From contig CBDFJG010000001.1 in the NCBI GenBank assembly GCA_965248445.1, positions 352,001-416,000 on the forward strand: DNA of 64,000 nucleotides. Reading direction: 5' to 3'. Origin of the DNA: Planctomycetota bacterium (GTDB taxonomy: Bacteria > Planctomycetota > JAJSAM01 > JAJVHW01). Below the pieces are notes generated by a model. That model had not been told where the DNA came from, made no database searches, and saw only the letters and a program-made list of their open reading frames with translations. Numbering within the stretch: the stretch's first letter is position 1; each line of letters begins with the position of its first letter. The translations under genes and the position numbers were made by a program. Below are positions 1 through 64,000 of this stretch, in pieces.

Positions 1-2
1 CG

Positions 3-341
3 TGGATGAAGATCAAGTCGCGCAAGACCATGCACTGCGTGATCATCGGGTTCTTGCCGGAGGACGAGGACGTGCGGAGTCTGGTCGTCGCGGCGCCGGA
101 CGAGAACGGCGCTCTGCGCAGCGTGGGACGAGTGGGAAGCGGCCTCGGCGCCGTCCTGCGCAAGAGTCTCGGCAAGCGCCTGCGCGAGCGCGTACGCAGC
201 GCGCCCGTCGTGCAGTGCGAGACGGCCCCAGCCGACGCCGTGTGGGTCGAGCCCGAGCTCTTCTGCGTCGTGAGTTTTGCCGAGCAGACGCACGGCGGAG
301 AGCTGCGTCACCCGGTGTTCGAAGGACTTGTCGACGGATGA
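3..341 (+). CDS. ATP-dependent DNA ligase, C-terminal OB domain (5' partial; LigD/LigC-like)
   Basis: WMKIK (motif V-like), VGRVGSG, WVEPEL and LRHPVF (motif VI-like). Stop overlaps next start (ATGA 338-341). Confidence 0.85.
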   Translation, partial: WMKIKSRKTMHCVIIGFLPEDEDVRSLVVAAPDENGALRSVGRVGSGLGAVLRKSLGKRLRERVRSAPVVQCETAPADAVWVEPELFCVVSFAEQTHGGELRHPVFEGLVDG

Positions 342-1465
342 CCCGTCTGCATGGCCGCCGCGTCGCGTTTACGGGACGACTGTCTGCGATGAAGCGCGAC
401 GAAGCCGCCGCCGCGATCCGCGAGCACGGCGGCGAGTTCGTTTCGAGCGTCTCTCGCAAGACCGATCTGCTGGTCGTCGGACAGGAGGGCTCTCCGCTCG
501 CCAAGGACGGCGGACTCACGCTGAAGCTTCTGCGCGCGCGCGAGCTGGCAGACGAAGGACACGCAATCGAGATCCTCTCCGAGGACGAGTTCCTCGCGGA
601 GCTCGGGCGAGAACGCGAGTCGCGTCACTACACGCTCGCGCAGCTCAGCCGGATCCTCGGCATCTCCGGTGCGCGACTCCGCACGTGGGTGCGCAAGGGA
701 CTGGTGAAGCCGATCCGCACCGAACACCGGCTGCACTACTTCGAGTTCCGCGACGTAGCCGCCGCGAAGGCCGTCGCCGAGCTCGTTCAATCCGGCGTGT
801 CGCCCGAACGCATCCGAGCGAGCGTCGCCGAACTGGCGGCGTGGCTGCCGGCGTCCGGCGACCCGTTCCTCGAGGTCGGGCTCGAGAAGCTCGGACGCGA
901 TCTCGTAGTGCGTCTCGACGACGGTCAGCTCGCGGACACGCGCGGGCAGTTCCAGTTCGACTTCGATGCTCCCGCCGACGTGCGCCCGATGCCGTCAGCC
1001 GTGTCGGAGCCCGAGCCACTGAGCTGGTTCGAGCAGGGTCTCGCCCGCGAGGACGCCGGCGATCCGGCCGGCGCCGCACGCGCGTACGGGCTCGCGATCG
1101 CAGAGGACCGACAGAGCCCCGAGACGTACTTCAACCTCGGCAACGTGCTCTTCGAACTCGGACGGAAGGAGGACGCCGCGCGTCGTTTCGAGGAGGCCGT
1201 GGCACTCGACACGAACTACGTCGAGGCCTGGAACAACCTCGGCAACGCGCTTGCCGACTCCGGCCGAAGGGACGACGCCGTCCGCGCGTTCGAGCGGGCG
1301 CTCCTGATCGCCCCGGACTACGCGGACGCGCACTACAACGCCGCCGAGGTCCTCTACGCTGTCGGCCGCCAGGACGCCGCGCGCTGCCACTGGCGTGCTT
1401 ACCTCGCCCTCGACGGCGCGAGCACCTGGGCCGAGCACGTACGCAGTCGCCTCGACGAGGCCTAG
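338..1465 (+). CDS. BRCT + MerR-type HTH + TPR protein
   Basis: LigA-type BRCT (VAFTGRLSAMKRDEA...GG...SVSRKTDLLVVG), MerR HTH (YTLAQLSRILGISGARLRTWVRKGLV), TPRs (ETYFNLGNVL, EAWNNLGNAL). Start placed at ATG 338. Confidence 0.85.
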   Translation: MTRLHGRRVAFTGRLSAMKRDEAAAAIREHGGEFVSSVSRKTDLLVVGQEGSPLAKDGGLTLKLLRARELADEGHAIEILSEDEFLAELGRERESRHYTLAQLSRILGISGARLRTWVRKGLVKPIRTEHRLHYFEFRDVAAAKAVAELVQSGVSPERIRASVAELAAWLPASGDPFLEVGLEKLGRDLVVRLDDGQLADTRGQFQFDFDAPADVRPMPSAVSEPEPLSWFEQGLAREDAGDPAGAARAYGLAIAEDRQSPETYFNLGNVLFELGRKEDAARRFEEAVALDTNYVEAWNNLGNALADSGRRDDAVRAFERALLIAPDYADAHYNAAEVLYAVGRQDAARCHWRAYLALDGASTWAEHVRSRLDEA

Positions 1466-1480
1466 CTCTCCTCGCAACCG

Positions 1481-2650
1481 CTAGGGGAAGCTCGTCGTCC
1501 CGAACTTGTTGTCCTCGAAGGTGTTCGACCCCTCCGCAGGGTTGCTCTGCAGATCGACGATCGTGCTGCCGCTGACCTTGTTCCCGCGCAGCGTGTTGCC
1601 GCCTTGGGTGAGCAGGAACCCCTCGCCGGTGGTCTTCTTGATCACGTTGTTCTCGTAGAGGGCATCCGTCCCGCGAGCGGCGATGCCCTGGCCCGTGGCC
1701 TTGTTGACCCTGTTGCCGGTGACGGTCGACATCGAGGCGTTGTTGACGATCCCGCCCAGCCGGGCGTCGGTGATCTTGTTGTCCGAGATGTCGATTCCGG
1801 TGGCGAGGAACGTGTTCCCGATGCCGAGTCCGTCCGAATCCTTGATGTTGTTCCGCGTGACCGTGACCTGCACCGAGAAGATCCGCACGCCTCCCGACTG
1901 ACCGATGCCCTTCATGCGGTTCTTCGAGACCACTGCACCCGTCGAGTCGCCGGTGCTCGAGCGCACCCCGCCCTCGCAGTCTGTGAACCGGTTACGGTCG
2001 CAGATGAACCGCAGCGCCTGGAAGAAGACCCCCCGATCGAGAATCCCGCGGAAGCGGTTCTTCACGACGGTGACGTCTTCGCCGACGACGACCGAGACGC
2101 CGTCGTCCAGTCCGGCTTCGAGGCGGCACTTCGTGACGATCAGCCGGTCACTCTCCGAGCCGTCGATTCCGATGTGACTCCCCGCGCCCGCCGCCGTGCC
2201 GCCGACCTTGGTCTTCTCCACGACGACGTCGTCGGACATCTGCACTCGCACGCCGGCCTGCGCAGGCGACTCCACTGTGCACTTCGTCACGGTGCAGCCG
2301 GGGGAAGCACTGATGAGCACGCCGTGGCCCTCGCCCTCGACCACCACGACCTTCGAGAGTACGACGTTGGTGCAGTTCACGATCTGGATCTGCGGCATCG
2401 CGCCACCGTCGCCGATCCTCGGCTTGCCCTTACCGACGATCACGATGTCATCGAGACTGCTCATCACCAGCCGCTCGGGGTACGTGCCCTTCTTGATGAC
2501 GAGCTTGTCGCCGTTCTCGAGTTGAGCGACGGCGTCCGCCAGCGGCGTCTCGCCCTGCGCTCCCGGCTTGACGGTGACAGTTGCGGCCGCCGCGACGACA
2601 CCGAAGGCGAGCACGAGGGTTGCGACGAAGCACACAAATCGAATCGACAT
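1481..2650 (-). CDS. Secreted right-handed parallel beta-helix (NosD/pectin lyase-like) protein
   Basis: Signal peptide MSIRFVCFVATLVLAFGVVAAAA, repeated N-x-I/V and G-I-x-I coils, SD GGAGGTG before ATG 2650. Confidence 0.8.
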   Translation of the reverse strand: MSIRFVCFVATLVLAFGVVAAAATVTVKPGAQGETPLADAVAQLENGDKLVIKKGTYPERLVMSSLDDIVIVGKGKPRIGDGGAMPQIQIVNCTNVVLSKVVVVEGEGHGVLISASPGCTVTKCTVESPAQAGVRVQMSDDVVVEKTKVGGTAAGAGSHIGIDGSESDRLIVTKCRLEAGLDDGVSVVVGEDVTVVKNRFRGILDRGVFFQALRFICDRNRFTDCEGGVRSSTGDSTGAVVSKNRMKGIGQSGGVRIFSVQVTVTRNNIKDSDGLGIGNTFLATGIDISDNKITDARLGGIVNNASMSTVTGNRVNKATGQGIAARGTDALYENNVIKKTTGEGFLLTQGGNTLRGNKVSGSTIVDLQSNPAEGSNTFEDNKFGTTSFP

Positions 2651-2707
2651 CCGGACACCTCCACGAATTTTCACTCTCCGAGCGACTCATCATAGGAGGG
2701 CACAACT

Positions 2708-2765
2708 GCCGAGACCGGTGAACAAACGCGCTCGGCTGCTCGGCGCCGACGCCGCGCACCGGTCT
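2708..2765. repeat. Degenerate GAGACCGG-family hairpin
   Basis: AGACCGGTG (2712-2720) pairs with CACCGGTCT (2757-2765); left arm reads GCCGAGACCGGTG. Confidence 0.5.
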
Positions 2766-2803
2766 GTCGCCGCGACGCCGCCCGCCGCTGTATGATGCTC
2801 CCG

Positions 2804-3259
2804 ATGTCCGTCGAGAAGCAGAACGCCGAGATCGTGAGGACCTGGTTCGAGGGCGGCGTCTGGGGCAACCCCGACGTGCGCGCGGCGGAGGCCTACATCG
2901 ACGCGCACTACGCCGCGGACGGTCGTGCGTACGGAATCGGCGGGACGTTCGTCGAGGGACCCGCGGCGTTCAAGGAGTTCCGTGCGGCGATGGTCGCCCG
3001 ATTCCCCGACATCCGGTTCTCGGTCGAAGAGGTGTTGACGACGGGCGACAGCGTGGCGGTCCGTTTCACCGGACGCATGACGTACCGCGGGATCGCGGCG
3101 GAGCTCCCGGCCGGGGCGTTCGTGGTGATGCGCGACAGCCAGATCGTCGAGGCGCGGAACCTCGTGAACTTTCTGGACCTCCTGGAGCAGATCGGTGCGC
3201 TGCCAGAGGAGTGCTTCGCGAGTTTTCTCGCGAGCGGGACGCTCGGTACGGAGTCGTAG
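2804..3259 (+). CDS. SnoaL-like ester cyclase / NTF2-like protein
   Basis: GPAAFKEF...FPDIRFSVEEVLTTGDSVAVRFTG pattern. Start could be 2792, 2795 or 2804; TATGAT lies 7 nt before 2804. Confidence 0.8.
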   Translation: MSVEKQNAEIVRTWFEGGVWGNPDVRAAEAYIDAHYAADGRAYGIGGTFVEGPAAFKEFRAAMVARFPDIRFSVEEVLTTGDSVAVRFTGRMTYRGIAAELPAGAFVVMRDSQIVEARNLVNFLDLLEQIGALPEECFASFLASGTLGTES

Positions 3260-3261
3260 TT

Positions 3262-3333
3262 CCGAGACCGGACTCAATCTCGTCACGGACTGCTGGGGTT
3301 CACGCCGTGACGCGATTGAGTCCGGTCTCGGTA
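3262..3333. repeat. Long intergenic inverted repeat (GAGACCGG family)
   Basis: 27-bp arms CCGAGACCGGACTCAATCTCGTCACGG / CCGTGACGCGATTGAGTCCGGTCTCGG with one mismatch, followed by TA. Confidence 0.9.
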
Positions 3334-3340
3334 TCCGGCA

Positions 3341-3396
3341 CGACGCCGCGACCACCTGTGGCCAGGCACGTCCGAAGCCGCCTCGACGAGGCGTAG
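3341..3396 (+). pseudogene. Decayed duplicate of the 3' end of the BRCT-MerR-TPR gene
   Basis: Manual alignment to 1411-1465 gives 47 matches over 56 columns; both end HVRSRLDEA-stop. Confidence 0.85.
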
Positions 3397-3399
3397 GGC

Positions 3400-3444
3400 G
3401 ACCGGCGCCGCCTCGGCGCGAGTGCGGGTGAGCCGGTCTCGGTA
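3400..3444. repeat. Partial GAGACCGG-family element
   Basis: CCGGTCTCGGTA at 3433-3444; GACCGGC at 3400-3406 can pair with GCCGGTC at 3432-3438. Confidence 0.55.
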
Positions 3445-3517
3445 GGCTGCGGCTGTACGGTTTTCGAGAATCCCTGCACCGTTTCCGGCACTGACGGCAA
3501 CTGCGTAGGTGAGAGCG

Positions 3518-5383
3518 ATGAGCCAGATGTCCCCGCCGCCGACCCCGCCGCCGACCCCGCCACCGGGCGCCGCCCCTATCGAGGCGCTTCTGGCCCACAG
3601 GGAGTGGGTCCGAGCGCTCGCACGCAGCCTCGTTCGCGATGAGAGCTCCGCCGACGACGTCGTCCAACAGACGTGGCAGGCGGCGCTCCAGAACCCGCCC
3701 GCCAAGCTGAGCGCCGCGCGCGCTTGGCTCGGATCCGTGGTCCGCCGCACCGTGCGGGACAGTCAGCGCCGACACGTCCGGCGGGAGCGTCGCGAGCTGT
3801 CCGCCGCGCGGCCGGAGGGACTCCCTGCGACCGCCGATGTCGTGGCCCGCGTGGAGATCGATCGCGCGGTCGTCAACTCGGTGGCGGAGCTTCCCGAGCC
3901 GTACCGCACGACTCTCCTCCTTCGTTTCTACGACGGCCTCCCTCCGCGGGACGTGGCCGCGCGGATGGGTGTCCCCGTCGAGACGGTGCGTGCTCGCACG
4001 CGCCGCGCTCTCGAGCGTGTTCGGGGCGGCCTCGACGCGCGTCACGGCGGCGAACGCGGCGTATGGAAGGCCGCGCTGGTCCCGTTCCTCGCGGGACCGG
4101 GCGGTCCCGCGACTGCTGACATCGCGCCCGACACGCCTGCGACGGGAGGGACGGCCGCCGGCACCGCGAGCGGACCGCTGGCACCACTGGTGACCACGTT
4201 CGCGGCCGCGCTCGGGTCCTTCGTGCTCGGCGTCGTGGGCGCGCGCCTGATGAACACGGACGCCACGGACGCGGCTGGTCGTGGCGCTGCGGCCCCGACG
4301 CACGAAGCGCTCGTGACAGCGGAGCGCGCCGTCGACGCCGACAGGAAACACCTCGCGCGAACCCGTGCGCGCATCAACGACGTCCGTGCCTCGGCGGACG
4401 ACCTCGAGCATCAGCTCGCGCAAGTCCGGCGCGCGGTGCTCGCGGCCAGCGCGTCGGCGCCGCAGCCGGACTCGAGTGACGACGTGGAGCGCGTGCCGTT
4501 CGAGCGACCGGTCCGCTTTCCGGCGTTCGACGCGGCGCTGTCGAGCGTGGACTGGGATGATCTCGGCGAGCACATCGCCCGCATGGTCTTGCTCCTTGGC
4601 GAGATCCACAGGGACGTGAACGCGGGCCGCGCGCTGCGACCGGCAGCCATCGGAGAGGTGCAAGCCCACAACGGGGCGCTGCTCTCCGTCGTCGGGCCGC
4701 TCGACGAGTCGTTCCCCGGCGGCGCGGCGAACACCGCCCTCACGCATCCTGCGTTCATGGCAACGCTGGTGGCGGCCGTCTGCCATGCCCGAGACCTGCC
4801 CCTCAGCGCCGAGCAGATCACGGCCCTCGATCGCGCGGCGAAGGACGCCTCGCTCGCGGTCGCGCGGACCGTGGACGAGACGCGCGAGTTCCGGCTCGCG
4901 GCGGTGATCGACGAGACCCGCGCGAAGCTCGAGTTCACGAACGCTCTGCGCACTCTGCTCACGCCGGAACAGCGAGCGCTTCTCGGGGACGATGCGACGC
5001 GCGGCGTGGTCGGCTACGACCTCTTCGGCCCCGGACCCGTCTGGGTCACGTCGCTCGAGACAGGGAGGTTCTCCTCCGGGGACGACCTCAGCATGCGCAT
5101 CGCGACCGGCATTGGCCGTGAGCTCGAGCTCGATACGCAACAGCAGAACGCGTTGAACGGCATCGTCGCCGAGTGGGTCAACACCCTGCCTGACGAGTAC
5201 CTCGGACGAGCGTCGAGCCCGGTCGAGGAGCGCGACGAGGCGCATCACCTGGAGGTCGTCCTGACGGCCGCGCAGTACATGCTCGATCTGATGCGGCGCG
5301 TCAGCGAACTGGATCTCACGGCCGACCAGCGCGCGTCCATCCGGAACTCGCGCGAGGTCATGGTTCTGCGACGCACGGACTGA
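3518..5383 (+). CDS. ECF sigma factor with long C-terminal extension (TM, coiled coil, unknown domain)
   Basis: Region 2 (ADDVVQQTW...AWLGSVVR), region 4 (LPEPYRTTLLLRFYDGL...VAARMGVPVETVRARTRRA), TM segment LVTTFAAALGSFVLGVVGA. Confidence 0.9.
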   Translation: MSQMSPPPTPPPTPPPGAAPIEALLAHREWVRALARSLVRDESSADDVVQQTWQAALQNPPAKLSAARAWLGSVVRRTVRDSQRRHVRRERRELSAARPEGLPATADVVARVEIDRAVVNSVAELPEPYRTTLLLRFYDGLPPRDVAARMGVPVETVRARTRRALERVRGGLDARHGGERGVWKAALVPFLAGPGGPATADIAPDTPATGGTAAGTASGPLAPLVTTFAAALGSFVLGVVGARLMNTDATDAAGRGAAAPTHEALVTAERAVDADRKHLARTRARINDVRASADDLEHQLAQVRRAVLAASASAPQPDSSDDVERVPFERPVRFPAFDAALSSVDWDDLGEHIARMVLLLGEIHRDVNAGRALRPAAIGEVQAHNGALLSVVGPLDESFPGGAANTALTHPAFMATLVAAVCHARDLPLSAEQITALDRAAKDASLAVARTVDETREFRLAAVIDETRAKLEFTNALRTLLTPEQRALLGDDATRGVVGYDLFGPGPVWVTSLETGRFSSGDDLSMRIATGIGRELELDTQQQNALNGIVAEWVNTLPDEYLGRASSPVEERDEAHHLEVVLTAAQYMLDLMRRVSELDLTADQRASIRNSREVMVLRRTD

Positions 5384-5436
5384 CGAACAGAAACAAACAC
5401 CGCAAGCTGGGCGCCGTCGAGCGGCGCCCGAGGAGA

Positions 5437-6678
5437 ATGAACATGAACGGAAGACTGCTGATCGGATCTGCGATCGGGCTGGTGCTCGGTGTGGGAGCTG
5501 GGTGGCTCTCGGCGAGTGCGTCAGTGTCCGAGCGCGAAGGGACCGCCGAAGAGCTCGCGAGCGTGGAGCTGGAACGCGATGCCGTCGCCACCGAGAAGGA
5601 CACCGCGACGGCCGAGCTCGAGACGGTCACGCGGCGGGTCGCCAGACTCGATAGAGACCTGAACGCCGCGCGCACCGCTCTCGCGGCTGCGGAGAAGCAG
5701 CTCGAGGAGGCGCGTGCGGCGGCTCTCACCGAGGCCGCCGGGACCACGGGCGAGCTCGAAGACGGCAGTGCGTCCGGCCTCGGAGAGGGCCAGGCGTTCT
5801 CGTCCCCGGAGTACGACGAGCACCTCGCGACGGTCAACTGGACCGACGTGGGCCGGCACGTGGGAGCCATGGCGCCGATGCTCGCGGAGATCATCGCGGC
5901 GGTCTCCACGGGCGAGCAGCCGTCACCCGAGGCGATCGGAGGCGTCCAGCGACACAACGGTCCGCTCGTCACGGTTGCCATGACGATGCACGGCAAGCTC
6001 CCGGGAGAGACCGTGAACGGCGCGTTCAGCCACCCGTCGGCCGTCGTCAACATGATCGTGACGACGCTCGCAGCGATGGGGCAGCCGCTCGACAAGGCTC
6101 AGCTCGCCGCGCTGGGGCGCGTCGGCAGTGACTTCGTCGCGGAGGACGAGCGTCGCAGGCAAGGGTACGACGAGAACACCCTAGCGCTGCGCCGCCACGC
6201 CGAGGAGTCGCTCCTCAAGGGGCGCTTCTACGAGGCCGCAATGGACGTCCTCACCGAAGAGCAGCACACCGCGCTACGGCCGGAGGTGACACGCGGCCGC
6301 GTGACGGCGGACCTCTTCTCGGCGTCGCTCGTCTGGGTCGGCCGTGCGCGGCCCGTTCCGTTCCGCGACCGCGAGCACCTCGCCGAGATCCTCGGCGAAC
6401 GCATCGGCCGTGATCTCGATCTGGAAGGTGGCGCGCGGGATCGGTGGATGGCGATGGTCTCCGACTGGGTCCAGGGTCTGCCCTACGACATGCTGAGGCG
6501 CGAGCCGGATGCGTTGTGGCTGCGAGGCCTCGTGCCGATCGACGCGATCGACTTCGCCGCGAAGCACCAGCTCGTGCTCATGGACCGCATGCTCTCCGAG
6601 CTCGATCTGTCTGAAGAGGCTGTCCGCGAGCTCCGCGATCACGTTGGCGCCTTCGTCCCGACGTGGCGGCCGGAGTAG
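5437..6678 (+). CDS. Membrane-anchored coiled-coil protein, paralog of the ECF C-terminal extension
   Basis: N-terminal TM, heptad region, and motifs shared with the ECF tail (VNWTDVGRHV vs VDWDDLGEHI; AIGGVQRHNGPL vs AIGEVQAHNGAL; AFSHPS vs ALTHPA). SD GAGGAG. Confidence 0.8.
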   Translation: MNMNGRLLIGSAIGLVLGVGAGWLSASASVSEREGTAEELASVELERDAVATEKDTATAELETVTRRVARLDRDLNAARTALAAAEKQLEEARAAALTEAAGTTGELEDGSASGLGEGQAFSSPEYDEHLATVNWTDVGRHVGAMAPMLAEIIAAVSTGEQPSPEAIGGVQRHNGPLVTVAMTMHGKLPGETVNGAFSHPSAVVNMIVTTLAAMGQPLDKAQLAALGRVGSDFVAEDERRRQGYDENTLALRRHAEESLLKGRFYEAAMDVLTEEQHTALRPEVTRGRVTADLFSASLVWVGRARPVPFRDREHLAEILGERIGRDLDLEGGARDRWMAMVSDWVQGLPYDMLRREPDALWLRGLVPIDAIDFAAKHQLVLMDRMLSELDLSEEAVRELRDHVGAFVPTWRPE

Positions 6679-6699
6679 GCGAAGTGAACAGGTCTTGGT

Positions 6700-6773
6700 C
6701 GACTCCGGTCGCCGGGAAGACGCCGTCCGCGCGTTCGAGCACGCATTCCTGATCGCACTGGACTACGCGGACG
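6700..6773 (+). pseudogene. Decayed internal duplicate of the BRCT-MerR-TPR gene
   Basis: Ungapped match to 1255-1328, 64 of 74 identical; DSGRREDAVRAFEHAFLIALDYAD vs DSGRRDDAVRAFERALLIAPDYAD. Confidence 0.9.
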
Positions 6774-8586
6774 GAGCGGCAGGCGGCGCGCGGACCGGCA
6801 GCGCGACCGTGAACGTCGTTCCCGTGCCGGGCTCGCTCGACGCGTCGATCCGGCCGCCCATCATCTCGCAGAAGCGGCGCGTGATGGTAAGACCCAAGCC
6901 GGTTCCTCCGTACTCGCGGGTCGTGCCGCCATCGGCCTGCGCGAACGCGTCCCACACCCGTTCGAGCGCCGAATCGGTCATCCCGATGCCCGTGTCGCGG
7001 ACGTCGATCCGCACCCAGGGCTCGCCGTCGCTCGACGTCCGCTGCACCGCGAGGATGATCGTTCCCTCGCGAGTGAACTTGCAGGCGTTCGAGAGCAGGT
7101 TGTCGAGGATCTGCCGGAACTTCGTCAGGTCCGCATGCATGGAACCGAGTGTGTCCGGCACGTCGAGTTCGAGCGTGTTCGAGTTTTTCGCGACCAGCGG
7201 GCGCATCGTGTCCGTGATCTCGGCCAGCGTCATCGCGAGATCGAACTCTTCGGGGCGCATGTCGAAACCACCCGCCTCGATCTTCGAGATGTCGAGGACG
7301 TCTTCGATCAGACGCAGAAGATGGCGGCCCGACTCGTGCACCTGGCGGACGTCATCCGCGAGCGCCTCCTGTCCGAGGGCGCCGAGGTCCTCCTCCACCA
7401 TCTCGCTGTACCCGATGATGGCATTGAGCGGCGTCCGCCGCTCGTGGCTCATGTTCGCGAGGAACTGGCTCTTCGCGCGGTTGGCGTCCTCGGCCGCCTC
7501 CTTCGACACTCGCAGGGCGCGTTCGGCCTCCTTGGCCTCGCTGATGTCTCGCAGAACGCCGACGAAGTGGGGTTCATCGTCCAACCAGATCTCACTGACC
7601 CCGAGATGCAACGGGAAGCGCGTACGATCCTTGCGAACCCCCTCGACCTCGCGCCCGATGCCGATGATCCGGGCCTCCCCGGTCTCCGCAAAGTGCGCGA
7701 GGTAGCCGTCGTGCTCGCCCCTGTACGGCTCCGGCATCAACATGCGGACGTTCTCTCCGATCATGTCGGATGCGGCGTACCCGAACATGGCCTCGGTGGC
7801 GGGGTTGGCCGTCTGGATGACGCCGCTCGCATCGATCGAGACGATCGCGTCCAACACGCCCGTGACGACGGCATCGAGATGCCGCATCGTCTCCAGTCGT
7901 AGCGCCGCGTCGCGTTCCGAGCGCTGGTGCAGGCGCTCGATGCGGCGCGTCCCCCAGAACACCGCGCCGCACATGAGCGCCATCACGGCGGCGGCCACGG
8001 CGGCCCACCCGAACGCGGTTCCGATCTTCGCGGCGCTGTGATCGTTGAACTGCTTGACGGTGCCGTCGATCTTGCGGTCCAGGCTCCGATTGAGGGACAG
8101 CAGGATCTGCAGGAGTTCTTCCCGCTCGGGATGCGTCTCCTCCATGGCCAGCAAGCTCGTGGAGGCTTCGACCTGTTGGTCCATCAGCCACCACTGATGC
8201 GTCAGCGCGTCCTTGATCTCCTCCGACGGCGCGGCAGGCAGTGTGCGCTTCGCCCCGGTGGTCTCGTCCACGACAACGTCGCCGCCGTCCTGGAGCGCAC
8301 GCAGCGTCTCGAGGAACAGCGTTCGCGTCTCCTCGCGGGAATTGGAGGCACCTTGCGAAGCCAGCAGCACTTCGTTGAGAAGTCGCTGATTGAGCATGCG
8401 CTGGCGCCCGGCCGCGTCGATGATGAATGCGTCGTCTCGATGTGCCGCGATCGCGTTGACGACGAACGCAGCCGCGATGATCCCGGCGACCAGCATGGCG
8501 GCCGGAAACGTGTACATCGCCGCGAAGCGGATCCCCTTGCTCGCGGCCGGCGATCCTGGTCGCGGTTGCTCGCGGTCGGAGCTCAT
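6763..8586 (-). CDS. Sensor histidine kinase with PilJ/NarX-like periplasmic domain and FixL-like PAS
   Basis: Two TMs flanking IDAAGRQRMLNQR; PAS LMPEPYRGEHDGYL...RIIGIGREV; H-box FLANMSHERRTPLNAIIG; N-box NLLSNACKFT; G-boxes DTGIGM and GGTGLGL. Confidence 0.9.
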   Translation of the reverse strand: MSSDREQPRPGSPAASKGIRFAAMYTFPAAMLVAGIIAAAFVVNAIAAHRDDAFIIDAAGRQRMLNQRLLNEVLLASQGASNSREETRTLFLETLRALQDGGDVVVDETTGAKRTLPAAPSEEIKDALTHQWWLMDQQVEASTSLLAMEETHPEREELLQILLSLNRSLDRKIDGTVKQFNDHSAAKIGTAFGWAAVAAAVMALMCGAVFWGTRRIERLHQRSERDAALRLETMRHLDAVVTGVLDAIVSIDASGVIQTANPATEAMFGYAASDMIGENVRMLMPEPYRGEHDGYLAHFAETGEARIIGIGREVEGVRKDRTRFPLHLGVSEIWLDDEPHFVGVLRDISEAKEAERALRVSKEAAEDANRAKSQFLANMSHERRTPLNAIIGYSEMVEEDLGALGQEALADDVRQVHESGRHLLRLIEDVLDISKIEAGGFDMRPEEFDLAMTLAEITDTMRPLVAKNSNTLELDVPDTLGSMHADLTKFRQILDNLLSNACKFTREGTIILAVQRTSSDGEPWVRIDVRDTGIGMTDSALERVWDAFAQADGGTTREYGGTGLGLTITRRFCEMMGGRIDASSEPGTGTTFTVALPVRAPPAAPSA

Positions 8587-9308
8587 GTGTCCGACGTCTC
8601 ACGCCGCCTCCGTCTGCCCAGGATGAAGAACGTCACGATGCCGAGCAAGAGCGCCGAGATCGCATGCACCGGCAGCAGCGCCTCGAGCGCGCTGGTCCGC
8701 GCCGACCCATCGATCGGCGCGGGCATCGAGATCGCCAGCACCCCCCGTACATCGCCGACCTTCCAGTCACTCTTGGGCGTGTCCGGGTGAGAGTTATGGC
8801 ACGACACGCAGCTCACGCGCATGAGGTCCGCGCGGGCATACCGCAGGTGCCGGACTCCGTCGACATCCTCGAACCTGTGGTACGCCGAATGCGGCGACTT
8901 CTTGAGCGCTTCCAGAGCCGCTTCTTCGTACGACCCGAGCCACCGTTTGCCGGCGCGCCACGGGAACGGGTACTCGCTGAACAACTGCGCCGTGAGACCC
9001 GAACCGCGTTCCCCGATGTGATCGGCCAGGCGAATGCTCAGCGTGGCGGGTAGCGGGATCGCGTGCTCGGACGTCTCGTAATCGTGGGTCACCTTCACTG
9101 TGCGGGGCACGCGCGCGACGACCTCGGAGGTGTACAGAGTGCGGAAGCTCTCGAGTGACCGGAGATGACTCTCGGCACTCGTCAGCAGCTGCGCGTCGAG
9201 GTCGCGCCGCGACTGTTCCTCCATGAACTTGGCGCTCGCGAGGAGGAGCACGAAAACGGCGGCGGTCAGCGCAAGCACGATCGTCCATCGAGCGCGTCGA
9301 GACACCAT
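8583..9308 (-). CDS. DUF3365/Tll0287-like c-type heme membrane protein
   Basis: Two TMs, YTSEVV, IPLPAT, YPFPWR, CVSCH heme motif, WKVGDVRGVL. Stop overlaps the kinase start. Confidence 0.85.
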   Translation of the reverse strand: MVSRRARWTIVLALTAAVFVLLLASAKFMEEQSRRDLDAQLLTSAESHLRSLESFRTLYTSEVVARVPRTVKVTHDYETSEHAIPLPATLSIRLADHIGERGSGLTAQLFSEYPFPWRAGKRWLGSYEEAALEALKKSPHSAYHRFEDVDGVRHLRYARADLMRVSCVSCHNSHPDTPKSDWKVGDVRGVLAISMPAPIDGSARTSALEALLPVHAISALLLGIVTFFILGRRRRRETSDT

Positions 9309-9423
9309 CCGCAGTCCCCCTCGAATCGGACGTCGAGTGCCCGTGTTCTTCTGCGGACTCTAGCGGATTCGTCCGCGGCCCGTCGCCTGGCGATTCACGG
9401 CCCCCCGGGTGCGGCTTCCACAC

Positions 9424-9993
9424 CTAGTCCGGCGGATGCGGGTGCGCGGCGCGGACCTCGTCCGGCCAGAAGTCCTCGAGGTCGATGCCGAGGCCATCGA
9501 CGGTGCGGTTGCACCACGCGAAGAACCCGCTGATCTGATTGACCCCGACGATGCCCTCGTCGGAGAAGCCGACCGCGCGCAGCGCTTCGACGTCGGCGCG
9601 ACGCATGGCGCCCGGCGTCCGGGTGAGTTTGATGACGTGGTCGATGAGAGCGCGCAGCCGGGGCGTCGTCTCGACGGTCGTCGGATCCGCCTTCAGTCCT
9701 TCCACGTAGTCAGCGTCGTTGCAGTGACCTAACAGGCCCCGCGCGTGGTGGACCACTCAGTAGTAGCAGTCGTTCACATGGCTGACGGTGACGGCGATCG
9801 TCTCCCGCTCGATCATCGTCAGATCGAGCGGCCCGTGCATCACGCCCTTGTAGAAGGTCAGCAGCGCATCGAGCGCGCACGGCACCAGCGAGTGCGCCTG
9901 CACGACGTTGTCGGGCCGGCCGGGCAACCCTGCGTAGAGCGCCGCCAATTCGCCCGTGGCCTGTTCGGGGCCGATGAGGGGAACCCACGCCAT
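9424..9993 (-). CDS. AhpD/CMD-like peroxidase, predicted selenoprotein (CxxU)
   Basis: ORFs 9757-10071 and 9424-9756 are in one frame: ERETIAVTVSHVNDCYY-TGA-VVHH. TGA 9757-9759 sits at the second Cys of the AhpD CxxC. C-terminal half has KLTRTP and FFAWCNR. SD GGAGG before ATG 9993. Confidence 0.88.
9721..9742 (-). promoter_or_regulatory. Putative bacterial SECIS hairpin
   Basis: GCGG-GGCCU-GUU-AGGUC-A-CUGC at +15 to +36 after UGA, with apical GU at +24/+25. It includes a TTA codon that is rare in this window. Confidence 0.7.
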
Positions 9994-10122
9994 ATCGAGA
10001 TCCTCCAGGGTGTGACACGCGACCATCACAACCAGGCGAACTTCCGACGAGTCGGTGGTCGAGTCGGTCAACGAGTGAGTTTAGTTGGCGACTGTCCAGC
10101 TGACACCCGGCGATCATGAGCC

Positions 10123-11196
10123 ATGCGCATTCAGCGCCGCTCGTTCAGAATCGCGGCACTTCTGCTCGGGAGCGTGCTCGCTCTGCTGGCCGGAGAACTC
10201 GCGGCGCGGCTGATCCTCGACAACGGTCCCCTGTTCGCGCGGGCAGACCGGTGGATCGCGCACGAGCGTCTGGGAGGCGTGCTCCGTCCGAATCATGCGT
10301 ACACAGCGCGTGGTGAGTCCTACCGCACCAACCGGATCCACCTGCGCGATCGCGACTTCGCGCCGGTGCCCGAGCGCGGCGTGACACGCGTCGCCGTGGT
10401 CGGCGACTCGTTCGTGTTCGGTGTCGGACCGCTCGATGAGACGATCGCGAAGGTGCTCGAAGCCCGGCTCGGCGACACGTTCGAGGTGATGGCCGTCGGA
10501 CTGCCCGGCTACGGCACGATCCGCCAGAACCGCTTCCTCGAGGAGTTCCTCGACGAGTACCGCTTCGACGTCGTCATCCTCGCGTTCTGCGTCGGCAACG
10601 ACATCCTGGAGAACGCTCGCATGTTGGTGCGGGGAGAGGACGCTACGTGGCTGCGCCCACGCGAACGGGGCCTGTTGCGGCGTCACTCCTACCTCTACGC
10701 TGCGCTGCACCGAGTCGTGCGTGATCCCGCGCGGGCGCGCAAATCACGCTTCCTCGAGCACGTCGAGACGCGCATACGGCTCGCGCGGCCGCGCTACTAC
10801 GAGGCGCCCGAGGGCGCGGCTGCATACGCACGCACGCTCAGCGAGATCGACGGGATGCGCTCGTGGGCGGAGGAGCGCGGCGCTGTCTTCGCCGTGGCTC
10901 TACTGCCCGAGGAGTACCAGATCGACCCGGATCTGCGCCGTCAGGTGCGGACGTCGCTCGACTTGCCAGAGGAAGGCGTCGAGACCGACCTGGTCCAGGT
11001 CCGCATGCGAGAGGATCTCGCGCGCGCGGGGACACCCGTCATCGATCCGCTGCCCGCGTTCCGCGCCCAGGCTCGGGATGCCGCGCTGTTCATCCCTCAG
11101 GACACGCACTTCGACACCGCGGGCAACCAGATCGTGGCCGAGGCACTGCATGGGTGGATCGCCGCGCGCAATCTGACCGGTTCCACTGCACGCTGA
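10123..11196 (+). CDS. SGNH/GDSL hydrolase-family membrane protein (AlgX-like)
   Basis: N-terminal TM, VVGDSFVFG, CVGND, DTHF (DxH). Confidence 0.85.
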   Translation: MRIQRRSFRIAALLLGSVLALLAGELAARLILDNGPLFARADRWIAHERLGGVLRPNHAYTARGESYRTNRIHLRDRDFAPVPERGVTRVAVVGDSFVFGVGPLDETIAKVLEARLGDTFEVMAVGLPGYGTIRQNRFLEEFLDEYRFDVVILAFCVGNDILENARMLVRGEDATWLRPRERGLLRRHSYLYAALHRVVRDPARARKSRFLEHVETRIRLARPRYYEAPEGAAAYARTLSEIDGMRSWAEERGAVFAVALLPEEYQIDPDLRRQVRTSLDLPEEGVETDLVQVRMREDLARAGTPVIDPLPAFRAQARDAALFIPQDTHFDTAGNQIVAEALHGWIAARNLTGSTAR

Positions 11197-11197
11197 G

Positions 11198-11225
11198 CGT
11201 TCACGATCCTGAGGCCGAACTCATG
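11198..11225 (+). repeat. Direct repeat of the SDR gene leader (other copy 14388-14415)
   Basis: CGTTCACGATCCTGAGGCCGAACTCATG vs CGTTCACGGTCCTGAGGTCGAACTGATG, 25 of 28 identical. Confidence 0.8.
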
Positions 11226-11235
11226 TGATGCGACG

Positions 11236-11330
11236 TACCGGAGACCGGTGTCGATCGGCGCCGATGTCGCCGAGGCGGCCGGAGCTCTGCGTGCGCGTCC
11301 GTGGACCACCGAACGACACCGGTCTCGGTA
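11236..11330. repeat. GAGACCGG-family hairpin
   Basis: TACCGGAGACCGGTGTCGATCGG ... CCGAACGACACCGGTCTCGGTA: about 22-bp stem with one bulged G and one mismatch. Confidence 0.85.
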
Positions 11331-11337
11331 TGGCTGC

Positions 11338-12519
11338 TCAGAGCCCGGCGTTGTTCTTCGGGAACGTGTTGCCGTTGAAGGTCGAGCCCGTGGCGCCGTC
11401 GAGGAAGAGATCCTGCTCCTTGCTCTTGGTCGCCTTGTTGTTGGTGAAGGTGTTGTTGCTGCCTTGGAGTTCCACGCCGTTGCTCTTGGCCTTCAGGATG
11501 GTGTTTCCCTCGAACGTGTTGCCCGTGCCCGTGATGGGCACCTCGAGGCCGTCGTCCTTCGGAGCCTTGATGTTGTTGTTGCGATAGGTCGAGTTCGTGC
11601 CGCGGGCGGCGATGGCGTCGTCTCCGGCCTTCGTGACGCTGTTGTTCTCGACGAGGTGGCCGTCGCCGTCGAACACCATCCCCTCTTGCGTCGTCTTCTT
11701 GACGGTGTTGCCACGCGTCGTGTGGCCGTCTCCGACGACGAAGATAGCAGCCAGATTGGCGCCCGTGACCTTGTTGTTCTCGATCGTGTGATCGGATCCG
11801 AACACGCGAATCCCGATCAGCGCCGGCTTCTTGACCGTGTTGCCAGAGACCGTGTTCATCGACGATCGATCGGCAGACGCGAACGTGCTGATGTCGATGG
11901 ACGTCCCGAGACACTTCACGAACGTGTTGTTGCGAACGATCGCGCCGTTCGTCTGCGCCGCGACTCCTCCCGCGGTTGCCTTGATGATCTTGTTGTTCTC
12001 GATGACGGCACCCGTCGAGTCGCCGATCACCAGACTGCCGTAGCTGATCGGCAGGACCGCTTTCTTGAACGTGCAGCCACGAACGATGGCGTTCGGCGTT
12101 CCGCGCACGCCGACGGCGATGCTGCTGGTGGACTTGCTGAACTTGCAGTTCTCAACGCGGAATCCGGCGCTGGTCATGACGAGCAACGTCGTTGCCGTTC
12201 CGCCGCGGACCGACAAGCCCTCGATCACGACGACGCCGGAATCCACGAGCTGGAGCGGGTTCGCGGTCTCTCCGAAGTCGAGCTTCGCGCCGCGCGATCC
12301 GCGGATCGTCAGATCGCCCTTTCCGTCGATCAGGATCGCACCGCTGTGCTTGCCCTTCACCTGGATCACGTCGCCGTTCCCCGCCGCGTCCACCGCCTCT
12401 TGAATTGTCGCGTGATCCCCGGGCACCGTCAGCGTGGCGGCGTTCGCCGGTACGGCGAGCACGACTGACAGCAACGACACCCCGACGGCATAAAACGCAC
12501 CAGGCCCGCTCTTGATCAT
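11338..12519 (-). CDS. Secreted right-handed parallel beta-helix protein
   Basis: Signal peptide, LTVPGDHATIQEAVDAA, many NNxI/V coils; same architecture as 1481-2650. SD GGAGG. Confidence 0.85.
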   Translation of the reverse strand: MIKSGPGAFYAVGVSLLSVVLAVPANAATLTVPGDHATIQEAVDAAGNGDVIQVKGKHSGAILIDGKGDLTIRGSRGAKLDFGETANPLQLVDSGVVVIEGLSVRGGTATTLLVMTSAGFRVENCKFSKSTSSIAVGVRGTPNAIVRGCTFKKAVLPISYGSLVIGDSTGAVIENNKIIKATAGGVAAQTNGAIVRNNTFVKCLGTSIDISTFASADRSSMNTVSGNTVKKPALIGIRVFGSDHTIENNKVTGANLAAIFVVGDGHTTRGNTVKKTTQEGMVFDGDGHLVENNSVTKAGDDAIAARGTNSTYRNNNIKAPKDDGLEVPITGTGNTFEGNTILKAKSNGVELQGSNNTFTNNKATKSKEQDLFLDGATGSTFNGNTFPKNNAGL

Positions 12520-12646
12520 CTGTACCTCCCTCCCGGCGACACCCCGACTCGCCGGTCACAGGACAGCTTAGCGATCCGTGCTCCGTATGGGACGAGCAGA
12601 GCCCCCGCCATTCTCGGTACCCTCCCCGACCGGAGGGCAGGGCACG

Positions 12647-14368
12647 ATGGACCGGCTGATCACCCCGCACGGCGGCGAACTCCTCGACCTTGTCGTTGGC
12701 GACGAGCGAGCGGCAGAACTGAAGGGTGCCTCGCGGGACTTCCCGACATGGGACCTGACCCCACGGCAGATGTGCGACCTCGAGTTGCTCCTGAACGGCG
12801 CGTTCTCGCCGCTGCGCGGTTTCATGACGCGGCGTGACTACGAGCCCGTCTGCTCGTCCATGCGGCTTGCGGACGGAACGCTCTGGCCGATCCCGATCTC
12901 CCTGCCCGTAGCCGCCGAGTTCGCGCAGGGGTTGAGCAACGGCGATCAGGTCGCGCTGCGCGACGCCGAGGGCGTGATGCTTGCCGTGCTCACCGTCGAG
13001 GACGCGTGGGAAGCCGAGCGCGAGAAGGAAGCACTCTCGGTGTACGGGACGGCGGACCCCCATCACGCGGGCGTGCGCCCTCTCATGACGCGCCCGCGCG
13101 GCTGGTATCTGGGCGGCCGGCTCGCGGGACTGCAACTCCCGACGCACCACGACTCGAAGGCGCTCCGCCTGACTCCGCACGGTACGCGGCGCGAGTTCGC
13201 GCGTTTCGCGTGGCGGCAGGTGATCGCGTTCCAGACCCGCAATCCGATGCACCGCGCGCACTTCGAACTGACGATGCGGGCGATCAAGGAACACGAAGCC
13301 AACCTCCTCCTGCACCCAGTTGTGGGCATGACGAAGCCGGGCGACATCGATCACTACACGCGCGTGCGCTGCTACCAGGCGCTGCTCCTCCAGTACCCGC
13401 AGCACACGGTCTACCTCGCACTGCTGCCGCTCAGCATGCGCATGGCCGGCCCGCGGGAGGCACTCTGGCACGCGATCATCCGCAAGAACTACGGGTGCAC
13501 CCACCTGATCGTGGGGCGCGATCACGCCGGACCGGGCAGCGACCGGGACGGCAACCCGTACTACGGCCCCTACGAGGCGCAGGATCTGCTGCGGGAGCAC
13601 GAGGGCGAATTGAGCGTTCGGATGGTGCCGTTCCAGATGCTGCGGTACGTTGAGGACCTGGACGCGTTCCTCAGCGAGGACGAAACGCCTGAGGGTGCAC
13701 GGACGCTGACGCTCTCGGGCACGGAGCTGCGCGACCGCCTGTCACGCGGCCGCGAGATCCCCGGCTGGTTCACCTTCCCCGGCGTCGCGCGAGAATTGCG
13801 GCAGACCCACCCGCCGCGGCACAAGCAGGGCTTCACGGTGTTCTTCACCGGGCTGTCGGGCTCGGGCAAGTCCACGATTGCCAACGCGCTGCTCGCGAAG
13901 CTGCTGGAGATGGGTGGACGGCCGGTGACGCTTCTCGACGGCGACATCGTGCGCACGAACCTCTCCTCCGAGCTCGGCTTCTCGAAGGAGCACCGCAACC
14001 TGAACATCAGCCGCATCGGTTTCGTCGCCAACGAGATCACGAAGAACGGCGGAATCGCTATCTGCGCGCCCATCGCTCCGTACGACGCGGTGCGACGTGA
14101 CGTGCGCGAACTGATCGAACATCGCGGCGGGTTCATGCTCGTGCACGTGACGACGCCGCTCGAGGTCTGCGAGCAGCGCGACCGCAAGGGCCTCTACGCG
14201 AAGGCCCGCGCCGGCATCATCAAGGAGTTCACCGGCATCTCCGACCCCTACGAGGCCCCGGAGAACGCGGATCTCGCGATCGATACCGCCGACTACACGC
14301 CCGAGGAGTCCGCGCAGAAGGTGATCCTGCACCTCGAACGCGAGGGCTACATCGGCGCCGGCATCTGA
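12647..14368 (+). CDS. cysC: Bifunctional sulfate adenylyltransferase / adenylylsulfate kinase (Sat-CysC)
   Basis: LLLNGAFSPL, FQTRNPMHRAH, GRDHAGPG; APS kinase FTGLSGSGKST, LLDGDIVR, RDRKGLY, FTGISDPYE. Confidence 0.95.
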   Translation: MDRLITPHGGELLDLVVGDERAAELKGASRDFPTWDLTPRQMCDLELLLNGAFSPLRGFMTRRDYEPVCSSMRLADGTLWPIPISLPVAAEFAQGLSNGDQVALRDAEGVMLAVLTVEDAWEAEREKEALSVYGTADPHHAGVRPLMTRPRGWYLGGRLAGLQLPTHHDSKALRLTPHGTRREFARFAWRQVIAFQTRNPMHRAHFELTMRAIKEHEANLLLHPVVGMTKPGDIDHYTRVRCYQALLLQYPQHTVYLALLPLSMRMAGPREALWHAIIRKNYGCTHLIVGRDHAGPGSDRDGNPYYGPYEAQDLLREHEGELSVRMVPFQMLRYVEDLDAFLSEDETPEGARTLTLSGTELRDRLSRGREIPGWFTFPGVARELRQTHPPRHKQGFTVFFTGLSGSGKSTIANALLAKLLEMGGRPVTLLDGDIVRTNLSSELGFSKEHRNLNISRIGFVANEITKNGGIAICAPIAPYDAVRRDVRELIEHRGGFMLVHVTTPLEVCEQRDRKGLYAKARAGIIKEFTGISDPYEAPENADLAIDTADYTPEESAQKVILHLEREGYIGAGI

Positions 14369-14412
14369 GACCGGCACCGCCGTTCTCCGTTCACGGTCCT
14401 GAGGTCGAACTG

Positions 14413-15120
14413 ATGAGCGACGCATCGCCGATCCGACTCCTGGTCACGGGCGCCAACCGGGGCATCGGCTTGGAGCTCACGCGGCAGGCCGTGTCGCCGG
14501 GCGATCACGTCCTCGCTACCTGTCGCGACCCCGCCGGAGCAGATCAGCTGCAGGCGCTCCACTCCGAGCACCCGGAGTCACTCGAGATCTTCGCCCTCGA
14601 CGTCACGAGCGACGCCTCGGTGGCAGCGCTGACGCGATCGGTCGGTGGCCGGGCGATCGACGTTCTCGTGAACAACGCCGGCATCTCGGGGGGCCCGGCA
14701 CAGGACACCGAGCGCATGGACTACGGCGCCTGGGCAGATGCCCTGTCGGTGAACACCATGGCACCGTTCCGTGTGACGATGGCGGTGCTCCCAGCGCTTC
14801 GCCGTTCCTCGAAACCGCGCGTCGTCACGCTCTCGTCCTTGATGGGATCGCTCACCGGTACGGGCACGGGTTCGTTCGCTTACCGCTCGTCCAAGGCGGC
14901 CGTCAACAAGGTCATGCAGCTCCTCGCGACCGAGTTTGCCGGCGCCGGGATCATCGTCGTGCCCGTGCACCCCGGGTGGGTTCGTACGGACATGGGCGGA
15001 TCGGACGCACCGCTCACTGTTGATGAGAGCGTTCGCGGCCTGCTCGCCCTCATCGACCGACTGACCCAGGCCGACTCCGGTCGCTTCCTGGACTGGACGG
15101 GAGGCGAGCTACCCTGGTGA
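14413..15120 (+). CDS. Short-chain dehydrogenase/reductase (C-factor-like)
   Basis: TGANRGIG, NNAG, YRSSK, HPGWVRTDMGG. Confidence 0.92.
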   Translation: MSDASPIRLLVTGANRGIGLELTRQAVSPGDHVLATCRDPAGADQLQALHSEHPESLEIFALDVTSDASVAALTRSVGGRAIDVLVNNAGISGGPAQDTERMDYGAWADALSVNTMAPFRVTMAVLPALRRSSKPRVVTLSSLMGSLTGTGTGSFAYRSSKAAVNKVMQLLATEFAGAGIIVVPVHPGWVRTDMGGSDAPLTVDESVRGLLALIDRLTQADSGRFLDWTGGELPW

Positions 15121-15150
15121 TCCTGGGGGCGATGGCTCTACGCTTCGGCG

Positions 15151-15915
15151 ATGGACGAACGCGAGTTGCGCGCACACATCCTCGAGATGCTCCGGTTCAA
15201 CGCTGCGCGCACGCTGAGCACGGCCGAGCCCAGTCGCTTCCAGGTCGAGTCCGGCGGCGGACTCAGTTGGTGCATCGACGCGGCCCGTCGGGCGCCGTAC
15301 TACAACCGGGTGCTCGGGTTCGACCGGACAGCGATCGCGCGACTGGAGGGGCTCCTCGGCAGCTATGAGCACGCCGGGCTGACCCCCCAGTTCGATCTCG
15401 AACCGGAGGCACTCTGCCCGGAGGTCAGCGCCGCGCTCTCGTCGCACGGGTTCTCTCCGAGTATCAACCTCGGGTTCTTGCAGCGATCACCGGAGCCGCC
15501 GGAGCCGCCGGAGGTTCGCGTCGAGCGATGGACACACGACCGCGCGGATGACTTTCTCGCGCTCCTCGCGACGAGTGGCGCGACGTGCGATCCGTCGATC
15601 TGGGCCACGCAGCGGCGCTTCTACTGCACAGACGAGTTTCGGACGTTCGTCGCGTATCTCGATGGACGCCCGTGCGCGTGGGCCACGCTTCTGGTTCTGG
15701 GCGACACCGGCTACCTCGCCAACGCGTACACCCAGGACGGACTTCGCCGACGGGGCGCGCACACAGCGCTACTTAGCGCGCGCATCACCGACGCGGCAGA
15801 ACTCGGGCTGTCCACCGTCTGGACAGACGTCGAGTGGCGCACCGACAGCCACCGAAACTGCGTCCGCGCGAGCTTTCGGCTCCTGACGATCCACACGCAG
15901 TGGACGACAGCCTAA
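15151..15915 (+). CDS. GNAT-family acetyltransferase
   Basis: YLANAYT...RRRGAHTALL acetyl-CoA-binding motif and SHRN. Confidence 0.75.
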   Translation: MDERELRAHILEMLRFNAARTLSTAEPSRFQVESGGGLSWCIDAARRAPYYNRVLGFDRTAIARLEGLLGSYEHAGLTPQFDLEPEALCPEVSAALSSHGFSPSINLGFLQRSPEPPEPPEVRVERWTHDRADDFLALLATSGATCDPSIWATQRRFYCTDEFRTFVAYLDGRPCAWATLLVLGDTGYLANAYTQDGLRRRGAHTALLSARITDAAELGLSTVWTDVEWRTDSHRNCVRASFRLLTIHTQWTTA

Positions 15916-17582
15916 CGACGCGGCGTCAGCAGTTCGCCCGTGATCGCATCCAGCATCGCCGCATTGCGACGGTCGAGCGTTGTGACCATACAGCGCACCG
16001 TCGTCTCCGCCGTTCCGTCCGGCAGGGTGCGCTTGCCAGCGCGTAACTGGATCCAGCCGACGCTCTCGCCGGCCGGCACCTGCGCGCGCGCCAGCAGTTC
16101 CGACAGGGGCCGTACAGATTGGTAGACGCTCATCTCCAGTGCTCGGATGCCGCGCTTGCCACGCCGCGTCGCCTTCTTCGGTGTTTTGAGTGACGTCCCG
16201 TCATAGATGCGCGTGATGCGCTCGACGGCTGCCGTGGTCGCATTGAGGGTGTAGAAGTCGATCTCCGCCGGAGCGTCCCGCGCGCCCGGGTGGATGTCCA
16301 CTCCGATGACGTTCTGCACCCCGGAGGTCGCGGTGAGCGCCAGGACGCGCAACGCATCCTGCACCGAGAACCCGGGTGTGCCGTCCTCGAACGTGACGCC
16401 CTCGACAGACTTCGCGTACTTGGCGCCCCACCTCTCGCTGCGCTCCTCTTCCGACATCGCCGCCGAGCCGATGGCGACTTTTCCGCCAGTGACGTGCATC
16501 GTAACGCCCCCCGTGTCCGGCCGCGCGACGCGGGAATCTGCGAGCTTGGCGTTCTCGAAGCGACAGTCGCGCGCGTGGGCAACTGCAGCACGGTCGCGTC
16601 CACCCGGCCCTATGAACACCGCGTCGACGTCCGTGATCAGGCAGCGCTCGAGCGCCGCGAGACCCACTCCCCGGAAGCTCAACGCGTACCCGTCCCCGGG
16701 GCCCACGATCTCGCAGTCCTGCATTGCCAGATAGGCGCTGCCGCTCACTCCGATCGGTGCAGCGTGACCGGCCACCTGCCAGCCGCGGATGCGCACACGC
16801 TCGAGGGCGGCCGCGATCCCGCCGCGTGCGTCGAGGACGATCTGCCCCATCTCGGCACCGTCGATGGTCAGATCGCGGATAACGAGGTTGTGCAGAGATG
16901 CCTTCTCGTCGCAGCACAGGAACGCCCAGCCGGGCCCGATCAGTGTGGTCTCGTCCATGCCCGCGCCGCGGATCTCGAGCGACTCGATGTCCTCCCGCGG
17001 GACGTTCCAGCCGTTGCCGCGCTTCAGTACGAACGTCCCCGGCCCGAACTCGATGACGCCCGACTTCCCCATGTGCTCGCTCAGGTCGACTTCGGTGCGA
17101 TCCCCGGTCGACGCGATCGATGCGACGGGACCGGGTGCCGTGCGGATGTGTGCACGCATGGCCGCGTAGTCCGAGACGAGGCCCGACACGTCGGCACCGT
17201 GCTCCATGTACCTCTGCACAACCTCGAGTCCCGCATCGTCCGCCGTGACGACGGATTCGCGGCGCCGCCGGCGCTCCTCCGCGAGCGCCCGCTGCAGGAA
17301 CTCGATCTCCTCGGCGGTCAGATCCGTTCCGGCGATACCGACATTCGGCACGGCCCCCGCGTCGAGGGACGGACTCGGCTCACCCGCCCCAACGCGCACG
17401 CGATCCCGCTTGGGGGGTGGGTCACGCGGCGGCGGGTCCTCCGACGCAGGGGACTCTGCGTCTGGCGCAACCGCCCCATCGCTCTCCCCGACCGAACCGA
17501 CCACGCCGATCGCCGTGGCCATGAGTGCTCCGGCGCCGAACGCCACGAGCGCAACGAGTGCCGTGCGATGCCATGCCTGCAT
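15912..17582 (-). CDS. Membrane-anchored or secreted protein with beta-helix-like domain
   Basis: N-terminal TM, Pro-rich linker, FGPGTF...IRGAGMDETTL, PepSY-like end LDAITGELL. SD GGAGGG. Confidence 0.65.
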   Translation of the reverse strand: MQAWHRTALVALVAFGAGALMATAIGVVGSVGESDGAVAPDAESPASEDPPPRDPPPKRDRVRVGAGEPSPSLDAGAVPNVGIAGTDLTAEEIEFLQRALAEERRRRRESVVTADDAGLEVVQRYMEHGADVSGLVSDYAAMRAHIRTAPGPVASIASTGDRTEVDLSEHMGKSGVIEFGPGTFVLKRGNGWNVPREDIESLEIRGAGMDETTLIGPGWAFLCCDEKASLHNLVIRDLTIDGAEMGQIVLDARGGIAAALERVRIRGWQVAGHAAPIGVSGSAYLAMQDCEIVGPGDGYALSFRGVGLAALERCLITDVDAVFIGPGGRDRAAVAHARDCRFENAKLADSRVARPDTGGVTMHVTGGKVAIGSAAMSEEERSERWGAKYAKSVEGVTFEDGTPGFSVQDALRVLALTATSGVQNVIGVDIHPGARDAPAEIDFYTLNATTAAVERITRIYDGTSLKTPKKATRRGKRGIRALEMSVYQSVRPLSELLARAQVPAGESVGWIQLRAGKRTLPDGTAETTVRCMVTTLDRRNAAMLDAITGELLTPRR

Positions 17583-17621
17583 GCGGACCCTCCCTCCGTA
17601 GAGAGGATAATGTCCGCTGGG

Positions 17622-18800
17622 CTACACGCGCCCCCCGATCGGAGTCGGGTTCGGCACAAGATGCGCAGTGGCGCCGCGGGCCAGGATCGCGTCGCCCCCC
17701 TGGGTCTGCGTCTCTCCGAGCACGTCGCGAAGGAGCGCGGCCAGGCGGCGCCAGACCGAGTCCTGCAGGTACGGCATGCCGTATTGCTCGCAGAGCTCCT
17801 GCAGTCGCGGTTGAGCGCGGACCAGTTGCGCGGGCGCCAGGTCGGGCCACAGGTGATGCTCCACCTGGTAGTTCAGATAACCGTGGAGGAGGTCGTTGAC
17901 TGCACCGCCCGTGCGGTAGTTCGCGGTTCCGTGAAGCTGCCGCAGGAGCGCCTCATCGCTGGTCTGGGGCGGTGTGTCAAATCGCAAGATGTCGTCCCCC
18001 GCATGGCTGGGCACGATGATCGCGAACGCGTGCAGGTTCGCGAGCACCTCGGCTACGAGCAGATTCGCGAGAACGGCGAGCGTCGCGCCCAAGCCGAGTG
18101 GCAGGAAGCACAACGGGAGCAACACGAAGCGCAAGAGCAGCGTCGGCAGCCACACCTGCAGCCAGACTTCGCGGCCGAGACGCCTGGTCGGCAGGTAGAC
18201 GTCAGCATCGAACGGATCGAACGGCGTCGGCGGGATGCGCTCCTTCCGTTCCATCACGCGTCGCACGGTGTTCGGGCCGTAGTACACCGGCCGCCAGATC
18301 GCGGCGGCAATGAACACGAAGACGGCAGCGAACGGCCGCCGCAACCCCCAAGCGCGCAACCAGGCGAAGTTCGCGACGGGTTCGTCCGGGTCGTACGTCT
18401 CGCCGAGTCGGTGGTGGTGCAGGGAGTTGTGTTCGACCACCCACGCCCTCGGGGGGATCCAGTCCGCCCAGTCGAGGATGCGCCGCCACCCGCGCGCGAA
18501 CGTGCGACTGGTCCAGTGCGACGGCGCGTCGTCACGTTCGTCGAACGCGCCGTGCAAGATGTGGTGCGCGACGATTGTCCAGCGGATCACGCCGCCGAGT
18601 GCGAGGGCCACCACGGACAGTGGATTCAGCGCCCACCACGCAACTCCCAAGCCGAGGAGAGTGAGCGAGCGGCCGAGGAGCGAAATGCGCGCAAGGTGGG
18701 CGACATCACTCGAACGTCGATCCGCACGCAACTCATCGCCCAGCGCGCGCACGTCGCGCAGAAATGCCGCCGTGCGAACCGGACTCTGAATTCTGCTCAC
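17622..18800 (-). CDS. Membrane fatty acid desaturase
   Basis: His boxes HHILH, HNSLHH, QVEHH. Start (GTG 18800) is uncertain. Confidence 0.88.
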   Translation of the reverse strand: MSRIQSPVRTAAFLRDVRALGDELRADRRSSDVAHLARISLLGRSLTLLGLGVAWWALNPLSVVALALGGVIRWTIVAHHILHGAFDERDDAPSHWTSRTFARGWRRILDWADWIPPRAWVVEHNSLHHHRLGETYDPDEPVANFAWLRAWGLRRPFAAVFVFIAAAIWRPVYYGPNTVRRVMERKERIPPTPFDPFDADVYLPTRRLGREVWLQVWLPTLLLRFVLLPLCFLPLGLGATLAVLANLLVAEVLANLHAFAIIVPSHAGDDILRFDTPPQTSDEALLRQLHGTANYRTGGAVNDLLHGYLNYQVEHHLWPDLAPAQLVRAQPRLQELCEQYGMPYLQDSVWRRLAALLRDVLGETQTQGGDAILARGATAHLVPNPTPIGGRV

Positions 18801-19022
18801 GGCGCCCCCACACGATTGCGGGGCGTCAATGCCACGCGGAACCGGTGCCGCCGAAGAGTCTTCACATGGGAGCACTGACAACGGCGGATTTCATCACCGC
18901 ACCGACGTCGCTGACACGCCAACCGAGCAGCGCCGGCAGCGGCCCGTCCCGTAGCGCGGACACGATGTGTCAGTCAGTCCTCACACTCACGCCAGCGGCA
19001 GCGAGCACGCGGGCGTGGTGCG

Positions 19023-20876
19023 TCACTTCGCCGCGCGCTTCTCCTCGGCCTTTTGGATCACTTCGGCAAGCACCGCTGCAGCCCTCGCGGTCTGATCCTC
19101 GAGCGCGGCGCGACAGATCTCCAGCACGCGATCGTGCTCGACGGCGTTGCTCGTGAGCGACCAGCGGGCCGCGCCGCCGATCAACAGCCGTGCCGTGTCG
19201 GACTCATCCTCCGACCATTGCAGAACCTTGATGATCCGCCGCACATGCTGTGCGTCGCCACTGGCCATGAACATGCCCCAGAACATGTCCAGGACACTCG
19301 GAGACGTGATCGGGATGTCCTCGTCGGCAGGCGGGCTGGTCGTGAGCAACGGCGCGAGCATCGTATCGTCACCATCAGGCCCCGCGGCGGCACGCAAGCG
19401 TGTCTCCAGTTCATCGACTTGCGCCATCCAAAGTGCGCTGACGACGACGCGCCGGCAGTTGAGGCTCGTGTCGCCGAGGCGCTCGGACCAATCCGCGATG
19501 CGATCCGGGTTGGCGCGGAAGATCTCCGCCAGAAAGGACGTGATCACGACCTGCGCCCCTTGGCGCTTGAGCAGACCGTCTCCGTCGACGAAGCGCAGGT
19601 ACTCTTCCACGCGCTGCGGCTCCGGGTCGAGGTAGTACCCCTGGAACCAGCGATCGGCGCCCGCGCGGTCGGCGATGCGTTCAGCGGCGGGCGCGTCATC
19701 CTGCAGACCGTCGGCCTCGGCCACGAGCGCGAGGATCACGTCGTTGCACGCCTTGGGTCCGGCCTCGCCCCGCGCATTCGCGACGGCGAGGAACGCGAGA
19801 CCGCGCTCCGGGGCGAGCCAGGCGCTCGCGTACCACATGGTGTTCGATCCGTTGTGCGTGAGCACCGGTCCGGGCTTCCCGTCGGCGCCGGCCCACGACT
19901 GCGTCGTGACCATCCAGCCGAGCGCGTAGCTCTGGCCCGGCAGCGGCGTGTGCAACGTGTTGAAGGTCTCCTTCGAGAGGAAGCCCTCGACGTCTCCCTG
20001 TGCCCCGCGCAAGTGCGCCGCGCAGAACCGTCCCCAGTCCTCGAGAGAGAGGTGCACCCGCCCCGCCGGAGCGATCGCCGTCGGATTGTCCGCGCCGGGG
20101 ACGTTCGGAGGCATGGGGCGCCACGTTTCCCCTTGTGCGGCGTGGCCCCAGGGCTGGTCGGGCGCCGCCGGCTTCGTCTTCTTCCCGGGGGGACCGAAGC
20201 CGGCCGTGGTGATGCCAAGCGGCTTGAACACCTCACGCTGCACGAGCGATTCGTAGTCGAGCTTCGCCCGCACCTCGGCGGCGTGGCCCGCGAGCGCAAA
20301 GCCGGCGTTCGAGTAGAGGTTGTCCGTCCCGGGAGCAGCCTCGGGCGGACGCTTCGCGAGGTCGGCGAGCAAGAGCCGCCGCGCCTTCTGCGGTGTCCCC
20401 TTGTGCGACCAGAGCTGCAGCCAGACCGGCAGTTGCGTCAGATCCGCGCCCACACCGGCCCGGTTGCCGAGCAGGCGGTGCATCGTGGCGCCCTTCCAGC
20501 CCTCGGCGAACTTCACCCTCGGAAACACCGCGGTGAGCTCCGTGTCGAACGTGAGCTTCTTCTGCTCGTGCAGCCGCGCCAGCAGCGTCGCTGTGATCGC
20601 CTTCGTGTCGGACCCGATGTGCCACAGGTCGCGCGGCGTCACCGCCGTCTTGCCGCCGTGTACGCGCACACCGCTCACTCCGAGCGCCACGGTGCGCCGC
20701 GTGTCCACGATCGCCCCGCCGAGCGCCGGCACACCGTGCTTCTCGAGGATCGGAGCCAGCACGGACGAGATGTCCCGCGGCGGAACGGGGTCCTTCGCTG
20801 CGCCCAGATCCGCTAATCCCGCGGTAACGGCGAGGCCTGCGGCCAGCACGACGAGCGACGGTCGACGAAGTCCCAT
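19023..20876 (-). CDS. Serine hydrolase (beta-lactamase class C family) with extra C-terminal helical domain
   Basis: Signal peptide, SDTK (SxxK), YSN, HNGS; about 210 extra residues after the hydrolase domain. Confidence 0.88.
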   Translation of the reverse strand: MGLRRPSLVVLAAGLAVTAGLADLGAAKDPVPPRDISSVLAPILEKHGVPALGGAIVDTRRTVALGVSGVRVHGGKTAVTPRDLWHIGSDTKAITATLLARLHEQKKLTFDTELTAVFPRVKFAEGWKGATMHRLLGNRAGVGADLTQLPVWLQLWSHKGTPQKARRLLLADLAKRPPEAAPGTDNLYSNAGFALAGHAAEVRAKLDYESLVQREVFKPLGITTAGFGPPGKKTKPAAPDQPWGHAAQGETWRPMPPNVPGADNPTAIAPAGRVHLSLEDWGRFCAAHLRGAQGDVEGFLSKETFNTLHTPLPGQSYALGWMVTTQSWAGADGKPGPVLTHNGSNTMWYASAWLAPERGLAFLAVANARGEAGPKACNDVILALVAEADGLQDDAPAAERIADRAGADRWFQGYYLDPEPQRVEEYLRFVDGDGLLKRQGAQVVITSFLAEIFRANPDRIADWSERLGDTSLNCRRVVVSALWMAQVDELETRLRAAAGPDGDDTMLAPLLTTSPPADEDIPITSPSVLDMFWGMFMASGDAQHVRRIIKVLQWSEDESDTARLLIGGAARWSLTSNAVEHDRVLEICRAALEDQTARAAAVLAEVIQKAEEKRAAK

Positions 20877-20920
20877 TCCGGCATCGTACGGGGGAGGCGC
20901 TACCGCTAGCCTCCGCCTTC

Positions 20921-21916
20921 ATGCCAAACTTCACACGTCGGGACGTACTGGGAGCGGGAGCACTGGCGGGCGCCGCGCTGGCGCTGGGAGCGAGACGCGC
21001 TTCCGCACAGTCGGCGAAAATGCCGATCTCCGTGTCCAGCGGCAACGGACTGAGAGCCGTCGCCAAGGCGTGCGAGCGCGTTGCGGCCGGCGACCGGCCC
21101 GTTCACGCCAGTGTGCAGGGCGTCAGCATCAACGAAGCGGATCCGGAGGACACCAGCGTCGGTCTCGGCGGCTCCCCGAACGAACAAGGTGTCATGGAGC
21201 TCGACGCGTGCGTCATGGACGGCACCCGTGGGCTCGCGGGATCGGTGGCGGGCATCCGCGACATCCTGCATCCCTCCCAGGTCGCGCTGCGTGTGCTTGA
21301 CCGCACCGACCACGTGATGCTGGTCGGGGAGGGCGCCTACAAGTTCGCCCGCGCCCACGGCTTCCCGCACACGGACCTGTTGACGGAGAAGGCGCGCAAG
21401 CGCTGGCTCGATTGGAAGGAGAACCTGTCGGACAAGGACGACTGGGTGCCGCCCAACGATGGCGGGACCATCACGTGTCTGACCCGCGCAGTGGACGGGC
21501 GCATGGGCGGGTCCACGACCACGAGCGGTCTCGCCTACAAGATCCCCGGCCGCGTGGGCGACAGCCCGATCATCGGTGCGGGCTTGTACGTGGACGACAC
21601 CGCGGGAGCCGCCGGCTGCACGGGGCGCGGCGAGGCCTGCATCGTCACATGCGCGGCGTTCCTGGCGGTGGAGTCGATGCGCTGCGGCATGACGGCGACG
21701 GAGGCCGCGCTGGAGGCGTGCAAGCGCATCGTGGCGCGAACGAAAGACGAGCGTCTCCTGAACGAGCAGGGACACCCGACCTTCAACGTGAAGATCCACT
21801 GCCTCCGCAACGACGGCGACCACGGCGGCGCGGCGATCTGGAGCGGCGGGAAGTACGCGGTTCAGGACGCGGAGGGTGCCCGGCTCACCGACATGGCCCA
21901 CGTATTCGAGCGCTGA
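20921..21916 (+). CDS. Asparaginase-2 / glycosylasparaginase-family Ntn hydrolase with Tat signal
   Basis: TRRDVL Tat motif, SVGLGGSPN, ELDACVMDG, GT catalytic Thr, GRVGDSPIIGAG, TGRGE. Confidence 0.92.
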   Translation: MPNFTRRDVLGAGALAGAALALGARRASAQSAKMPISVSSGNGLRAVAKACERVAAGDRPVHASVQGVSINEADPEDTSVGLGGSPNEQGVMELDACVMDGTRGLAGSVAGIRDILHPSQVALRVLDRTDHVMLVGEGAYKFARAHGFPHTDLLTEKARKRWLDWKENLSDKDDWVPPNDGGTITCLTRAVDGRMGGSTTTSGLAYKIPGRVGDSPIIGAGLYVDDTAGAAGCTGRGEACIVTCAAFLAVESMRCGMTATEAALEACKRIVARTKDERLLNEQGHPTFNVKIHCLRNDGDHGGAAIWSGGKYAVQDAEGARLTDMAHVFER

Positions 21917-21958
21917 TCGCGGGACTCCGGCGGCGGCGCCGGCCCACAAGATTGCGTT

Positions 21959-22405
21959 CTAGGGGCTCCCACGAATCGGGAGTCGATCGAGCACGCCGCG
22001 AACGCCCGCACTGATGGCCGGCAAGTGACTCTGATCGATCGAGAATCGAAACCTGTGGTCCTGGTGCAGATGGTCTGGCGAAACTCGGACCTCTGCTTCA
22101 ATCGTGCCACGCGAGTCTGCAATGGAGAGCTCGACTCCCAGGTTCGGCTCCATGCACGAGAGTTCGGCCTTTCCGCTGAGGACCTCGTGAAGCGACTCGC
22201 ACTGAGTCGCGAAGCTCGCCAACTCGGGTAGATGCAGGATCGAGCCGTGGGCTCGTACCGACCCACCGCCCTCGGCGCAGTGCGCCGTGATGCGCAACCA
22301 GTTGCCGTCCCAGTAGTCCTGAGAGTCGTCGAACTGGCGCCCATGAACCCAGATTCGGAGAGGTCCGATCTCGATGTTTGGCTCGCCGAGCTTCGTCACA
22401 TCCAT
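21959..22405 (-). CDS. Hypothetical protein resembling WapI-like immunity proteins
   Basis: DYWDGNWL and FSIDQSHL motifs, recalled from this family and not searched. Confidence 0.55.
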   Translation of the reverse strand: MDVTKLGEPNIEIGPLRIWVHGRQFDDSQDYWDGNWLRITAHCAEGGGSVRAHGSILHLPELASFATQCESLHEVLSGKAELSCMEPNLGVELSIADSRGTIEAEVRVSPDHLHQDHRFRFSIDQSHLPAISAGVRGVLDRLPIRGSP

Positions 22406-22479
22406 GTCCGTCCGCCGTGGGAGAGGTACCGCGCTCCAAAGTAGCGGACACGGCACTTCAGGGATCGTCTCCGATCCGC

Positions 22480-23361
22480 TCAGCGCGCCGTCGCGTCCTT
22501 GCGATCACGAACCTCGTCGAGAAGTTCGAGGCGGCTCTGCAATGCCGTGTCCTTGGGAAAGAGGTCGAGGCCCGAGCGCCACGTCTTCTCAGCGTCTTCC
22601 GCGCGGTCGAGGTTGTAGTAGAGGTGGCCGAGCCACACGAACGCCTCGGCGTGCTTGTCGAGCGGCGTGCGGTCCCGCTGCTGCCGCACCAGGAGCTCGA
22701 ACTCGCGGAGTGACTCCGCCTGCATGTCGGCCCAGTAGTAGTGCCGTGCGAGCGCGAATCGCGCCTCCCAGTTGGTCTCGTCGAGTTCGAGAGCGCGCAG
22801 CAGGGCGTCGGCACCTCGGCTGCCCCACTTGCCGGCCTGGGGGCCCCCGGGCGTCGAACGCATCTTCGCGAAGTACGCCCGCGCGAGCTGCAACTGTGCC
22901 GTTGCGTCGCGGGACTGGTCGCCTGCGATCGCTTCGAATCGCGAGACGAGCTCATCGGTGGCGCCAGCTTCCTGCACCTGCGCCCACAGTTCGTCGCGCT
23001 CCGCCTGGGAGAGTCCGGAAGTCGAGAGTTGGGCAAGGAACTGTGTCACATCGACCGGTGTGTTCGCGGGTTCCGCCGCTGTCGTCGACGCCGCAATTCG
23101 CAGATCGACGATGCGCGGCACGTCGGCTTCGGTCAGTCCAGCCGCCGGCGTAACGTGGGGCTGGCCCCGCGGCTCCGGTGCGCGCACGCGCGCCGTCGTG
23201 CCCTGCCGCCGCTCCAGAGCGTCGAGACGCTGAGCGATCTCCGCCAGCGCGGTGTCGTGGTCGGTCGATTCGACGTCGTCCCGTGTCAGGAGAACGGTGG
23301 TCGCGGCAGCCCCGGCGACGGACAAGGCAATCGTCAGCGCGACGAGTTGGAGCTGTTTCAT
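22480..23361 (-). CDS. Membrane-anchored TPR protein
   Basis: N-terminal hydrophobic segment; TPRs ALELDETNWEARFALA and AFVWLGHLYYNL. Confidence 0.8.
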   Translation of the reverse strand: MKQLQLVALTIALSVAGAAATTVLLTRDDVESTDHDTALAEIAQRLDALERRQGTTARVRAPEPRGQPHVTPAAGLTEADVPRIVDLRIAASTTAAEPANTPVDVTQFLAQLSTSGLSQAERDELWAQVQEAGATDELVSRFEAIAGDQSRDATAQLQLARAYFAKMRSTPGGPQAGKWGSRGADALLRALELDETNWEARFALARHYYWADMQAESLREFELLVRQQRDRTPLDKHAEAFVWLGHLYYNLDRAEDAEKTWRSGLDLFPKDTALQSRLELLDEVRDRKDATAR

Positions 23362-23469
23362 GTCTCAGACGGTAGCGCTCCCGTGGCGAAGACAGTCCCG
23401 AGAACAGCAATTCCCATCACGGTGTCGGCGCAATCGCTCACGAATCGAGCGGGAGAGCGGCGTCCGCGC

Positions 23470-23640
23470 TCACTCGTCGTCGAACTCCTCGCTCGCGAAC
23501 TCGTTGCCGTCGCACGTGTTCTCGCTCTTCGGTCGCAGGCTGTTGAAGTTCGGTTCACCGTTCGTCTTCGCCGTGTTCTGGTGAACTTGACCGCGTTCTT
23601 GATCAGCGTCGTCGTCTCTCCGATCACTTCGTCGATGCCA
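23470..23640 (-). pseudogene. Frameshifted C-terminal remnant of a beta-helix gene
   Basis: GIDEVIGETTTLIKNAVKFT, frame change, then NTAKTNGEPNFNSLRPKSENTCDGNEFASEEFDDE-stop; resembles the C-termini of the genes at 1481 and 11338. Confidence 0.6.
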
Positions 23641-23655
23641 GCGACGCGGCCGGGA

Positions 23656-24891
23656 TCAGTCGCCGAGCGAGAATCCGTTGCGGCGTCCGTCGATGGTCGC
23701 GTCGGCGGCGTCGAAGTCCGCCGGCACGAACGAGGGCGCCCCACGGAACACGTAGATCGTCCCGCCCTGGTTCACGTTGGTATCGTGCTCCGGTGCGCCC
23801 ACGATCAGATCGTCGCGGCCGTCGCCGTTGGTGTCGTAGAGGAGCAGCGAGCGGCCGAACGCATCCTGCGACGTCTCGGCGTCGATGATGTCGCGCGAGT
23901 TCCCGAAACCGGCCGTGCCGATCGCGACGCCGCCGAGGTAGATGGCGACGCGACTGCCGAAACTGCCGAAGCTCCCGTCGCCCGGACGGGGCGCGGAGAC
24001 GAGCAGGTCGTCCTGACCGTCCGCGTTGACGTCGCCGATGACGAGCGCAGCGCCGACCAAGTCGTTCTGGATCACCCCGCGGATCGAGCCGTCCGCGGCG
24101 ATCGCCGAGCGCGAGACCGGCGTCGCTGAACCGTTGAAGACCCACACGCGGCCCTCGTCGGTGTTGACGAAGTCGTGGAACGGCGCGCCGACCACGACCT
24201 CCGCGAACTGGTCTCCGGTCAGTTCACCGACGGCCAACGTCTGAGCGAAGTCGGCGAGCAGGCCCTCGGCCGAGTACGTCACGTCGGGCACCGACGAGAA
24301 CACGCCGCTCGACTGGAGGAAGACGTAGACCTCCTTGACCGCCGTCGCTCCGGCGGCCACCACCAGATCGACCTCGCCGTTGCCGTCGTGGTCACCGAGG
24401 CCCACCGCCGAGCCGAAGTCGTCATCCGTCGTGGTGCCGCTCACAATCCGCAGAGTCGGTGTGCCGCCGAATCCTGCGCCGCCCTCGATCAACACCGCGC
24501 GGCCGGCCGACCCGGGCAGCGGTTCGCCGACGAGGAGATCGTCCGCACCATCTCCCACCGCGTCCGCGGCCGAGAGCGATGCGCCGAACACGGCTCCCGG
24601 AGCGGCCCCGGCGAAGCTGTAGTCGGCATCGGTCACGTCGAGATTCCCCGTGATGCGCGTACCGCCGGCGAACACGAAGACCCCGTCTCCTGCCGGCGTC
24701 ACGCGAGAGACGGCCAGGTCCGTTACGCCATCGCCGTCGAAGTCCCCCAGCGCAATGGCGAGCGGGAAGAGCACGGTGGTACCCGCACGGTCGGCGATGA
24801 CGACGAATGCGTCCGAGTCCTGTTGAGCTCCGTCGAGCGCCGTGAACAGCCGTACCTCGCCCTTGCCGTTCGCGCGCGACACACGCGCCAC
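23656..24891 (-). CDS. FG-GAP / integrin-alpha repeat protein, probably 5' truncated
   Basis: Repeats GDFDGDGVTDLAV, GDVNADGQDDLLVSAP, DTNGDGRDDLIVGAP. No signal peptide or clear SD; abuts the patatin start. Confidence 0.7.
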   Translation of the reverse strand: MARVSRANGKGEVRLFTALDGAQQDSDAFVVIADRAGTTVLFPLAIALGDFDGDGVTDLAVSRVTPAGDGVFVFAGGTRITGNLDVTDADYSFAGAAPGAVFGASLSAADAVGDGADDLLVGEPLPGSAGRAVLIEGGAGFGGTPTLRIVSGTTTDDDFGSAVGLGDHDGNGEVDLVVAAGATAVKEVYVFLQSSGVFSSVPDVTYSAEGLLADFAQTLAVGELTGDQFAEVVVGAPFHDFVNTDEGRVWVFNGSATPVSRSAIAADGSIRGVIQNDLVGAALVIGDVNADGQDDLLVSAPRPGDGSFGSFGSRVAIYLGGVAIGTAGFGNSRDIIDAETSQDAFGRSLLLYDTNGDGRDDLIVGAPEHDTNVNQGGTIYVFRGAPSFVPADFDAADATIDGRRNGFSLGD

Positions 24892-24921
24892 GATGTCGGA
24901 CGCGCTACAGTGAGGCGCAGC

Positions 24922-27167
24922 ATGGAGAGCGACGACGAAGCTGGGCGAGGGGAAGGCGTACCCCTGTCGATCGCTCTTTCTGGTGGCGGACACCGTGCGA
25001 CGATGTGGGGTCTCGGAGCCCTCCTGTTCCTGGTCGACTCGGACTTCCACCGCAGGGTCGGCACCATCGCTTCGGTCTCGGGCGGTTCGATTCTGAACGC
25101 GCAGTTGGCCACGTTGGACACCAAGTACAACGCCGTCGACCAGCGCGAGTTCCAGGTGGAGTTGAGCCAGCTCGCGGCGCAGGTCGCGGGATTCCCCGTG
25201 GCGGTTCGGCTGTTCCGGAATCTGCTGGCGGGGTGGATCGCGATTTGCCTTCTGTTCGGCGATTTCCGGGTATTCGAGGACCCGTTTCTAGATCGCCTGC
25301 GCGGGCGGTCGCCAATGGTCTGGCTCGTGTGCGGCTCTACGTGCTTGGGCCTGCTCATTGGCACGAGGGAGGCCTATCGGCGAGCCACCCTCTCGCTCCA
25401 ATACCCGGTGCTGGCGGTCCCGCTGATCGTCGGGCTGTCGCTGTACTGGCCTTTCACGCTCTGGGCGTTCGTCGACCGAGGTCCGGGAGACTGGGGGCTC
25501 ACGTTGCTCATGGGCGTCCTGTTCCCCTCCTACATGGCCGGATCCGTCGCTGCCTACCTTCGCGGGACGTTGTGGAGCTGGTGGGGCATCTGGGTCTTCA
25601 TCGCGATGCTCACCGCAATGGTGTTGACCGCCGGCATGGTGTGGTGGATGGAGTGGTGGCAAGTACTCCCTTGGTCCAACGGAATGCTCCTTGCGTCGGC
25701 CGCGATCGCCGTGGGCGTTGCGTTCATCCGGTCAGCGCGCTCCGCCTTCCACCCCATCGAGACGCGAATCTACGGCGTGCTCCTGTCAATCACCCTGGCC
25801 CTGCTGGCGGTCGCAGCAATCGACGCCGTGGCGTGGCGCCACGAGGCGATCGTCGCAAGGGCGGTGACGTGGCTGGCGTTCGTCCTGCTCATCGCGGAAC
25901 TCGCGTCGGCGAGGAGCTTCCTTGCCGGTCGCGCACTTCGTGCGACGTTCCTCGGTGTTCGACACAAGGCCACCTACGGGGCGGTGCCCGGGGGCCGTCT
26001 CCCGATGCCCGATGCCGAGGATCTCTCAACGCCCTCCCGACCCTGGACCGCGAAGAGTGTGAAACTGGGCGAAATCGGTTCCGAACCGCTTCATGTGTTC
26101 TGTGCTACGGAACTCACAACCGGTCAGCCGATTTTCTTCTCTCGGGACTTCGTCTACAATGACTCGTTCGGCATGGGCAGAGCCCAGAAGATGCCGCTCC
26201 ACGACGCCGTGCAAGCGTCGGCAAACCTCCCAGGTGCATTCGCACCTCGGGCCGTGAAGTCGAGCCTCTTCAACTTCCGTCCGACGACGGCCGACGGAGC
26301 GAGCGATGCCGGAGCGTGGAGTTCCGTTCGACGTCTGTTACTCACGGACGGTGGTGTGTTCAACAACATGGCCGACGACTGGTGCCTACGGCTGCCGGCC
26401 CGAGCCGACGCACTGTTGGACGGCCTGACGCGGCTCCGGAAAGACGGTCTCGCGAGCGAGAGTGAGGTCGCGTCGCTCGTTGACTACGTGCGTCGAGAGT
26501 CCGGCAGACGCGATCTGCTCGTGCTGAACGGCTCAGGCCCTCCAGCCCCGCAGTCCAAGCCCCTGCTGACCATGCCGGGCGTGGGCGAGTTCCGGCACCT
26601 CGGTGCTGCGCTCGAGCTGCTCTATGTTCAGACGAATGCCAACCGGTCGCGAGAGCTCGAGAAGCGCTTCCGCGATCCCGAGGACTCGCTCGGCGGCGCG
26701 ATCATCCGGATCGAACAGAGTCCCTACGATCTCGCGGAGTCTCTTGCGCAGTCGGATCACGTCACCGAGCAGGTGCGACAACGCGCGAACGAAGCGATCG
26801 AGCTGCTGGATCTGATCCAACCCGACGTCTGCCGCCCGCAGAAGTCGTCGGTGCTGGTCCGGATGAGCCCCCGCGTCAGTTCTGGAGGCGAGTCGCCGAG
26901 CACAACTCCCGAGTCGGGACGACGCTCGACCCCCTCGGGCTCGACGTGATTGCGACGCTCCTGCAACACTCGTACGCTCTCACCCTGGTCAACGTGTATG
27001 TCTTGCTAGGGTGGGAGGACATCAAGGCCGGGCTCCCCCCGTACGCCCTGTTTAGGCACTTCGGCACGGGGAAGGGTGGGTGGCAACTCGACGACCCCGC
27101 GAAGACCAACGCGGCCCGCGAGCACCCGGACGACGAGCCACTCTCTGATGCGGTCGCCGCATCGTGA
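24922..27167 (+). CDS. Polytopic-membrane patatin-like phospholipase with a frameshift near 26821
   Basis: LSGGGHRA, SVSGG, ASANLPGAF, LTDGGVFNN. The C-terminus (VGTTLDPLG...LLQHSY) continues in another frame after CAACCCGA. Assembly error or true pseudogene. Confidence 0.75.
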
Positions 27168-27340
27168 CGACTCGTCTCGTGTCAGATGGGCACTCGACGC
27201 GCGCGCGCTGAGTCCACGCTCGGGTGGCGGTTCGCGCTTCCCCCGCGCTTCGGAGTGCCGCAAGATCGGTGAAGAGGCCGCCGGGGCGGCGGCAGCACTG
27301 CACTGAACGTGCGCGACGGCGCACGGGGGAGGGCTCCACC

Positions 27341-28267
27341 ATGCGCAAGACCACGCTCGCGGCGTTCGTGACGGTCGCACTCACTGCTTCGTTCGTTACA
27401 CCGACACTGGACACGGCACACGCCGTTAACGGCGACGAGATCGCCAGGGCGATCTCGAAGACGATCAACCGTCGCTTCGGCGCGCTCGTCAAGCGACACA
27501 AGTTGCTGGTCAGCGACCACAAGAAGTTCTTTTCGCAGCAGACGAAGACCATCGTCCAGAACCTGAAGTCATCGGATCCGGACGTGCTGCTCATCTTCTT
27601 CCAGACGGAGAACGCGCTGCAGCAGACGTTCTCTCAGACGACGAACGACACGCGCGGCATGATCGCGAGCCTCGCGAGCATCGTGCTGGAGTTCTACGAC
27701 GACAATCCCACGGCACTCGATGCCGTCCCGGAGCTGAGCGGCGACATGGACAGCCTGCTCGGGGAGGCGATCGAACGTCTGAACCGGAACAACGACAAGG
27801 TGCTGGCCGCCGTCCGGAAGGCGTCCGGAAAGATCGAGAAGACGGCCCGCAAGAACGACGTCCTCATGGACATCGACCTCTTCGACTTCCCCCAGTTCGT
27901 CGCGCCTCAGTTCGACCGCAACAACCAGGCCAGCAGCGGCGCGACACGCAATCGACTGGAGTACTTGTTCCTGACGGACTTCACATTCGAGGGGAACCGA
28001 GTCATCACGGGGACCGGATACACCGGCTACGAATCTCTAGACGGCGACGACATCTGGGCCGGCGTGTTCGACGCCGACAACTCGGAGATCGACAGGATGC
28101 AGCCGTCTCGGCAGCCGGACGGGCTGTTCCAGAGCGTGTTCTCAGGACTCGACTGCGACCCGAAGATCACCGCGTTTGAAATCGAAGAGAGCGAGATCGA
28201 CACCTCCCTGATCTTCGCCGACGGATTCGAGTCGGGCGACGTGTCCGCGTGGTCGAGCGGAAGGTAG
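27341..28267 (+). CDS. Secreted hypothetical protein ending in IFADGFESGDVSAWSS motif
   Basis: Signal peptide MRKTTLAAFVTVAL...AHA, SD GGGGGAGG, C-terminal IFxDGFE motif. Confidence 0.75.
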   Translation: MRKTTLAAFVTVALTASFVTPTLDTAHAVNGDEIARAISKTINRRFGALVKRHKLLVSDHKKFFSQQTKTIVQNLKSSDPDVLLIFFQTENALQQTFSQTTNDTRGMIASLASIVLEFYDDNPTALDAVPELSGDMDSLLGEAIERLNRNNDKVLAAVRKASGKIEKTARKNDVLMDIDLFDFPQFVAPQFDRNNQASSGATRNRLEYLFLTDFTFEGNRVITGTGYTGYESLDGDDIWAGVFDADNSEIDRMQPSRQPDGLFQSVFSGLDCDPKITAFEIEESEIDTSLIFADGFESGDVSAWSSGR

Positions 28268-28379
28268 CGCCACGCACGACGGCTTCCTCGCGCGCGAGCC
28301 CATAGAACGCGAGACAGTCGCAACCAAGCCGACTTACGGCGCTCGCCCCGGCGGCGGTGGCCGACAAGCGGGCGTGATT

Positions 28380-28504
28380 CCGGTGACAGATTCGTCACGG
28401 TGTCGCACACGCAGGCTGTGGGAGTCAGAACCCCCCGCGCCTTCGGGCCGGTACACCTGGCGGAATCTGTCACCGGTCTCGGTGTGACGGGTCTCGGTAT
28501 GACG
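28380..28504. repeat. GAGACCGG-family hairpin with tandemly duplicated right end
   Basis: CCGGTGACAGATTC pairs perfectly with GAATCTGTCACCGG; the right arm runs into GGTCTCGGTGTGACG and GGTCTCGGTATGACG in tandem. Confidence 0.75.
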
Positions 28505-28553
28505 CGGTACCGCGCGCGTCTTCTTCTGCGGCCCGCCGGCAGCGGGAAGAGCG

Positions 28554-29405
28554 CTACCGGTCCCAGCTGTAGTCGCTCAGGAAATCGTGCTGCGCGATGC
28601 GTCGCTCGACGTCGCTGCGATCCTCATCGCTCCACTTCGTCTGGTCGCGGGAGCGGTTCGGTGCCGCGTACACGATGCCGGACGCCGCGCGGAGGTACTC
28701 GGGGTCGGCGTCGAGCCCGATGAAGTCGAGGATCCGCGCGATGGTGACGGACGGGTCGACGATCAGGTCCTCATGACGGACGTCGAGAATCTCACCCGGT
28801 CCCGCGACCTCGCGAATCGTGCTGACGGCTCGACACAGGGCGAAGTGACGCTCGATCGTCTCGCGGAGCTCGTCCTTCGGCCGGCGGCGGTGCCGCGTGG
28901 CGATATTGTCGTACGGGTTGCGCACGACGTGCACCATCCGCAGGGGCACACGCACCGTGTCGCGCAGCCGCGCCAGCAACGCCGGGTTCGCGCCGAGACG
29001 CCGCGTCGTGCGGCCGGCCTTCTTGTCCCCGATGACGCGAGTGCCCTCGCTGCGGCCCTGGAACTGACCCGGAACCTCGTAGGAGTAGCCGGTCCACTCC
29101 CGCCCCGACCCCGAGAACTCGGCGGAGTTCGCCGCGATGAGGTGGAACAGCTGCGAGCGTCCGAACCCACGATCGAGGAACCCGACCGCGTCCAGCTCGT
29201 GCGCGATCGTGGCGTGGCGGTGGGCGTCGATGAGCGATCCGACGAGGCTGCTGCCGCTGCGCGGATAGCCGATCAGGAATGCGTAGGTCCGCACGTCCCG
29301 GAAGAGCGCCCGGTCGCGGAGACCGAGCGCAGCGCTGCGCAGATACAGCCGCCCGATGTCGAAGCGGCTGCGCCGCCGGATGCCCGCGAACCGCGGCGCC
29401 TTCAC
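28554..29405 (-). CDS. PAPS-dependent sulfotransferase
   Basis: IGYPRSGSSL (5'-PSB), VVRNPYD (3'-PB), RHEDLI. GTGA overlap with the ABC gene. Confidence 0.88.
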   Translation of the reverse strand: MKAPRFAGIRRRSRFDIGRLYLRSAALGLRDRALFRDVRTYAFLIGYPRSGSSLVGSLIDAHRHATIAHELDAVGFLDRGFGRSQLFHLIAANSAEFSGSGREWTGYSYEVPGQFQGRSEGTRVIGDKKAGRTTRRLGANPALLARLRDTVRVPLRMVHVVRNPYDNIATRHRRRPKDELRETIERHFALCRAVSTIREVAGPGEILDVRHEDLIVDPSVTIARILDFIGLDADPEYLRAASGIVYAAPNRSRDQTKWSDEDRSDVERRIAQHDFLSDYSWDR

Positions 29406-32005
29406 ACGCCGTCCCGGCCCTGCCCCATCTGCAGCTCCCACATCCGCTTGAACTGACTGTCCGGATTGTCGAGAAGGTCGGCTGGAGCGCCGGTCTCGAC
29501 GATCTTGCCGTCCCGCATGACGACCACGCAGTCCGCATTGCGGATCGTCGAGAGGCGGTGCGCGACCACAATCACCGTGCGTCCCGACATCAGCTTGTCG
29601 AGAGCGGCCTGGACCTGCTTCTCGGCGTGCGTGTCGAGCGCACTCGTCGCCTCGTCGAGGATCAGTACCGGAGCGTCCTTCAGGATCGCTCGAGCGATCG
29701 TGATGCGCTGACGCTGTCCGCCCGAGACAGAGGAACCGCGCTCCCCCGCCTCCTTCTGATAGCTCCCCTCCATGCCCTTGATCTCGTCGTGGACGAACGC
29801 GTCTACGGCCGCGGCCCGGATCTCCTCACCGGTAGCGTCCGCCTTGCCGTAGCGGATGTTCTCGGCAATCGTGGCGTTGAACAGGAACGCGTCCTGCGTG
29901 ACGACCGCGATGTTCTCCCGCAGGCTTTGCACGCTGTACTCGCGGATGTCGGCGCCCTCGCAGAGGATCGCGCCCTCCGTCGGGTCGTAGAACCGCGAGA
30001 CGAGATCGCAAAGCGTCGTCTTTCCGGCACCGGTCGGTCCGACGACGGCGACGATCTCACCCGCACCGATGGTCAGGTTCACGTCGCGCAGGACGTCCTT
30101 CTCACCGTAGGCGAACGAGACGTCGCGGAACTCGATCCCACGCTTCAGCCGGCCCTGCGCCATCTCGCGCGGTCCGTCCTTCAGTGAGTTCTCGTAGTCG
30201 AGGATCTCGAACACGCGTTCGGTCCCCGGCGTTGCGTTGACGACCGAGTTCGCCGTCTTCGTGAGCTTCTTCGAGGCAGTGTAAGCGCGCTGCACGATGA
30301 CGATGAACGCCGTGACGTCGCCAACCGACACCTGGCCGCCGAGCACCAGGTAGCCGCCGCCGACGAAGATGATCGCGGCGCCGAGGTTCTGCATCAGTTC
30401 GAGCAGCGACTCGGACAGCGCGGACAGTCGATGCACCCGCCGCGCCTCGCCGATGAACCGCTGATTGGCCTTGTCCAGCCGTTCCGCTTCGCGCTTTTCG
30501 CCGACGAAGGCTTTGATGACCTTCACTCCGACGAGCATCTGGAAGATCACGTGGCTGATTTCTGCGAGCAGGACCTGGCGAGACTCCGCACGGCTCTTGA
30601 TCTTCTTCGCGATGCGGAACAGCGGCCAGACCAGGATGGGCATCCCGAGGAGCACGAGCGCCAGTCGCGAGTTGACCACGAATGCCGTGACGACGGCACC
30701 GACCAGTTCGAAGGGCTGGATGGACGCGGTGCCCATCGCCAGATTGATGACCCGCTTCATCGCGGCGGCGTCGCGCTCGATGCGTGCCAACAGGTCGCCG
30801 GAGCGGAAGCGCGCGAAGAACTCGAGCGGAAGCGAGACGATCTTGGTGCCGATCGTCAACCGAATGTCCGCCATCATCGCGGTCGCGTAGTAGTTGTTGA
30901 GGTACTCGCGCGCGTAGTGCGCTCCCGCCAACAGCACCGACATCCCCGCGATGAGTCCGGCGAGTGTCCACAACAGGCCGATCGGGTCGTCGCCGGGATT
31001 GACGAGAACGTCGTCGATCAGCTTCTGGACCAGCAGCACCTTCGTGACGAGGCCCGCCGCGGAGTAGAAGATGCCGAGCACCACGACCCCGACGATGCCC
31101 CATTTGTAGGGCGCCATGAACTGGAAGACGCGGATCAGCACGCCGTACTTCACGCCGCGCCGTTGCAGCGACAGGAAGGTCGTCAGCAGCAGGCAGAGAA
31201 TCCCGAGGCCGAGGGTGAGGTGCCACAGGAAGAGCTGCGCGAACTCCGCACCGAACGCTCGGAGCGGGAGTCCCGCGGCAGACCACGTGGCATCGACGTC
31301 GCGGATCTCGACCAGCGCCCACGTGCCCGGCACGGCGGCAAGTTCGCGCCACGAACCGAATGCCTCGTCGCCGTCCTCCCCCTTGTACCCCCGGGCGTCG
31401 CCGGCATCGCCGTGCGAGATCTGCTTGCGCGCGAACGTCTTTCCCGAACCGCCGAACAGGTTGGTGATGTCGAGCCCGCCACCGTCGTCGCTCTTCGGCG
31501 CGGCTCCGTGGAGGAACAGCGTGCTGCCGTCCGAAGAGACGAGCCCGATGCGTGAGTACCGGCCCTCGCGCTCCGAGGCGGCGGAGGCCGGCAGACCAAC
31601 GGCGGCGTCGGCTTCGAGCCGGTCGATCAGCGCGGAGTGCGCAATGCGTCCGCGGCGGTAGGTTGACGCTGCCTCGCCGGGGACGATCACGTGGATGCCG
31701 TCGCCGGCGAACTGAACGGCCGCGTCTACCCCGGCGATCAGCACCGTTTCGGGGGCCGCGGAGGCAGACACGCTCTCGGCCCAGTCGATGGTCTGAGTGG
31801 GAGGACCGCTCCCGTCCCACGCACGCAGCGCGTCCGCGCCCTCGGAGAGAGTCGCGACGAACCGGTTCTCCAGCGCGTCGACCGCTGGTCCCAGCCCACC
31901 GACGGCGGCGGCGCGCAACGCCTTCGTCTCGTGGTAGTGACCCCAAGCCAGCGCGACGGTGGCCGCCAGGAACACAACGGTGAGGGCGAGGAAGATACGC
32001 CTCAT
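29402..32005 (-). CDS. MsbA-like ABC exporter with N-terminal extracytoplasmic (Cache-like) extension
   Basis: ABC TMD; Walker A GPTGAGKTT, signature VSGGQRQR, Walker B ILDEATSALD, AHRLST; about 280 extra N-terminal residues bounded by TMs. Confidence 0.9.
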   Translation of the reverse strand: MRRIFLALTVVFLAATVALAWGHYHETKALRAAAVGGLGPAVDALENRFVATLSEGADALRAWDGSGPPTQTIDWAESVSASAAPETVLIAGVDAAVQFAGDGIHVIVPGEAASTYRRGRIAHSALIDRLEADAAVGLPASAASEREGRYSRIGLVSSDGSTLFLHGAAPKSDDGGGLDITNLFGGSGKTFARKQISHGDAGDARGYKGEDGDEAFGSWRELAAVPGTWALVEIRDVDATWSAAGLPLRAFGAEFAQLFLWHLTLGLGILCLLLTTFLSLQRRGVKYGVLIRVFQFMAPYKWGIVGVVVLGIFYSAAGLVTKVLLVQKLIDDVLVNPGDDPIGLLWTLAGLIAGMSVLLAGAHYAREYLNNYYATAMMADIRLTIGTKIVSLPLEFFARFRSGDLLARIERDAAAMKRVINLAMGTASIQPFELVGAVVTAFVVNSRLALVLLGMPILVWPLFRIAKKIKSRAESRQVLLAEISHVIFQMLVGVKVIKAFVGEKREAERLDKANQRFIGEARRVHRLSALSESLLELMQNLGAAIIFVGGGYLVLGGQVSVGDVTAFIVIVQRAYTASKKLTKTANSVVNATPGTERVFEILDYENSLKDGPREMAQGRLKRGIEFRDVSFAYGEKDVLRDVNLTIGAGEIVAVVGPTGAGKTTLCDLVSRFYDPTEGAILCEGADIREYSVQSLRENIAVVTQDAFLFNATIAENIRYGKADATGEEIRAAAVDAFVHDEIKGMEGSYQKEAGERGSSVSGGQRQRITIARAILKDAPVLILDEATSALDTHAEKQVQAALDKLMSGRTVIVVAHRLSTIRNADCVVVMRDGKIVETGAPADLLDNPDSQFKRMWELQMGQGRDGV

Positions 32006-33111
32006 GTGGCGCTCTCCGTCAGCTCGCGATACACGGCGAGGTTGCCGTCCACCATCGTGTCGACCGTGAAGCCCACGTGCACGTGGCGCTCACCAGCGTC
32101 ACGCAGCCGGCCGGCGAGTTCCGGATCCTGCAGCACGCGGAGGATCGCCGCGGCGAGCGCCTCTGGATCGCGCGGCGGCACCGTCAATCCGGTCTGCTCG
32201 TGCACCAGCACCTCAGGGATGCCCCCCACCGCCGAGCCGACCGCCGGACAGCGCAGCGCGAGCGCGTCGAGCAAGCTCGTGCACAGTCCCTCGAGGACGC
32301 TGCACATCACGAAGCAGTCCATGCCGCGGATGAGCGAGGGTACGTCTCGGCGGAACCCGGTGAAGATGATTCGCTCTTGCACACCGAGGCGTGCCGCTTC
32401 CGCTGCAACCTTCGGCTGACACTCTCCCTCGCCGATCAGGAACACGCGCGCTTCCGGCTCGGCGGCGAGGACGCGCGGCATCGCCTGGACCAGGAACTCT
32501 TGCGCCTTGTGCCAGCCGAACGCCGCCACGTCGCCAATCACGTGCGCCCCCGCGGGCAGACCGAACTCCGCGTGGAAGTCGTGCGGCTCGACGCCTTCGA
32601 AGCGCGCCGGGTCGATGCCGGAGTGGACCACGCTGATGCGCTCGGCCGGGATACCGTCCTTGATCATCTGCCGGCGAATGCCCTCGCTGATCGCGATGTA
32701 CCGGTCGATCCCGAAGCGGTACTTGAACCATGAGAGCCGCAGCACATTACGATAGATCGAGAAGTCCACGCGTCGACTGACGACGCGCTTCCCGATGCCG
32801 GTCGTGCGCGACGCGATCATCGCCAGCGTGTGCGCGTGGCTCGTGTGCATATGGACGATGTCGGGTCGGAACGACTTCAGGTGGCCACGGAGACGCGAGA
32901 TTGCCCCGATGTCCGCTTCGCCGCGCATGCGGATCTCCGCGGCATCCAGGCCCGCGGCCCGGTGTCGTTCGACGTACGGAGATCCCGGCGGACCGACGCA
33001 GAGCTGGGTGACGCCGCGCCGGGCGAGGCCCTCCGCGAGGTAGAGCGCCTGCTGTTCGCCACCCCGCCACGTGCGCTCGGTATCGACGTGCATGACACGC
33101 AGCGCGCTCAA
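32002..33111 (-). CDS. Glycosyltransferase family 4
   Basis: HVDTERTWRGGEQQ, EGLCTSLLDA, VGGIPE; TTGA overlap with upstream gene. Confidence 0.9.
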   Translation of the reverse strand: MSALRVMHVDTERTWRGGEQQALYLAEGLARRGVTQLCVGPPGSPYVERHRAAGLDAAEIRMRGEADIGAISRLRGHLKSFRPDIVHMHTSHAHTLAMIASRTTGIGKRVVSRRVDFSIYRNVLRLSWFKYRFGIDRYIAISEGIRRQMIKDGIPAERISVVHSGIDPARFEGVEPHDFHAEFGLPAGAHVIGDVAAFGWHKAQEFLVQAMPRVLAAEPEARVFLIGEGECQPKVAAEAARLGVQERIIFTGFRRDVPSLIRGMDCFVMCSVLEGLCTSLLDALALRCPAVGSAVGGIPEVLVHEQTGLTVPPRDPEALAAAILRVLQDPELAGRLRDAGERHVHVGFTVDTMVDGNLAVYRELTESAT

Positions 33112-34223
33112 GCAGGCTCTCCCGCCTGCAGGGCGTCCCGGTACGCAGCGACCGTGCGCGCTGCCGTCTCGCGCCAGCTGAACGCTGCAGCGTGTGTGGC
33201 CCCCCGCTCGACGAGTTCGTCTCGCACGCTGGGCTGGTCCAGTATCTCCGCGAGCGCGTCGCGCAACTGGCCCGCGTCGTCCGCTTCGACCACCACGGCG
33301 GCGCCCCCGGACGTGGCGACCGACGCACCGGCGCGTGCCACCACGACCGGGCATCGACACGCCATCGCCTCGAGGATCGGGAGGCCGAAGCCCTCCGCCT
33401 TGCCCGTGAAGCAGAAGGCCGCCGCGCCCGTGTAGAGGCCTGGGAGGATGTCGTCGCCAACGAATCCCGCGACCGTCACGCCGGAGTCGAGGCCGCGGGC
33501 GCCGGCGTCTTGCAGCAACTTGTCGCCGCCCGTCTGCACCGGCCCGGCGAGCACGAGCTCAACGTCCTCGAACCGCGGGTCCCGGCGCAGTTCCGCGAAT
33601 GCCAGAAGGAGCGGTGCCAGGTTCTTGCGGGCAGAGATCTGACCGACGAACAGCAGGTAGCGCAGGCCGATCCCCAACCGCTCCCTCACGACCGCGACCT
33701 CTTCCGGCGAACGGGGACGGAAGCGCTCGGCCAGGCCGAGCGGAACCACGCGGGTGCGCCCCTCCGCCGACGGGAAGCGCGATAAGAACGACTGTTCCGT
33801 GTACTGGGAGATGCAGAGGATCACCGCCGCCCGGCTAGCCACCGTCTGCAGGGCCTCCGCCTTGCGCCTGCGGAACGACTCCCGCGCAATGCCCGGCAGG
33901 TCGAGCGCGGAGAGGTCGTGGACCGTCGAGACCGCGGGAACGTCGGAGAAGTTCGGGATCCGGAGATCCGGGCCGTGGACCACGTCCGCCCCCCGCCGGC
34001 CGAAGGGCACCACTCGGTCATGGAACATCGCGGTGCCAAACCGCGGATCATCGATCCGCTCGAACCAGCGCCGCCGCCGGAAGCGCGAGACCCGGTAGAG
34101 GAGCGTAACCCGGTCGTCGGGACCGAGGGCCTCCGGGAGCCTCCGGATAAGCGAGACGCAATAGCGCGCCACCCCCGTCCGTTCCCGCTTCGCCACGCAC
34201 GAGCAGTCGATGCCGATGTGCAC
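33108..34223 (-). CDS. Glycosyltransferase family 4 (MtfB-like)
   Basis: TGVARY, TVHDL, RKN, EGFGLPILEAMAC, FSW. Confidence 0.92.
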   Translation of the reverse strand: MHIGIDCSCVAKRERTGVARYCVSLIRRLPEALGPDDRVTLLYRVSRFRRRRWFERIDDPRFGTAMFHDRVVPFGRRGADVVHGPDLRIPNFSDVPAVSTVHDLSALDLPGIARESFRRRKAEALQTVASRAAVILCISQYTEQSFLSRFPSAEGRTRVVPLGLAERFRPRSPEEVAVVRERLGIGLRYLLFVGQISARKNLAPLLLAFAELRRDPRFEDVELVLAGPVQTGGDKLLQDAGARGLDSGVTVAGFVGDDILPGLYTGAAAFCFTGKAEGFGLPILEAMACRCPVVVARAGASVATSGGAAVVVEADDAGQLRDALAEILDQPSVRDELVERGATHAAAFSWRETAARTVAAYRDALQAGEPA

Positions 34224-34350
34224 GGGCCGCAGTATCGTGGCAGGACCCGGGGAGCGAACAAGACGCCGATCCCGAGCCTGCCGGGCGGCCGGGCCGCGTA
34301 CGAGTAGGGCGAGAGCGTGCCCTGGCCTCGCACGGGAGTAACCTCCCGCG

Positions 34351-35067
34351 ATGACGGCCCCCCCGCCTCCCGCCGAGGCTCCTCCCGCTACACCGGCCGA
34401 GGTCGAAGCCACCACCCGCAGGCTGCTCGGCAAGCAGGGGCCGTTCCGCGCCACCGTCCGGCTCCTCGATCGGGAGGGACGCAAGTGGGTCGCGAAGGAC
34501 TACCGCGGGTGTACGCCGCTCTATCGCTGGACCGTCGGGCGCCTGATCCTCGCCCGCGAGGTGCGCGCGCTGACGCGGCTCGCGGGGATCATGGGGATTC
34601 CCCGCATCGAAGCGCGAGCGGGCACGTGGATACTGGTCATGACCCGGTTCAAGGGGCTGGACCTCGGCAAGACTCCACGCGTGGAGCAAACGCCGGAGTT
34701 CTTCGACCACCTGCTGGCGATCGTGCGCGAGATGCACGCACGTGGCGTGCTGCACCTCGATCTCAGGCAGCGCCGCAACATCCTTCTCCAACCGGACGGG
34801 CGCCCCGCTGTGCTGGACTTCGGCGCCGCGGTCTGCGCACGGCCGGGTGGCTGGCGGATGCGGCGGTTCGCACCGATCGACGTCTCCGGTGTGCTCAAGT
34901 ACAAGCATCGGGCGCAACCGGGGTCGCTCAGCAAAGTCGAGGCGGCTACGCTTGCCCGCGCGGAACGGCGGCGGAAGTGGTGGCCGTTCCGCGACTGGTG
35001 GCGGCGGGACAACGACTCCGCGAATGCGAAGGACGGCAACGGGGAGTACGAGGAGGACACGGCATGA
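34351..35067 (+). CDS. Kdo/WaaP/RIO-like kinase
   Basis: VAKDY, REVRAL, HARGVLHLDLRQRRNIL, LDFG. Confidence 0.8.
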   Translation: MTAPPPPAEAPPATPAEVEATTRRLLGKQGPFRATVRLLDREGRKWVAKDYRGCTPLYRWTVGRLILAREVRALTRLAGIMGIPRIEARAGTWILVMTRFKGLDLGKTPRVEQTPEFFDHLLAIVREMHARGVLHLDLRQRRNILLQPDGRPAVLDFGAAVCARPGGWRMRRFAPIDVSGVLKYKHRAQPGSLSKVEAATLARAERRRKWWPFRDWWRRDNDSANAKDGNGEYEEDTA

Positions 35068-36203
35068 GGCGAACACTCACAGTCACGATGGCAGTGCTGG
35101 CATTCGTCGCGCTCGCAGCGCAGGCGCTCGCCGGAGAAGCCATCCGGCTGGACGTCGAGTTGCCGCCGGACGCGGGCACGCTCTCGCCTGGAGAGAAGAT
35201 CCCGGTCCAAGTCGTCGGGATCGACAGCACGGGCGCGCGCGTCGGGTTCGGTGGCCGGCAGGTGCAGCTCGACGCCAGTGCAGGCTCGGCGTTCGTGAAG
35301 AAACGCCCGTACGCGTTCATGTACCAGGCGCCCAAGAACATCGACGGCGTGAAGACCGTGACCCTCTCTGCATCACTGCTGGAGGCGCCCGCGGTCCGCG
35401 GCTCCACGCAAGTGAAGATCGGGCCGGGAGGGATCTATGTCCGGCTCGTCCTTCGTCCGCGCGCGACGACGGTCGCGTACGGCAGCACCGTCGAGATCGA
35501 CGTCCTCGGCGAGACGCGCGAGGGGCGCACGGTGCCGCTGCACGATCGCGAGCTGAAGGTCGGAGTCCGCGGACCGGGCAAGGCCGGCGCATCCCGTCCG
35601 GGCACGATCGTGTACACGGCTCCGTCGAAACCGGACGCCGACAAGGGCGACGCCGTCGTCGTGACAGCACAGATCAAACGCAAGGACGCGAAGGGCGAAG
35701 TCGCGCTCAAGCTGTCTGCAGATGCCGCTCCGCCGAAGCCCGCCCCAACCAAGACGACGGGCGTCGTGCGGCCGGGCGGGAACGTGCGCGTCGTACGGTG
35801 GCGCGCGTGGACGCCCACGCCGCTCGGCGACGAGAAGACGACGGCGAAGCTCCGCAAGCTGCCGGCGGCGGGTGGCGACTTCGTGGCGAACCACGACGTT
35901 CAGAAGCTCCGCGTGGTCGCGCTGATCGACGACGTGACCCGTCTACAGCTCGTCTCCTGGACCGGCGACCGCAAGACCGCGAATGTGCGGCGGGACGGCC
36001 CCGGTGACAAGGGACCGTTGCGCCAGGAGCGGTCGAAAACCGGCTACCTGGTCGCGCACATCGAACTGGCCGTGCCGGTGGGCAAGCTCGCACGTCGCGC
36101 GGAACTCCAAATGACCCGCGCCGACGGCACCGTCGTGAAGGAGAAGTTCATCTTCCGCCGCGGCCGCGACAAGGACCGTGACGGCGAGAGAGACCGCCGC
36201 TGA
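35064..36203 (+). CDS. Secreted hypothetical protein with Ig-like segments
   Basis: Signal peptide MRRTLTVTMAVLAFVALAAQALA; two YQAP/YTAP beta-rich repeats; ATGA overlap. Confidence 0.7.
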   Translation: MRRTLTVTMAVLAFVALAAQALAGEAIRLDVELPPDAGTLSPGEKIPVQVVGIDSTGARVGFGGRQVQLDASAGSAFVKKRPYAFMYQAPKNIDGVKTVTLSASLLEAPAVRGSTQVKIGPGGIYVRLVLRPRATTVAYGSTVEIDVLGETREGRTVPLHDRELKVGVRGPGKAGASRPGTIVYTAPSKPDADKGDAVVVTAQIKRKDAKGEVALKLSADAAPPKPAPTKTTGVVRPGGNVRVVRWRAWTPTPLGDEKTTAKLRKLPAAGGDFVANHDVQKLRVVALIDDVTRLQLVSWTGDRKTANVRRDGPGDKGPLRQERSKTGYLVAHIELAVPVGKLARRAELQMTRADGTVVKEKFIFRRGRDKDRDGERDRR

Positions 36204-36204
36204 C

Positions 36205-36230
36205 GCGGCACGCAGATATTTGCGTGCCGC
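36205..36230. terminator. Hairpin directly after stop codon between convergent genes
   Basis: GCGGCACGCA-GATATT-TGCGTGCCGC, with no long U tract. Confidence 0.5.
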
Positions 36231-36347
36231 TTGCGGCCTCATGTACCCCTCCTACGCGTCCTCCGGACGCTGCGGAGGACTACGGTCACGCCGCTTGCTA
36301 CGCAATCGTCGCGCCCTCGCTACTCGAAACTCGGTAGAGAGCTCGCT

Positions 36348-36460
36348 CTAGGGGCGGGCCGCTGCGCCCGCCCACGCGCCGCGCGCGACGCGCTCCGGCT
36401 GAATCGTCCTGCGAGGGACGAGCCTCCGGTCTGTCCGCGGGCGCGGCGGCCCGCCCCTAC
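36348..36460. repeat. Inverted pair of GTAG-type REP sequences (REPIN-like)
   Basis: CTAGGGGCGGGCCGCTGCGCCCGCCC on + and GTAGGGGCGGGCCGCCGCGCCCGC on -. Confidence 0.75.
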
Positions 36461-37584
36461 GCGATGTCGGTGTAGATCTTCTCGACCGTCTCCGCCTGAC
36501 GCGGGAGTCCGAAGCGGTCTTTGGCCGTCTTTGCTGCGGCGCGGGACATCTTCGCGAGCGTGTCCGGCTCACTCGCTAGCCGCACGAGGGCTTCTTCGAG
36601 TTCCTTGGCGTCGTCGTCGATGTGAATGCCGGTGCGCCCGTCCTCGACGAGTTCCTGCAGGTGGCCGCGGCGGGCGGACACGATCGGGACGCCCATCGCG
36701 AGCGCTTCGCGCACCGCGCGGCACGAACCGTCAGAGCCAGGTGTCAGATACACCTTCACCGACATGCAACGCAGCGTCGCGACGTACTCAGCGCCCTGGC
36801 GGTAGCCCGTGAAGATCGCCTTGCCGACTAGCTCCTTGCGTGCTGCCGGCTTCACCGCCACTTCGTCCATCCAGGTGCCGCGGCCGACGAGCAGGATCTT
36901 GAGGTGCGGAACGCGCACAGCCGCTCGCGTGAGCGCCTCGAAGAAGATCTCGAACCGGCGGTGGCGTTGCATACGCGCAACGATGCCGACCACGAAATCG
37001 CCCGGCTCGATGCCGTACTCGCTAGCGAGATCCGGGAGACCCCGACGCTTGGGATTGAAGCGGCGGAGGTTCACGGCGCCGTCCACCGTGATCACACGAT
37101 CGTCGGAGATCGGGAAGCGCCCCGCCACCGCATCCCGCATCCGATCGCTGACGGTCAGCACGCGAGAAGTACGGTCATCGAACAGCGCGGACGTGTCCCG
37201 GCCCTTGCGTGGCGGCTCACCGTCGTAGAGCGAGCGCACGACGGGCACCTTCAGGCGCTCGGTCGCGCCCAATGCCAGACGGTGGTCGTTGTTCAGGTGG
37301 CAGTGCACGACGTCCGGCGACGTCTTGCGGATGAGCTGCCGCAGCGCACGCCGGTCGATCGGGTCGTAGATCGGGTGCCGGTGCTTGCCCAGACGCAGAC
37401 CGAGGATCGGCGACAGCTTGCGCAGGCGTGCCTCGTTCGCAACGTGGTTCGGCAGGTTCTTGACCTCCCGCCCGCACGCGAAGTGCACCTCGTGCCCGCG
37501 CTCCGCCAGCGTCGCGGCGAGGTTCACCGCCGGCTCCGCAGGACCGGTCCACTTCCAGTTGGCGAAGAGGTGGAGGAGCTTCAC
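36457..37584 (-). CDS. Glycosyltransferase family 4
   Basis: KWTGPAEP, GIVARMQRHR, DGSCRAVREALAMGVP. Confidence 0.88.
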   Translation of the reverse strand: MKLLHLFANWKWTGPAEPAVNLAATLAERGHEVHFACGREVKNLPNHVANEARLRKLSPILGLRLGKHRHPIYDPIDRRALRQLIRKTSPDVVHCHLNNDHRLALGATERLKVPVVRSLYDGEPPRKGRDTSALFDDRTSRVLTVSDRMRDAVAGRFPISDDRVITVDGAVNLRRFNPKRRGLPDLASEYGIEPGDFVVGIVARMQRHRRFEIFFEALTRAAVRVPHLKILLVGRGTWMDEVAVKPAARKELVGKAIFTGYRQGAEYVATLRCMSVKVYLTPGSDGSCRAVREALAMGVPIVSARRGHLQELVEDGRTGIHIDDDAKELEEALVRLASEPDTLAKMSRAAAKTAKDRFGLPRQAETVEKIYTDIA

Positions 37585-37593
37585 GCGCTTTGG

Positions 37594-39279
37594 CTACTCG
37601 ATGGGCTCCATGCGGACGACGATCTTCTGCCGGCAGAGTTCTGCGACGTGTCGGAAGCAGGCCTTCCAGTCCGCGAGCAGCTCCGGCTCATCCCGCGCGT
37701 AGGCCCGAAAGAACCGCAGTCGGTCCGCGTGCGAGATGCAGATCGGGATCGACGCCGAGAGCTGGGACAGATTCTTGAGCCGGCGCCGCCGCGGGACGTC
37801 CGCGTCGAACTCCACACGGTCATAGTCCGCGAGAACCACGGCCGTCCGTTCGCCCGACTCCCGGAGGAACAGGTTCACGGCCTTCAAGTCGGCGTGATAG
37901 GTGCCGGTCGCGTGCAGCCGCCGCAACAGGTGGGCAGTGGCCGCGATCAGGCGCCGCTTGTCACCCCGACCGGAGCTGTCCAGTGCCCCCGCGAACCGCT
38001 CGAGCGCGACGAGATCCAACCGTGTCGAGTCGCCGAGGTCCTCCATGACCAGAAACGACGACGACAGCAGCAATCCGCGCCCCAAGCACAGCAGAGCCAG
38101 CGGCTCGGCCGCTTCGAACCCTCGGACGATCAGCCCGTAGCCCGCGGTCCACGCAGCGACGTCGCGCGTGGTCCGGATCTGGTTCTTGAGTCGCGCGGCC
38201 ACGCCCCGGATGCGGTACTCCTTCACGATCACGGAGCGCCGTTCGTCGTCGATCCGGAGCGTCTGCCGCGTCAGCGCCGAACGGTGACTGTCCTTCAGCA
38301 CCGCCCGTCCGCCCACGGCGAGCGTTGCGGCATGCTCCTTGATCAGCGGGAGGAACGCCGAAGCGCGGATCGCGCGCAGGTGGTGCACGCGGTACGGCGA
38401 GAGGCGGGTCACGTCGAACCGTGACGAGCGGCCGAGGGCGCGGGCCGTGCGGCTCTTCACCCGCCGCTTCTCGAGCGCCGCGAGCCGCGGCTCGAGTTCC
38501 GCCGTGAGACCTCCGGAGCTGAGCAGCGCGCCGACGCGCGTCCCTGAGGGCCGCCCGCCCTCTTCTTCGTACGCGCGGCACATCGCGACGCGCTCCTCGG
38601 TCGTGGTGTCGAGCCGGATCGCGTGCAGGAGCGTGACGATGTCGGACCAGCGGGCGGTCTCACCCGGCGAGCTTGACCGTGCGACCGAGTGGAGATCGAT
38701 CACGTGCAGCGCCGGAGCGTCGGGAGGGCCGTTCACCAGAACGTTGCCGCCGTGCAAGTCGTTGTGCACGAACCCGGCGTCGTGCATTCGCCGGACCGTG
38801 CGCGAGAGTGACAGGAAGAGCTCCGAGCGGTGCTCGTCGCGGGCGTCACCCCAGCTCTCGCGAACGTACTGGTTGAGGAACCTCGCGCCGGGGATCGTGC
38901 GCACGACGAGCGCCGCGTCTCGGAGGACGATGGACCGCAACTCGCCCATCGCAAGACACGCGACCGTCGGGATACCCGCGCTGCGGAGGGCGCGGCTCGT
39001 CTCCCACTCGGCCTCTGCCCGAGAAGCCCGCACGGCATACTTGGCCCAGTCCAGCGGCCCGCGAACGGCGTAGCGCTTCACGATCACGTCGCCCAGGCCC
39101 GGCACGTCGGCGCGGATCACGGCGCGCACCAGGTTGCGCTTGACGAGCACCGCGCCGGGCAAGGCCTCGAGGTCGTCGAGCTGCGCCGCCACGACGTCGC
39201 GCACGCCGGCCACCGCGGACGGGAGCCCGAGCCACTCCAGACCACCTGCGGAGAACCGCACGGGAGCCGGCTCGCTCAA
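37594..39279 (-). CDS. LPS kinase (WaaP/InaA-like) with two tandem kinase domains
   Basis: VIVKRY...HNDLHGGN...IDL and VIVKEY...HADLKAVN...ADYD; TTGA overlap. Confidence 0.85.
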   Translation of the reverse strand: MSEPAPVRFSAGGLEWLGLPSAVAGVRDVVAAQLDDLEALPGAVLVKRNLVRAVIRADVPGLGDVIVKRYAVRGPLDWAKYAVRASRAEAEWETSRALRSAGIPTVACLAMGELRSIVLRDAALVVRTIPGARFLNQYVRESWGDARDEHRSELFLSLSRTVRRMHDAGFVHNDLHGGNVLVNGPPDAPALHVIDLHSVARSSSPGETARWSDIVTLLHAIRLDTTTEERVAMCRAYEEEGGRPSGTRVGALLSSGGLTAELEPRLAALEKRRVKSRTARALGRSSRFDVTRLSPYRVHHLRAIRASAFLPLIKEHAATLAVGGRAVLKDSHRSALTRQTLRIDDERRSVIVKEYRIRGVAARLKNQIRTTRDVAAWTAGYGLIVRGFEAAEPLALLCLGRGLLLSSSFLVMEDLGDSTRLDLVALERFAGALDSSGRGDKRRLIAATAHLLRRLHATGTYHADLKAVNLFLRESGERTAVVLADYDRVEFDADVPRRRRLKNLSQLSASIPICISHADRLRFFRAYARDEPELLADWKACFRHVAELCRQKIVVRMEPIE

Positions 39280-40046
39280 CGGCCCTCCCGGCCGGTCATC
39301 TCGCGCAGCTTCGCGTACTTGAGGAACACGTAGTACGACCCGGATATCGCGACGACCAGTCCGGGGACACCATCGAGCAAGCCAGCTTTCAGGAAGTACA
39401 TGCGCAGGAACTTCCAGAACGGCCGCAACGTGAGATCGAACAGCGACGCGCGCACGCCGGCGTCGAGCTTCCCCTGCGCCATGATCGACGTGTACGAGTT
39501 GATGATCCGCAGGTGGTCGGAGAGCGACCGATAGGAGTGGTGGAGGAGGTCGCCGGTGAGCCGCTCCACCTGTCCGTCCACGTACACGTGGTCGTGCGGG
39601 TTCACGCCACCCCACTTGCCCCTGGACCGGCGGAACAGCCGCAGCTTGCGGTCTGGATACCAGCCGCCGTGGCGGATCCACCGGCCCATGTAGTTCGTGC
39701 AGCGATTGAACTCGAAGCCGACCGGGAGTTCCGGGAGGGCGAGCGCGGCCAGGATGCTCGCGCGTAGTTCAGCCGAGACACGCTCGTCTGCGTCGAGACA
39801 CAACACCCACTCGTGGGAAGCGCTCTCGATGGCGTGGTTCTTCTGCTCGAGGTGCCCGGGCCAATCGCGCTCCTCGACACGCGCTCCGAACTCCTCGGCG
39901 ATCTCGCGCGTCGCGTCCGTGGAGTGGCTGTCGATCACCACCCACTCGTCGGCGAAGTCCGCCGACCGCAGGCAGTCGCCGATGTTGTCCGCCTCGTTCA
40001 TCGCGACGACGCACACCGAGAGCCTCGGCCGTCCTCCCCCGCTCAC
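39276..40046 (-). CDS. Glycosyltransferase family 2 (KdtX/WaaE-like)
   Basis: NEADNI, DSHSTD, QKN, LDADE, GGWYPD, VNPHD. Confidence 0.92.
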   Translation of the reverse strand: MSGGGRPRLSVCVVAMNEADNIGDCLRSADFADEWVVIDSHSTDATREIAEEFGARVEERDWPGHLEQKNHAIESASHEWVLCLDADERVSAELRASILAALALPELPVGFEFNRCTNYMGRWIRHGGWYPDRKLRLFRRSRGKWGGVNPHDHVYVDGQVERLTGDLLHHSYRSLSDHLRIINSYTSIMAQGKLDAGVRASLFDLTLRPFWKFLRMYFLKAGLLDGVPGLVVAISGSYYVFLKYAKLREMTGREGR

Positions 40047-40891
40047 GACGGGACCCCAGCGCCGGGAGTCTGTGCCGATCGGCGAAGCACGCCGTGGCGT
40101 GTGATGTGTGCGCGCAGGCGGCTCGCCAGTTCGCGCAACTCGGCGCGCGCAGGCCAGTCGGTGCCGGCGTAGGCCCGCAGGACGCGCAGTCTGTCCGTCC
40201 GGGTGACGGAGTCCCCCAGCGCCGCCCGCTTGGCGCCGTACCGGTCGAAGCGGAACAGCTCGGCGATCCGACGGGCCCGTGGCAGATCGTCCGCGGCCGT
40301 CGCGCGATCCAGATCCAGGATGAGCACGCGGCCGTCCGCGGTCCACAGCAGATTCTTGAAGTGCAGGTCGGGATGAGCGAACCCGGCGTCGTGCAGCGCG
40401 CGGATCGCACGACCGGCCGCAGCGAGCACGTCGCGGCGATCCCGCGGTACGACGCCGCCGCCGAGGACGGCGAGAACGTCGCGGGCGCCGGACTCCTCGC
40501 GCACCAGGAGCCAGCCCCGCCGCAGGCCGACCGCAGCCGGCCGGGAGACGATGCCGAGCGGCTCGCAGACGGGAACGCCGGCGGAGCGTGCTGCGACAAG
40601 GACCGCCAGCTCGTCGAGGAAGCGGCCGTCCCCGGCGTGTCGGTCAGCCGTCATGCGACGGAGGAGGCCGCCGTGGAGGTAGGGACGCACGAACACCGGC
40701 CCGACGTCCGGCACCTCGATCGCGAACGGCTCGCCCCGTCCGGCGTACGTCGCGTGCGCCCGGGCTCGAAGCTCGGCGGGCCGGGCGAGACCGGCGGCCG
40801 TCAGCCGGTCCGCGAGATCCTCGCGGAGGACGAGCGTCGCTCCGTCCGCGCTCTGCCGCGCGAACCCCGGGGGAACGTGGGCCCTCGGCAT
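40043..40891 (-). CDS. Kdo kinase-like protein (KdkA-like)
   Basis: GRG...VRPYLHGGLL, LHDAGFAHPDLHFKNLL, LDLDR. Confidence 0.85.
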   Translation of the reverse strand: MPRAHVPPGFARQSADGATLVLREDLADRLTAAGLARPAELRARAHATYAGRGEPFAIEVPDVGPVFVRPYLHGGLLRRMTADRHAGDGRFLDELAVLVAARSAGVPVCEPLGIVSRPAAVGLRRGWLLVREESGARDVLAVLGGGVVPRDRRDVLAAAGRAIRALHDAGFAHPDLHFKNLLWTADGRVLILDLDRATAADDLPRARRIAELFRFDRYGAKRAALGDSVTRTDRLRVLRAYAGTDWPARAELRELASRLRAHITRHGVLRRSAQTPGAGVPS

Positions 40892-40997
40892 GGGCGAGAC
40901 CTTACCGATCCGGGGTGGATTCGGGCCCTTTCCCGCTTTGGAGCCTCGAATCCGAGAGCCATCGACAGTTCGATCGCGCCCCTTGGCGGGGCGCTGC

Positions 40998-43388
40998 TCA
41001 CCTTTCGAACTTCTTGCCGCCCTTGCGCCGTGTCATGGGCAGGTCGATGGCGTCCTCGTAGGCGCGGTCGATCGAGATCGAGAACGGGATCGACATGCCT
41101 GCGACGTCGGCGGCGGCGGTGTTCGCGGGGACGGCCCCGGAGAAGTCGGCGTCGACCAGATCCGTGAGCGGCGTGACACCGGTCGCCTTGATCTTGAAGA
41201 GCCCCTTCACGAGGTCGACGTCGACGGTGACCTTCGGTGTCTCGCCCCTGCCGGACTTGAAGCGATACCGCGACCCGGAGCGCCCCCGGCGCCGCAGAAC
41301 GAAGTCGTTCAGGACGAGATCGCCGATGGTGAAGTCGCCGGTCAGACCGGGCGTCGATGGCGGCGTGCTGCCGGGGCAGAGTCGCAGCGCGCCCGTCACC
41401 TGCACGCTGTCGGACTTGACCTCAGGAGCCGCCTGTCCCTTTCTCACCTTCAGGCTTCGCTTCACGCGGAGCGTGTCCACGAAGAGCGAGCCGCCGGGCA
41501 CTCCGGCGCCGTCCGATACCACCCTGCGGCCGGAGCCGAATTTCGGCTGCAGCGCGTCGATCCGCACGTCGCCGTGGAGCAGCGAGTCCTCGTCTGCCAC
41601 CGCGCCAACGACGTCCGCCCGCGATCGCAGCGTGATCCGAACGCGGAACGCAATCGGCTCGAACGACGACTGCAGCGTCCCGCGACTCAGCTTGAAGTCG
41701 TAGGTCTGCTTGGCCAGGTCCACCGTCAGCTTTCCGCGTCCCGGATTGGCGCGGAAGCTCCACGTCGCGGATGAACCGTCCTTGGCAAACTTCACGGAGG
41801 GCGCACGTTGCGAGAGGTTGTTGTAACGCAGCGTGCCGCCGTCGGCGTTGTCGATGCCGAACGTGAACTCGTTGCCGGGCGACGAAGAGACGGTCACGAT
41901 CACCTCGGTGATGCGGGCGAGTTCACCGTCGGCCCACACGCGCCCGACGGTGATGCGACTCTGCGGCGCATCGCCGAACACGACGGGGGCCGTCTCGCCG
42001 GGGCCGTCCCCGAACGGCGGCAACCGGAAGGCGCCCGACGACTTCAGCGTGTCCTTGTTGATCGCCGTCTTGTTCTTCAGATCCACCTTGACGATACGGA
42101 AGTGGTTGGGCCCCGCCGCCTCGCCACCCGCCGGGAGCACGATGTGCGTCTCGGCCGGTGTCTGGTACGCCGCACTTCCCTCGGCGACGGCGGCGACCGT
42201 CGTAACGCCGTCCTCGTTCGCAAGCGGTAGCGGGTTGCCGCCGGCCACGACCGAGAAGATCCCGCTTCCGCCGATGTCGTCCGACAGCGGCACGCCGAAG
42301 ATGAGTGTGCCATCCGCTGAGGCACGCACGGTGGCGGCCTCGAAGGTGTCGAACGTCCCGCCAAGCGGCGTCTCGTCACCCTCGAGCACCACCACCGTGG
42401 GCACGTACACAGGCGGCGCCGCCTTGAACAGCCCGCTGGGCGACGGTGCGCCGGCCAGCGTCGCGGCGAAGTAGATGGTCGCCGTTCCATCAATGGCAAA
42501 GTCGTTCAGGATCGAGAAGTTGCCGCCGCCGGGTGCAGCGTCGCCCGAGAGCCCGAGCTTGACGATGCGTGCGCCGGAGCCGTTCGAGTCACGGAGGAAG
42601 AGACCGGGCGAGATCGTGCCACCGGATTCGGTCAGCGCGAAGATGGCGGCGTCGCCTTTGGCGTTGGCGCGGGTGCGCGCGATCGTCTGATACGTACCGC
42701 CTGCGGGAGACGGATCACCGGTCAGGAGCAACGGTGTGAGCGAGACCGTGTCTTCATCGAACAGGAAGATGCCCGTGCGCCCGTCCGGCGCACCCAGTTG
42801 CGCGGTGACGAGGGCCCGTCCGAACCCAGACGGCAGCCGGCCGAGCGCGACGGCGTCGAAGAACGATCCCCACGGCACGGGGTCGCCGAATGCGTCGTCG
42901 ATCGGAGAGTCGAGGCCGAAGCGGCCGATGCGGTAGATCGTGTTGCTTCGACGGAAGTAGGCGCCTCGACGCGGCAGGGCTTCGTTGAGTTGCGTCAGCG
43001 GATCGTCGGGGATGACGGTGGACGCGACGAGTCCGATGTCGCCGTCGGCGTTGATCGTCCCGGCGTTGAACGTCTCCCAGCGCTCGAGGTTGAAACCGAC
43101 GAAGAAGTCGTTCGTCTCGCCTCGCTGCGCCACGATCTGTCCAGCCGTCTCGAGTTCGCGAATCACGAGCGTCTCGGTCACACCAGTCAGGTCGCGCGCA
43201 TACAGAAGCTGGCCGGCGTCATTCCCCCAGAACGGCCCCACCGTCCCCGCGCCGTCGACGATCGCGTCGGTGGGCGCGAGGCACCCTGCGCCGGCGGCGC
43301 CGCCGAGCGTCAGGCAGATCACCGCGAGCGCGGCGGCGCCCAGTCGATGCACGTACCGGCTTGCTCTCGTGGCTCTCGGCACTTTCAC
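40998..43388 (-). CDS. Large secreted protein with NxxGxxAF-like propeller repeats
   Basis: Signal-like N-terminus; repeats INADGDIGL, NAKGDAAIFA, IDGTATIYFAA, GDPSPAGG; Lys-rich beta C-terminus. Confidence 0.7.
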   Translation of the reverse strand: MKVPRATRASRYVHRLGAAALAVICLTLGGAAGAGCLAPTDAIVDGAGTVGPFWGNDAGQLLYARDLTGVTETLVIRELETAGQIVAQRGETNDFFVGFNLERWETFNAGTINADGDIGLVASTVIPDDPLTQLNEALPRRGAYFRRSNTIYRIGRFGLDSPIDDAFGDPVPWGSFFDAVALGRLPSGFGRALVTAQLGAPDGRTGIFLFDEDTVSLTPLLLTGDPSPAGGTYQTIARTRANAKGDAAIFALTESGGTISPGLFLRDSNGSGARIVKLGLSGDAAPGGGNFSILNDFAIDGTATIYFAATLAGAPSPSGLFKAAPPVYVPTVVVLEGDETPLGGTFDTFEAATVRASADGTLIFGVPLSDDIGGSGIFSVVAGGNPLPLANEDGVTTVAAVAEGSAAYQTPAETHIVLPAGGEAAGPNHFRIVKVDLKNKTAINKDTLKSSGAFRLPPFGDGPGETAPVVFGDAPQSRITVGRVWADGELARITEVIVTVSSSPGNEFTFGIDNADGGTLRYNNLSQRAPSVKFAKDGSSATWSFRANPGRGKLTVDLAKQTYDFKLSRGTLQSSFEPIAFRVRITLRSRADVVGAVADEDSLLHGDVRIDALQPKFGSGRRVVSDGAGVPGGSLFVDTLRVKRSLKVRKGQAAPEVKSDSVQVTGALRLCPGSTPPSTPGLTGDFTIGDLVLNDFVLRRRGRSGSRYRFKSGRGETPKVTVDVDLVKGLFKIKATGVTPLTDLVDADFSGAVPANTAAADVAGMSIPFSISIDRAYEDAIDLPMTRRKGGKKFER

Positions 43389-43688
43389 GATCCTCTCTCG
43401 ACCTCCGGAGGCCGCCCGATCCTGTCGCCGAGCAGACCGTCCGACACCCCCCGGCCGCTGCGAGGCACCGGGAAAGGTGATTGTAGGCGCGCTTGGCCTT
43501 CACAACGGACCCGCGAATGTCCTGCCGGGCTCGTTCTCACGCTCCTGAGAAGGGCACAGCCGGGGCGACGTCAACGATCGTTTACGGCCTGCCCGGCGAG
43601 CGGCGAACAACCGTATCGGCCCAGGGCCTCGACACCTGCGGAGGTTCCTCTGTTCCGCGGGTGGCGTGCGGCCCCGATACTCGCGCTG

Positions 43689-44747
43689 ATGAATGGGCCG
43701 GCCGCCGCAGAGAGAATCCTCCTCGTGCGACTCTCGTCGCTCGGCGACGTCCTCCAGGCGATGCCGGCGCTGGCCGGTCTCCGCGCGGCCCGGCCGAACG
43801 CCGCGATCGGCTGGCTGGTCGAGCGCCGCTTCGAGGACGCCGTGCAGGGCCACCCGCACATCGACCGCGTCTTCGTGTTCGACCGGAAGAAGAGCGGCAG
43901 CCTGCTTTCGAATGCCGGGGCGGCGTGGCGGACGAGGCGGGAACTGCGTGCGTGGCGGCCGGACGTGGCCGTGGATCTGCAGGGCAACCTGAAGGGTGCG
44001 ATGCTCGCATGGCTCTCTGGTGCGCCCCGGCGGATCGGTTTACCCCGTGGCGAGGCGAGCGAAGGGGCGCATCGACTGGCTACCGAGACCGTAGCTGCGT
44101 CCCCCGATTCGCGGGAACACCGCAGCGAACGGGCCCGCCGTCTGCTCACGCCGCTTGGAGCGAACGGTTCGGGCGATGCGGAACTTGTCCCTGTCGACGA
44201 GCGCACGCGATCCGCGGTGACGTCGGCACTGGCTGCGGCGGACGTGGACGACGGACGCTTCGTGCTGCTGCTGCCGGGCACGAGCGACTTCGGCGCGTTC
44301 AAGCGCTGGCCGGCGCTACGCTTCGCGGCACTGGCACGGGAGCTGCAGTCGCGGGAGGGAGTGCCGTCGCTCGTCGGCTTCGGTCCGGGCCAGAGGGGCC
44401 TCGCGGAGGAGATCGTCGCCGCGTCGGACGGCGCCGCCCGCCTGGCACCGGAGACGCGTGACCTGCGCGAGGTGCGCGCACTCGCCGAGCGTGCCGCCGT
44501 CGTGGTCGGTCCGGACTCCGGACCACTGACGCTCGCCTCCCTGGCCGGGTGTCCGACCGTCGTCCTGTTCGGCCCCAAGGATCCGCAGATCTACGCGCCG
44601 CGCGGTCCGAAGACCGCGCACGTGTGGAAGGGTGTCTATTGCTCGCCCTGCGCACTGCGTCAGTGCGCCGACCCGATCTGCATGACGACCATGAGTGTGG
44701 ACGAGGTCCTGGTCGGCATCGCAGAGGCATGCGGAGGCGTGGCATGA
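43689..44747 (+). CDS. Glycosyltransferase family 9 (heptosyltransferase-like)
   Basis: ILLVRLSSLGDV, DLQGNLK, KRWP, DSGP, LFGP. Confidence 0.92.
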   Translation: MNGPAAAERILLVRLSSLGDVLQAMPALAGLRAARPNAAIGWLVERRFEDAVQGHPHIDRVFVFDRKKSGSLLSNAGAAWRTRRELRAWRPDVAVDLQGNLKGAMLAWLSGAPRRIGLPRGEASEGAHRLATETVAASPDSREHRSERARRLLTPLGANGSGDAELVPVDERTRSAVTSALAAADVDDGRFVLLLPGTSDFGAFKRWPALRFAALARELQSREGVPSLVGFGPGQRGLAEEIVAASDGAARLAPETRDLREVRALAERAAVVVGPDSGPLTLASLAGCPTVVLFGPKDPQIYAPRGPKTAHVWKGVYCSPCALRQCADPICMTTMSVDEVLVGIAEACGGVA

Positions 44748-45658
44748 GGCGCGCCCTCCTCCTGGCGGCCGTTCTCTCGTTGGCCACGCCCTGCGCCCGG
44801 TCGGCGGACGATTCTCCGCCGCTCAGCATCACTCTGGCCGACAAGAGCGTGCGCGTCGGGAGCGACATCGTGCTCCGCCTGAAGTTCGAGAACCGCGGGC
44901 GGGACGAGGTCACGCTGCCGGCGTTGAGGCTCGCGCGCGACGCCGTCACGCTGACCGTCGCCGGACCGGAGTCGGGTCTGACCCGCACCATGATCACGAG
45001 GCTCTACGGCTCGTTCGAGTCGCAGGACGACGGTGTCGAGTTCCGCGAGCGACCCACCCGGCGCGTGCGGGTGCCCGCCGGGAAATCGATCGCCGCCGAC
45101 ATCCGGTTGCCTGCGCTCGTGACCGGAGACCTGACACTGAGCGTGGCGCTGGGTCAGCCCGGTCCTACGCGCCTTCGCGCGGAGTCGGTGACCGTCAAGG
45201 TGACCGCGGCGCGCACCGCGAGCGTGCCGACGGCCGTGGTGGTGACCTCGCGCGGCGAGATCACTCTGCGGATCGACCCACTCACGGACTACGGCGCGGC
45301 GGCCCAGTTCTGGGCGCTCGCGCGCTCAGGGTTCTACGACGGCCTGCCCGTGCACCGCGTGATCCCCGGACGGCTCGCGCAGACGGGCGACCCGCGCGGC
45401 AACGGCACCGGCGACGCCGGCTGGTTCGTTCCGGGCGCCGGATCGGCGACGAAGTTCGCAGTCGGCGACGTCGGGCTTGCGCGCGGCGCCCACAGGGACT
45501 CTGCCAGCTCGCAGTGGTTCGTGGTGCTCGCCGACGACGGTCCCAAGGGCAAGTTCGCGCGGGTCGCAACGGTGATCTCGGGTCTCGACGTCGCCCGCGC
45601 GCTGCGCGCAGGCGACATACCCGACCGCGTCAAGGCGATCCGCGGCGAAGTGCGCTAG
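44744..45658 (+). CDS. Secreted cyclophilin-type PPIase with N-terminal Ig-like domain
   Basis: GFYDGLPVHRVIPG, QTGDPRGNGTG, DSASSQWF. Confidence 0.85.
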   Translation: MRRALLLAAVLSLATPCARSADDSPPLSITLADKSVRVGSDIVLRLKFENRGRDEVTLPALRLARDAVTLTVAGPESGLTRTMITRLYGSFESQDDGVEFRERPTRRVRVPAGKSIAADIRLPALVTGDLTLSVALGQPGPTRLRAESVTVKVTAARTASVPTAVVVTSRGEITLRIDPLTDYGAAAQFWALARSGFYDGLPVHRVIPGRLAQTGDPRGNGTGDAGWFVPGAGSATKFAVGDVGLARGAHRDSASSQWFVVLADDGPKGKFARVATVISGLDVARALRAGDIPDRVKAIRGEVR

Positions 45659-45664
45659 CGCCGG

Positions 45665-47560
45665 CTAGCGGACGCTGCGCAGGAAGTCGAGGTACGTCTC
45701 CGGCGTGCGTGCGTTCGACCAGTCGGCGGACGCGAGGATCTCGCCCGTGTGCGGATCGACGATCACGTGCCGCGGGATCGAGATGTTCCCGACGAGTTTC
45801 TTCATGCGCGCCCGCTGCTGTACGTCGAGAGGTGCGATGGTCGGGTCCTGGATCCAGATCTGCATCAGCTCGAAGCGGTCGAGTTCCCGGCGAACTTCCG
45901 GGGACGTGGAGATCATGATCTCCAGCGCCGCGCAGTTGATTCAACCCTTGCCGGTGAAGTCGAACAGCACGTAGCGGTCGGCGGCAATCGCCCGTTCGCG
46001 CGCGCCTTCCCAGTCGTTTCGCGGCCACTCCAGGTGCGCTGTGTCACCCGCGGAGCCCCCATCGCCGACGATCCAGAGATCCTTCGGCTCGGTCTGGATG
46101 AAGCCCTCGAGGTCCGACGCCAGCGGGCGGCCGAACAGCCCCGGCACGATGTAGAGCCCGAGCGAGAAGAACATGACGGCGAACAGCATGCGCAGGGTGC
46201 CGACGGTCTCCACCTTCGTGTCCTTGGGCAGCGAGAAGATCCCGAACAGGTACATCGCCGCTGCGAACGCGCACGCCGCCCAGATCGCGAGCACCAGCGT
46301 TCGCGGCAGGATGTCCCAGTCGTGGTTGATGGCGACCGTTCTGAAGAACTTGAACGCCAGTCCGAACTCCACGAATCCCATCGTGACCTTGACCGCGTTC
46401 ATCCAGCCGCCGGCCCGCGGCATCGTCTTGAGCAGCGCCGGGAACAGCGAGCAGAAGAAGAAGGGCACCGCGACGGTGACCGAGTACGCGAGCAGTCCGA
46501 TCAGCGCGGCGGACTTGTCGCCTTCCTCGAACGTCGTGAACATGATCGCGAGGAACGGGATCGAGCAGGAGAACGAGGTCAGGGCGAGCGTCATCGCCAT
46601 GAAGAACGGCCCGATCAACCCGGTCGCCGAACTGCGCTTCGTCGTGGCGTCGGTGAGGAACCCCGGAAGACGCAGGTCGAACAGGCCGAACAGCGACAGC
46701 GCCAGCACGACGAAGAGCACGCCGACGAACACGTTGAACGCATCGCCGCGTGCCATCACGTCGAGGCTCGCTCCGAAGATCAGACCGACCACTGTCAGCG
46801 TGAAGATGATGCCGAACGCGTAGACCAGCGCCTTCGGCAGGACGGCGCCCTCCTGCTTGCTGAAGAAGCTCACGGTGACAGGGAGCAGCGGGAACACGCA
46901 CGGGGTCAGCAGCGTGATGAGACCCCAGAAGACGCCGCTGCCGATGATGCCGCCGACGCCGCCGGACATCTCCTCGGGTTCGCCGGCGCCGGGCACGACC
47001 GGAGACGCGCCGTTGCCGCCCGTCTCCGGCCCCAGCCATTCCGTGACGACGAACGACGCCTCGATCGGCCGCGTCTCCTCGGGCAGGCACTGCATCGGAT
47101 CGCACGCCATCGCGCTGAACGAGCCCCCGATCGTGCGCGGTCCGAGCGCCGCGTCCGGCGCAACCGTCACCGCGATCGAGAACGTCACCTCGGCCTCGTG
47201 CTCGATCGTGATCAGATCGGGCATGTCGGGGATCCGTGCGATCTCGTGCGGCTCCGGAAACTCGCTGAGCGCGCCCGCGGTCAGGCCCTCCGGCAGATCG
47301 AGCTCGATCCGCGGCGGCTGGCCGTACTTCAACCCGTAGAGATGCCAGTCCGGGACGATCTCGATCTTGACGCGAACTTGCGTCGTTCCGCCGGCCGGAA
47401 CGGTCGCCGGGTCCGCCGTGACCGAGACGATCTCGAACTTCTGCTCCTCCGCGAGCCCGCCGCCAAGCGGGTCGTCCTGCGCGATCGCGAGACCCGACCA
47501 CAGCGCACACGCGGCGGCGAGGGGCAGGGCGATCTTGCGAAGCAGGGCGTGGATCTTCAT
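45665..47560 (-). CDS. dsbD: Thiol:disulfide interchange protein DsbD, predicted selenoprotein (UxxC)
   Basis: Alpha domain WHLY and CDPMQC; TM domain TPCVFPLLP and FSCSIP, GGWM; thioredoxin domain FDFTGKG-TGA-INC continues in frame to the stop at 45665, with cis-Pro-like SIP. Confidence 0.88.
45903..45929 (-). promoter_or_regulatory. Putative SECIS-like hairpin in dsbD
   Basis: GGCG-C-UGGAGAU-CAUG-AUCUCCA-CGUC at +12 to +38 after UGA; the loop differs from the E. coli fdhF type. Confidence 0.55.
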
Positions 47561-47579
47561 GGACCCGGGTCTCCAGGGT

Positions 47580-47615
47580 GGGTCAGGGGCAGAGTCAGCG
47601 GCAGGGTCAGGGGCG
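47580..47615. repeat. Three tandem imperfect 12-mers upstream of dsbD
   Basis: GGGTCAGGGGCA GAGTCAGCGGCA GGGTCAGGGGCG. Confidence 0.6.
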
Positions 47616-47657
47616 CGAGAACTCTACTGCGACGACGCGAACCACGAGACGGTTCAC

Positions 47658-48427
47658 TCACTTGCAGCGCAGGGTCATCGCGATCTCGCGGAGACGCTCC
47701 TCGGGGAGCGTGCCCACCAGGGCGCAGAGCGTGTCGGTCTCCGGACAGATGTACGTCACGACGTTCCGGCCGTTCTCCTCGGCGATCCACCAGTCCAGCC
47801 CGTCCCGCTCGACGTGGCGCCGGAACGACGGCGAGGAGCCGATCAGGTCGCTCCAGATCACCGTGAAGCCCTCGCCCCCCCCGCGCTCGTAGCGAGCACG
47901 CACGGCGCGGGCGCCGGCGCGGTATCCGACGTTCACGAGGTCGCCGACGCCGGTCTGCGAGTACTCGAGCAGTTCGATCGGCGGCAGGACGCGGTTCAGC
48001 AGGCCGTCGCGCTCACCGCTCGGCGGCAGCGCGGCGCCGTCGGCCGTGGTGGCCGCCGCCTCCATCGCCTGGAGATACGCGCACTCGAACGGCGGGATGC
48101 AGAGCGACCACATCGCGGTCACGGCAACGAGTGCGACCGCCGCCAGCGACGCGATCGCCTTGGCCTGTCGCCGGAACGGACGACGCGTCCCCCGGCAGGC
48201 TGTGTGGCCCGTTCGCGCGCCGCGGACAGCAGTCCCGCGAAGGCTGCGTCTTGCACGCCTGCGAGCATCGCGGAGCGCGATCGTTCCTCGAACACACGCT
48301 CGGCGTTGGCCAACTCGGCGCAGTCGGCGCACGAGGTCTCGTGGGTCTCGGCGGCACCCTGCTCCGCGCCGGACAACTCCCCGTCGATGTGGGTGAGCAC
48401 GTGCTTGCGGAAGGTCGCGCAATCCAT
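47658..48427 (-). CDS. ZAS (zf-HC2) transmembrane anti-sigma factor with a frameshift near 48178
   Basis: MDC...IDGEL...HETSCADC in one frame; TM and extracytoplasmic domain in another. Adding one C gives GGRVVPFRRQAKAIASLAAV. Confidence 0.8.
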
Positions 48428-49092
48428 CAGGCATCACCTTCCTTCAAGAGCCCGTCCCGCTTGACGAATCCGTGCTCCGCCGCGTAGCCGGCGAGTTCCT
48501 CGCGGATCTGCCGTCGTCCGCGGTGCAGACGCGACATCACGGTGCCGATCGGGATGTCCAGCGCGTCCGCGATCTCCTGGTACGACAGGTCTCCGAGCGC
48601 AAACAGCACCAGCGGAATGCGGAACGTCTCGCTCAGTCCGTCAACGGCGGCCTTCACGCGGTCGTCGAAGTGATGGTCCGCCAGACCGGGGAGTTCTCCG
48701 AGCGAACGGGTGTCCGGCTCCGGGTGGTCGTGGTCCGCCGGGCGCAGGTCCACTGGGTCCACGGCGGTCGGCGCCATCGACTCCCGCCGGATGCGGTTCA
48801 CGAAGACGTTGTGCAAGATGCGGAACATCCACGCCCGGAACCGGCTGCCCTTGCGGAAGCTGCCGAGGCTCCGGAACGCCCGGTACAGGGTCTCCTGAAC
48901 TAGGTCTTCGGCTTCGGCGCGGCGGCGGGAGAGCCGTAGGGCTGTGGACATCAGCGGGCGGTGGATCTCGAGGACCATCTGTTCGAACTCGTCGGGAGTC
49001 AGGGAACCGGCCTCGGCAGGGTCCCCAGCCTCAGAGGGAGCCTCGCCGTCGCCAGATCCTGGCCGCCGCGCAGAACCGTCCTCGCCGTCCAT
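48427..49092 (-). CDS. ECF sigma factor (SigR/SigH-like)
   Basis: AEDLVQET, FRAWMFRILHN, LSYQEIADALDIPIGTVMSRLHRGR; SD GAGG before ATG 49092. Confidence 0.92.
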   Translation of the reverse strand: MDGEDGSARRPGSGDGEAPSEAGDPAEAGSLTPDEFEQMVLEIHRPLMSTALRLSRRRAEAEDLVQETLYRAFRSLGSFRKGSRFRAWMFRILHNVFVNRIRRESMAPTAVDPVDLRPADHDHPEPDTRSLGELPGLADHHFDDRVKAAVDGLSETFRIPLVLFALGDLSYQEIADALDIPIGTVMSRLHRGRRQIREELAGYAAEHGFVKRDGLLKEGDA

Positions 49093-49171
49093 GTATTCCT
49101 CGCCGCCTCGATGGACCGGCCGGGGCTCATGCCCAGGCACCCCGCCTACCGAAAGGAACTCTGAGACTCGC

Positions 49172-49591
49172 ATGTGGTGGTACAGCGACCAGAAGAAGAA
49201 CCCGAGCACGGCCCCGGTCGCGGCTCCGGCGGTCCCCGACACGTCCGGGGATCCGTACGCCGCGCTGGACGCCGCACTCTCCGACGCGCTGCGCGAACTG
49301 CCGCTGCTGTCCCACGCGCTCCTCGCGATGAGCCTGCTCGTGGACCACTCGGTGCACTTCGCCGACGGCACCGAGCTGCCCTCGATGACCTGGCAGAAGG
49401 CGGAGGCGACGGTCGCCCGGACCCGCGGTCCGGACAACCCGAGCCGGCTCTACAACGCGTTCGCCCAGGAGCTCGGTGACGGGTACTCGCTGCGCACCGA
49501 CCTCCCCCCCGAGCAGTCCGCGATCCTGACGCAGCTCCGGCAGGCGCTGCTCAACTCGAGCGCGATCAAGTCGCTCGAGAGCGCTTCCTGA
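49172..49591 (+). CDS. Hypothetical protein
   Basis: Coding-like codon pattern and AAAGGA upstream; no recognisable family. Confidence 0.6.
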   Translation: MWWYSDQKKNPSTAPVAAPAVPDTSGDPYAALDAALSDALRELPLLSHALLAMSLLVDHSVHFADGTELPSMTWQKAEATVARTRGPDNPSRLYNAFAQELGDGYSLRTDLPPEQSAILTQLRQALLNSSAIKSLESAS

Positions 49592-50021
49592 CGCGCACTT
49601 GCGTCGGATCCGCCAGCCGCAGATACAGGCGCCCGTTCTCGGGGTCCCCCAGCTCGACGTAGACCGGCCCGCTGTCGGGTTCGACCACCAGCGCGCGCGG
49701 CGCGGGTTTTCCGTTCACTAGGGTCCCGTTCGCGGAGAGATCGCGTATCTCGACGCGGCCGTTACCGACGTGCGCGATCTCGCAGTGAACGCGGGAGACA
49801 CGCCGGAACGCCGGCGACTTCATGACGTCGCGGGGCCGCGGGTGGTGCAGGAACGCGCTCGTCTGGCGCAACGAGACGTGACACGTGCGACTGCGTCCGA
49901 CGACCACCGTCCCGCCGTGGCGGACGATGCGGAGCACGCCCTCCAGGAGTCCGCCCCGGCCCTCCACGACGAGAACCGGGCGCTTTCCACGCTTTCCACT
50001 GCTGCCGGACGATGCACTCAT
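49566..50021 (-). CDS. FHA domain protein
   Basis: VVGRS, VSRVHCEI, DLSANGTLVNG; TGATG coupling to the kinase. Confidence 0.88.
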   Translation of the reverse strand: MSASSGSSGKRGKRPVLVVEGRGGLLEGVLRIVRHGGTVVVGRSRTCHVSLRQTSAFLHHPRPRDVMKSPAFRRVSRVHCEIAHVGNGRVEIRDLSANGTLVNGKPAPRALVVEPDSGPVYVELGDPENGRLYLRLADPTQVRVRKRSRAT

Positions 50022-53000
50022 CAGCGCTTCCTCAGCCAATCATCGTCGAGCCACCCGGACACGCGCAAGTTGTCGATCTCGCCGCTGGTGTAGGACAGGA
50101 TCACGATCCGCCCGGAGAGATCGCCGTCCGAACCGGGGCGCACCTCCGTCGTGGCCACCCGGCGACCGTCGACGTAGAGCGATGCATCGCGCTCGTGCTT
50201 GACGAAACGCACGCGGTAGGAGCGCCCGGCCTCGAACTGGAACAGGGTCGTGTCCCCGTCCTTCTGCAGAACGTCAGGATTGCGATTGAGGTACGGCGTA
50301 CGGAACCGTTCTCCGAACGCGCGGTCCGGGCGCTCGAGCGAGGTCGCGTGCCAGATGCGGACGCCCCGCCCGCCCTCGCGTACGTCTGCTGCCGAGAGCA
50401 CACCCGCTGCCGTGCCGTGCACCGACACCATCAGGAACAGGGGGGACTCGCTGCGATACAGGAACGAGATCTCGATCCCGCGTTGCGGAACAAACGGATG
50501 CCACACCTCGACGGGGAACGCGCTCGGATGGTGGTCGGGAACACCATCCCACGGCGCCCATGCCAGGTAACGGTCATCGCGCTCGTTCCCGCCGGGCGTA
50601 CCGCCTTCGGGATGGTCGGCGACGAGCAGTTTCCGCGAGTGGATGGCAGTCCGGTCCTGCGCCAGAGACGTGGCACGCTCCGCGTCCGGATCCTCGAAGT
50701 CGATCACCATCTCGGCACGGCCCTCGCCGCCGTCCAGGAGCCGGGCGCCCGGCAGCCGCTCGGCGAATCGCGCGGTGGCGCGCCCACGATCGGCGCGGTC
50801 GCGATCCGCCCCGATCTCCTCTCGCCGCGACCGCACGTAGCGCGTCTCGCGCAGTCTCTCCAGCTTGAGAAGCAGGTCGAGATCGCGGTGAGCGTCGACG
50901 TAGCGCCCGTCGGCGATGGCCTGCAGCGCATCATCGTGTCGGTCCTGCGCGAGCATCTCCGCGTCGGCGATCTCGGTCTGCGCAATCGCGATGAGTTCCC
51001 GGCGGCGCGCCGCGATGCGCGAGACGACCGGCAGCAACTGCGGGTCCTTTCCGGCCCGCTCCACGTACTGCTCGACCTTCGCGAGGCGCTTCTCGATCTT
51101 GCGCGGATCGCGCTCCCGGCGCGGCTCGAGCACAACCAACGCGGCGAAGACGGCCGCACCGGAGGCGTCCGCTCCTGGCAGGCCGGAGTAGTTGATCAAG
51201 TCCACGGGGGAGACATCGCGTAGTGACCCGCTGAACGCGAGTCCCTTGCCGTGCTGGAATTCGAGCCGATCGTCGTCGCGGATCGTCACATCGCGCAGGT
51301 CCTGCAAGCGCATGCTGCCGCCCACCAAGAGCCCGTCGTCCAGCGGTCCGGTGCGCAACCGCCGCACGAGCGCTCCCCAGGCGCGCTCCTCGATCAGATC
51401 GACGAGCCGGATCGCCGCTGCCGCGAACTCCGCTCCGCCGCCGTCGTCTCCGGGACGCCCCTCCAGCAGAGCGGCCAGTTCGACGGCCGTCCCGCGCGCC
51501 CCGCCGTACTCCCGGCGGCCGATCGACGCGAGGTACGTTCGCACGGCAGCGTCGGTCAGGCGGACCGCCTCTGCCGCACTGGCCTCCCGACGGCCGGTCA
51601 GGTCGCGGCGCAACTTGTCCGCCGCCAGCCGCTCCTCGGTCAGCGCGACGCGTCCGAACTCGTCCAGCAGCTGTTCCGCGTCTCCGAGGTGTCCGCGAGC
51701 CGCGAGCCGCGCCGCCTCCGCGCGGACGGACTCCAGGCGTCGCGCGGACGCCGCGACGAGACGTACGTATCGCGCTTCGCGTTCATCGTTGATGGCGCCG
51801 CGACGCGCGCCCTCGGGCGGCAGGCCGGCGAGGCGGGACGCGAGGTCCGCGTCGCCCTCCGCGGCCAGGAAGGCCTGGAAGAGCCGCTCCTCCAGGTCCT
51901 GCAAGTCCGCCTCGCCGAGGTCCTTCGTGCGTACCGCCAGGTCGTAGGCAGCGAAGTGACGGAGCAACTGCGTCCGCGAATCCGTGAACTGGTCCCGCAT
52001 CGAATCGAGCCGGTCCGCCAGCGGCGACTCCCGCCCCGCGCCGTAAAGGACGCGGCGCATCTCGTCCGCGGCGGTCGAGAGATACGAAGGCGCCTCGTCG
52101 AGGGACAGCTTTGCCACCAACTCGACCGTGCCGCCGAGCATCGTCTCGGCACATGTGTCCCGGCGTCCGCGCGCAACCGTCAGCAGTTTGACGAGGCGGC
52201 CCGCGGCAACGCTCGCGTCCGCGTCCTCGTTGAGACGGGTGCGCTCCGCGCCGAGGTCGTCGAGCAGTGCGGGCCAGGCCGACGGCTCGACGTCGTCCGC
52301 GCGCAGACTCAGTTCCTGAACGCGCAGGATCGCGCCCTCCTGGCGCCGCCACCCGGAGAGTTCGATGAGCGCGGTGTCCGCGGCGGTTGTGCCGGGGTGC
52401 TCCGAACGCACCTCCGTGAGCCCCGCAATCATGGCCGCCACCGTGTCGCCGGACCATGTGTCCGGCGTCCCCGGGCGCACCAGCACCGCGTCCAGGTCCC
52501 CCCGCGCGCGGAGTTCGCGGTCCGCGTGCTCCCGCGTCTCCTGCCAGTTAACGAACCACGCCGCGCCGCCGGCGACGAGCACGGCGCCGGCAAGCGACCA
52601 CCCCACGACACGGCGGCGGCGGCGAGATGTGACGAACCGCTCGATGTCGCCTTCGAATCCCGCCGGGACCGTGAGCTTCCCGCGGGTCAGCGCATCGACG
52701 TCGCGCAGCAGCGCGGTGGGGTCCGGATAGCGGTGACGGCGGTCCTTCGCCATCATCCGCTGCACGATGTAGACGATCTCTTCCGGCGTCCCGGGGGCGG
52801 CCTCGTCCAGCGGGACCGGACGCTCGTAGAGCACCTTGGTGAGCGTCGCCGCGAGCGTGTCCGCCTGGAACGGCGGGCGGCCCGCGAGCATGGCGTAGAG
52901 AGTCGCGCCCAGGGAGTAGATGTCGCTGCGGATGTCTGCGTCGCGCGGGTTGCGCGCTTGCTCCGGCGAGATGTACTGCGGCGTTCCGAGCGTCGCATCC

Positions 53001-53698
53001 AGTTGCGTCAACGCATCGTCGCTCTCGCCCTTGGCGAGTCCGTAGTCGGTCAGGCACGGCTCGCCTTCCTTCGTCAGCAGGATGTTGCCCGGCTTGATGT
53101 CGCGATGCACCACGCCGTGTTCGTGCGCGTGACACAGCGCGTCCGTCAGCTTCCGCACGAGGTCGATCGCGTCGTCGGGTGGGAGCGGGCCGGACTCGCG
53201 GATCCTCTGTTGCAGCGTCTGGCCGTCGGCCAGATCCATCACGAACCAGATCAGCCCGTCGGTCTCGCCCGAGTCGAGGCCCTTCACGATGTTCGTGTGA
53301 TCGAGGCGCCCCACGAGCGCTGCCTCACGCTGCAGTCGCTCCACCTGTCGCGGGTCGTCCGTCAGATCGCGACGGAGGATCTTGATCGCGACATGTCGTT
53401 TCATCCCCCGCTGGTGCGCCCGGTAGACCGACCCCATGGCGCCGCTGCCGATGCGGGCCTCGAGCGTGTAGCCCGGGATCGGCTCGCGGCCGGAGCGCAG
53501 CCCCGCCGACCGGGCCACCAGGGCCGCGTCGCCCTCGCGCAGCACGCCCCGCTTGACCAGCACATTGCGGAGGGAGTCGCCGACCCCCATCTCGTCCATG
53601 CGTGCCTGGACCCCGAGACTCTCCTGCACGTCGGCCTCGGTCAGGTAGCCGGCCTTTACCGCGTGCTCCGCAAAGAGGAGGTCATCGTTCGCCGCCAT
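50021..53698 (-). CDS. Membrane Ser/Thr protein kinase (Hanks type) with large extracytoplasmic region
   Basis: IGSGAMGSVY, VAIK, HRDIKPGN, DYGLA, GTPQYISPEQ; TM after RRRRR. Confidence 0.95.
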   Translation of the reverse strand: MAANDDLLFAEHAVKAGYLTEADVQESLGVQARMDEMGVGDSLRNVLVKRGVLREGDAALVARSAGLRSGREPIPGYTLEARIGSGAMGSVYRAHQRGMKRHVAIKILRRDLTDDPRQVERLQREAALVGRLDHTNIVKGLDSGETDGLIWFVMDLADGQTLQQRIRESGPLPPDDAIDLVRKLTDALCHAHEHGVVHRDIKPGNILLTKEGEPCLTDYGLAKGESDDALTQLDATLGTPQYISPEQARNPRDADIRSDIYSLGATLYAMLAGRPPFQADTLAATLTKVLYERPVPLDEAAPGTPEEIVYIVQRMMAKDRRHRYPDPTALLRDVDALTRGKLTVPAGFEGDIERFVTSRRRRRVVGWSLAGAVLVAGGAAWFVNWQETREHADRELRARGDLDAVLVRPGTPDTWSGDTVAAMIAGLTEVRSEHPGTTAADTALIELSGWRRQEGAILRVQELSLRADDVEPSAWPALLDDLGAERTRLNEDADASVAAGRLVKLLTVARGRRDTCAETMLGGTVELVAKLSLDEAPSYLSTAADEMRRVLYGAGRESPLADRLDSMRDQFTDSRTQLLRHFAAYDLAVRTKDLGEADLQDLEERLFQAFLAAEGDADLASRLAGLPPEGARRGAINDEREARYVRLVAASARRLESVRAEAARLAARGHLGDAEQLLDEFGRVALTEERLAADKLRRDLTGRREASAAEAVRLTDAAVRTYLASIGRREYGGARGTAVELAALLEGRPGDDGGGAEFAAAAIRLVDLIEERAWGALVRRLRTGPLDDGLLVGGSMRLQDLRDVTIRDDDRLEFQHGKGLAFSGSLRDVSPVDLINYSGLPGADASGAAVFAALVVLEPRRERDPRKIEKRLAKVEQYVERAGKDPQLLPVVSRIAARRRELIAIAQTEIADAEMLAQDRHDDALQAIADGRYVDAHRDLDLLLKLERLRETRYVRSRREEIGADRDRADRGRATARFAERLPGARLLDGGEGRAEMVIDFEDPDAERATSLAQDRTAIHSRKLLVADHPEGGTPGGNERDDRYLAWAPWDGVPDHHPSAFPVEVWHPFVPQRGIEISFLYRSESPLFLMVSVHGTAAGVLSAADVREGGRGVRIWHATSLERPDRAFGERFRTPYLNRNPDVLQKDGDTTLFQFEAGRSYRVRFVKHERDASLYVDGRRVATTEVRPGSDGDLSGRIVILSYTSGEIDNLRVSGWLDDDWLRKR

Positions 53699-53758
53699 CT
53701 CCCAGATGATACGGCGCGCCGGTCATCTCGGTTCCCGGCAGCAGGAGGAGCGAGCGGC

Positions 53759-54253
53759 GTGGATCCCCTGGGCGATCTCCCGATGGTGGCGAGGCTGACG
53801 GTCCGGCTCCTGGCCGACGGGCACGTACTCGAGGACGTCGGCAGGGTGATGCGGCTGGGGCCTGTCGCAATCGAGAGAGCCCTCCGGTCGGCACTGCGCC
53901 TCCGTGGACTTCCCAGCCCGACCCGCTCTCTGGGGCTCGCCGAGCTGCTGCGCGCCGCTGAGCCGCTCTGCCGGGAGGCGGCTCGGGCCGAGGGGCAGCC
54001 GGCTACCGCCTGCCCGCCGCACGATGTGATCGGCGCGGCATGGCGCGGCGAGCTGGACGGTCCACTCCTCCTGGCGACAGCCGAGCACCTGGCCGATTGC
54101 GGCCCGTGCCGCCGCCTGGCGCCCACGCCGGTGCCGAAGGCGGACAGCACGGGCGCCGAGCGCTCGGGTTGCCTGAGTGTCCTCCTCGCGGTGGCTTGCC
54201 TCGCTGGCGGAGTGCTAGTCGCCGGGCTGTGGTGGGGAGATCTCGGCCAGTGA
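53759..54253 (+). CDS. Small protein with HTH-like N-terminus, HxxxCxxC zinc motif and C-terminal TM
   Basis: SD AGGAGG before GTG 53759; CP...GEL...HLADCGPC; hydrophobic tail. Confidence 0.6.
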   Translation: MDPLGDLPMVARLTVRLLADGHVLEDVGRVMRLGPVAIERALRSALRLRGLPSPTRSLGLAELLRAAEPLCREAARAEGQPATACPPHDVIGAAWRGELDGPLLLATAEHLADCGPCRRLAPTPVPKADSTGAERSGCLSVLLAVACLAGGVLVAGLWWGDLGQ

Positions 54254-54901
54254 CGCCAGCGCGGCCTGGACGAGTTCGGACGGCAGCAAGTCCCCCGCTG
54301 CAGACAGCGCGGCCCGGACGTCCTCCTCCGTCGCGCCGCACGCCACTGCACCCCGAACGTGGCCGCGCAGCTGGTTGGGCAACTGCAACGCGGTGAGCAG
54401 CACGACGGCGAGACACTCCCGCGTCGCAGCGGAGAGCCCGGGGCGAGACAACACGCGGCCGTAGGCGCTCTCGAGCACCCAGCCCGGCACGTCGGGATCG
54501 AGGGTGCGTATCCGGTCGAGGACGCGGTCCGCAGCAGCGCCGTAGACGCGGTCGAAGAACGCGCGGCCGCGAGCGCGAAACTGCGGCCCGTCGCCCTTCT
54601 CGGGCTCCGCCGGTCCTGTGTCGGGCTCCGCCGGGGCGACCACCCCCGCACGAGCGCACGCGACGGCGAACGCCTCGAGAGCGTCCAGGGCACGCGGGAA
54701 GCCCCCGAACGGTGCCAGCATGAGAAGCGCCTCCCGCATCCGGCTGAGCGGGACCCCGTCCCCGATCGCAGCCTCGAGGGCGAGGGCGAGCGCAGCGCCG
54801 GACCCCACAGCCGCCGCGGCCACCACCTCGGCGAGCCGTGGCAGCCATGGGAGATCCGCCTCCCGCTCCCGTGGTTCGTCCGGCCGGCCGTCTGGGCTCA
54901 T
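54215..54901 (-). CDS. Carboxymuconolactone decarboxylase (CMD) family protein
   Basis: AYGRVLSRPGL, TRECLAV, QLRGHVRGA; GGFPRAL in the N-terminal half. Confidence 0.85.
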   Translation of the reverse strand: MSPDGRPDEPREREADLPWLPRLAEVVAAAAVGSGAALALALEAAIGDGVPLSRMREALLMLAPFGGFPRALDALEAFAVACARAGVVAPAEPDTGPAEPEKGDGPQFRARGRAFFDRVYGAAADRVLDRIRTLDPDVPGWVLESAYGRVLSRPGLSAATRECLAVVLLTALQLPNQLRGHVRGAVACGATEEDVRAALSAAGDLLPSELVQAALASLAEISPPQPGD

Positions 54902-55047
54902 CGACGACCACGGTACCGGGGCCGAGGTCCGCCTCAAGCCCGCTGCCTGGACCGACCGATACGAGCCTGGTGGCCGTGCGCACGCTGCGCACGCGTCGTC
55001 GCCGTGGTGAGCCCGAGATGGGCGTTCACTGTGGAGGAGGAACTGAG

Positions 55048-58000
55048 ATGACGGCTCTGCGCGGGAACCTGAACTCGGTCGATCTCGCGAACGTGTTCCA
55101 GATGCTGTCGATCAACCAGAGCGAGGGCACGCTCTACATCCACTCCCCCGAAGGCCGCAAGGCGATGCACTTCGGGCCGGACGGAGTCTCCGTCCTCGCC
55201 CGCGGGCCGTCCCAGCAGGACGCGCTCGGCCGCATCCTGATCCGCCAGGACTGGCTCACCCCCGGCCAGCTCCAGGCCGCGTTGCAGCGCCAGGAAGAAG
55301 GCAGCGGCCGGCTGCTCGGCCAGGTACTCGTCGAGCAGGGTGCGTGCACACGCGAGCAGGTAGAAGACGCGCTGCGCATCCAGATCGAGGAGGAGATCTA
55401 CGCTCTCTTCCTGACCGAGGGCGCGCAGTTCGAGTTCGATGCGGGCGACCCGCCGGCCGAACTGCTGGACCAGCCCGACATCAAGAGCGTCACGTTCAAC
55501 GTGAACAGCTTGATCATGGAAGCCGCTCAGCGCATCGACGAGTGGGAGTGGGTGCGCACCGTCGTGCCCAGTGCGCGCGTGATCTTCCGCTACTCCGGGA
55601 AGAACGTCTCGCTCGACGACCCGATCTTCCAGGACGCGCGCGCCGGCAAGGTGCTCGCGTCGGTGGACGGACGGCGCAACATCGACGAGATCATCGAAGA
55701 GTCGTTCGTCAGCCGCTTCGACGTCTGCAAGATCACTGCGCTGCTCGTCGAAGCGGGCGCACTCGAAACGGTCCCGGTCGCCGAGCTCCGCGAGGCCGCG
55801 GGAGAAGCGCTCGCAGCGGGAGACACAGACGCCGCGACGAAGTTCCTCTCGCAGGTCATCGAGGGTCATGGCGACACGCCGGACACGCACCGGCAGCTGG
55901 CCGAGGTGCTCGAGAGCGAGAGAGAGTTCGCGCGGTCCGCGTTCCACTACCGCGTCTGCGCGGAGGTGCGCGTCGACAACGGCGACGCCAAGTCCGCGTT
56001 CGAGATCTACGAGCGCATTCACGAGTTCCTGCCGACCGACCTCTCGGCGGCGGACCGGATGATCGAGATCTACGCGATGAACCCGGACGGCCGGGAGTCG
56101 CGTGCGCCGGAGATGATCCGGCTGGGCACCGAGCTGGCGGAGATCTACACCGACCTCGCCCGCCCGAGCCGCGCGATCCAGGTCCTGCACCGCGTCGTGT
56201 CCCTCAAGCCCGACGATGAGGCGCTGCGTCAGCGGCTCATCGACGTCTACATGGCCACGGGCATGACCGGCGAGGCGATCGCGGAGTACGAAGCGATCGC
56301 CGAGACCGCACTCGCGACCGGCAACGACAAGCACGCCGAAGCGGTGTTCCGCAAGGTGCTGTCGATCGACCGCGGACGGGACGACATCAACGGGCGCCTC
56401 AACAGGATCCTGCTGAAGCGCACGCGCGCCAAGCGGTCGAAGCGGCGCGCGCTGCTGGTCATCCTGCTCATCGTGCTCGGCGTGACCGCGAGCGCCGGTG
56501 CCTGGCACTTCTGGACGATCTACAGCACCAAACGCACGCAGCAGAGCGTGCAGGCCACGTCGCAGCTCGCGAAGGTCGGAGAGCAGTACGCAGCCACGTT
56601 CGATGAACTGCGTGGCGAGGTCGCCAAGCTGGCGGCGCGACTGGGCGATCCGCCAGCGCTGCTCGAGCTGCGTCAGCAGCGGAGCGGCGAGTGGACGGAG
56701 CTGGTCACGCGCGCAAATCAGGCCGCGCAGGCGTACCTGTCGGTCGCCGAGGAGTTCCCCGGCACCGAGGCGGGCGAGCACGCACTCACCGAGGCGGAGG
56801 CACTGCGCAGCCACCTCGAGGGCGTCAAGGGCCTGGAAGCCGACGCGGAGGAACTGCTGACCGCACGGGCCAAGCAACTGCTCATGGACGCCGAACGACT
56901 CGATCGCGAGACGACGCCCACGCCTGCCCTGCTCGAGGCGTTCGAGGCCGCCCGCGCATACGCCGAGCACTGCCCTGCCTTCATCGCCACCGAGCGCGGG
57001 CAGCGTCTCATGGACTGGGAGAAGGACCTCCGCCACAACCTGGCGGCGTTCGAAAGCGCGAAGGAGACCGTCGAGGACCTGATGGCAGGCGGCGATGCCG
57101 ACGGCGCGTTCCAGCGCGCCATGACCTACCTGTCGAACTACCCGCCGATGGACCTGGCAGCCCAGGTCGGCATCCCCGTGAACGTGACGACGCTGCCTGC
57201 AGGGGCCAAGGTGCTCATCAACGGCGAGGAGCGCGGCTTCACGAACGGCTGGGTGCTGATCTCGCCCCGCGCAGACTCCAAGATCGAACTGAAGCGCTCG
57301 GGCTACGAGACCTTCGAGATCCAGCGCGACGCAATCACCGAGCCGAACCCAAGAGAACTGCGCAAGCTGATCGATAGGGAGATCACGGCGACGCTCCAGA
57401 AGAGCGTCGCGTTCCAGTCCGCACCCATCGGGGCGGAGCTGACGTCGGTGACCGTCATCGGCAACCGCGTGATCGTCGGGACGCGCGGGGACAAGCAGGA
57501 GATGATCCGCGTTCCGGGCGGTCAGTTCGAGTGGGCGCTCCGGACACCGAACCCCGGCGGCGTCGTCGCACGTCCTGCAGTGAGCGGGAGCGTCGTGGCG
57601 ATCCCGGGCGTCGACGGCGTCGTGTACTTCTTCGACGTCGACTCTCGCGATCCGCTCGGCTCCGTGAAGGTCGAGGGGCAGATCTGGAGCGATCCGGTCC
57701 TCGCGAGCGGACGCCTGGTAGTCGCTGATCTGTCCGGGCGCGTGACCGGCATCGACATGGCGAGCCGCGAGGTGGCGTGGCGCTATCCCGCCGACGGCGC
57801 GGCGCCTGTCGGGGCGGGGTTCCGCGCAAGTCTCGTCGCGGTCGCGGACCACGTGTTCGCGGCAACGGTCGACGGCGAGGTACATGTCATCGACGCGCGC
57901 AGCGGGCGCCGCACCGAGCGCATCGATCTGGACCCGAAGGACGACGCGGGTGCGGTGCAGGGCATCGCCGTGACGTCTTCTCAGATCATCGCGGTGACGG

Positions 58001-58416
58001 ACCGCGGCAACTTGGTTCGCGCAGAGCGCGGTACGGGACGTGACCTCGGCCGAGTGAGCCTCTCGATCGCGCCTCGTGGCGGACCGCTGCTACAGGGCGA
58101 GACGGTGTTCGTCGTCGGCCGCTCCGGCCGCGTACGGGCCATCTCGCTGGCGACCGGCGCGGTCCAGGCGTCCCGGGATCTGGGCGCCGACGTGCGCGCG
58201 TCCGCGGCGATCCTGAACGGGCTGGTCGTGATCGGCGACGCCGCCGGTCGGCTGACGGCCCTGCAGTGCGCCGGCAACCAGATCGAGCAGGTCTGGCAGT
58301 ACAGCGTCCCGAGCCGGACCGGTGCGGCGATCGGGATCGTCACGACGCCCGTGCTCCACGGGGATCGGATCGTCTTCGGGGCGGCGGATCGCCGCGTCCA
58401 CGCGATCTCGAGGTAG
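55048..58416 (+). CDS. DUF4388(PATAN) + MshEN-like + TPR + TM + PEGA + PQQ-type beta-propeller protein
   Basis: LRGNLNSVDLANVFQML, LGRILIRQ / LLGQVLVEQG, LIMEAAQRIDEW, TPRs, TM LLVILLIVLG, TLPAGAKVLING, propeller repeats; SD GGAGGAGG. Confidence 0.85.
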   Translation: MTALRGNLNSVDLANVFQMLSINQSEGTLYIHSPEGRKAMHFGPDGVSVLARGPSQQDALGRILIRQDWLTPGQLQAALQRQEEGSGRLLGQVLVEQGACTREQVEDALRIQIEEEIYALFLTEGAQFEFDAGDPPAELLDQPDIKSVTFNVNSLIMEAAQRIDEWEWVRTVVPSARVIFRYSGKNVSLDDPIFQDARAGKVLASVDGRRNIDEIIEESFVSRFDVCKITALLVEAGALETVPVAELREAAGEALAAGDTDAATKFLSQVIEGHGDTPDTHRQLAEVLESEREFARSAFHYRVCAEVRVDNGDAKSAFEIYERIHEFLPTDLSAADRMIEIYAMNPDGRESRAPEMIRLGTELAEIYTDLARPSRAIQVLHRVVSLKPDDEALRQRLIDVYMATGMTGEAIAEYEAIAETALATGNDKHAEAVFRKVLSIDRGRDDINGRLNRILLKRTRAKRSKRRALLVILLIVLGVTASAGAWHFWTIYSTKRTQQSVQATSQLAKVGEQYAATFDELRGEVAKLAARLGDPPALLELRQQRSGEWTELVTRANQAAQAYLSVAEEFPGTEAGEHALTEAEALRSHLEGVKGLEADAEELLTARAKQLLMDAERLDRETTPTPALLEAFEAARAYAEHCPAFIATERGQRLMDWEKDLRHNLAAFESAKETVEDLMAGGDADGAFQRAMTYLSNYPPMDLAAQVGIPVNVTTLPAGAKVLINGEERGFTNGWVLISPRADSKIELKRSGYETFEIQRDAITEPNPRELRKLIDREITATLQKSVAFQSAPIGAELTSVTVIGNRVIVGTRGDKQEMIRVPGGQFEWALRTPNPGGVVARPAVSGSVVAIPGVDGVVYFFDVDSRDPLGSVKVEGQIWSDPVLASGRLVVADLSGRVTGIDMASREVAWRYPADGAAPVGAGFRASLVAVADHVFAATVDGEVHVIDARSGRRTERIDLDPKDDAGAVQGIAVTSSQIIAVTDRGNLVRAERGTGRDLGRVSLSIAPRGGPLLQGETVFVVGRSGRVRAISLATGAVQASRDLGADVRASAAILNGLVVIGDAAGRLTALQCAGNQIEQVWQYSVPSRTGAAIGIVTTPVLHGDRIVFGAADRRVHAISR

Positions 58417-58492
58417 CCACGCTCTCGGCTCCGAAGGCAACCGGGGCCGAGCCTCGGGCGGGAGCCTGCGTGCTCCGAGCCTGGATCGAGCC

Positions 58493-58507
58493 TGGCACCG
58501 TTCTCGC
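58493..58507 (+). promoter_or_regulatory. Possible sigma-54 -24/-12 promoter
   Basis: TGGCACCGTTCTCGC has correct GG-N10-GC spacing, but TCGC replaces TTGC. Confidence 0.3.
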
Positions 58508-58581
58508 GGCACTCTCAAGTGAACCGAGGCGGAATCCCGATGGATGAGCGTCCCGGATGTCGGGAAAGGAGGCGGGCTGCC

Positions 58582-59736
58582 GTGAACTTGCTCGAACGCA
58601 TCAAGAGAGCGCGACAGATCCATACGCTGCGGCGTGCGGTCAAGCGCTCCCCCTCCCCCAAGACGTTCGGGACCCTGGCGGAGCGGTTCCTGGCACTCGG
58701 CGAGCCCGAGCGCGCCCTGACCGTCGCGCAGGAGGGCCTGAGCCACTTCCCGGACTCCGAGCGGCTGTTGCACGTCCGCCTGTTCGTGAAGAAGAAGTCG
58801 CTCGCAGACGACATCCGGAAGCTGCGCCGCGACATCGCGCGCCGCCCGAGCCCGCTCTCGTACACGCAGCTCGCGCAGATCTACCGCGAGCTGGGTAACG
58901 AGGACGAGGCGCTCGAGATGGCGCACGAGTGCGCGGAGCGCTTCCCGCTGAACGAGAACCCGTACCTGATCCAGGCCGAGATCCGTCTGAGCCGCTTCCT
59001 CCGCGACCTGGTCGCCAAGGACGCGGTTCTCGCGGAGCAGGCGCTCCGCAAGGTCGTGCGGCTCAACCCGCACCACGTCGGCGCGCACCTCCTGCTCGCG
59101 CAGGTCTACTACCTGGTCGGCGGCGCCGGCGAGACCCGCCGGCAGCTGCGCGCCGTGCTCACGACGATGCCCACCGCGAAGGAGGTTCAGACCTTCTTAC
59201 AGCGTCTGCACGTCACGGAGTCGGACCCCTCGGACACCACGCCGTTCGAGGAACTCGCCCGTGCCGTCGAGCAAGAGGGCGCGTTCGCAGCGGCGCCGGA
59301 CTCCTTCCCCACTCTGCACCCGCAAGCGCCTTCGGTGCCCTCCCAGTCGGACGCACGCCTCGACATGGAGAACCTGATGCAGGACGTCGCGCGCCTCGGC
59401 CGCGAGCCCGGCGTGCGCAACTCAATCCTGCTCGACCGTGACGGAGAGATCTTGGCGGACTTCTCCGACGCAATCGCCCTGTCGCGCCGTCAGTTCGCGG
59501 AGCTCATCCGCAGCATCCGCGAGGTGGCAGATGACGCCAGCAAGCGAATGGACGCGGGCGCGCTCGTGCGCGCCGAGATCGAGGGTCCGGGCGGCAGCAT
59601 CACAGTGGTGCGCGTTCGCTCACTGACCATTGCGCTCCTCTTCGGTGATCCCATGCGACCTGATCGCGCTTGGGAGCTGCTGCAGGGGTTCATCGCGCGG
59701 CATCTGAGGACCGGCAAGGAGACGATCCATGCGTAA
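58582..59736 (+). CDS. TPR + Roadblock/LC7 domain protein
   Basis: N-terminal TPRs; C-terminal PGVRNSILLDRDGEILA Roadblock; SD AAGGAGG before GTG 58582. Confidence 0.82.
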   Translation: MNLLERIKRARQIHTLRRAVKRSPSPKTFGTLAERFLALGEPERALTVAQEGLSHFPDSERLLHVRLFVKKKSLADDIRKLRRDIARRPSPLSYTQLAQIYRELGNEDEALEMAHECAERFPLNENPYLIQAEIRLSRFLRDLVAKDAVLAEQALRKVVRLNPHHVGAHLLLAQVYYLVGGAGETRRQLRAVLTTMPTAKEVQTFLQRLHVTESDPSDTTPFEELARAVEQEGAFAAAPDSFPTLHPQAPSVPSQSDARLDMENLMQDVARLGREPGVRNSILLDRDGEILADFSDAIALSRRQFAELIRSIREVADDASKRMDAGALVRAEIEGPGGSITVVRVRSLTIALLFGDPMRPDRAWELLQGFIARHLRTGKETIHA

Positions 59737-60082
59737 CATCCTCAAGCGCCTCAACGACGTCCCGGGAGTGAAGGGCAGCCTTGTCGTCACGAAGGACGGC
59801 ATGGTGATCGCCGCACACGTCACCCGGAACCTCGAGGAAGACCTCGTGGCCGCCATGGCCGCGGGAGTCATCCAACAGACGCGTCGCGCACTCGAGAAGT
59901 ACGGGCAGCGGCACTTCGTTCGCTTCACGCTCGTCGCGAGTCACGGGAAGCTCATTCTCACGGACGCTGGTCCGGCGTACCTCGTTGCGCTGATGGACCG
60001 GAACGTGGAACTGGGACCGGTCGAGATCGAGATCGAGTCGGCCGCCATGCGGATCCGCAATCAGGGAGAGATCCGCATCTAG
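59729..60082 (+). CDS. Roadblock/LC7 (MglB/MglC-like) protein
   Basis: ILKRLNDVPGVKGSLVVTKDGMVIA...VELGPV. Confidence 0.9.
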   Translation: MRNILKRLNDVPGVKGSLVVTKDGMVIAAHVTRNLEEDLVAAMAAGVIQQTRRALEKYGQRHFVRFTLVASHGKLILTDAGPAYLVALMDRNVELGPVEIEIESAAMRIRNQGEIRI

Positions 60083-60100
60083 CGGTTCGGAGACAAAGAC

Positions 60101-61267
60101 ATGGTTCAAATCAACTTCGCGCTCCGAGAGGTCAACTGCAAGGTCGTGTACTACGGTCCGGGCATGAGTGGCAAGACCACCAACCTCGAGATCGTGCACC
60201 AGAAGGCACCTGAGTCGAACAAGGGCGAACTCACCTCCATCGCAACGGAAGGTGACCGCACGCTGTTCTTCGACTTCATGCCGCTCGACCTCGGGACGAT
60301 CGCGGGCATGCGCACGCGGTTCCAGCTGTACACGGTGCCGGGTCAGGTCTACTACAACTCGACTCGCAAGCTGGTGTTGCAGGGCGTTGACGGCGTCGTG
60401 TTCGTCGCCGACTCCTCCGCGAGCAAGATGGACGAAAACCTCGAGTCGCTCGAGAACCTCAAGAACAACCTCGCCGAGTACGGCAAGGACATTCGCGAGC
60501 TCCCGATCGTCATCCAGTGGAACAAGCGCGACCTGCCGGACGCGCTCCCCGTCGAGCAACTGAACGCGAAGATCAACTCGTGGGGCTGCCCCACGTTCGA
60601 GGCCGTCGCGATCACCGGCGAGGGCGTCTTCCCGACACTCAAGTGCCTGTCCGGGATGGTCCTCGAGACCTTGAACCGCGATCAGCGCGAGGCGCCCGGC
60701 GCCCCGGGCCGGCCTCAGGCGACGAAGCTCGCCGCGCCGGCCGCCCAGGCGGCTCCTGCAGCCCCCGCGGTCATCGCCGCACCAGCGCCTGTGGCGCCGG
60801 TCGCGGCGCAGCCGGCGGTCGCAGCCGCTTCGGCGGCCTCCCCCATCCGGCAGGGCTTCGGTAACACCATGGGCGGTTCTCCGCCTGCTCCGCCGGTCGG
60901 CGTACCCAGTCGCGCGGGGCGGTTCGGTGGCGGCGGAGGCAGCGTATTCGATGAGATCAACGAGCAGGCCGCAGAGCAGCCGGCGCGCCCGGCCGCGTCC
61001 CCCGGCCTCGTCGGTGGTGAAAACGAAGGACCCTGGCAGCAGCAGCAGCAGAAGCAGAAGCAGCAGCGGCGCCAGGTAGACGCTTCGCCGCTCGAGACGT
61101 CGACCATTCGCACCACGCCCAAGAGCTCGGCGGGTGACGCACGGCCGCATCTGCGTATCAAGCAGGAGAAGTCGGTCCCGTGGGTGGCGGTCACACTCGG
61201 AGCACTCATCGTCATCGCGGTCGGCATCATCCTCTTCACGACCGGGCTCGTGAGCCTGCCTGTTTAG
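60101..61267 (+). CDS. mglA: MglA-family small GTPase with low-complexity linker and C-terminal TM
   Basis: KVVYYGPGMSGKTTN, TEGDRTLFFDF, YTVPGQVYY, GVDGVVFVADS, NKRD; Ala/Pro/Gln-rich tail ending WVAVTLGALIVIAVGIILFTTGLV. Confidence 0.93.
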   Translation: MVQINFALREVNCKVVYYGPGMSGKTTNLEIVHQKAPESNKGELTSIATEGDRTLFFDFMPLDLGTIAGMRTRFQLYTVPGQVYYNSTRKLVLQGVDGVVFVADSSASKMDENLESLENLKNNLAEYGKDIRELPIVIQWNKRDLPDALPVEQLNAKINSWGCPTFEAVAITGEGVFPTLKCLSGMVLETLNRDQREAPGAPGRPQATKLAAPAAQAAPAAPAVIAAPAPVAPVAAQPAVAAASAASPIRQGFGNTMGGSPPAPPVGVPSRAGRFGGGGGSVFDEINEQAAEQPARPAASPGLVGGENEGPWQQQQQKQKQQRRQVDASPLETSTIRTTPKSSAGDARPHLRIKQEKSVPWVAVTLGALIVIAVGIILFTTGLVSLPV

Positions 61268-61287
61268 GCCCGTATCGGAGTTAAGTC

Positions 61288-61803
61288 ATGGACAGCCACA
61301 CACTGCGAAATGACCGCCTTGTCTTCTACGAAGACCTGATTCGCGACGTCAACCGGCTGCTTCGGGAGTTCCTGAAGCTGTCCGGCGCGAACTGCGTCTT
61401 CCTCGTGGACAAGGAAGGTCACATGGTCACCCGTCAGGGCGTGACCCGCGACATCGACATGGACACCATCTCCGCCCTCGTCGCCGGCTCGTTCGCCGCG
61501 ACGAAGGAGATGGCGCGCCTGCTCGGCGAAGACGAGTTCTCCGTCCTGTTCCACCAGGGCAAGACGGACAACATCCAGCTCTCGCTGGTGGGCGACAGAA
61601 CCCTCCTGACCGTGATCTTCGACGAGGCCACCACGGTCGGCATGGTCCGCCTGTACGCGGCCGAGACCGCGAAGCGACTCGGCGAGGTCTTCCGCAAGCA
61701 CGAGATGGAACAGCGCCGCAACCCGAACAAGACGAACCCGGAGCTCGCTCAGGGCTTCGTGGGCAGCGCCAAGGACAAGCTGGACGACCTGTTCGGCGGC
61801 TGA
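61288..61803 (+). CDS. mglB: MglB-like Roadblock GTPase regulator
   Basis: CVFLVDKEGH, ALVAGSFAATKEMARLLGEDEFSVLFHQG, VIFDEATTVGMVRL, C-terminal helix KLDDLFG. Confidence 0.92.
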   Translation: MDSHTLRNDRLVFYEDLIRDVNRLLREFLKLSGANCVFLVDKEGHMVTRQGVTRDIDMDTISALVAGSFAATKEMARLLGEDEFSVLFHQGKTDNIQLSLVGDRTLLTVIFDEATTVGMVRLYAAETAKRLGEVFRKHEMEQRRNPNKTNPELAQGFVGSAKDKLDDLFGG

Positions 61804-61826
61804 TCCAAGACGACGACGACATCCAC

Positions 61827-61857
61827 GAGCGGGCCGGCCGATAAGGCCGGCCCGCTC
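61827..61857 (+). terminator. Strong hairpin after mglB
   Basis: 13-bp stem GAGCGGGCCGGCC-GATAA-GGCCGGCCCGCTC; weak U tract. Confidence 0.65.
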
Positions 61858-61894
61858 TGATTCCAGTGCTGCGGTTCCTGTACGATTCGGCTCC

Positions 61895-64000
61895 ATGCGA
61901 CGGATCGCCACCGCGCTTCTCCTGCTCCTCTCCGGCATCGCGCACGCCGGAGGAGGCCCGTCCGACACTGTCGTGCTCGTCAACGACGACAGCCCCGACG
62001 GACAACGGGTCGCGGCGCACTACCTCGTCGCGCGCGACATCCCCCCCACTCACCTGTGCCGCGTGCGGTCTTCGACCGACGCAACCGTTCCCGTCGCCGA
62101 CTTCGTGCGGGACGTGGTCGATCCCCTGCGCCGCTTCCTGGCCGAGCGGCAGCTCGAGGACCGAGTCCGGTTCCTCGTCCTCACCCAGGGCCTGCCGATC
62201 CGGCTGCGCGCACCCGGCGGCATGGTCTCGAGCGCCGCCGCGCTGGAGCTGTTGGACACGCCCATCTGCGGCAGCGACGGCGCGCGTATGCCGCGGTATC
62301 AGAACGCCTACCTGTCGGGCGCCGCGCCGCGGACGACTCTCGACGAGTCCGGCCGGCTGATCCTGGTCACTGCCCTCATCTCCTCCACCGCCGACGAGGC
62401 GATCGCGCTCATCGACCGCAGCGTCGCCGCCGACGGGACGGCGCCGAAGAAGACACTCTTCGTGTTCCAGGATGCGCGGGGCAACGCGGCGAACCGGAAC
62501 CCGGGCTACGACCCGGCGCGCGCGGAACTCGAGAAGCTCGGGCACAAGTCCGAGCACGTGCCCGCCGGCGCCGACGAGGTCCGTGAGCGAAAGCGTGTGA
62601 TGGGCTACATGTCGGGAGGCTCGTACTCCCGCCTCTCGGTCGCCGGAGTGGACGACAACGAGTATCTGCCGGGCGCGCTCTGCGACATGCTCCAGAGCTT
62701 CGGCGCGGTGCCGGCGAACTTCGTTCCCGGGGGGAAGGGCAAACAGTTCCCGATCACGCACATGATCCGCGCGGGAATCACCGGAGTGCACGGCGCGGTG
62801 GCAGAGCCGTACAACATCACATTCCCGTCGGCGGATCTGTTCACGCCGTACGTCCACGGCTTCACGCTGGCCGAGACGTTCCACCAGAAGCTGCCGTTCC
62901 GCTACTGGATGAATCTCGTCCTCGGCGATCCGCTCTGCGCTCCGTACGCCAAGCGGCCGAAGGTCGTGGTGTACGGAGCTCCCCGCACGGGCTGGAGCGG
63001 AGAGGTCTCGTTCGTGGCCCGTGCGAAGGGCGCCGAGAGCATGGCCGTGTTCGTAGACGGCGTTCCGGTGACGGAGGGAGCGGGCGACGAGCTGAACGTC
63101 GTGATCGATACCGCGCGGTTCCAGGGCGGCAAGCGCCACGTCCTGATCGAGGCGACCGGTGCCGGCGAGGCGGAGCCGCGGGGCTGGACAGTCTTGCAGC
63201 CAACGTTCGTCAACGAGAACGTCGGAGTGGATCAGCCCGCATCCGCACCTCTGCCCGCCGGACTGCGGCTCGAGGTACCGGACCAAGTGCAGGCCGGCGA
63301 GAGCTTCGAGGTGCGCCTCGTCGCGCTTTCAGAAGACGGGACGCCCTTCGCCCCAGGCGCACCGACGGCGTGGCTGTCCTCGGCGAAGCCGCCGGTGCGA
63401 TGGGCCCGCGGCATCCCGGTGGACGGTACGCCCCACACACTGCGCCTGGTCAAGTCCGGAGACGTGACGTTCCGCGCGCAGATCCCCGGCGCGCACGCGG
63501 TCGCGGATGCGGTCGTGCGGGTCGCGTCGGCGGAGATGCTGAACGTGACCACACCGGTGTCCCGCGTCGCGCTCGGGCAGGTGTCGGACCTGCCGCTCCA
63601 GGCGGTCGACCGGTTCGGCAACATCGCGGAGGACTACTCCGGTCCGGTGCGCGTTGAAGCTCCCGGCAATCCCGGGGCCGACGTGGGCCGGACGGCGGAG
63701 ATGGTGCGCGGAAGGGGCGTGATCCGAGACGTTCTGATCACGCACAGCGGACCGCGGCGTCTGGTGTTCCGGGACGGCGGAGGAGCGACCGTCTCCGGTG
63801 CGCAGGAGGGGATCCGCGTCGCGCGAGGAGCCGTGCGTGCGTGGGTGGTGTCGCAACCGTCGCGCGGCGACGACGCCGCGGCGCTCTTCAAGTCGGGGGC
63901 CAAGCTGCTGCCGCAGCGCCACGGCGACGTCGTGGACGGCACACTGTTCGTGCGCCATCGGGACGGAGACGACCAGATCGATCTCTCGACCGGGTTGCGC
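61895..64000 (+). CDS. TIGR03790-family secreted protein with C-terminal Ig-like extension (3' partial)
   Basis: Missing from the ORF track, apparently because it runs off the window. Translated by hand: MRRIATALLLLL...VVLVNDDSPDGQRVAAHYLVARDIP and GITGVHGAVAEPY...WMNLVLGDPL. Confidence 0.85.
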   Translation, partial: MRRIATALLLLLSGIAHAGGGPSDTVVLVNDDSPDGQRVAAHYLVARDIPPTHLCRVRSSTDATVPVADFVRDVVDPLRRFLAERQLEDRVRFLVLTQGLPIRLRAPGGMVSSAAALELLDTPICGSDGARMPRYQNAYLSGAAPRTTLDESGRLILVTALISSTADEAIALIDRSVAADGTAPKKTLFVFQDARGNAANRNPGYDPARAELEKLGHKSEHVPAGADEVRERKRVMGYMSGGSYSRLSVAGVDDNEYLPGALCDMLQSFGAVPANFVPGGKGKQFPITHMIRAGITGVHGAVAEPYNITFPSADLFTPYVHGFTLAETFHQKLPFRYWMNLVLGDPLCAPYAKRPKVVVYGAPRTGWSGEVSFVARAKGAESMAVFVDGVPVTEGAGDELNVVIDTARFQGGKRHVLIEATGAGEAEPRGWTVLQPTFVNENVGVDQPASAPLPAGLRLEVPDQVQAGESFEVRLVALSEDGTPFAPGAPTAWLSSAKPPVRWARGIPVDGTPHTLRLVKSGDVTFRAQIPGAHAVADAVVRVASAEMLNVTTPVSRVALGQVSDLPLQAVDRFGNIAEDYSGPVRVEAPGNPGADVGRTAEMVRGRGVIRDVLITHSGPRRLVFRDGGGATVSGAQEGIRVARGAVRAWVVSQPSRGDDAAALFKSGAKLLPQRHGDVVDGTLFVRHRDGDDQIDLSTGLR

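Follow-up and report, generated by a model that had tools for sequence, protein, structure and literature searches.

A dsbD gene with an in-frame TGA codon

Reducing power enters the periplasm chiefly through DsbD. The window, by which we mean the whole stretch of 64,000 nucleotides that was analysed, carries a dsbD gene on its minus strand (Table 1). Translation from 47560 to 45665 yields 539 codons, a TGA (45943-45941), 91 further open codons and a terminal TAG. The TGA, codon 540, stands between YVLFDFTGKG and INCAALE.

When the TGA is read through, Pfam assigns DsbD_N to residues 53-166, DsbD_TM to residues 210-405 and Thioredoxin_7 to residues 513-603. Hydropathy analysis revealed a signal-peptide-like N-terminus and seven clear membrane stretches; an AlphaFold model (90-sequence alignment, pLDDT 87.7) supplied an eighth helix (385-412) and folded the three domains as a beta-sandwich, a helical bundle and a thioredoxin fold. 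Foldseek searches with this model retrieved the DsbD-alpha structures 3pfu, 6dps, 1vrs and 1l6p and the DsbD-gamma-type structures 3f9u and 1uc7, and the beta domain matches the CcdA structure 5vkv. About eight transmembrane (TM) helices would place gamma, like alpha, on the exported side. The read-through protein has the parts of a full-length DsbD: an exported alpha domain of Ig fold that carries a Cys pair, a beta domain of about eight TM helices with two Cys, and a gamma domain with C/UxxC and a cis-Pro. The key residues of gamma are D534, U540-x-x-C543, E547 and Pro596 at the cis-Pro position. Among aligned loci, the alpha Cys are kept in 153/155 and 146/155, and Cys is invariant at positions 221 (175/175) and 332 (176/176). 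No other Sec was found at the alpha or beta Cys columns of the 176 full-length loci aligned.

An earlier note, made from the letters of the window, had described this gene as a full-length DsbD with Sec at the attacking position of its exported thioredoxin domain (FTGKG-U-INC), a frame running 91 codons past the TGA, and intact alpha and TM Cys pairs. The domain matches, the model and the codons agree with that description, and relatives carry only TGA or Cys codons at the Sec column.

Table 1. Features of the dsbD locus in window coordinates
Feature	Position	Strand	Basis or remark
dsbD, 631 codons counting UGA as Sec	45665..47560	minus	Stop TAG at 45667-45665
Predicted signal peptide, residues 1-27	47480..47560	minus	Hydropathy; hydrophobic stretch 9-28, A-I-A before Q28
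DsbD-alpha (DsbD_N, Ig fold)	47063..47404	minus	Pfam PF11412, E 2.5e-5; Foldseek 3pfu, 6dps, 1vrs, 1l6p
Alpha Cys pair	C153 47104-47102; C158 47089-47087	minus	Both TGC codons
DsbD-beta membrane domain, about 8 helices	46127..46951	minus	Pfam PF02683, E 8.9e-22; hydropathy; AlphaFold model
TM Cys pair	C221 46900-46898; C332 46567-46565	minus	Both TGC codons
DsbD-gamma thioredoxin domain	45668..46024	minus	Pfam PF13899; PDB 3f9u by sequence and fold
In-frame TGA, predicted Sec540	45941..45943	minus	TGA or Cys codons in homologs at this column
Hairpin 1, nt 12-38 after UGA, loop CAUG	45903..45929	minus	Proposed spacer hairpin
Hairpin 2, nt 39-55 after UGA	45886..45902	minus	CCCGG-AAGUUCG-CCGGG; proposed SelB-binding SECIS
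ECF sigma factor and zf-HC2 anti-sigma (two frames)	47658..49212	minus	Upstream of dsbD; possible regulator, membership uncertain

The window's protein scores 99.9 bits against the NCBIfam DsbD model PRK00293, below its cut-off of 330, and NCBIfam 20.0 holds no model that covers it. No second DsbD_TM gene was found in the genome, and the window's dsbD is the sole one found. The genome has a separate DsbD_N gene (G000 C3:1133583-1133915). Several relatives of the same family (f1, L009-L014) carry a second DsbD_N-like domain ahead of alpha, of which the window's gene has one. Some Sec-DsbD genes extend about 100-160 residues past gamma; in extended genes the downstream frame runs 188-197 codons (L037, L141, L144, L146, L178, L179, L186) or 258-260 codons (L119, L129, L188). 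A stand-alone gamma-like domain with D-x-x-C instead of U/C-x-x-C was also observed (L376, G005:C107).

The TGA alternates with Cys codons across the phylum

In a survey of 301 genomes of the phylum, 157 matched at E<=1e-35. Among the 150 of these matches listed, hand-sorting gave 89 with one TGA (the window's own included), 41 that span the motif free of stops and 20 that end before it. The codon at column 540 was read in 105 relatives' loci (98 + 7) and is TGA in 72 and TGC or TGT in 33, with nothing else. The downstream frames are equally long: in the 98-locus set, TGA loci keep 84-189 codons (median 96) and Cys loci 86-150 (median 97.5). Across the 176 full-length loci, stops fall 90 times at column 540 and at three other columns once each. 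The homolog comparison that the earlier note had suggested as a check therefore supports its claim. The resolving Cys is kept in 128/128 Sec genes and the Glu at +7 in 126/128, while the Asp at the D534 position is Asn in 76/128 Sec versus 14/100 Cys genes, in lineages that are not independent.

A motif scan of GTDB genomes extended the distribution. Among the 80 of 117 loci that were listed and hand-sorted, 63 are true DsbD, comprising by title 52 from Planctomycetota, 2 from Armatimonadota, 7 unclassified, 1 from Bacillota and 1 from Chloroflexota; the Bacillota-labelled locus nests among Planctomycetota on the tree. The other 17 are chance motif matches with downstream frames of just 0-60 codons. 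On a FastTree phylogeny of 168 rows, from which the Sec site was masked and the SECIS region mostly excluded, the Sec and Cys states need nine changes, of which five are forced by well-supported branches. A metagenome scan with the single DsbD protein returned no relative. A scan with an alignment brought up mostly remote Cys forms (of 73 parsed, 72 had Cys and 1 had TGA; 7/80 were unparsed), so the SECIS alignment of the own family stays at eight sequences.

In protein databases, 44/45 close homologs, named Planctomycetes, terminate exactly at DFTxxx, that is, at the TGA. Such records are what a true stop would give, with an alpha-beta product and a gamma region that is either a remnant or translated on its own after re-initiation, for instance at the Met nine codons downstream. 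One genome, G188 (90% complete), could also be read in this way: its dsbD (L042) has the TGA form, and neither selA nor selB was matched in it. An assembly gap or a recent loss of Sec decoding are alternatives for G188. However, a true stop would sever the thioredoxin fold at its active site, TGA is the only stop ever found at the column (never TAA or TAG), the residues beyond it are conserved as described above, and the TGA form goes with selA almost without fail (88/89 other TGA genomes, versus 35/42 genomes without a stop in the match) and with Sec-specific RNA structure. We consider a true stop very improbable.

Sequencing error, or a UGA read as Trp or Cys through reassignment or leaky readthrough, is less credible still. 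UGA reassignment is known in some bacteria, but the only tRNA with a TCA anticodon in this genome is the tRNA-Sec, TGA serves as an ordinary stop (600 such sites were sampled), and column 540 alternates with Cys only. The earlier note had named reads with TGC or TGT as a refutation. Contigs of four public runs show no letter that differs over dsbD; they all come from one sample, possibly the source of the window's DNA, and are a weak check against assembly error. Conservation of the TGA across species, over many families of the phylum, is the strong one. On this comparative evidence, UGA540 is almost certainly decoded as Sec by SelB and tRNA-Sec.

Selenocysteine machinery and other candidate selenoprotein genes

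The sel genes, whose presence the earlier note had proposed to confirm, were detected: the genome (5.4 Mb, 92% complete) contains selA, selB and selD above curated cut-offs and one tRNA-Sec, and its selD carries an in-frame TGA of its own. A coding-potential and motif screen returned about 25 further Sec candidates in the genome. Of 20 examined, 17 match Pfam thioredoxin-fold or known selenoprotein-type families, 18 have a signal- or anchor-like N-terminus by a heuristic, and 18 are UxxC.

We also compared genomes with either form of dsbD. Among the 150 of 165 rows listed, Trx_7 matches with TGA outside DsbD numbered 28 in 9/10 Sec-DsbD genomes versus 2 in 1/10 selA-positive Cys-DsbD genomes; selB was present in 4/4 selA-positive Cys-DsbD genomes tested. 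A Sec-DsbD that feeds an exported selenoproteome may explain this co-occurrence, and general genome-wide use of selenium fits equally.

Individual candidates include the following. L310-L329 (G000) comprise at least 20 Sec candidates, mostly exported thioredoxin folds, with L314, L316 and L319 lacking a Pfam match. The ArsC-like candidate alone passes an NCBIfam cut-off, and L326 is a DUF1223 and transglutaminase fusion with UxxC. Two possible small selenoproteins, G000 C4:226830 (minus strand) and C3:68224 (plus strand), have an in-frame TGA followed by strong canonical G-loop hairpins; their motifs are AFAUPNC after a signal-like stretch and SACGTUG. Within the window, an AhpD/CMD-like CxxU candidate with a CMD domain lies at 9427-10080 on the minus strand (TGA at 9759). 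It has a canonical hairpin with a GUU loop, so the AhpD gene with a different loop to which the earlier note had referred does exist.

Two abutting hairpins follow the UGA

The earlier note had reported a strong hairpin 12 nt after the UGA with the loop CAUG. The position and the loop of this element, hairpin 1, are correct, and its strength is moderate: by itself it is only moderately above chance in three of four folded stretches, where z lies between -1.8 and -2.1 and 7-13 of 200 shuffles fold equally well, and z is -0.64 in a 104-nt stretch. Its loop lacks the consensus G, and a canonical bacterial SECIS (bSECIS; G in loop position 1-2, loop at 16-37 nt) is absent from the window's gene. 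A canonical proximal bSECIS is present in 71/128 members of the Sec-DsbD family. In DsbD genes without a canonical G-loop, the hairpin-1 loops are 3-15 nt long and comprise 34 different sequences in 42.

Hairpin 2, which the earlier note does not mention, abuts hairpin 1 and presents G-U at nt 46-47 (45895-45894). In the window's gene it is slightly degenerate, with a 5-bp stem and a 7-nt loop in which G stands third, and it fails our strict rule (a stem of 4 bp or more without mismatch, -3 kcal/mol or lower, and G followed by G or U at loop position 1-2). G46 and U47 are nevertheless predicted to be unpaired (p 0.88), in register with the family.

We applied the strict rule to proximal loops (14-37 nt after the UGA) and to distal ones (loop start at 43-45 nt). 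The 128 distinct Sec genes divided into 54 with the proximal hairpin only, 43 with the distal only, 17 with both and 14 with neither, the window's gene being among the 14. The corresponding figures for 100 Cys genes were 11, 4, 0 and 85. The split recurred in a separately collected scan set (23, 21, 8 and 6 of 58). For proteins matched for P14-x-V16, the distal hairpin was found in 48/65 Sec versus 2/41 Cys genes, with a background of 27/600. Hairpin 2 occurs in 17/71 genes where the proximal hairpin is canonical and in 43/57 where it is not; on phylogenetically independent pairs this trade-off was not significant in an underpowered comparison (3.4 the same way, 0.6 opposite, median p 0.25). 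The loop G-U is also the start of a Val codon kept in Cys homologs, so its invariance is partly protein-driven.

The stem of hairpin 2 shows compensatory change. In 35 P-A-V-A genes with 25 different stem-loop sequences, two synonymous third positions are Watson-Crick paired in 35/35 (11.9 expected), as G-C in 32, A-U in 2 and C-G in 1; the 32 identical G-C pairs were most likely inherited largely within one clade. Double changes affect 3/6 stem pairs in the eight-member own family and 5/5 in 46 genes of alignment A4, which were chosen for having the hairpin, so that the percentage paired in A4 is circular. Covariation, which the earlier note had listed as a check, is thus seen in hairpin 2; the loop of hairpin 1 is unconserved.

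With the first 11 nt kept from pairing, to mimic a ribosome, folding gave two adjoining hairpins in 41/43 distal-only genes, 1/54 proximal-only genes and 6/100 Cys genes. The tandem layout recurs in two unrelated selenoprotein genes of the genome. For a DUF3179 gene, three orthologs have the G at nt 46, with hairpin 2 recognizable by sequence in all three and in the minimum-free-energy fold of one. For an ArsC-like gene, it is found in 2/2, with a longer hairpin 1 and a CGUGA loop at 51. In the mostly open-access literature searched, no description of tandem or distal SECIS hairpins was found.

The two hairpins could share the recoding function in different ways. SelB might bind hairpin 1 in spite of its non-canonical loop, with hairpin 2 as an accessory pause or stability element. 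Hairpin 1 lies at the canonical distance (loop nt 24-27) and is under selection: its mean energy is -9.9 kcal/mol in genes that have only the distal hairpin, compared with -6.7 in Cys genes of matched GC content, with z against synonymous recoding of -1.72 in Sec genes and -0.20 in Cys genes. Some bSECIS elements fall outside the consensus model, according to the available part of a 2026 review (PMC13188914), and genes such as the window's have neither strict hairpin. We find this division of roles rather unlikely, given the free variation of the hairpin-1 loops, the rarity of hairpin 2 where hairpin 1 is canonical, and the G-loops of other selenoprotein genes. The strict-rule proximal hairpin is kept in 23/27 Sec candidates of the genome and in 29/29 parsed Trx_7 selenoprotein genes of relatives (30 fetched, one mis-parsed), versus 152/600 ordinary TGA stops, which makes the SelB of these organisms look conventional.

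We therefore favour hairpin 2 as the probable SelB site. The suggestion of the earlier note that the CAUG loop reflects relaxed SECIS recognition is probably wrong, since that loop varies freely, other Sec genes are canonical, and the distal G-U hairpin is conserved and covarying. Hairpin 1 would fold just outside the ribosome and loop out about 27 nt, and the looped-out spacer would put the G-U-loop hairpin 2 within reach of SelB. According to the available text of a SelB structure paper (PMC4605307), the loop G lies about 20 nt from the UGA and SelB has a flexible hinge; a folded spacer would restore this reach.

Comparison with known systems

In the available text of PMC2631958 and PMC3961690, electrons pass in E. 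coli DsbD from thioredoxin to the TM domain, to cDsbD and to nDsbD, and Cys461 attacks the nDsbD disulfide. The same sources give Cys461 a pKa of about 10.5, set by Asp455 and Glu468, which leaves it unreactive until alpha binds and so avoids futile oxidation. The window's protein resembles E. coli DsbD in domain order, three redox pairs, about eight TM helices, the cis-Pro position, and the acidic residues six positions before and seven after the attacking residue (D534 and E547, equivalent by spacing to Asp455 and Glu468). It differs in having Sec in place of Cys461, in belonging to the DFTGxxCxNC subfamily, and in falling far under the NCBIfam DsbD cut-off. The Bacteroides DsbD-type C-terminal domain in PDB 3f9u (DFTGYGCVNC subfamily) shares the motif and is the best match for gamma in sequence and fold; it is a Cys form. 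TsoB (NF045694, rhodanese/DsbD fusion-like) is likewise a selenoprotein with a DsbD/CcdA-type TM domain and the best NCBIfam match. However, the window's protein scores 109.6 bits versus its cut-off of 805, and TsoB has the motif UxxxxU and is filed as a rhodanese form.

The selenoprotein named 'Thiol:disulfide interchange protein' (PF13098, WP_011366075.1; GOS 'Trx-like 2', cd02953) shares UxxC and a related thioredoxin fold. That name is also a DsbD annotation, and cd02953 is the DsbD-gamma model. Both forms were considered as the same protein and rejected. The representative, WP_011366075.1, is a soluble protein of about 190 residues, a thioredoxin domain plus TPR-like helices, with no membrane domain (deep-Sep supplement). 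GOS 'Trx-like 2', in the available text of PMC2398784, comprises 22 reads, mostly stand-alone Trx-TPR, none of them membrane-linked and none with FTGxxUxNC. One of these reads is a fragment of proteobacterial-type DsbD-gamma without the TM part (PMC2398784, same text), which is a domain-level precedent only.

As the earlier note had stated, no characterised example is known from the literature searched, mostly open-access papers and the BSepDB text, in which no DsbD selenoprotein is described. The available part of the 2026 review, whose Table 1 covers 119 families (PMC13188914), lists no full-length DsbD with Sec in gamma. No DsbD selenoprotein appears in the available text of PMC4807772 with Table S9, nor did term searches of the main texts available for PMC13326102 and PMC12013277 give a match. 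Sec-DsbD is thus a central envelope protein that is uncatalogued as a selenoprotein, although a UxxC on a thioredoxin fold is familiar chemistry.

Less expected is a SECIS that probably lies distally, beyond a spacer hairpin; the comparative support for it is good. The consensus bSECIS (Zhang and Gladyshev model) has G in loop position 1-2 and its loop 16-37 nt after the UGA, as given in the available part of PMC13188914. Hairpin-2 loops (GGUC, CGUGC, AGUU, GUG) obey the loop rule, whereas they begin 44 nt after the UGA.

A putative selenium-dependent electron relay

By analogy with the E. coli protein, the window's dsbD very probably encodes a DsbD electron relay. Electrons from cytoplasmic thioredoxin would pass to C221/C332 in the membrane and on to a U540-C543 selenylsulfide in the periplasmic gamma domain. 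Sec540 would then attack the C153-C158 disulfide of alpha, and alpha would reduce exported substrates, which are probably to be sought among the many exported UxxC thioredoxin-fold proteins of the genome. Free Sec has a pKa of 5.2 (available text of PMC10779653), and Sec540 may be a faster, less gated nucleophile than Cys461.

Taken as a whole, a full-length DsbD selenoprotein is very likely, as judged from sequence, and a two-hairpin signal is the most likely means of its recoding. A broader reading, which we hold at about even weight, is that Planctomycetota have a selenium-based periplasmic reducing network whose sole trans-membrane feeder is a DsbD with Sec replacing the pKa-gated Cys. In this broader reading, the SECIS elements of dsbD and of at least two unrelated genes would share a geometry not described before: a spacer hairpin of no fixed sequence would take about 27-33 nt out of the path, and SelB would act on a second hairpin, with a G-U loop, that lies 44-51 nt past the UGA. 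Selenoprotein finders based on the SECIS model would then miss tandem-hairpin genes. Should SelB bind hairpin 2, the spacing of bacterial SECIS elements would be governed by folded geometry and not by linear distance, with consequences for selenoproteome prediction and for engineered Sec insertion with fewer coding constraints beside the UGA.

Sec-DsbD was gained or lost at least five to nine times on the tree, and the matched Sec and Cys forms that result can be compared to learn what advantage Sec brings and how futile oxidation is prevented. Because public databases end dsbD prematurely in much of the phylum (89/130 of the motif-spanning matches listed), DsbD function is mis-annotated there.

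Neighbouring genes

An ECF sigma factor gene and a zf-HC2 anti-sigma gene lie directly upstream of dsbD in 7/7 family relatives (L330-L336) and in 0/5 loci of other families. The anti-sigma carries a C-x-P-P-F-E-C pair just past its TM helix, kept in 7/7 family relatives, and it may sense the periplasmic disulfide state and control dsbD. In the window the anti-sigma is split at about 48110-48150 on the minus strand, with the zf-HC2 part at 48427-48119 and the TM and periplasmic part running to 47658. It is a single frame in seven relatives, and the split is either a true frameshift or an assembly indel. On the other side, a PPIase gene of the cyclophilin type, whose product has a signal-like N-terminus (44612-45658, plus strand), is convergent with dsbD, which it adjoins in 6/7 family relatives.
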